20,000 bases of DNA, taken from IMG/VR virus record IMGVR_UViG_3300023173_001245; one strand, given 5' to 3'. A program made the translations under genes and the position numbers. The DNA comes from an uncultured virus (IMG/VR IMGVR_UViG_3300023173_001245) (lineage: Duplodnaviria > Heunggongvirae > Uroviricota > Caudoviricetes). Shown here piece after piece: positions 1 through 20,000 of the stretch; the stretch's first letter is position 1, and every line of letters starts with the position of its first letter. The notes under the pieces are model-generated. The model did not search any database. It was given only the letters and a program-made list of their open reading frames with translations, and was not told the DNA's origin.

Positions 1-56
1 TGCTGTTGTAGAAGATCTGGGCGATTGAAAACCATCGCATAGATTTTAACTAGCAT
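1..56 (-). CDS. 5' end of a CDS running off the window (MLVKIYAMVFNRPDLLQQ...), possibly a GT-A/GT2-like glycosyltransferase
   Basis: ATG at 56 overlaps the end of the 46..888 ORF. The frame is open to the window edge. The FNRPD N-terminal motif resembles GT-A enzymes. Confidence 0.55.
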   Translation of the reverse strand, partial: MLVKIYAMVFNRPDLLQQ

Positions 57-888
57 AATAATTCAGTAGAATTTTTACGGTTGCTTCTGGTGATAGTTCT
101 CTATCAACAAAGTCTTTGGGAGTATAATCATTCAGTTTGCTTTGGAAGATGGCAAACTGTTCTTCAAATTGATCGAAGGAAGTTATACGCTCTCCACATT
201 CATCAGACCAATAAGGAACAGAGGTAGCAGGAACAGTATGTTCTTGTCCCATATGATCCCATACAGTTTGATCCCAAACGAATAGTGGTTTATTTACTGC
301 CATCATTTCTTGAATGGCAATACCTTGGCTCTCCGTATTATCAATTATAACACAGTACTTCACTTCACTCAAGCACTCTTTAAACTCTTCTTGAGTGTAG
401 TTTCCGTATTGGAGACCAGTATATGATATGCGTCTCTGCTCAAAGAAGTTTAGAACTTTGAGCAGATCTTCTTCTGGTCGGTTCTTATAATAGATTAAAC
501 AATCCGTTTTGATATTATCTTCAATCTCTGGACCATAGATAGCAACTGGCCAAATTGCTGTTTTGTAATCTGGGAAAGACTTATTATAAGAGTCTTGGCA
601 CCACTGCCCAGGAACAAGGATCTTATTGTACTCAGTAAGGTGAGAAAACTCTGGAGCAAATGGCCAAATCTGTGGACCAACTAGCAGGTTCTTTTTATTC
701 TTTAGAGCATGATACTTTGGAAGATGATAATCATCCCAGTGAAGAAACAAAGTATTATCATACTTTTCTTCATTAAGAACGAATGGTGTATTCGTATCCT
801 CCAACGATCTAATCAGGTTTTCAATTACCTTCTTAGGTCCAGACATTCTGGATCCCAGATGACTATCCCTATAAAAAACATTAAGCAT
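46..888 (-). CDS. Putative GT-B fold (GT4-like) glycosyltransferase
   Basis: 280 aa; C-terminal ESQGIAIQEM matches the E-x7-E GT-B motif; lies in the glycan operon. Confidence 0.65.
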   Translation of the reverse strand: MLNVFYRDSHLGSRMSGPKKVIENLIRSLEDTNTPFVLNEEKYDNTLFLHWDDYHLPKYHALKNKKNLLVGPQIWPFAPEFSHLTEYNKILVPGQWCQDSYNKSFPDYKTAIWPVAIYGPEIEDNIKTDCLIYYKNRPEEDLLKVLNFFEQRRISYTGLQYGNYTQEEFKECLSEVKYCVIIDNTESQGIAIQEMMAVNKPLFVWDQTVWDHMGQEHTVPATSVPYWSDECGERITSFDQFEEQFAIFQSKLNDYTPKDFVDRELSPEATVKILLNYYAS

Positions 889-1777
889 TTTCTTCTATCC
901 ACTGATGTAAATTTACTTTTGCTTTCCATCCATATGCATCTCTTATTTTAGATACATCAGCAAGACTTTGGCGTGCTTCTGCTGGTCTTGGTGGAATGTG
1001 TGTGATTTTATCAGAAATCATTTCAGCAATTTCTTTCACAGAAATTGCCATACCTGTACCAACATTATAAACTTCACCGTAATTATCCACATCTTTTTCT
1101 GCAACTGTCAAATTAGCAGATGCAATATCAGACACATGAATAAAATCTCTAGTTTGTCTACCATCACCTACTACTGTCAATGCCTTCCCATCATTTTTTT
1201 GTCTAGAAAAAATACCAATTACTGGAGCATACTGTCCAGTCTTTGGTTGACGAGGGCCATATACATTAAAATATCTCAAAGTTACGGTCTTAATATTATA
1301 CAGATCATTATACATTTTCATCAATGTTTCACCAGACAATTTAGAAACAGAGTAAGAATTCAAGGGGTCTGGATTATCACTCTCAACACAAATCTTATCT
1401 GTCAATCCATATATTGCAGCAGTAGATGAAAAAACTACCTTCTCAACTCCAGCAAGTCTAGCCGCTTCTAAAACAGTAGTAGTAGAACAAACATTATTCA
1501 GATAAGTTTCTGCTGGATTCTCAATACAGAAAGAAATAGAGACATCAGATGCTAGATGAAAAATACAATCTACGCCTTCACATAATCCAATAAATCGATC
1601 GAGATTATAAGGACTGATATCAAATTTATGATTATCTGTAGATGAGTTCCAATAGTATTCATCATGACTATTAGCAGATTCATTATCTACAACAATAACC
1701 TGGTGATCATTTTCAAGCAAATGATCTACCAAGTTTGATCCAATAAAACCAGCACCGCCAGTAACTAAACACTTCAT
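881..1777 (-). CDS. NAD-dependent nucleotide-sugar epimerase/dehydratase (GalE/WbpP-like extended SDR)
   Basis: GGAGFIG Rossmann motif, catalytic YSVSK (YxxxK), LRYFNVYGP and GDGRQTRDFIHV. Confidence 0.92.
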   Translation of the reverse strand: MKCLVTGGAGFIGSNLVDHLLENDHQVIVVDNESANSHDEYYWNSSTDNHKFDISPYNLDRFIGLCEGVDCIFHLASDVSISFCIENPAETYLNNVCSTTTVLEAARLAGVEKVVFSSTAAIYGLTDKICVESDNPDPLNSYSVSKLSGETLMKMYNDLYNIKTVTLRYFNVYGPRQPKTGQYAPVIGIFSRQKNDGKALTVVGDGRQTRDFIHVSDIASANLTVAEKDVDNYGEVYNVGTGMAISVKEIAEMISDKITHIPPRPAEARQSLADVSKIRDAYGWKAKVNLHQWIEENA

Positions 1778-2415
1778 CAGTACAATCCAGTTGGTTTCCA
1801 GAAGTTCTTATGTGGTTGAAACAGTTCATGTGATGGATATGAACTCAGTGGTTGATCTGTTCCATTTGAACTTGTTTGATAGAAGAAAGGATCATCAAAA
1901 GCATATACATTATAATAACGTTGTACTTCGGCAAATCCAATATCCTGGTGGTCAGAGATATCATACCCGTTCTTTGAGATCTTGCTACAGAGAGAAGCAT
2001 ACTCACTGCTCAAGTATAAGATGGCATGAGCACCCAGCATATTATACACTCTTACCAGTCCATTATCAAGTTTTTCATATTGAACAAAAGGTCCAGAGTG
2101 AGAGTTCATTCTTCCCCAGGAAGAGATGCCAAGATACACGGCATCGGCATCATCAGGAACCTCAATCTCTGGAGTAAAATTCTTGATCACACAATCATCT
2201 TCAAAGACAATGAAAGGAACATCCAATTCATTCAGTGCCACATGATGAGATAGAGAACACCCAGCAAGATGGCGATCAGGGAAAGCATATGCTTCTACAC
2301 GAATGATAGTTTCGAAACCACATTCCTCAAGCATCTTAACCATCCGCTCATTCTTCTCGGTATCCCGATCAAGATTGATATAGATGGCAGGAATTTTTCT
2401 AAGATCTAAGTTCAT
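1777..2415 (-). CDS. Glycosyltransferase family 25-like
   Basis: YINLDRD..R.M, GCSLSH and VFEDD motifs typical of GT25 LOS/LPS transferases. Confidence 0.78.
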   Translation of the reverse strand: MNLDLRKIPAIYINLDRDTEKNERMVKMLEECGFETIIRVEAYAFPDRHLAGCSLSHHVALNELDVPFIVFEDDCVIKNFTPEIEVPDDADAVYLGISSWGRMNSHSGPFVQYEKLDNGLVRVYNMLGAHAILYLSSEYASLCSKISKNGYDISDHQDIGFAEVQRYYNVYAFDDPFFYQTSSNGTDQPLSSYPSHELFQPHKNFWKPTGLY

Positions 2416-3094
2416 TGTGGTTCTTCTTCAAAGCAATAATTTTAGGCTCATAAGGATAACTAGGATTACCCATATGCTCTTCAGCAAAGCAATAAGATGG
2501 TGTTAAACTCAGTGTTGGGGGATTATCAATTAGATAACGGTTCATCTGCGACTCATCGTGCCACAGAGCAATCACACCGTTATCCAGGTCTTTGGTTACT
2601 CGATCAGCAAGAACCTCTGCCATCTCAAGGAACCTCTTGGTAGATCCACCATTGAACCCACCAGCATAATAGAGTTCTCCTTCTTCACCCACAGGAACAT
2701 ATGCTAGAGACTTTTCGTTCCTATCATATGAACGCTCTTCCTTAGGATAGAAGGATTGATAGGGATGCATTGTGGCGACCAGATCACTTAGAACTTCATC
2801 ACCAACCTTATCTACCAGACCCATATCTACATCAAAGTAGAAGCAGTAATCAAACTGAGAGATAAACTCTTTTTCTTTTACAAAGTAGTTGTACCTCTTG
2901 AGTGTTGGCATTGGCCAAGGTTCATGATCAATCTGACAAACTCTAACGTTGTCAGATGTTTCTACTTCATGATCAGTGAAAAGAAGACATTGAATCTCAT
3001 GACCGTTGAGAAAGTTCTCTTCAATATTATCAAGGAGTCGTTCAACAAACTGAATGTACTTGTTTGTTGCGATGGTCAGAATACAGATCTTCAT
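2399..3094 (-). CDS. Glycosyltransferase family 6 (ABO/alpha-1,3-Gal(NAc) transferase-like)
   Basis: IATNKY, FDVDM (DXD), YYAGGFNGG, WHDESQMNRY and PKIIALKKNH motifs characteristic of GT6. Confidence 0.92.
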   Translation of the reverse strand: MKICILTIATNKYIQFVERLLDNIEENFLNGHEIQCLLFTDHEVETSDNVRVCQIDHEPWPMPTLKRYNYFVKEKEFISQFDYCFYFDVDMGLVDKVGDEVLSDLVATMHPYQSFYPKEERSYDRNEKSLAYVPVGEEGELYYAGGFNGGSTKRFLEMAEVLADRVTKDLDNGVIALWHDESQMNRYLIDNPPTLSLTPSYCFAEEHMGNPSYPYEPKIIALKKNHNELRS

Positions 3095-3861
3095 TTCTTC
3101 ACCATAGTCGTATAGTATAGGTAACCATTAGGTGGCCAAAAGTCTAGAACTTTTTCTACGGTTACATCAAAATCTTCTCTTGCTCTTTCAAGAAGAACTT
3201 CTCTGCTTACCTCACCACGATTGAGAATCATATAAACTCTCTTCGCATTCTTGATTACGTTCTCATAGTATGCGTTTTGTAGATCCAAATTGAGCTCAGA
3301 GTAAGCATAGTTGCTAATCACAAGATCAATATCTTCAATGGGATCCACAGAAGAATGGAAGGTCACCTTTTCACCAACATCAAAGTTGGAAAGGTACTTC
3401 TGTTGAAGTCTTGATGCTGGTTCTACATCATAGATGTGATACTCATCAAAATCACAAAGGCAACTGATGCTCTTACAAAGACCACCATAACCACCACCAA
3501 TCTCTACGATCTTATTGATATCTCCTTCACCAACAAAGTGTCCAATATCAAGAGTGTTTTGAACATAGCGAAGAGTTGATGGAGAAACAAGACCAAAAGG
3601 TTCTCCATAATCAACTACTCGTGATCCGCCCAGTTTATCATTCTCTTTAAACTGTTCGATGATTTCTTCATCCAGTTCATACTGAGCAATACCATTAAAG
3701 TACCTCTGCCCGTGCTCTGGAGAGACGTGCTCTAGGATTGCCGTATATCTTGGATCTTGTTTGAACTTTGCGAAAACTTCATCACTCTCTACTGCCTCAT
3801 TACAAATTTCAGCATAAGGAGTAACGTCTTGTGTCGTAAGACATGCCCAATCTTCAATCAT
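3091..3861 (-). CDS. Putative sugar O-methyltransferase (class I SAM-dependent)
   Basis: IVEIGGGYGG SAM-binding motif and DLVISNYAYSEL. Start placed at ATG 3861, an ATGA overlap with the upstream stop. Confidence 0.75.
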   Translation of the reverse strand: MIEDWACLTTQDVTPYAEICNEAVESDEVFAKFKQDPRYTAILEHVSPEHGQRYFNGIAQYELDEEIIEQFKENDKLGGSRVVDYGEPFGLVSPSTLRYVQNTLDIGHFVGEGDINKIVEIGGGYGGLCKSISCLCDFDEYHIYDVEPASRLQQKYLSNFDVGEKVTFHSSVDPIEDIDLVISNYAYSELNLDLQNAYYENVIKNAKRVYMILNRGEVSREVLLERAREDFDVTVEKVLDFWPPNGYLYYTTMVKK

Positions 3862-4667
3862 AACCAACTCCAGTTACCAGTGTTAAATTCCATATCCGTT
3901 ACATCCTTATTTACACACCCGCCACCAAACCAGTTTTTGGGGGCAATCACATGCTTACTCTTTGCCAACCAAGCACCCCACCAGGAGAATGAGGAATTGG
4001 CAATGATGTGATATGAAGCAAGAGTCATCATACACATATCAACTTCCGTACCGTTACCTTCCAGGATGAAGAACCGATCTGGACGGAAGAACTCGTGTGC
4101 CTTACACCACTCAGTATCGTCAGAGAATACAAGAACAGGAATATCACTTGGTAGTTTATCAAGTGCCTGCTGGTAGTATTCAACAGTTTGAACAGGATGA
4201 TTATCATTCAATACATAATCACCACGGCGAATATGAAGAGAGACAACCTCAGTATCACCTAGATTTTCCTTGAATGCTTCTCTACAATCTTTGATTACAT
4301 CAGTCTTGAACAAGAAGTCCTCACGGATCTCATCTTCAATATGCTTGAAGTATTTCTCTGTTTGAAAGTATCCAAAGAGATCTACCTTATCTGGGCAGTT
4401 CTCAAACAGTTCCACATCAAAAGTATGATATCTTTCTTGGAGAACTGGATTTTGAACTACGGCAACAGTATTCCTGTTCTCAATATTGAAAACATCATAC
4501 AGTGTTACGTCAGAGTTCTTGACATTATAATCCTGAGCACCAAAGAAATTTTTCGGTGGGATTACAAAGTCATATCCACGATGCCTAGCAATACCCTTCA
4601 AAGAAGCATATTGAAACATTTGATTGGCGAGTCTGCCAAGATTGCCAAGATTATTGAACGAGATCAT
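3858..4667 (-). CDS. Alpha-1,2-fucosyltransferase, GT11
   Basis: GRLANQMFQYA, GYFQTEKYF, HIRRGDY and NSSFSWWGAWL; all canonical GT11 motifs are present. Confidence 0.93.
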   Translation of the reverse strand: MISFNNLGNLGRLANQMFQYASLKGIARHRGYDFVIPPKNFFGAQDYNVKNSDVTLYDVFNIENRNTVAVVQNPVLQERYHTFDVELFENCPDKVDLFGYFQTEKYFKHIEDEIREDFLFKTDVIKDCREAFKENLGDTEVVSLHIRRGDYVLNDNHPVQTVEYYQQALDKLPSDIPVLVFSDDTEWCKAHEFFRPDRFFILEGNGTEVDMCMMTLASYHIIANSSFSWWGAWLAKSKHVIAPKNWFGGGCVNKDVTDMEFNTGNWSWL

Positions 4668-5538
4668 TCTTTTGATACCAGTCTATTGTTTTCTTAATAC
4701 CTTCTTTGAGTGTTGTAAATTTAAAATCACCAATCACATCGATAAGTTTGGTGTTATCAACGACCTTTACTTGATCTCCAATCATTGTGCTTGAGTCAAA
4801 TACAACTTTGTTTTTGAAATCTAGGCACTCTTTGATAACTTCCACAATATCAATGATTGATATCTGCTTGGCAGAAGAAACAATGATTGGATCTTTGACT
4901 TCCTTGTTGGGGAGAATCAAGTCTATAATAGCATTCAAATCCTCAACATACAAGTAGTTTCTAAAAACTTTACCGTTCCCATAAAGATGAACATCAGTGT
5001 TCTCTTTAATTGCTTTATGAAAACGATAGATCAAATTATGTATTACAGTTCCGTCCTGGTGGAATTTACCATGGGGACCATAAGTATTTCCAAGATAGAT
5101 TGATTTATAGTTCAATCCATAATCCAATTGATATGCCTTACAAAGACCAACACAAATCTTCTTAGAGTAGGCATACCCAAAGATCTTTTCATTCACTTCA
5201 CCATAGATCGACTCTTCAGTAAATGGTGAAGGATGATTTGGATCAAAAGAAGTAATTGTAGAGAGCATAAGTAGATTTTCTACACCAACTTCTCTACAAG
5301 CCTTAATAATATTCATATCACTCAATACATTGTTTTCGATGTACTGAGTATGATCCTTCAACATCTCAACGGCAGATCCATGCTTAGCAGCAGCATGAAT
5401 AACAGTCGTTGGGGAATGCTTTTCTAGTGTTTGAACTACCGAACGATAATCAGTTAGATCACATTTACTCCTAGCAACTCTCACATCGGCAGTAATATTG
5501 CTACCGATAAATCCATTTCCACCTGTTACAAGTTTCAT
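4651..5538 (-). CDS. fcl: GDP-L-fucose synthase-like epimerase/reductase
   Basis: GGNGFIG, CDLTD, HAAAKHG, GYAYSKK (YxxxK) and N.YGP; sits between two GT11 genes. Confidence 0.75.
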   Translation of the reverse strand: MKLVTGGNGFIGSNITADVRVARSKCDLTDYRSVVQTLEKHSPTTVIHAAAKHGSAVEMLKDHTQYIENNVLSDMNIIKACREVGVENLLMLSTITSFDPNHPSPFTEESIYGEVNEKIFGYAYSKKICVGLCKAYQLDYGLNYKSIYLGNTYGPHGKFHQDGTVIHNLIYRFHKAIKENTDVHLYGNGKVFRNYLYVEDLNAIIDLILPNKEVKDPIIVSSAKQISIIDIVEVIKECLDFKNKVVFDSSTMIGDQVKVVDNTKLIDVIGDFKFTTLKEGIKKTIDWYQKNDLVQ

Positions 5539-6255
5539 TTAGTCTTCTCTAATTACAATGTAACGATCTTCATCATCAACAAACCAATTCACACCACTCT
5601 CTGTTGGAATGAGATCTGCTTTCCAAGGGTAGTAAATCTCTTCAGCATTAGAGAGAAATGCTGCCCACCAACAGTATGTAGAAGAGGTCAAGAGGATCTT
5701 GTTTGCCGACTTAATAAGAGCAAACTGTTCTAAAGGAGAGAACTGAGCTTTAACTACTTCAACGTCAAGGTCATTAATGAAATCAAAAAACGGATCATCA
5801 AAAGAGTCTGTACATAGAATAATACGATCGTGCTCTACATGACTGAACACTTCTTTGAAGTATTCTTTGGATGGGCATAGATCTGTAGGATATCCGTTCC
5901 ATCCTCTACGAATAGAGACAACAAAATCAGTTGGAAGAACCTTGATAGGAGACTTTACATCCAACTCAAACCATTCTTTTACTTTCTCTTTGTGCTTGCG
6001 AATGTGTTCATATCGTTGAACATATCCTGCCATCTCAACTCTACTGTTCGCCAAAGAGTTGGCATCAAAAGAATGTCCTTCAATCCTTACAACAGGACTA
6101 TCATATTCATTCCCATCTACAACTTGTTCAGTATTTGGAAATCCAGGAATTGAATAACAGTTCAGTTTTAAATTATTTTCTTCGGCAATTACGCGGGCAA
6201 CGGCATACTGCCACATATTGTTGCCCAGTGTTCCCAACTTATGTACGTTAATCAT
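5539..6255 (-). CDS. Divergent GT11-like glycosyltransferase
   Basis: GTLGNNMWQYA, SIRRG (variant of HxRRGDY) and SSTYCWWAAFL. Start at ATG 6255 (ATGA overlap). Confidence 0.75.
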   Translation of the reverse strand: MINVHKLGTLGNNMWQYAVARVIAEENNLKLNCYSIPGFPNTEQVVDGNEYDSPVVRIEGHSFDANSLANSRVEMAGYVQRYEHIRKHKEKVKEWFELDVKSPIKVLPTDFVVSIRRGWNGYPTDLCPSKEYFKEVFSHVEHDRIILCTDSFDDPFFDFINDLDVEVVKAQFSPLEQFALIKSANKILLTSSTYCWWAAFLSNAEEIYYPWKADLIPTESGVNWFVDDEDRYIVIRED

Positions 6256-7031
6256 TCTTCCCAAGAGCGATGGGTTTCATTCAGTTCGTTAATGAACTTA
6301 GCAAGGGGACTGCCAGAGAACTTTTCAAACTCATGATTATCTTTGATGAAGCAATGTCCACCCCATCCAAACTTGCCATCCCATCCAGGAACTTGAGTAT
6401 GTGATGTGCCAATACGCTCATCCATACCAGCAATCATACGGAACTCATCAAAGGTAGACTCACATCCCAGTTTCTGATGTGCCCTATAGAGTTCATTATA
6501 GATGGAAACCTTAGTTGCCAGGAAGAAGTTTTCGGCATACTTAATCAGTGCGGCACTACGAATATCAGTAATACCAACTCTATAATGATCAAGATTGTCC
6601 AGGCGATCTACAAAGATATCAGCAACTGTTTGTGCTGCTTCTTTTTCACCACCAATGATACAGAAGTTCTGGTTCTGGAACTTCTCAATATTATGACGAG
6701 AGTCTAGATATTCGGGACTGTGAAGAACTCGAATATTCTTATACTTTTGTTGGGCAGAGTAATAATAGTCTGGAGTAGAAGTTGACTTACAACAAACAGG
6801 AGTATTGTTTCCAATATGACTATTCACCTGAGCAAGGATCTTATCTAAGAGACCGTGGTTATCTCCCTTTGGAGTATCTACACAAACAAAGACGGCATCA
6901 AACTGCTCACCATCATGATTAGCGATTACATCATCACTCAACTTTGGATCGATGATTACCTTTTCTTCATCGGTAAAAATAGAGGCAACGGCAGATCCAA
7001 CATAACCGTGCCCAACAATCATTACTCTCAT
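6252..7031 (-). CDS. UDP-glucose/GDP-mannose dehydrogenase family, short form without the C-terminal domain
   Basis: GHGYVG, FVCVDTP, KST, SPEYL, KYAENFFLATKVS and GWGGHCFIKD (catalytic Cys). Start at ATG 7031 (ATGA overlap). Confidence 0.85.
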   Translation of the reverse strand: MRVMIVGHGYVGSAVASIFTDEEKVIIDPKLSDDVIANHDGEQFDAVFVCVDTPKGDNHGLLDKILAQVNSHIGNNTPVCCKSTSTPDYYYSAQQKYKNIRVLHSPEYLDSRHNIEKFQNQNFCIIGGEKEAAQTVADIFVDRLDNLDHYRVGITDIRSAALIKYAENFFLATKVSIYNELYRAHQKLGCESTFDEFRMIAGMDERIGTSHTQVPGWDGKFGWGGHCFIKDNHEFEKFSGSPLAKFINELNETHRSWEE

Positions 7032-7762
7032 TTTACTCTCCAAATGGTTAGACTCTCACGCCACCAGAAATAGAACTTGCTATACTTGCGAGACTCATTC
7101 AAGAACTTGTCAGTCATATCCTGATCAATTTCAAATCCCCAGGCATTCATGAGTTTTTGTACATCATGATAATAAAGAGGACTGATATGCTGAGGTGGAG
7201 CATCAGCGGGAGGATAAGTTCCACTCCAAGTAAGAATTAGATACTTTCCAGTAATCTTCTTGAGATTATCAAGGAATACATCTAAGAACTTAGGATCAAC
7301 GTGCTCGGCAACTTCAGTACAGTTGACAAGATCAAACTTCACATCATCCTCAATGGGATCACGGATATCAAGAATATTGATACAATCCTGAATTTTTTCA
7401 TCAGCATTGTCTTTTTGATATTGAAAGTATTCAATACCACAAGCATCAGTATAGTTTAGCATATTGTATACTAGATGACCAGTGGCACATCCAACATCAC
7501 AAAAAGTATTAATCTCTTCAAGATCAAAGGTTGCTTTTATACACTGATAGTATTCATCATAAGGAGAAGAATCTTCCCTAAGTTCCAACTCTGGTGGATA
7601 CATGATATCAATGTCAACCTTACCACTCTCACAGAAGGAAAGAGGTGGATTTCTTTGAAGGATATTTGAATCTAGATGAGAGTGTTGCTTGTCAATAACG
7701 GATGAAATGCGATCACTCCAAGAAAGATTTTGTTCGTAAAATTCTTTAATCATTTCTCTCAA
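7028..7762 (-). CDS. Class I SAM-dependent methyltransferase
   Basis: DVGCATG and FDLVNCTEVAEHV motifs. The start could be ATG 7753. Confidence 0.8.
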   Translation of the reverse strand: MREMIKEFYEQNLSWSDRISSVIDKQHSHLDSNILQRNPPLSFCESGKVDIDIMYPPELELREDSSPYDEYYQCIKATFDLEEINTFCDVGCATGHLVYNMLNYTDACGIEYFQYQKDNADEKIQDCINILDIRDPIEDDVKFDLVNCTEVAEHVDPKFLDVFLDNLKKITGKYLILTWSGTYPPADAPPQHISPLYYHDVQKLMNAWGFEIDQDMTDKFLNESRKYSKFYFWWRESLTIWRVK

Positions 7763-8612
7763 GTAAAACGTGGTTCCCTTTCTTTTCGTATGCTAGATAA
7801 TCAACTCCAACGTATAGTTCTTGATCATCGATTTGATAATTGGTCCAATCACCAAAGAAAGGACGATTAACATCAATTATACCAGCAAGAGCATCAATTG
7901 AGGAACCAACGTCAAGAAATACTGCATCAGTATATTTCTTAAGTCGATGAATAAGACCCGACTTAACGTGTCCCATACCCATCAGAAAGATCTTAGAAGT
8001 TGAGTTTTTAAGTTGCTCACCAACCATTCTTTCAGTTGCTTCAAGATCATCACAAGCAAAACGCTGCGGAAGAGAGATATAATCTTGAAACTTTTCAAGT
8101 CCAAGATACTCTTGATATTGTGGAGCTTCAATAACATTCTCAATGATATTGAGTTTGCTATCTGCACCAATCAATCCAATTTTACCTGAAAACTCTTGAA
8201 GAATCCATTTGTTAGCAACCAGTCCATATCCATACTCAGCAGGATAATCAATCTGGGTATCAGGAATAACTTCGTTGAACTTTGAGATATTTTCGGGGTA
8301 GATTTCGCATGTGTAGTAATCACACAATTTGGCACCATCCACAAAGTCCTCATGACCAATATCATCATACCCTTTACTCAGTGCTCTACGACCAGGGGAA
8401 GCACTACCAATTCCCTGCTTCTTAAGGAAGAAATAATCCCCATCACCGAATTTGTAGAATGTTTTAGACTCGTTGTTAGCAACAAGATTTTTCAAAAGAT
8501 CCTTAAACTCTCCTAGTTTCTCTTGAAATTTTGGGAAGGTATCTGGATTACCAAAGCATGGGTTGGCATCCAGATTTACGGTTCCTTCGATTTTGTAATT
8601 GTCCAAATACAT
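7746..8612 (-). CDS. Hypothetical protein, possibly a GT-D fold (DUF1792-like) glycosyltransferase
   Basis: KFGDGD resembles the RFGDGE motif, and the C-terminal FLDVGSSID resembles the IDIG(H/S) motif of GT-D proteins. Confidence 0.55.
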   Translation of the reverse strand: MYLDNYKIEGTVNLDANPCFGNPDTFPKFQEKLGEFKDLLKNLVANNESKTFYKFGDGDYFFLKKQGIGSASPGRRALSKGYDDIGHEDFVDGAKLCDYYTCEIYPENISKFNEVIPDTQIDYPAEYGYGLVANKWILQEFSGKIGLIGADSKLNIIENVIEAPQYQEYLGLEKFQDYISLPQRFACDDLEATERMVGEQLKNSTSKIFLMGMGHVKSGLIHRLKKYTDAVFLDVGSSIDALAGIIDVNRPFFGDWTNYQIDDQELYVGVDYLAYEKKGNHVLLERND

Positions 8613-8613
8613 A

Positions 8614-9786
8614 TCAGTCCTCAGTTACAATAGTTCCATGATAAACGGTTTTCTTGCCATCATATGAGACAATATTCTTTTCTTTATAATATTCTTTAAC
8701 CCAATAAATTACATAATCAATATCTTCTTGGGTCATTCCAGGATGACAAGGAAGACTGAGTAGTTTTTTCCACTCACGATCGGCAACTGGATACTCACGA
8801 TCTTGCTTCACAATATCATACTTATGAAGAGGTTTAAAGTGAACACTAGTATGAATCTTTTTATCTGCAAGATAATCAATCATATCATCACGTTCAGCAG
8901 CAGGAACACGAGCACAATAATACTGAACAGTTTCAGACCAAGCAGGAGGACGAATCAATCCCGCAAGTTCATCATTGTAGCACTTCTGAATATGACGACG
9001 CCATTCCAGGTTCTTAGGAAGTTTCTTCATCTGCTCCAAACAAATTGCTGCCTGAAGGTCAATCATGTAACACTTATATCCAAGAACATCAACTTCATAA
9101 TCCCAGGAATAACCAGGTTTGCCAGTCAGTCCATCATCCTTTTTGACACGAGAGTAAGTGCTGGTGATACCCAACCAGGTCAGTGGAACCAGTTTCTCAT
9201 AAAGGTCTTTATCATTGGTAGTAATCATACCACCATCTCCACAAGGCATTGTCTTCACTGCTTGGAATGACCACACGGCAACATCACCTTGCATACCCGC
9301 GCCAGGTGTATAGCAACTATGAGCACAGTCTTCAATAATCAGACCATCATAGAATTTACGGATTTCATCAATAGGAGCAGGAACTCCCGCCTGATTAACT
9401 GCTATGATAGCCTTTGTGTTTGGTTTCAAATGCTTGCGAACATCTTCAGGATCCAAGCACATGGTATCTTCCAGAACATCAACGATGTTGGAAGTACAGT
9501 TATTCCACAGGGGAACAACAGCAGTGGTCATGAAAGAGATTGTGGGATTGATAATATCACAATCTTTAATGCCTAGTGCCTTAAGAACAAGGTCTTGACC
9601 ACTGGTAGCACTATTCACTGCGACGGCATACTTAGCACCAACCATCTCAGCAAACTTCTTTTCGAACTCGGCAACCTTAGGTCCCTTGCCCCACCAACCA
9701 CTTTCGATTGACTCTCTAATGGCATTAACTTCTTCATCACCACCAACAGGGCGAAGAACAGGAAGTACAGTATCGCGGATTTTCAT
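8614..9786 (-). CDS. DegT/DnrJ/EryC1/StrS family PLP-dependent sugar aminotransferase
   Basis: GPKVAEFEKKFA, VNSAT, IIEDCAH, SFQAVK (PLP lysine), GDGGM and LSLPCHP. Confidence 0.93.
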   Translation of the reverse strand: MKIRDTVLPVLRPVGGDEEVNAIRESIESGWWGKGPKVAEFEKKFAEMVGAKYAVAVNSATSGQDLVLKALGIKDCDIINPTISFMTTAVVPLWNNCTSNIVDVLEDTMCLDPEDVRKHLKPNTKAIIAVNQAGVPAPIDEIRKFYDGLIIEDCAHSCYTPGAGMQGDVAVWSFQAVKTMPCGDGGMITTNDKDLYEKLVPLTWLGITSTYSRVKKDDGLTGKPGYSWDYEVDVLGYKCYMIDLQAAICLEQMKKLPKNLEWRRHIQKCYNDELAGLIRPPAWSETVQYYCARVPAAERDDMIDYLADKKIHTSVHFKPLHKYDIVKQDREYPVADREWKKLLSLPCHPGMTQEDIDYVIYWVKEYYKEKNIVSYDGKKTVYHGTIVTED

Positions 9787-9818
9787 TGTTGTAATCTAGA
9801 ATAAGTTTATGTTAGTAA

Positions 9819-10556
9819 TCAATTAACGTGGAAGTTATCAATATCAAGGATTGTTTTAGATCCCTCCCAATTGTTGCGGATCATGGTCAACCAATCATTG
9901 CGAATAATACCCAACCAAGTCAACCACTCATATTCAATTTTATTCTCAGTGACAAAATTATACAGTAGTTGTTCAGACCCAAGTGTTTGTACTGGGTTGT
10001 CTTGAATGTACTTCATCGCATAATTAGCATAATCAACCATAACAGAAGTATTCATTGAGAAAAACATATCATTATAAAGTCCTTCCTTGCAACTCTCGTG
10101 GAATTTCCCACTAATATAAGCGAAATCTGGATTTGATAGTAATGCTTGCTTTCCTAAACTGTCTGTCCTTTCAAAAACATATGGGCAGGTGTAAAAGCGC
10201 CTTGCCGTAATATAAGAAACATTCTTGTAATTATCTAGGTCAGTTTCATCAAGGGCACTTTTGAGCATGAGAAGTTCTCCCATACCCTTATTAACTGTAC
10301 CAATATTTCCAACACTCCCAGTAGCACACACTTCAGACTCAGACAGAAGTTCTCTAAGTTCTGGATTTTTGATCTGATCCAGTTCATCAATGGTATTTTC
10401 GCAGATCAAAAGATCAAAGTAATCTGGGAGAACTCTCTTGAGTTGCTTCAGACAGATTAGATACTCTTCTTCTCTAGCATCACAAGCTTCTTCTGGAAGT
10501 TGTACTGGGCGAATTGAACAGAACCCAAGTGCTAAATTTTTCATATATGGGGACAT
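9819..10556 (-). CDS. Hypothetical protein in the glycan operon
   Basis: 245-aa ORF in operon orientation; no family motif recognised with confidence. Confidence 0.7.
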   Translation of the reverse strand: MSPYMKNLALGFCSIRPVQLPEEACDAREEEYLICLKQLKRVLPDYFDLLICENTIDELDQIKNPELRELLSESEVCATGSVGNIGTVNKGMGELLMLKSALDETDLDNYKNVSYITARRFYTCPYVFERTDSLGKQALLSNPDFAYISGKFHESCKEGLYNDMFFSMNTSVMVDYANYAMKYIQDNPVQTLGSEQLLYNFVTENKIEYEWLTWLGIIRNDWLTMIRNNWEGSKTILDIDNFHVN

Positions 10557-10560
10557 TTTT

Positions 10561-11400
10561 TTAGATTATAGCAGAGTGAGTATCAGAACACAAGTAACCG
10601 AGACCTTGTTCCAGAGTAATCTGTGGTCTAAATCCAAGAGTTTTTAGTTTATCAACATTTAAGGTGAAGTTTTTTGCCTGCACTCTCCTATAAAAATCTG
10701 GTGTGGGTATTGATTTTATTTCACTCTTACTATTGGTCATATCCTTTGCCGTTAAAATTATATCTTTATATAACCTTGGACTTCCTGCACCTATATTATA
10801 GATGGAATTTATTTCACCAATATCCATTACAGTTCTAATTGCTCTCGACACATCATCAACATGCATATAATCTCTGTAGTATTCTCCACCATCATACAAA
10901 CAAATCTCTTTATCTTCTTTTAAGAGATTAACCATATGGCCAAGAACATTCTTTTTACTAGATTGAGTTTTATCATGTCCGTAAATACTCGCACTACGAA
11001 TAATTCTATATTTTACATCAAAAGTCTCACAGAAAGATATCAATAACTGCTCTGCGGTTCTTTTTGTAATTGAATAAAATCCTCTTGGATTGCACTCATC
11101 AGTTTCTTTAGAGTTCAGAATATCATTACCATAAACAAATCCAGTACCAACATAATTAAAAACAGAATTTGTACCTTTGCAATATTCTAAAACATCCATG
11201 AGAATATTTAAGTTTGTATTAATATCTACATGAAGATCTTCAAAAACATTGTAGTTAGTGGTTGTACTCAAAAAATAAACGATATTATCAGATTGTGGTT
11301 GTCTTTCTTCTCTAGGAATAACTATAGATTCTTTCCGATATATTTTTGAAAAAACACTTCCTACAAATCCAGTTCCACCATAAACAGAAATTTCACTCAT
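10561..11400 (-). CDS. NAD-dependent epimerase/dehydratase (extended SDR)
   Basis: Start at ATG 11400 (MSEISVYGGTGFVG); YSITK (YxxxK) and RDYMHVDD. Confidence 0.88.
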   Translation of the reverse strand: MSEISVYGGTGFVGSVFSKIYRKESIVIPREERQPQSDNIVYFLSTTTNYNVFEDLHVDINTNLNILMDVLEYCKGTNSVFNYVGTGFVYGNDILNSKETDECNPRGFYSITKRTAEQLLISFCETFDVKYRIIRSASIYGHDKTQSSKKNVLGHMVNLLKEDKEICLYDGGEYYRDYMHVDDVSRAIRTVMDIGEINSIYNIGAGSPRLYKDIILTAKDMTNSKSEIKSIPTPDFYRRVQAKNFTLNVDKLKTLGFRPQITLEQGLGYLCSDTHSAII

Positions 11401-11944
11401 ACTTATCACATGCAATAAATGAACTTGCTGCCAAATCTTTTTTAGATAAAATTGGTCCAACAGTTGTTTGCCAATCGATTGCTAGATCCATATCATTCCA
11501 CAGTAGAGATCTCTCATATTCTGGATAATAATAATCAGTAGTTTTATAAACAAACTCTGCAGATTCTGTCAATGTATAAAATCCATGAGCAAAACCAGGA
11601 GGAACCCACAGTTGAAGGTTGTTTCTATTGAGTTCGATACCATACCACTTTCCAAAAGTGGATGATGATTTTCTAAGGTCTACAATTACATCAAAGACAG
11701 CACCAGATACACATCGTACTAACTTACCTTGTGGATTTTCAATTTGATAGTGAAGTCCCCTTAGAACACCCTTTGAAGACTTGGAGTGATTATCTTGAAC
11801 AAACTCAACATCATATCCAACGATTTTTCTAAACTCTTTAAGGTTAAAAGACTCCATAAAGAATCCACGTTCGTCCTCAAACTTCTTGTTTGTGATAACA
11901 TAGGCATCTTTTAGATTAGTTCCAATTGCGTTCATGTTAATCAT
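11393..11944 (-). CDS. rmlC: dTDP-4-dehydrorhamnose 3,5-epimerase
   Basis: FEDERGFFMESF, FVQDNHSKS, GVLRGLHYQ, QGKLVRC and WVPPGFAHGF. Confidence 0.96.
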   Translation of the reverse strand: MINMNAIGTNLKDAYVITNKKFEDERGFFMESFNLKEFRKIVGYDVEFVQDNHSKSSKGVLRGLHYQIENPQGKLVRCVSGAVFDVIVDLRKSSSTFGKWYGIELNRNNLQLWVPPGFAHGFYTLTESAEFVYKTTDYYYPEYERSLLWNDMDLAIDWQTTVGPILSKKDLAASSFIACDKYE

Positions 11945-12432
11945 TTTTGACCGTATTTTTCTAAAAGTTCAGGTGAATATTGTTTGATATCTTTAATATT
12001 TTTTTCTTCTCTCTTTGCTCTTTCAAGTTCATATACTCTATTTCTAAGTTCTGTAGTAGAATACTGATGTCTTCTTTTATGATAGAAAATTTCAACATCG
12101 TTATCAATACAATATTGCTTTCCAGTAAAATCAATATCTTTATATTCTTCACTCAAAAATCTAATATGAAATGTTTGAGTTTTAATTAGATTGAGGAGAT
12201 CTGCTTCAGTATCGTATATCAGAATCTCATCAACATATTTACACCCCTGTACCTGAACAAACCTTTCATAAATTGATTGTGCTGGTTTGTTTTTTAAACT
12301 AGGTCTATCAATAGTGGGATCAACTTGTAGTGCAACCTTTAGATAGTCACACATTTCTTTTTCCATCTTGAGCATTGTAACATGCCCCGCATGAAAAAGA
12401 TCAAAACAACTACAATTAAAACCAATTTTCAT
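11941..12432 (-). CDS. Cytidylyltransferase, glycerol-3-phosphate cytidylyltransferase (TagD)-like
   Basis: FDLFHAGH (HxGH) and the C-terminal R...YSTTELR motif. Confidence 0.85.
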   Translation of the reverse strand: MKIGFNCSCFDLFHAGHVTMLKMEKEMCDYLKVALQVDPTIDRPSLKNKPAQSIYERFVQVQGCKYVDEILIYDTEADLLNLIKTQTFHIRFLSEEYKDIDFTGKQYCIDNDVEIFYHKRRHQYSTTELRNRVYELERAKREEKNIKDIKQYSPELLEKYGQK

Positions 12433-12452
12433 ATCAATAACACTTTTATCTA

Positions 12453-12481
12453 ATTATACAAAAAAAGCAGGGTTTATGCAA
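12453..12481 (-). promoter_or_regulatory. Sigma70-type promoter for the glycan operon
   Basis: TTGCAT-N17-TATAAT on the minus strand; the -35 lies inside the terminator hairpin. Confidence 0.7.
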
Positions 12482-12487
12482 CCCCGC
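12460..12487 (-). terminator. Rho-independent terminator after the wcaG-like RNA
   Basis: GCGGGGTT-GCATA-AACCCTGC stem-loop followed by T7. Confidence 0.8.
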
Positions 12488-12502
12488 TTTATAAGGTCTT
12501 TT

Positions 12503-12591
12503 CATGCACGCCACTTACTCTTTGTCCAGAAGCAAGAAACTGGGCGGGGTAACCCCATCCGCACCACTAATTTTTAAGAAAAATTAGAAAC
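12503..12591 (-). ncRNA. wcaG-like structured RNA motif
   Basis: Two UGGYG motifs (TGGTG, TGGCG), a GGGGTTACCCC hairpin, and CCAG/CTGG plus CTTGCT/AGTAAG pairings. It lies upstream of polysaccharide genes, as described for cyanophage wcaG RNA. Recognised from memory; not searched. Confidence 0.75.
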
Positions 12592-13165
12592 TTGTATGTT
12601 TTATAATATTAAAAGCCAATGTAATTCTTTCTCCTTTATAGGTTTGTGGTTCAACGGAATGATCCACTCGACTATTAAATAAAATCATAGTTCCATTATC
12701 ACCTTCATATTTTTTATTATGTTTAGGAAATAATGTTGGATGATTTTTATTTTGATAATAAATTACACCAGAAATTGATCCTGAATGTTGATGAGTTGGA
12801 TTTCCATTTCCCTGATAAGAAAAATTTGTCCAAACATCCCATCCATCAAAATGTCCAGGTCGATTTAAGAGTTTATAATCTCTATGATGACCTCCCCAAT
12901 GCATTGAACACACTCTAAGGGTGTATGGCAACCAGAAAGAATTAATGATTAGATATGGAGAAACAGAACACTGATAACTATTTTGCAATCTAAAGTCTGA
13001 ACCATATCCAAGATTTTCATGAGCTTTAAGAAATCCAAGTGGATGATTCTTATTTTTCTTAGACTCATTAACCCAAATTTTTATTTCTTGGTTTATTTCT
13101 TTTGGTAATTTACATATCAGAAAAGGATCAACCCATTTTAAATCAAATTTCATAAAAAATACCAT
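12584..13165 (-). CDS. Putative 2OG-Fe(II) oxygenase (TIGR02466-like)
   Basis: PTHQH (HxH), SGVIYY, ILFNSRVDHSV and RITLAFN. Confidence 0.8.
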   Translation of the reverse strand: MVFFMKFDLKWVDPFLICKLPKEINQEIKIWVNESKKNKNHPLGFLKAHENLGYGSDFRLQNSYQCSVSPYLIINSFWLPYTLRVCSMHWGGHHRDYKLLNRPGHFDGWDVWTNFSYQGNGNPTHQHSGSISGVIYYQNKNHPTLFPKHNKKYEGDNGTMILFNSRVDHSVEPQTYKGERITLAFNIIKHTSF

Positions 13166-13170
13166 ATTGT

Positions 13171-13293
13171 CTAGTTTTCGAACTAGAAAACGCAGGGGTC
13201 ATTTGACCATCCCGACCAGGGTTTTTTACATGTCTCCATCATGGGCATTTATTAGGGATGACTCCACCAGTTCTTTTAGAGACTTTCCGTGTC
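13171..13293 (-). ncRNA. manA-like structured RNA motif overlapping the end of the upstream CDS
   Basis: GACACGGAAAGTC...GAACTGGTGGAGTC...GCCCATGATGGAGACATG...CCCTGGTCGGGA... repeat-like modules, near tRNA genes and upstream of sugar-metabolism genes. Recognised from memory of the cyanophage manA RNA. Confidence 0.6.
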
Positions 13294-13542
13294 TTCATCG
13301 TCCTTGACATAGGCAGGGACGTTATCGGGATCCAACCAACAAGTGTAATCGTGATCTTCCATTGCGGTCATGAGTTGCATCTCATTATCACATAGATACA
13401 TATCGCGGTAGCGTCCAGTATAGGAATCTACCTTTTGAATTCGACAATCAGGCATTCCGTTGATTTCCAACTTCCCAACCTGCACATAACGATAAGGAAA
13501 CCGCTCCATAAGAACGGTAGGTTTTTTAACGACTTTCATCAA
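13276..13542 (-). CDS. Conserved cyanophage hypothetical protein
   Basis: 88 aa, ERFPYRY...YRDMYLCDNEMQ; overlaps the stop of the upstream gene. Confidence 0.8.
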   Translation of the reverse strand: MMKVVKKPTVLMERFPYRYVQVGKLEINGMPDCRIQKVDSYTGRYRDMYLCDNEMQLMTAMEDHDYTCWLDPDNVPAYVKDDEDTESL

Positions 13543-13754
13543 GCAACCTCAATGGTTTCAAGATCTGAAGCAATGTAATCCATGAGCATTTCATAATCAT
13601 CAAGGGGATCACCAGAGAACACCACTCCATTATTTTCATAAAAGCGGCGCACCTTTTTATAAAGTTTCGGACTCTTTACATCAAGGTAGATATCCCCGTT
13701 AGCAGCAGAACGAAGAGTGCTAACATCTTTCTTGAACTTTTCGATCAGAGACAT
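13539..13754 (-). CDS. Conserved cyanophage hypothetical protein
   Basis: 71 aa, YLDVKSPKLYKKVRRFY...FSGDPLDDY; directly downstream of a strong promoter. Confidence 0.8.
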   Translation of the reverse strand: MSLIEKFKKDVSTLRSAANGDIYLDVKSPKLYKKVRRFYENNGVVFSGDPLDDYEMLMDYIASDLETIEVA

Positions 13755-13777
13755 TGTCGTAATTTGATTACCCGAAT

Positions 13778-13806
13778 ATTATAAGGTTTGAATGGTATTT
13801 AGTCAA
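13778..13806 (-). promoter_or_regulatory. Sigma70-type promoter with an embedded late-like CTAAATA
   Basis: TTGACT-N17-TATAAT. Confidence 0.8.
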
Positions 13807-13830
13807 TGGTGCCAGCAGAAAAACTGGCAA

Positions 13831-13904
13831 TCGGAGTGATAGGATTCGAACCTACGGCATCCGCCTCCCAAAGACGGCGCTCTACCAAGCTGAGCTACAC
13901 TCCG
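13831..13904 (-). tRNA. tRNA-Pro(UGG)
   Basis: Cloverleaf; anticodon arm CCGTC-TT-TGG-GA-GGCGG; GTTCGAATC T-loop. Confidence 0.97.
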
Positions 13905-13908
13905 TTGT

Positions 13909-13981
13909 GATAGGTTCCTATCGCCGCCAGTCCTGAACCTATCTAAGGGAACTGCCGCAGTTGAGTGGTTTTCCTCTCAAC
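13909..13981 (-). ncRNA. Unnamed structured RNA in the tRNA-Pro leader
   Basis: GTTGAG/CTCAAC hairpin, 9-bp GATAGGTTC/GAACCTATC stem, possible CAGTTC/GGACTG pseudoknot; starts at the predicted TSS. Confidence 0.55.
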
Positions 13982-13988
13982 AGAAATA

Positions 13989-14017
13989 ATTATACTACTT
14001 TTTGTGGTGCTTGTCAA
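13989..14017 (-). promoter_or_regulatory. Consensus sigma70 promoter
   Basis: TTGACA-N17-TATAAT. Confidence 0.9.
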
Positions 14018-14147
14018 ATGGTGCCCAGTGCTGCCAGTTGTATTTGTGTATAAGATAGATACCCATAATAGGCACAACCACTAAAAGGTAACAAAGAAAT
14101 CCTAATGTAACTGGTGTCTCTAGTGTCCAGCGTGCTATATGTCCCAT
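13995..14147 (-). CDS. 50-aa single-TM membrane protein (MGHIARWTLE...QHWAPFDKHHKK)
   Basis: ATG 14147 forms a TAATG overlap with the upstream microprotein; hydrophobic core present. Confidence 0.75.
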   Translation of the reverse strand: MGHIARWTLETPVTLGFLCYLLVVVPIMGIYLIHKYNWQHWAPFDKHHKK

Positions 14148-14230
14148 TACCAGTCCGTTAAAATAGAAACTACAAATAAAAATACGCCAAACATACACAT
14201 AAAAAACAGAATGCCTAGTTGTACTGCCAT
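14147..14230 (-). CDS. 27-aa hydrophobic microprotein (MAVQLGILFFMCMFGVFLFVVSILTDW)
   Basis: GGAGA SD-like sequence before the ATG; overlaps the upstream gene and is coupled to the downstream gene by TAATG. Confidence 0.55.
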   Translation of the reverse strand: MAVQLGILFFMCMFGVFLFVVSILTDW

Positions 14231-14373
14231 GTCTCCCAGGGGTCTGAATTATGAACACACGAATTAGGATGCGCCCATTCCTCTTTCTTCTCCATTGATA
14301 ACTGATGTCTCAGTCTTCTGATCTCTTCCTTTAACCAGCGATTCTCGTTTTCTAGTTCTGTGATTCTGTCCAT
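14215..14373 (-). CDS. 52-aa coiled-coil hypothetical protein (MDRITELENENRWLKEEIRRL...)
   Basis: Translated by hand; fills the gap and overlaps both neighbours. Confidence 0.65.
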   Translation of the reverse strand: MDRITELENENRWLKEEIRRLRHQLSMEKKEEWAHPNSCVHNSDPWETWQYN

Positions 14374-14546
14374 AACTCTCTAAAGTATCTGTCTACATGA
14401 TTCAAACAATCGAGTGGTGTTTGTTCTTCCGTATGTGCCCAATCATAACAAAAGTCAATCATATCTAAAGTAACATGACCAACCCCATATATTCTAGAAA
14501 AAGATGATGCTGCAAAATGAAAGCGCATTCTAGTGTGCGGTTCCAT
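14352..14546 (-). CDS. Hypothetical protein (start at 14546 or 14528)
   Basis: The ORF-track start at 14570 overlaps ndhP heavily; internal ATGs give a compact operon layout. Confidence 0.65.
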   Translation of the reverse strand: MEPHTRMRFHFAASSFSRIYGVGHVTLDMIDFCYDWAHTEEQTPLDCLNHVDRYFRELWTESQN

Positions 14547-14661
14547 TGCCCTTATAGTGTTCGGATTCATAGTAGTGTCCCTTCTTAGAACCGAAGTAAA
14601 TTGTAGTGATTACAAAGGGTATTGCCACTATAATGAGTGCTTTTCCTAACAGATGTTCCAT
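14530..14661 (-). CDS. ndhP: NDH-1 (photosynthetic complex I) subunit NdhP homologue, 43 aa
   Basis: MEHLLGKALIIVAIPFVITTIYFGSKKGHYYESEHYKGNGTAH: one TM helix plus a C-terminus matching the cyanobacterial NdhP pattern FG..NG(F/Y)Y(D/E)(T/S)..Y.GNG(S/T)AH. TAATG overlap with the gnd stop. Confidence 0.85.
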   Translation of the reverse strand: MEHLLGKALIIVAIPFVITTIYFGSKKGHYYESEHYKGNGTAH

Positions 14662-15725
14662 TACCTTACGTCATGCCCTCCAAACATTGCTCTCATACCA
14701 TTTAAGACTTTGTTTGCGAATGTTCCGAGTCTTCTAGATTCGAATCTGGAGTATAAAGCAGAAGAAATAACAGGGGCTGGAACACCGAGATCCACAGCAG
14801 CGTGGACAGTCCAACGACCCTCACCACTATCGCTAACTCCCCCATCGAACTTGCTAAGCTCTCTATCGCGCCGTAGAACATCAGCGGTAAGATCAAGTAA
14901 CCAAGACCCAACCACAGAACCACGACGCCATAGCTCAGCCACTTCAGCAACATTAATGTCGTAGCAATAATCGGCGGGGTTGTCCATTGGCGCAACTTCT
15001 GCGTCTCCTGCTTTGACATACTTGGCACCTGCGTTTGCTTCGTGGAGAATATTAAATCCTTCGGCATATGCTTGCATGATGCCATATTCGATTCCATTAT
15101 GAACCATCTTTACAAAGTGACCTGCTCCTGGACCGCCACAATGTAACCATCCAGTCTCTGCTTGACTCACCCATTCATCAGGTTGTGTACGTTCGGCGGC
15201 AGCAAGTCCTGGGGCGAGTGCGTTAAAAATGGGCGCACAAGCGGCGACCGCAGTATTTCCGCCACCAACCATAAGACAGTATCCACGCTCCAAACCATAA
15301 ACACCACCACTAGTACCACAATCAATATATTGGATGCCAAGTTTTGCAAGACGTTCTGCTCTTTTCCGACTGTCCTTAAAATTGCTATTGCCATGATCAA
15401 TAATAATATCGCCTTCACGACAATATCGTAGTAACTCATTGATAGTCTCCTCTACTGTTTCTGCTGGAACAACCATCATAAAAACCGCTGGTTTATTTTG
15501 AACTACAGTTTCTCCACTTTTCTCACCATAAAGAACTTTTGTAGATCTGATTATTTGACTAAGGCTTTCCAGAGAAGTGGTACATCCACTGATATAACCC
15601 TTCTCATATTGTTCGCAAGCTTTTTCATAGTTGTTCCTATAACCCCACACTTCATGTCCAACTTTGATGAGGCGACGAGACATACCCTCACCCATCCGTC
15701 CTAGTCCGATGATTCCTACTTTCAT
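14661..15725 (-). CDS. gnd: 6-phosphogluconate dehydrogenase, short (YqeC-type) form; cyanophage auxiliary metabolic gene
   Basis: GLGRMG, MMVVPA, IDHGNS, DCGTSGG, GAGHFVKMVHNGIEYG, DSGEGRW and MRAMFGGH. Confidence 0.97.
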   Translation of the reverse strand: MKVGIIGLGRMGEGMSRRLIKVGHEVWGYRNNYEKACEQYEKGYISGCTTSLESLSQIIRSTKVLYGEKSGETVVQNKPAVFMMVVPAETVEETINELLRYCREGDIIIDHGNSNFKDSRKRAERLAKLGIQYIDCGTSGGVYGLERGYCLMVGGGNTAVAACAPIFNALAPGLAAAERTQPDEWVSQAETGWLHCGGPGAGHFVKMVHNGIEYGIMQAYAEGFNILHEANAGAKYVKAGDAEVAPMDNPADYCYDINVAEVAELWRRGSVVGSWLLDLTADVLRRDRELSKFDGGVSDSGEGRWTVHAAVDLGVPAPVISSALYSRFESRRLGTFANKVLNGMRAMFGGHDVR

Positions 15726-15901
15726 TTGTCCTTTAACATCTCCTCTATTCTTTTACGCATGTTAGTACTGTCTTGCTTCATGTAATCTCTAAGAGAATAA
15801 CCACGATGCCCCCTCATAATCATAGTTCCCTGATAGAACATTGTAGCAGCAAAAACTAACAATAGGAAGACTCCTATTAGTTCAGGGTAATGGTCAACCA
15901 T
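15722..15901 (-). CDS. 59-aa single-TM hypothetical protein (MVDHYPELIGVFLLLVFAATMFYQG...)
   Basis: Translated by hand; its stop forms an ATGA overlap with the gnd start. Confidence 0.75.
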   Translation of the reverse strand: MVDHYPELIGVFLLLVFAATMFYQGTMIMRGHRGYSLRDYMKQDSTNMRKRIEEMLKDK

Positions 15902-16077
15902 GGAAACATGGGAGGAATAACACCAATCAGTCTTAGAAGTCCCTCAGCAAATAAAGCAAGAACCACCCAACCGACGCACATACTAATGATAGAAGCATTA
16001 CGGTTGTGTCGTCGTATTGCTGCATCGATCATCTCCTGTACTTCTTCACGAGTAACTAACTCATCTTGTGGTTCCAT
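15877..16077 (-). CDS. Small membrane protein, cyanobacterial/cyanophage hypothetical
   Basis: ATG 16077 in a TGATG overlap; TM segment after HNRNASIIS. Confidence 0.8.
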   Translation of the reverse strand: MEPQDELVTREEVQEMIDAAIRRHNRNASIISMCVGWVVLALFAEGLLRLIGVIPPMFPWLTITLN

Positions 16078-16226
16078 CAATTTTCGTCTCCGAGCATTTT
16101 TGCCAAGGGATCTTTTCTAGTTTTTACAATTGCTACTGCTCTTTTGTAAAACATGTTGTCTGTGTTTCCAGACTGTTCGAAGGTCTCCTTGATCTTCACC
16201 CAGTTTTCGTAGGTGTGCTGATCCAT
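16077..16226 (-). CDS. 49-aa hypothetical protein (MDQHTYENWVKIKETFEQSGNTDNMFYKRA...)
   Basis: AGGA SD-like sequence upstream; coupled to the next gene; downstream of a promoter. Confidence 0.8.
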   Translation of the reverse strand: MDQHTYENWVKIKETFEQSGNTDNMFYKRAVAIVKTRKDPLAKMLGDEN

Positions 16227-16254
16227 AGGTCCTATTACTTAGTATCTATTAGCT

Positions 16255-16282
16255 ATAATAGTTACTATCCAGGAACTGTCAA
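16255..16282 (-). promoter_or_regulatory. Sigma70-type promoter for the gnd/ndhP operon
   Basis: TTGACA-N16-TATTAT. Confidence 0.6.
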
Positions 16283-16330
16283 CAATGTGTTGAAAACCAC
16301 AAAGTGTTGAAGAAATTATTAAGATTTAAA

Positions 16331-16414
16331 CGGAAAGGGTGGGATTCGAACCCACGGTGCTACTAACACGGCAGTTTTCAAGACTGCTACCTTAAACCAC
16401 TCGGTCACCTTTCC
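16331..16414 (-). tRNA. tRNA-Ser(UGA)
   Basis: GGAAAGG/CCTTTCC acceptor stem; GCAGT-CT-TGA-AA-ACTGC anticodon arm; long variable arm. Confidence 0.97.
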
Positions 16415-16671
16415 TAACGAATTTCAAAGTCTAGTTTTCTAACTTTTCTTTGTCTTCTTTGTTCTTGCCACAAAATATCTTCTTGAGAAAGAACTCCTCT
16501 TTTAGAGTTTTGTTGATAAGAGTTTAACATAATGACATTAGATAAGTCAAGTGCCGATATCTTATCACCACGGATAGTTGCCATATTTGGACAACCACAT
16601 GTGACAGTCTTATTATGATGCCCCTCTAACTCCTTACCACAGGAGCGGCATCTAATCTTTATATTATCCAT
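16414..16671 (-). CDS. Small Cys-rich (zinc-ribbon-like) hypothetical protein
   Basis: CRSC...CGCPN; T4 late promoter upstream; last base of the stop codon is the first base of tRNA-Ser. Confidence 0.8.
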   Translation of the reverse strand: MDNIKIRCRSCGKELEGHHNKTVTCGCPNMATIRGDKISALDLSNVIMLNSYQQNSKRGVLSQEDILWQEQRRQRKVRKLDFEIR

Positions 16672-16706
16672 CAGTATAATGTGATCTTTCGTCTTCAGTT
16701 TTCAGT

Positions 16707-16714
16707 TATTTATA
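16707..16714 (-). promoter_or_regulatory. T4-type late promoter
   Basis: TATAAATA immediately 3' of tRNA-Val. Confidence 0.75.
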
Positions 16715-16786
16715 TGGGTGATGAGGGATTCGAACCCCCGACTGCCTCCGTGTAAAGGAGGAACTCTACCGCTGAGTTAATCACCC
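16715..16786 (-). tRNA. tRNA-Val(UAC)
   Basis: CCTCC-TT-TAC-AC-GGAGG anticodon arm; GGGTGAT/ATCACCC acceptor stem. Confidence 0.97.
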
Positions 16787-16954
16787 TCAACTTCTTAATT
16801 GTAGCATATGTTCTACGGTTTTGGCAACATCTTCCATTGCTAACCGCAAATCTTCTCTCTGTCCTGACTCTTGATGACATACTGGTCTTCTGTCATCAGT
16901 AAGAGTCCAGCGCCATCTATTCATATGCTTACAATACCAGAGTTTGATATTCAT
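16787..16954 (-). CDS. 55-aa hypothetical protein (MNIKLWYCKHMNRWRWTL...)
   Basis: GAGGGG SD-like sequence; stop directly abuts tRNA-Val. Confidence 0.75.
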   Translation of the reverse strand: MNIKLWYCKHMNRWRWTLTDDRRPVCHQESGQREDLRLAMEDVAKTVEHMLQLRS

Positions 16955-16959
16955 TCCCC

Positions 16960-17139
16960 TCAGTCATACTTATGCCTATTTAACAAGTCTGGATTCTTCT
17001 TGTATAAGGAGTAGCAATAACTATTAGGGTCACTATCCATAGCATAGTGTGCTTGTGTATGAATAGTTTGGATAATACATAAAAACCCAATAACTATCAG
17101 GTTAAAGTGAGTTACTGGTGAGAAAAGGATTTTCTTCAT
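16960..17139 (-). CDS. 59-aa hypothetical protein with a hydrophobic N-terminus (MKKILFSPVTHFNLIVIGFLCII...)
   Basis: Translated by hand; fills the gap between the terminator and the next gene. Confidence 0.7.
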   Translation of the reverse strand: MKKILFSPVTHFNLIVIGFLCIIQTIHTQAHYAMDSDPNSYCYSLYKKNPDLLNRHKYD

Positions 17140-17142
17140 AAT

Positions 17143-17166
17143 AAAAAAGGGGGACCGAAGTCCCCC
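17143..17166 (-). terminator. Rho-independent terminator
   Basis: GGGGGAC-TTCG-GTCCCCC followed by T6. Confidence 0.9.
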
Positions 17167-17190
17167 GTATTATAGCACAGATTTAGTGGA

Positions 17191-17562
17191 TCAGAAGGTG
17201 TACTTCAGACCTGCCTTGGTGCCGTAAGAACGGTCAACACCAGCAACGCCCGAACCAACGAACGAAACTTCACCGTAAGCAGAGAGCTCTTCGGTCAGAC
17301 CAACGCCAAGACCTGCCTTACCTGAAGGAACCCAGTCAGAAGCACCACCGTCAGGAAGAACGACAGTAGCACCTGCTTGGATATACCAAGAAGCGTCAGT
17401 ACCCAGAGCACCTTCGTATCCAACATGGTTGTCGATAGAAGTGCCAGTGTAGTTTGAACCAGTGAAACCAGAGTTGGCTTCAACATTCACGTAGGGTCCT
17501 GCCATTGCAGCACCAGCGAAAAGGGGAGCAGCAGCCAGAGCTGCGAATGCGGATTTAATCAT
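17191..17562 (-). CDS. Secreted small outer-membrane beta-barrel-like protein
   Basis: Signal peptide ending AMA; alternating amphipathic beta-strands; C-terminal GLKYTF resembles a BAM recognition signal; GAGG SD; own terminator. Confidence 0.75.
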   Translation of the reverse strand: MIKSAFAALAAAPLFAGAAMAGPYVNVEANSGFTGSNYTGTSIDNHVGYEGALGTDASWYIQAGATVVLPDGGASDWVPSGKAGLGVGLTEELSAYGEVSFVGSGVAGVDRSYGTKAGLKYTF

Positions 17563-17677
17563 TTTAGATACCTCGTTATTTTCTCGCAGAGTTTTATACC
17601 TGCGGATGGAAAGAGACTCGACGTGTCTCTGTTTGAACTTCGTGACTACTTGCGAGTAGTTGAGGCTTTCATCACAT
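17563..17677 (-). promoter_or_regulatory. Structured 5' leader of the beta-barrel gene
   Basis: Hairpins ACTACT/AGTAGT, AGAGAC/GTCTCT and CGCAG/CTGCG between the late promoter and the RBS. Confidence 0.5.
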
Positions 17678-17680
17678 TTT

Positions 17681-17688
17681 TATTTATA
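17681..17688 (-). promoter_or_regulatory. T4-type late promoter
   Basis: TATAAATA. Confidence 0.75.
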
Positions 17689-17722
17689 AAGTTTTACAAC
17701 AATCGGGAATACGGGTTCCCGA

Positions 17723-17794
17723 AGCGGGATATCGGATTCGAACCGACGACATTCAGCTTGGAAGGCTGACGTTCTACCACTGAACTAATCCCGC
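17723..17794 (-). tRNA. tRNA-Gly(UCC)
   Basis: TCAGC-CT-TCC-AA-GCTGA anticodon arm; GCGGGAT/ATCCCGC acceptor stem. Confidence 0.97.
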
Positions 17795-17843
17795 AAGCGG
17801 TGGGAGATTGCTCTCCCGACACATCCTTCACACGGACAGGAGT

Positions 17844-17872
17844 ATCATAAGACAAGAAATGTATCTTGTCAA
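17844..17872 (-). promoter_or_regulatory. Sigma70-type promoter
   Basis: TTGACA-N17-TATGAT; the -35 starts at the 3' end of tRNA-Thr. Confidence 0.75.
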
Positions 17873-17945
17873 GCCACTCATCGGACTTGAACCGATGACC
17901 TACGGTTTACAAAACCGTTGCTCTATCCAGCTGAGCTAGAGTGGC
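17872..17945 (-). tRNA. tRNA-Thr(UGU)
   Basis: ACGGT-TT-TGT-AA-ACCGT anticodon arm. Confidence 0.97.
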
Positions 17946-17948
17946 AGG

Positions 17949-18020
17949 CTCCCCAGGCAAGATTCGAACTTGCGACCCATTGATTAACAGTCAACTGCGC
18001 TACCGCTGCGCCACTGAGGA
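17949..18020 (-). tRNA. tRNA-Asn(GUU)
   Basis: GTTGA-CT-GTT-AA-TCAAT anticodon arm; TCCTCAG/CTGGGGA acceptor stem. Confidence 0.96.
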
Positions 18021-18029
18021 TTGTTGAGA

Positions 18030-18584
18030 TTAATCCATATCAACAACTAGATCAAAAGCAACTGAATACCTTTCACTCTGTTTATTGATAACATAGTGTG
18101 ATATCCAAGATGGATGAACAATTAGCATTCCTTTTCTTGGATATATCCACTGTTCTGGTTGATTAATCTCATTATATGTTTCCACAATATCTGGTGGAAT
18201 AATATTTTCAATACATCCTATCGGATTACTAAAAACAAGTTTTACATCAGAATCTTGTGGATAATAAACACCAATCAAATGACAATTCACATGAGTATGT
18301 GGTTTGCAAATATCATAGTGGTTACTATAATTACACCAAGAACTTCCTATTTTCAATGAATATTTAAATCCACATTGTTTATGAAAACAATTTGCAGACT
18401 CTACTACTCTATCTACTAGAGATTTAAATGGATATGAATCTAAATCTAAAGAATTTCTTAGTGAGTGACCTCCTTGATCACCATAGATTAAATGTTTTTT
18501 ACAAGACTCAATAATAGAATCATTATCAAGATCTTCAAATATTTGAACTCCAAGAGGAGTTACAAACATTGGTATTAAATCCAT
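18030..18584 (-). CDS. Putative 2OG-Fe(II) oxygenase (TIGR02466-like)
   Basis: MFVTP, PHTH (HxH), GVYYP, PSWISHYV and RYSVAFD. Confidence 0.82.
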   Translation of the reverse strand: MDLIPMFVTPLGVQIFEDLDNDSIIESCKKHLIYGDQGGHSLRNSLDLDSYPFKSLVDRVVESANCFHKQCGFKYSLKIGSSWCNYSNHYDICKPHTHVNCHLIGVYYPQDSDVKLVFSNPIGCIENIIPPDIVETYNEINQPEQWIYPRKGMLIVHPSWISHYVINKQSERYSVAFDLVVDMD

Positions 18585-18622
18585 AACATATTAATCTAAA
18601 AATATGGAGAAAAGATCTCCAA

Positions 18623-18696
18623 CGACTCAGGAGGGACTTGAACCCCCGACCAACTGCTTAGAAGGCAGATGCTCTATCCAACTGAGCTACTGAGTC
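18623..18696 (-). tRNA. tRNA-Arg(UCU)
   Basis: CTGC-CT-TCT-AA-GCAG anticodon arm; GACTCAG/CTGAGTC acceptor stem. Confidence 0.97.
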
Positions 18697-18710
18697 ATTT
18701 GAACCCTCAT

Positions 18711-18739
18711 ATTATAAGTGATGAGGGATACATTGTCAA
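18711..18739 (-). promoter_or_regulatory. Consensus sigma70 promoter of the tRNA array
   Basis: TTGACA-N17-TATAAT; the -35 contains the stop codon of the upstream ORF. Confidence 0.9.
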
Positions 18740-19134
18740 GAACGAAACTGTGCCATTCCGTTTCCAGAATTCCAACCACCAGGTCCAGATTGGAAGTTTT
18801 CAGATCCACCAAGAGTTTCTTGCCAAGACCCAAAAGATTTAGAAGCACGTTCATACATTACTTGATGAATGTTTTCTGGTTCTTTCTTTGGTTGTGTTGC
18901 CTCAATAATCTTTTGTTCTTCGATCTTTTGGGCAACATGCTTTTCATAAGCAATAACCTTTTCAGTCTTTACTGGTTTAGAAAACCAAGAATCAGTAGGA
19001 GTGGTGATAGGAGCGACAACTCCAATATAATTTTCTTTTGGTTTCTCAACCTTTTTAGGTTTCTCCTCAATGAATTCACTCTTGGGAATGAACACCTTTT
19101 TTAAATTTTTAAGTACTTTCTTGATCATGCCCAA
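18736..19134 (-). CDS. Hypothetical K/E/P-rich protein
   Basis: 132-aa ORF overlapping the lysozyme stop; the start may be ATG 19128. Confidence 0.7.
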   Translation of the reverse strand: MGMIKKVLKNLKKVFIPKSEFIEEKPKKVEKPKENYIGVVAPITTPTDSWFSKPVKTEKVIAYEKHVAQKIEEQKIIEATQPKKEPENIHQVMYERASKSFGSWQETLGGSENFQSGPGGWNSGNGMAQFRS

Positions 19135-19739
19135 ATAAGTTTCTTAGTATAGTTATAAGCGTACTGTTGTCGATATCCTTTGATGCCCCAACCTAACCAG
19201 TAGTAAGCACCAACCATATATTGATCAACAGTAAAACCACGTCCCTCAAACTCTGGAAGAATCTTTTGGAACTGTGATTCGTTAATCATATAACGAGTCT
19301 GCCCTTCAATACTGCTAGGATCGCAACCAAATTTCTTACAGAAGGTTCCCAATCCACGATACCGCTTTTCGGTAGTCCATTGAATGAGACCATAACCACC
19401 ACTATAGCAACGATTATAAGGAACTCTGGCACCACCTTCACAGATATTGGGGTGGAAATTGCTCTCAGACTTAATGTTACCCATGATTGTTGCTAGGGCA
19501 TTACGATCTGAGATATTAGTTTTTTTCTGGAGTTCGCGGAGAACATACTTTTCATTGATGTTACATCCAGGACACTTCCATTCTTTTTCTACCACTTCGA
19601 TTGGAATTGCTTTACCATGATCAACTTTTACGTCTACTGAAGCGATTTGGGGTGGTGCTGAGATTTCGCTGATCGATGGATAAGCACAAGCAGCTGGAAT
19701 AATTCCAAGAAGTGATAAAAATGATAACCTTTTTAGCAT
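19125..19739 (-). CDS. Phage tail lysozyme family (Phage_lysozyme2-like) muramidase with an N-terminal signal/lipoprotein-like leader
   Basis: ATIMGNIKSES (catalytic Glu) and GGYGLIQWT..R motifs. Start placed at ATG 19739 (MLKRLSFLSLLGIIPAAC). Confidence 0.82.
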   Translation of the reverse strand: MLKRLSFLSLLGIIPAACAYPSISEISAPPQIASVDVKVDHGKAIPIEVVEKEWKCPGCNINEKYVLRELQKKTNISDRNALATIMGNIKSESNFHPNICEGGARVPYNRCYSGGYGLIQWTTEKRYRGLGTFCKKFGCDPSSIEGQTRYMINESQFQKILPEFEGRGFTVDQYMVGAYYWLGWGIKGYRQQYAYNYTKKLIWA

Positions 19740-19803
19740 TAAATTAGTAGAACTCGACATCCGTATCTTTAACACGTGTTAAGTACGGCTCAGCATCCGC
19801 GTA

Positions 19804-19832
19804 AGGATAGCACCCTATTTAGATTTTGTCAA
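19804..19832 (-). promoter_or_regulatory. Sigma70-type promoter with an embedded late-like CTAAATA
   Basis: TTGACA-N17-TATCCT, with TG extension. Confidence 0.6.
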
Positions 19833-19865
19833 GCTAAATAATTTTACGGTTAATTTCAACACAAA

Positions 19866-20000
19866 ATGAAAAGAGCAGTATTGCTTTTTGGAATGTTATT
19901 GATGGCGGCACCTGCACATGCCGATCTTACTCATAAAATTTCGTCAAGCGTACAACTGACTGTTGATGCTGCTGCTACGAATGTACAAAGAATTGGTAAT
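19866..20000 (+). CDS. 5' end of a divergently transcribed, signal-peptide-bearing cyanophage protein (MKRAVLLFGMLLMAAPAHADLTHKISSSVQLTVDAAAT...)
   Basis: Frame open to the window edge; AHA cleavage motif; late-like CTAAATA at 19834..19840. Confidence 0.75.
   Translation, partial: MKRAVLLFGMLLMAAPAHADLTHKISSSVQLTVDAAATNVQRIGN

Follow-up and report, generated by a model that had tools for sequence, protein, structure and literature searches.

Tandem wcaG RNA units of T4-like Synechococcus phages as possible antisense decoys for the 3' ends of host tRNAs

In the T-box antiterminator, UGG and the complement of the discriminator, placed beside a helix, pair with the NCCA end of a tRNA. The primer-binding site of retroviruses and LTR retrotransposons also starts with UGG; it is single, about 18 nt long, opens the acceptor stem of a host tRNA and primes reverse transcription. 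In integron cassette arrays, promoterless genes have stops which abut a repeat. The wcaG RNA (RF01761), a family without known function since 2010, is presented in the accessible part of Weinberg et al. 2010 (PMC2864571) as a candidate riboswitch and probable cis element, proposed for exopolysaccharide or high-light genes; an extract of PMC9964418 restates it as a candidate riboswitch and PMC10976474 does not mention it. Another cyanophage RNA, manA (RF01745), which lies near wcaG in phage S-CREM1, forms cages in cryo-EM according to an extract of bioRxiv 10.64898/2026.07.01.735769, and T-boxes are described in the relevant section of PMC10424219 as binding uncharged tRNA. A literature search, made mostly without subscription papers or Additional files 1, 3 and 7 of PMC2864571, returned nothing on wcaG binding tRNA, and a search of the same scope on tRNA decoys and on phage RNAs that pair with the CCA end of tRNAs gave no link to wcaG.

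The window analysed here is a stretch of 20,000 nucleotides from an uncultured virus. Its sugar-nucleotide genes, its seven tRNAs and its DNA similarity identify the source as a T4-like cyanophage; this similarity is almost confined to Synechococcus phages (105 of 110 records), and salt-marsh and seawater runs contain nearly identical sequence. The Rfam covariance model of wcaG matches positions 12500-12595 over its full length, with 95.6 bits against a cut-off of 42. The original prediction had spoken of a manA/wcaG-like array, and the scan with the Rfam models upholds the second half of this name and not the first: manA is unmatched at E up to 10 in 12400-14100 and at E up to 1 across the window. 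Among five phage genomes searched, only S-CREM1 has manA, 370 nt from wcaG and behind two tRNAs. A manA RNA in the window or adjoining its wcaG is ruled out by the covariance searches and this five-genome check, and no module shared by the two RNAs was detected. The Rfam wcaG model spans two units out of four; as read from the sequence, what Rfam lists as wcaG RNA is the last part of a longer four-unit array at 12503-13294 on the minus strand (Table 1). The array is a full member of the family, with its repeated, covarying, pseudoknotted hairpin in T4-like cyanophages. It differs from the account in the accessible part of PMC2864571 by its own terminator, its shuffled order of units, its inserted genes and its tRNA-antisense tails, which are absent there. 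Such arrays are carried by the cultured phages S-PM2, S-SM2, S-CREM1 and S-RIM isolates, and are absent from many cyanophages. We found wcaG in none of six phages isolated on Prochlorococcus, versus four of six unselected Synechococcus phages (one of them below the cut-off) and eight of ten Synechococcus phages overall, four of which had been picked for having it.

Table 1. Position of the array, of its units and of the neighbouring elements in the window.
Feature	Position	Strand	Basis or remark
Second sigma-70-type promoter, perfect	14017-13989	-	before tRNA-Pro; consensus match only
Sigma-70-type promoter, 11/12 consensus	13778..13806	-	heads two-gene operon ending in array; consensus match only
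Conserved cyanophage ORF, phrog_552, no known function	13539..13754	-	upstream of 61/78 arrays with long flanks
Conserved cyanophage ORF, phrog_481, no known function	13276..13542	-	upstream of 63/78 arrays
Module 1, type A: 4-bp hairpin, YGG in loop, A-rich linker	13270..13294	-	
Ala unit: UGG and tail antisense to tRNA-Ala(GGC) 3' end, then weak hairpin	13243..13269	-	by eye
Module 2, type A	13219..13243	-	
Pro unit: UGG and tail antisense to tRNA-Pro(CGG), then hairpin	13193..13218	-	by eye
Orphan type-B pseudoknot without UGG	13171..13192	-	
Inserted 2OG-Fe(II) oxygenase gene, 193 aa	12584..13165	-	profile matches
Type-B H-type pseudoknot: UUU loop 1, A-rich loop 3, oxygenase stop codon inside	12567..12593	-	Rfam match, covariation
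Leu unit: UGG and tail antisense to tRNA-Leu(CAG)/Leu(GAG), then CCGC arm	12544..12566	-	by eye
Type-B H-type pseudoknot	12514..12543	-	Rfam match, covariation
Arg unit: UGG and tail complementary at 10/11 to tRNA-Arg(CCG) and tRNA-Arg(ACG)	12503..12513	-	by eye
Intrinsic terminator	12490-12464	-	prediction
-35/-10-like promoter, 17-nt spacer, overlaps terminator	12481-12453	-	read from sequence; below tool's threshold

The original prediction had singled out three related modules. We recover them on the minus strand at 12543-12509, 12593-12562 and 13192-13171; the end of the first, which had been placed at 12542, was one base off and its position is otherwise correct. As had been stated, the second contains the stop codon of the oxygenase (TAA at 12586-12584), while the third, a weak wcaG match (22.5 bits, E 0.18), lacks UGG and stands 5 nt ahead of the oxygenase ATG at 13165; the full-length Rfam match is made up of the other two. 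The two upstream units (13294-13193) and the nature of the UGGYG tails had been overlooked. We collected 119 arrays: that of the window, those of 8 isolates and 110 non-redundant ones from 120 IMG/VR loci, of which we dropped nine duplicates and L100, which is not an array. Every unit, 45-55 nt long, opens with a module; UGG and a fixed tail come next, and a short hairpin closes it. In a sequence-only MAFFT alignment of 53 related arrays (alignment A1; two mis-anchored sequences of 55 were left out), pairing is kept in 99.4% of cells and 14 of 22 pairs show compensatory change. None of 500 shuffled controls reached this pairing score, and slid controls pair at 37-57%. The proposed module pairings do covary, then; the hairpin behind the Leu tail has four almost invariant pairs, which are uninformative alone. 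The paired cells hold 78 G-U against 2 A-C, which shows that the minus (gene) strand is the folded one. Of 247 strong type-B calls, 238 have UGG directly behind the pseudoknot (111 of these served as search anchors, and the figure is 127 of 136 for the others), and a longer control stretch gave 5 type-B calls. Type-A hairpins have YGG in the loop in 200 of 202 cases; a C-U-G which spans the start of the motif would be a possible partner for it in cis.

The stems of the pseudoknots vary freely, with covariation, and the tails beside them are invariant, conservation falling after position 11-12. This is expected if the partner of the tail is an outside molecule. There are four dominant tail classes, each present about once per array and in variable order (for example Ala-Pro-Leu-Arg, Pro-Ala-Leu-Arg, Pro-Leu-Ala-Arg or Arg-Ala-Pro-Leu).

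Several departures from this layout can be noticed. The loops of type-A hairpins resemble tails, with Pro-, Leu- and Ala-like words (window 13243-13219, L106 and L111 are examples). An extra module, made of a hairpin, an A-rich linker and UGGU only, precedes some arrays (L704:1670-1720, L711:1750-1800, L707, L709, L001) and is found on its own in P-SSM4 and ACG-2014d; the GCCA in the loop of this module might imitate the end of a tRNA or form pairs in cis. In some arrays (L001:1637-1687, L006, L095, L141) the last element is a pseudoknot lacking UGG, and what comes next is a gene in S-RIM4, a tRNA-Leu in S-H35, or else the terminator. ACG-2014f (L708:1660-1705) has an apparent single unit of Arg(ACG) type behind a membrane-protein gene.

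We compared the tails with the host tRNA genes of PMC5733544 (Supplementary data 1, 61 cyanobacteria), to which CCA was added beforehand. All 44 tRNA genes of Cyanobium gracile and all 42 of Synechococcus CC9616 were read by eye; the comparison covers the tRNA sets of these two picocyanobacteria, taken as probable stand-ins for the hosts. By this reading, which gave identical tail matches in both organisms, the Leu tail pairs at 14 of 14 positions with tRNA-Leu(CAG), at 12 with Leu(GAG) and, at 10 of 11, also with Gly(GCC). With tRNA-Pro(CGG) the Pro tail forms 11 of 11 Watson-Crick pairs and two G-U pairs, while the Ala tail forms 11 pairs, one G-U, with tRNA-Ala(GGC) and 8 with other Ala tRNAs. 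For the Arg tail, tRNA-Arg(CCG) and tRNA-Arg(ACG) each give 10 of 11. The phage's own Pro(UGG) and Arg(UCU) tRNAs, also read by eye, pair over just 8 and 5 nt; the Pro tail is invariant over 7-8 nt only, and the phage's tRNA-Pro(UGG) fits those too. A single 8-nt tail would match by chance with a probability of 0.0006-0.026 if perfect and of 0.015-0.29 with one miss, and the rough joint chance for four tails is below 1e-4 in the most lenient setting. As in T-boxes, the UGGN of the units is complementary to tRNA NCCA and its fourth position tracks the discriminator: it is U in Ala (123/123), Pro (87/88) and Leu units (145/145, the Leu count being partly anchored), and C in 129 of 132 Arg units. 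The tails start with UGG and would pair with a host tRNA 3' end as primer-binding sites do, but over 8-14 nt and with four targets, and no reverse transcriptase is among the annotated ORFs of the window. We consider it very likely that the pairing of tails with tRNAs occurs in vivo.

In Cyanobium gracile and Synechococcus CC9616 only the initiator tRNA gene encodes its CCA. The consulted portion of PMC5143459 agrees, CCA being rarely gene-encoded there (1/44 in the supplement row of CC9311). Since the host tRNA genes do not have CCA, the UGG of the tails can pair only with mature RNA, so that any contact must be one of RNA with RNA and not an attachment site. An attachment site in a tRNA gene, based on DNA identity, is ruled out because the match includes the CCA absent from host genes. 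The attachment site of P-SSP7 contains the 5' half only, of a different tRNA-Leu. Opposite U70 of tRNA-Ala, the units have A in 125 cases, U in 6 and G in none, and the arm behind the Ala tail has C opposite G3 in 68 of 68. The presence of A, and never G, shows that the tails are antisense to the 3' strand of the tRNA, and the G3-U70 position rules them out as copies of tRNA 5' strands. Within the Ala unit itself this creates an A-C mismatch, which would become two Watson-Crick pairs under a two-arm exchange with the tRNA. The plus strand has a G-U pair at the 3-70 position of the Ala hairpin, and one may therefore imagine that the tRNA-like words act on that strand or as DNA, either as NCCA minihelix mimics or as relics of attachment sites. 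We regard this as extremely improbable: the minus strand is the one on which the pseudoknots fold and along which promoters and terminator are oriented, the lack of CCA in host genes speaks against relics, and strand exchange accounts for the same mismatch.

The Arg tail is a special case. Its two common haplotypes (69 and 56 of 138) each pair at 10 of 11 positions with both Arg isoacceptors: they are chimeras, with one mismatch per isoacceptor, and forms perfect for a single target were not seen among the 138. The exact partner of the commonest Arg tail is a single tRNA-Trp among 81 viral matches and does not occur in the 61 cyanobacteria. Read afterwards, this suggests a tail which may be a compromise between two targets. 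The matched ends differ in frequency across the 61 genomes, several of them being rare outside picocyanobacteria. The 14-nt Leu end and the Arg(ACG) end occur 3 times each and the Ala end 6 times, versus 49 for the common type, both picocyanobacteria being included in these counts; the Arg(CCG) end has 15 occurrences, and the 8-nt Leu and Pro ends are widespread, with 91 and 129. In cofolding, the median was -11 kcal/mol where an Ala or Leu end matched in full, versus -1 to -2.5 where at most 6 nt matched, using 330 stand-in tRNAs from stored loci which contain no good Pro or Arg stand-ins, and ignoring tertiary structure and modifications; the cofolds display the predicted two-arm exchange. 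A metagenome scan for the tmRNA-type Ala end returned tRNA-Ala genes and chance matches, with no picocyanobacterial contig recognised.

We propose that the four-unit RNA is an early decoy which acts in trans and captures host tRNAs, a reading which we find fairly probable. The array would form the 3' part of an early RNA transcribed from a sigma-70 promoter, and would end at its own terminator. Its pseudoknots would present UGG and the complement of the discriminator as a toehold for the single-stranded NCCA end, as well as a helix to stack on; the pairing would then extend 7-10 nt into the acceptor stem, and the short arm behind the motif would take the displaced 5' strand of the tRNA. The CCGC arm behind the Leu tail is complementary to such a 5' strand. 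The host tRNAs to which the units appear adapted are those for Ala, Pro, Leu and Arg that read GC-rich codons, phage tRNAs fitting less well, and by analogy with T-boxes the decoy would probably work best on uncharged tRNA.

The same pairing with tRNA might instead serve in cis, the array being a T-box-like sensor of uncharged tRNA for the operon, for the inserted genes or for the sugar-nucleotide and hli genes. UGG with the discriminator complement beside a helix does recall the T-box antiterminator, the last unit is followed by a terminator, and 47 of the 49 genes found inserted in arrays (see below) stop within 31 nt of the next UGG, either on the pseudoknot or right beside it. The classification of wcaG as a likely cis element, in the accessible part of PMC2864571, goes in the same direction. 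We nevertheless hold a cis sensor to be unlikely. The array has neither Stem I nor specifier and no Rfam T-box match; it differs from T-boxes also by the size of its units, by a pairing which reaches into the acceptor stem and by its four tandem specificities, shuffled in order and borne by a phage at the 3' end of an operon. In 67 of 104 arrays the terminator is overlapped by a promoter-like site, so that the genes downstream would need no read-through, and this speaks to some degree against a plain 5' leader of the sugar genes; in the window the site precedes sugar-nucleotide genes. In a locus whose upstream protein is closely related (L670:1740-1800), the whole array is lost and the terminator-promoter is kept. 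Sugar-nucleotide genes are often downstream of the arrays, as expected from the first proposal made for wcaG (PMC2864571, in the part available), that of a small-molecule riboswitch for exopolysaccharide or high-light genes; the downstream neighbours vary, however, and include tRNAs. Such a riboswitch seems to us highly improbable, as it leaves unexplained the four classes of tails matching tRNA ends, the shuffling and the separate promoter.

Another use of the bound tRNA would be to protect its end against defence enzymes of the host, or to deliver the tRNA to a phage protein that modifies it or brings about its decay. The pairing evidence is the same, and the ORFs of phrog_552 and phrog_481, which head the operon of the array in about four arrays out of five, are apparently co-transcribed with it, the stop of the latter overlapping the first module. 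Both ORFs also occur in phages without the array, and their proteins have only unnamed viral look-alikes, none informative. Shielding, moreover, would block charging. We judge this use very improbable.

Returning to the decoy in trans, its outcome would be a lowered translation of host-biased genes, or uncharged tRNA kept from triggering the stringent response, or both; we give the two effects roughly equal chances. The target tRNAs read CUG, CUC/U, CCG, GCC/U and CGN. Some of these codons are scarce in the genes of the window (CCG 0.9, CGG 1.9 and CGC 4.6 per 1000, over 5388 codons). Others are common, namely CUU/CUC (34.7 per 1000) and GCU/GCC (30.1 per 1000), and the window has no Leu or Ala tRNA, so that a strong depletion would harm the phage. 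The complete scheme, which we advance tentatively and with somewhat more doubt than belief, is that T4-like Synechococcus phages may possess a programmable, multivalent anti-tRNA RNA which clamps the CCA ends of deacylated host tRNAs by strand exchange, silences the stringent response and tilts translation away from GC-rich host codons. It offers a specific, testable ligand for the wcaG family. According to the section concerned of PMC6850273, cyanophage MazG does not hydrolyse (p)ppGpp, and the array, if it acts as proposed, would be a missing route by which cyanophages modulate ppGpp. It would also represent a viral strategy of capturing host tRNAs with a modular antisense RNA rather than cutting them, of which we found no instance in the literature searched; units of wcaG type in other viruses would then be the same device turned against other tRNAs. 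The scheme bears as well on the reason for which phages rich in AT, infecting Synechococcus rich in GC, have tRNAs of their own. What would be new is the mechanism, the sequence family being already catalogued.

We finally turn to the gene which interrupts the array. It encodes a 2OG-Fe(II) oxygenase (PF13759, E 3.6e-10, 40.5 bits against a cut-off of 27; phrog_81, E 1.3e-18). It had been described as AT-rich; its 29.6% GC is indeed low among the 23 window ORFs measured, but others are equally low, such as the next gene (29.7%) and a second oxygenase (29.5%). We used the upstream protein to fetch 80 viral loci (5 of them too short, and with a search pattern which missed some Leu units visible on direct inspection); only two have the gene, both identical to the window in this protein. 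In five of the nearest relatives (L625, L627-L629, L632; 94-98% identical in the upstream protein) the four units are contiguous and the gene is absent. In two metagenome runs, DNA contigs pass over the gene; the summed depth, which pools many phages, is about 35 over it versus several hundred to more than 1000 on the flanks. Contigs of RNA runs cover the array and parts of the oxygenase; they carry no information on level, end or strand. The insertion into a once-contiguous RNA array, put forward in the original prediction, is thereby supported: judging from these empty alleles, the oxygenase is a recent insertion into an uninterrupted array and a passenger in the spacer between independent units. 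The anti-tRNA design of the array, if correctly read, is the important feature of the region.

Different cargo at the same junctions had been anticipated too, and it exists: 49 inserted ORFs of 8 families, four of them in the oxygenase cluster, lie between units of the 119 arrays. Between their stops and the next UGG lie 1-52 nt. This recalls integrons, in that the cargo looks promoterless and its stops abut a repeat, and the original prediction had proposed recombination at the module, with repeats that may double as sites of cassette capture. The oxygenase of the window does lie between two similar pseudoknots, the downstream one being of a rare kind (2 of about 118). As a rule, though, capture through duplication is not supported. 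A spare pseudoknot stands ahead of the cargo in 1 of the 49 insertions, that of the window, and it resembles the pseudoknot that ordinarily comes before the Ala unit, as in 15 other arrays. Two of the oxygenase genes interrupt a unit from within, and one of these insertions has a 3-nt repeat. This means that the spacers tolerate insertion, and that a dedicated capture system is poorly supported. In contrast to integrons, the repeats conserve RNA folds, G-U pairs included, and neither an integrase nor another recombinase was identified nearby; the second oxygenase of the window, moreover, lies among tRNAs. We therefore consider integron-like capture very unlikely.

This second AT-rich 2OG-Fe(II) oxygenase gene, at 18030-18584 on the minus strand, is located between tRNA-Arg and tRNA-Asn. 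The two oxygenases are not close paralogues, and clusters of RNA genes look like general landing spots for oxygenase genes. Elsewhere, a cargo family with 15 cases (phrog_35121; L002:1720-1973, L007:1270-1497) is preceded by a TAAATA word, which we take to be like a T4 late promoter. The small membrane proteins of phrog_2318 (L003:1640-1894, L089 and 14 more) are encoded by genes which start 20-25 nt past the Pro motif and stop inside the Ala module, and these genes are candidates for a control coupled to tRNA.
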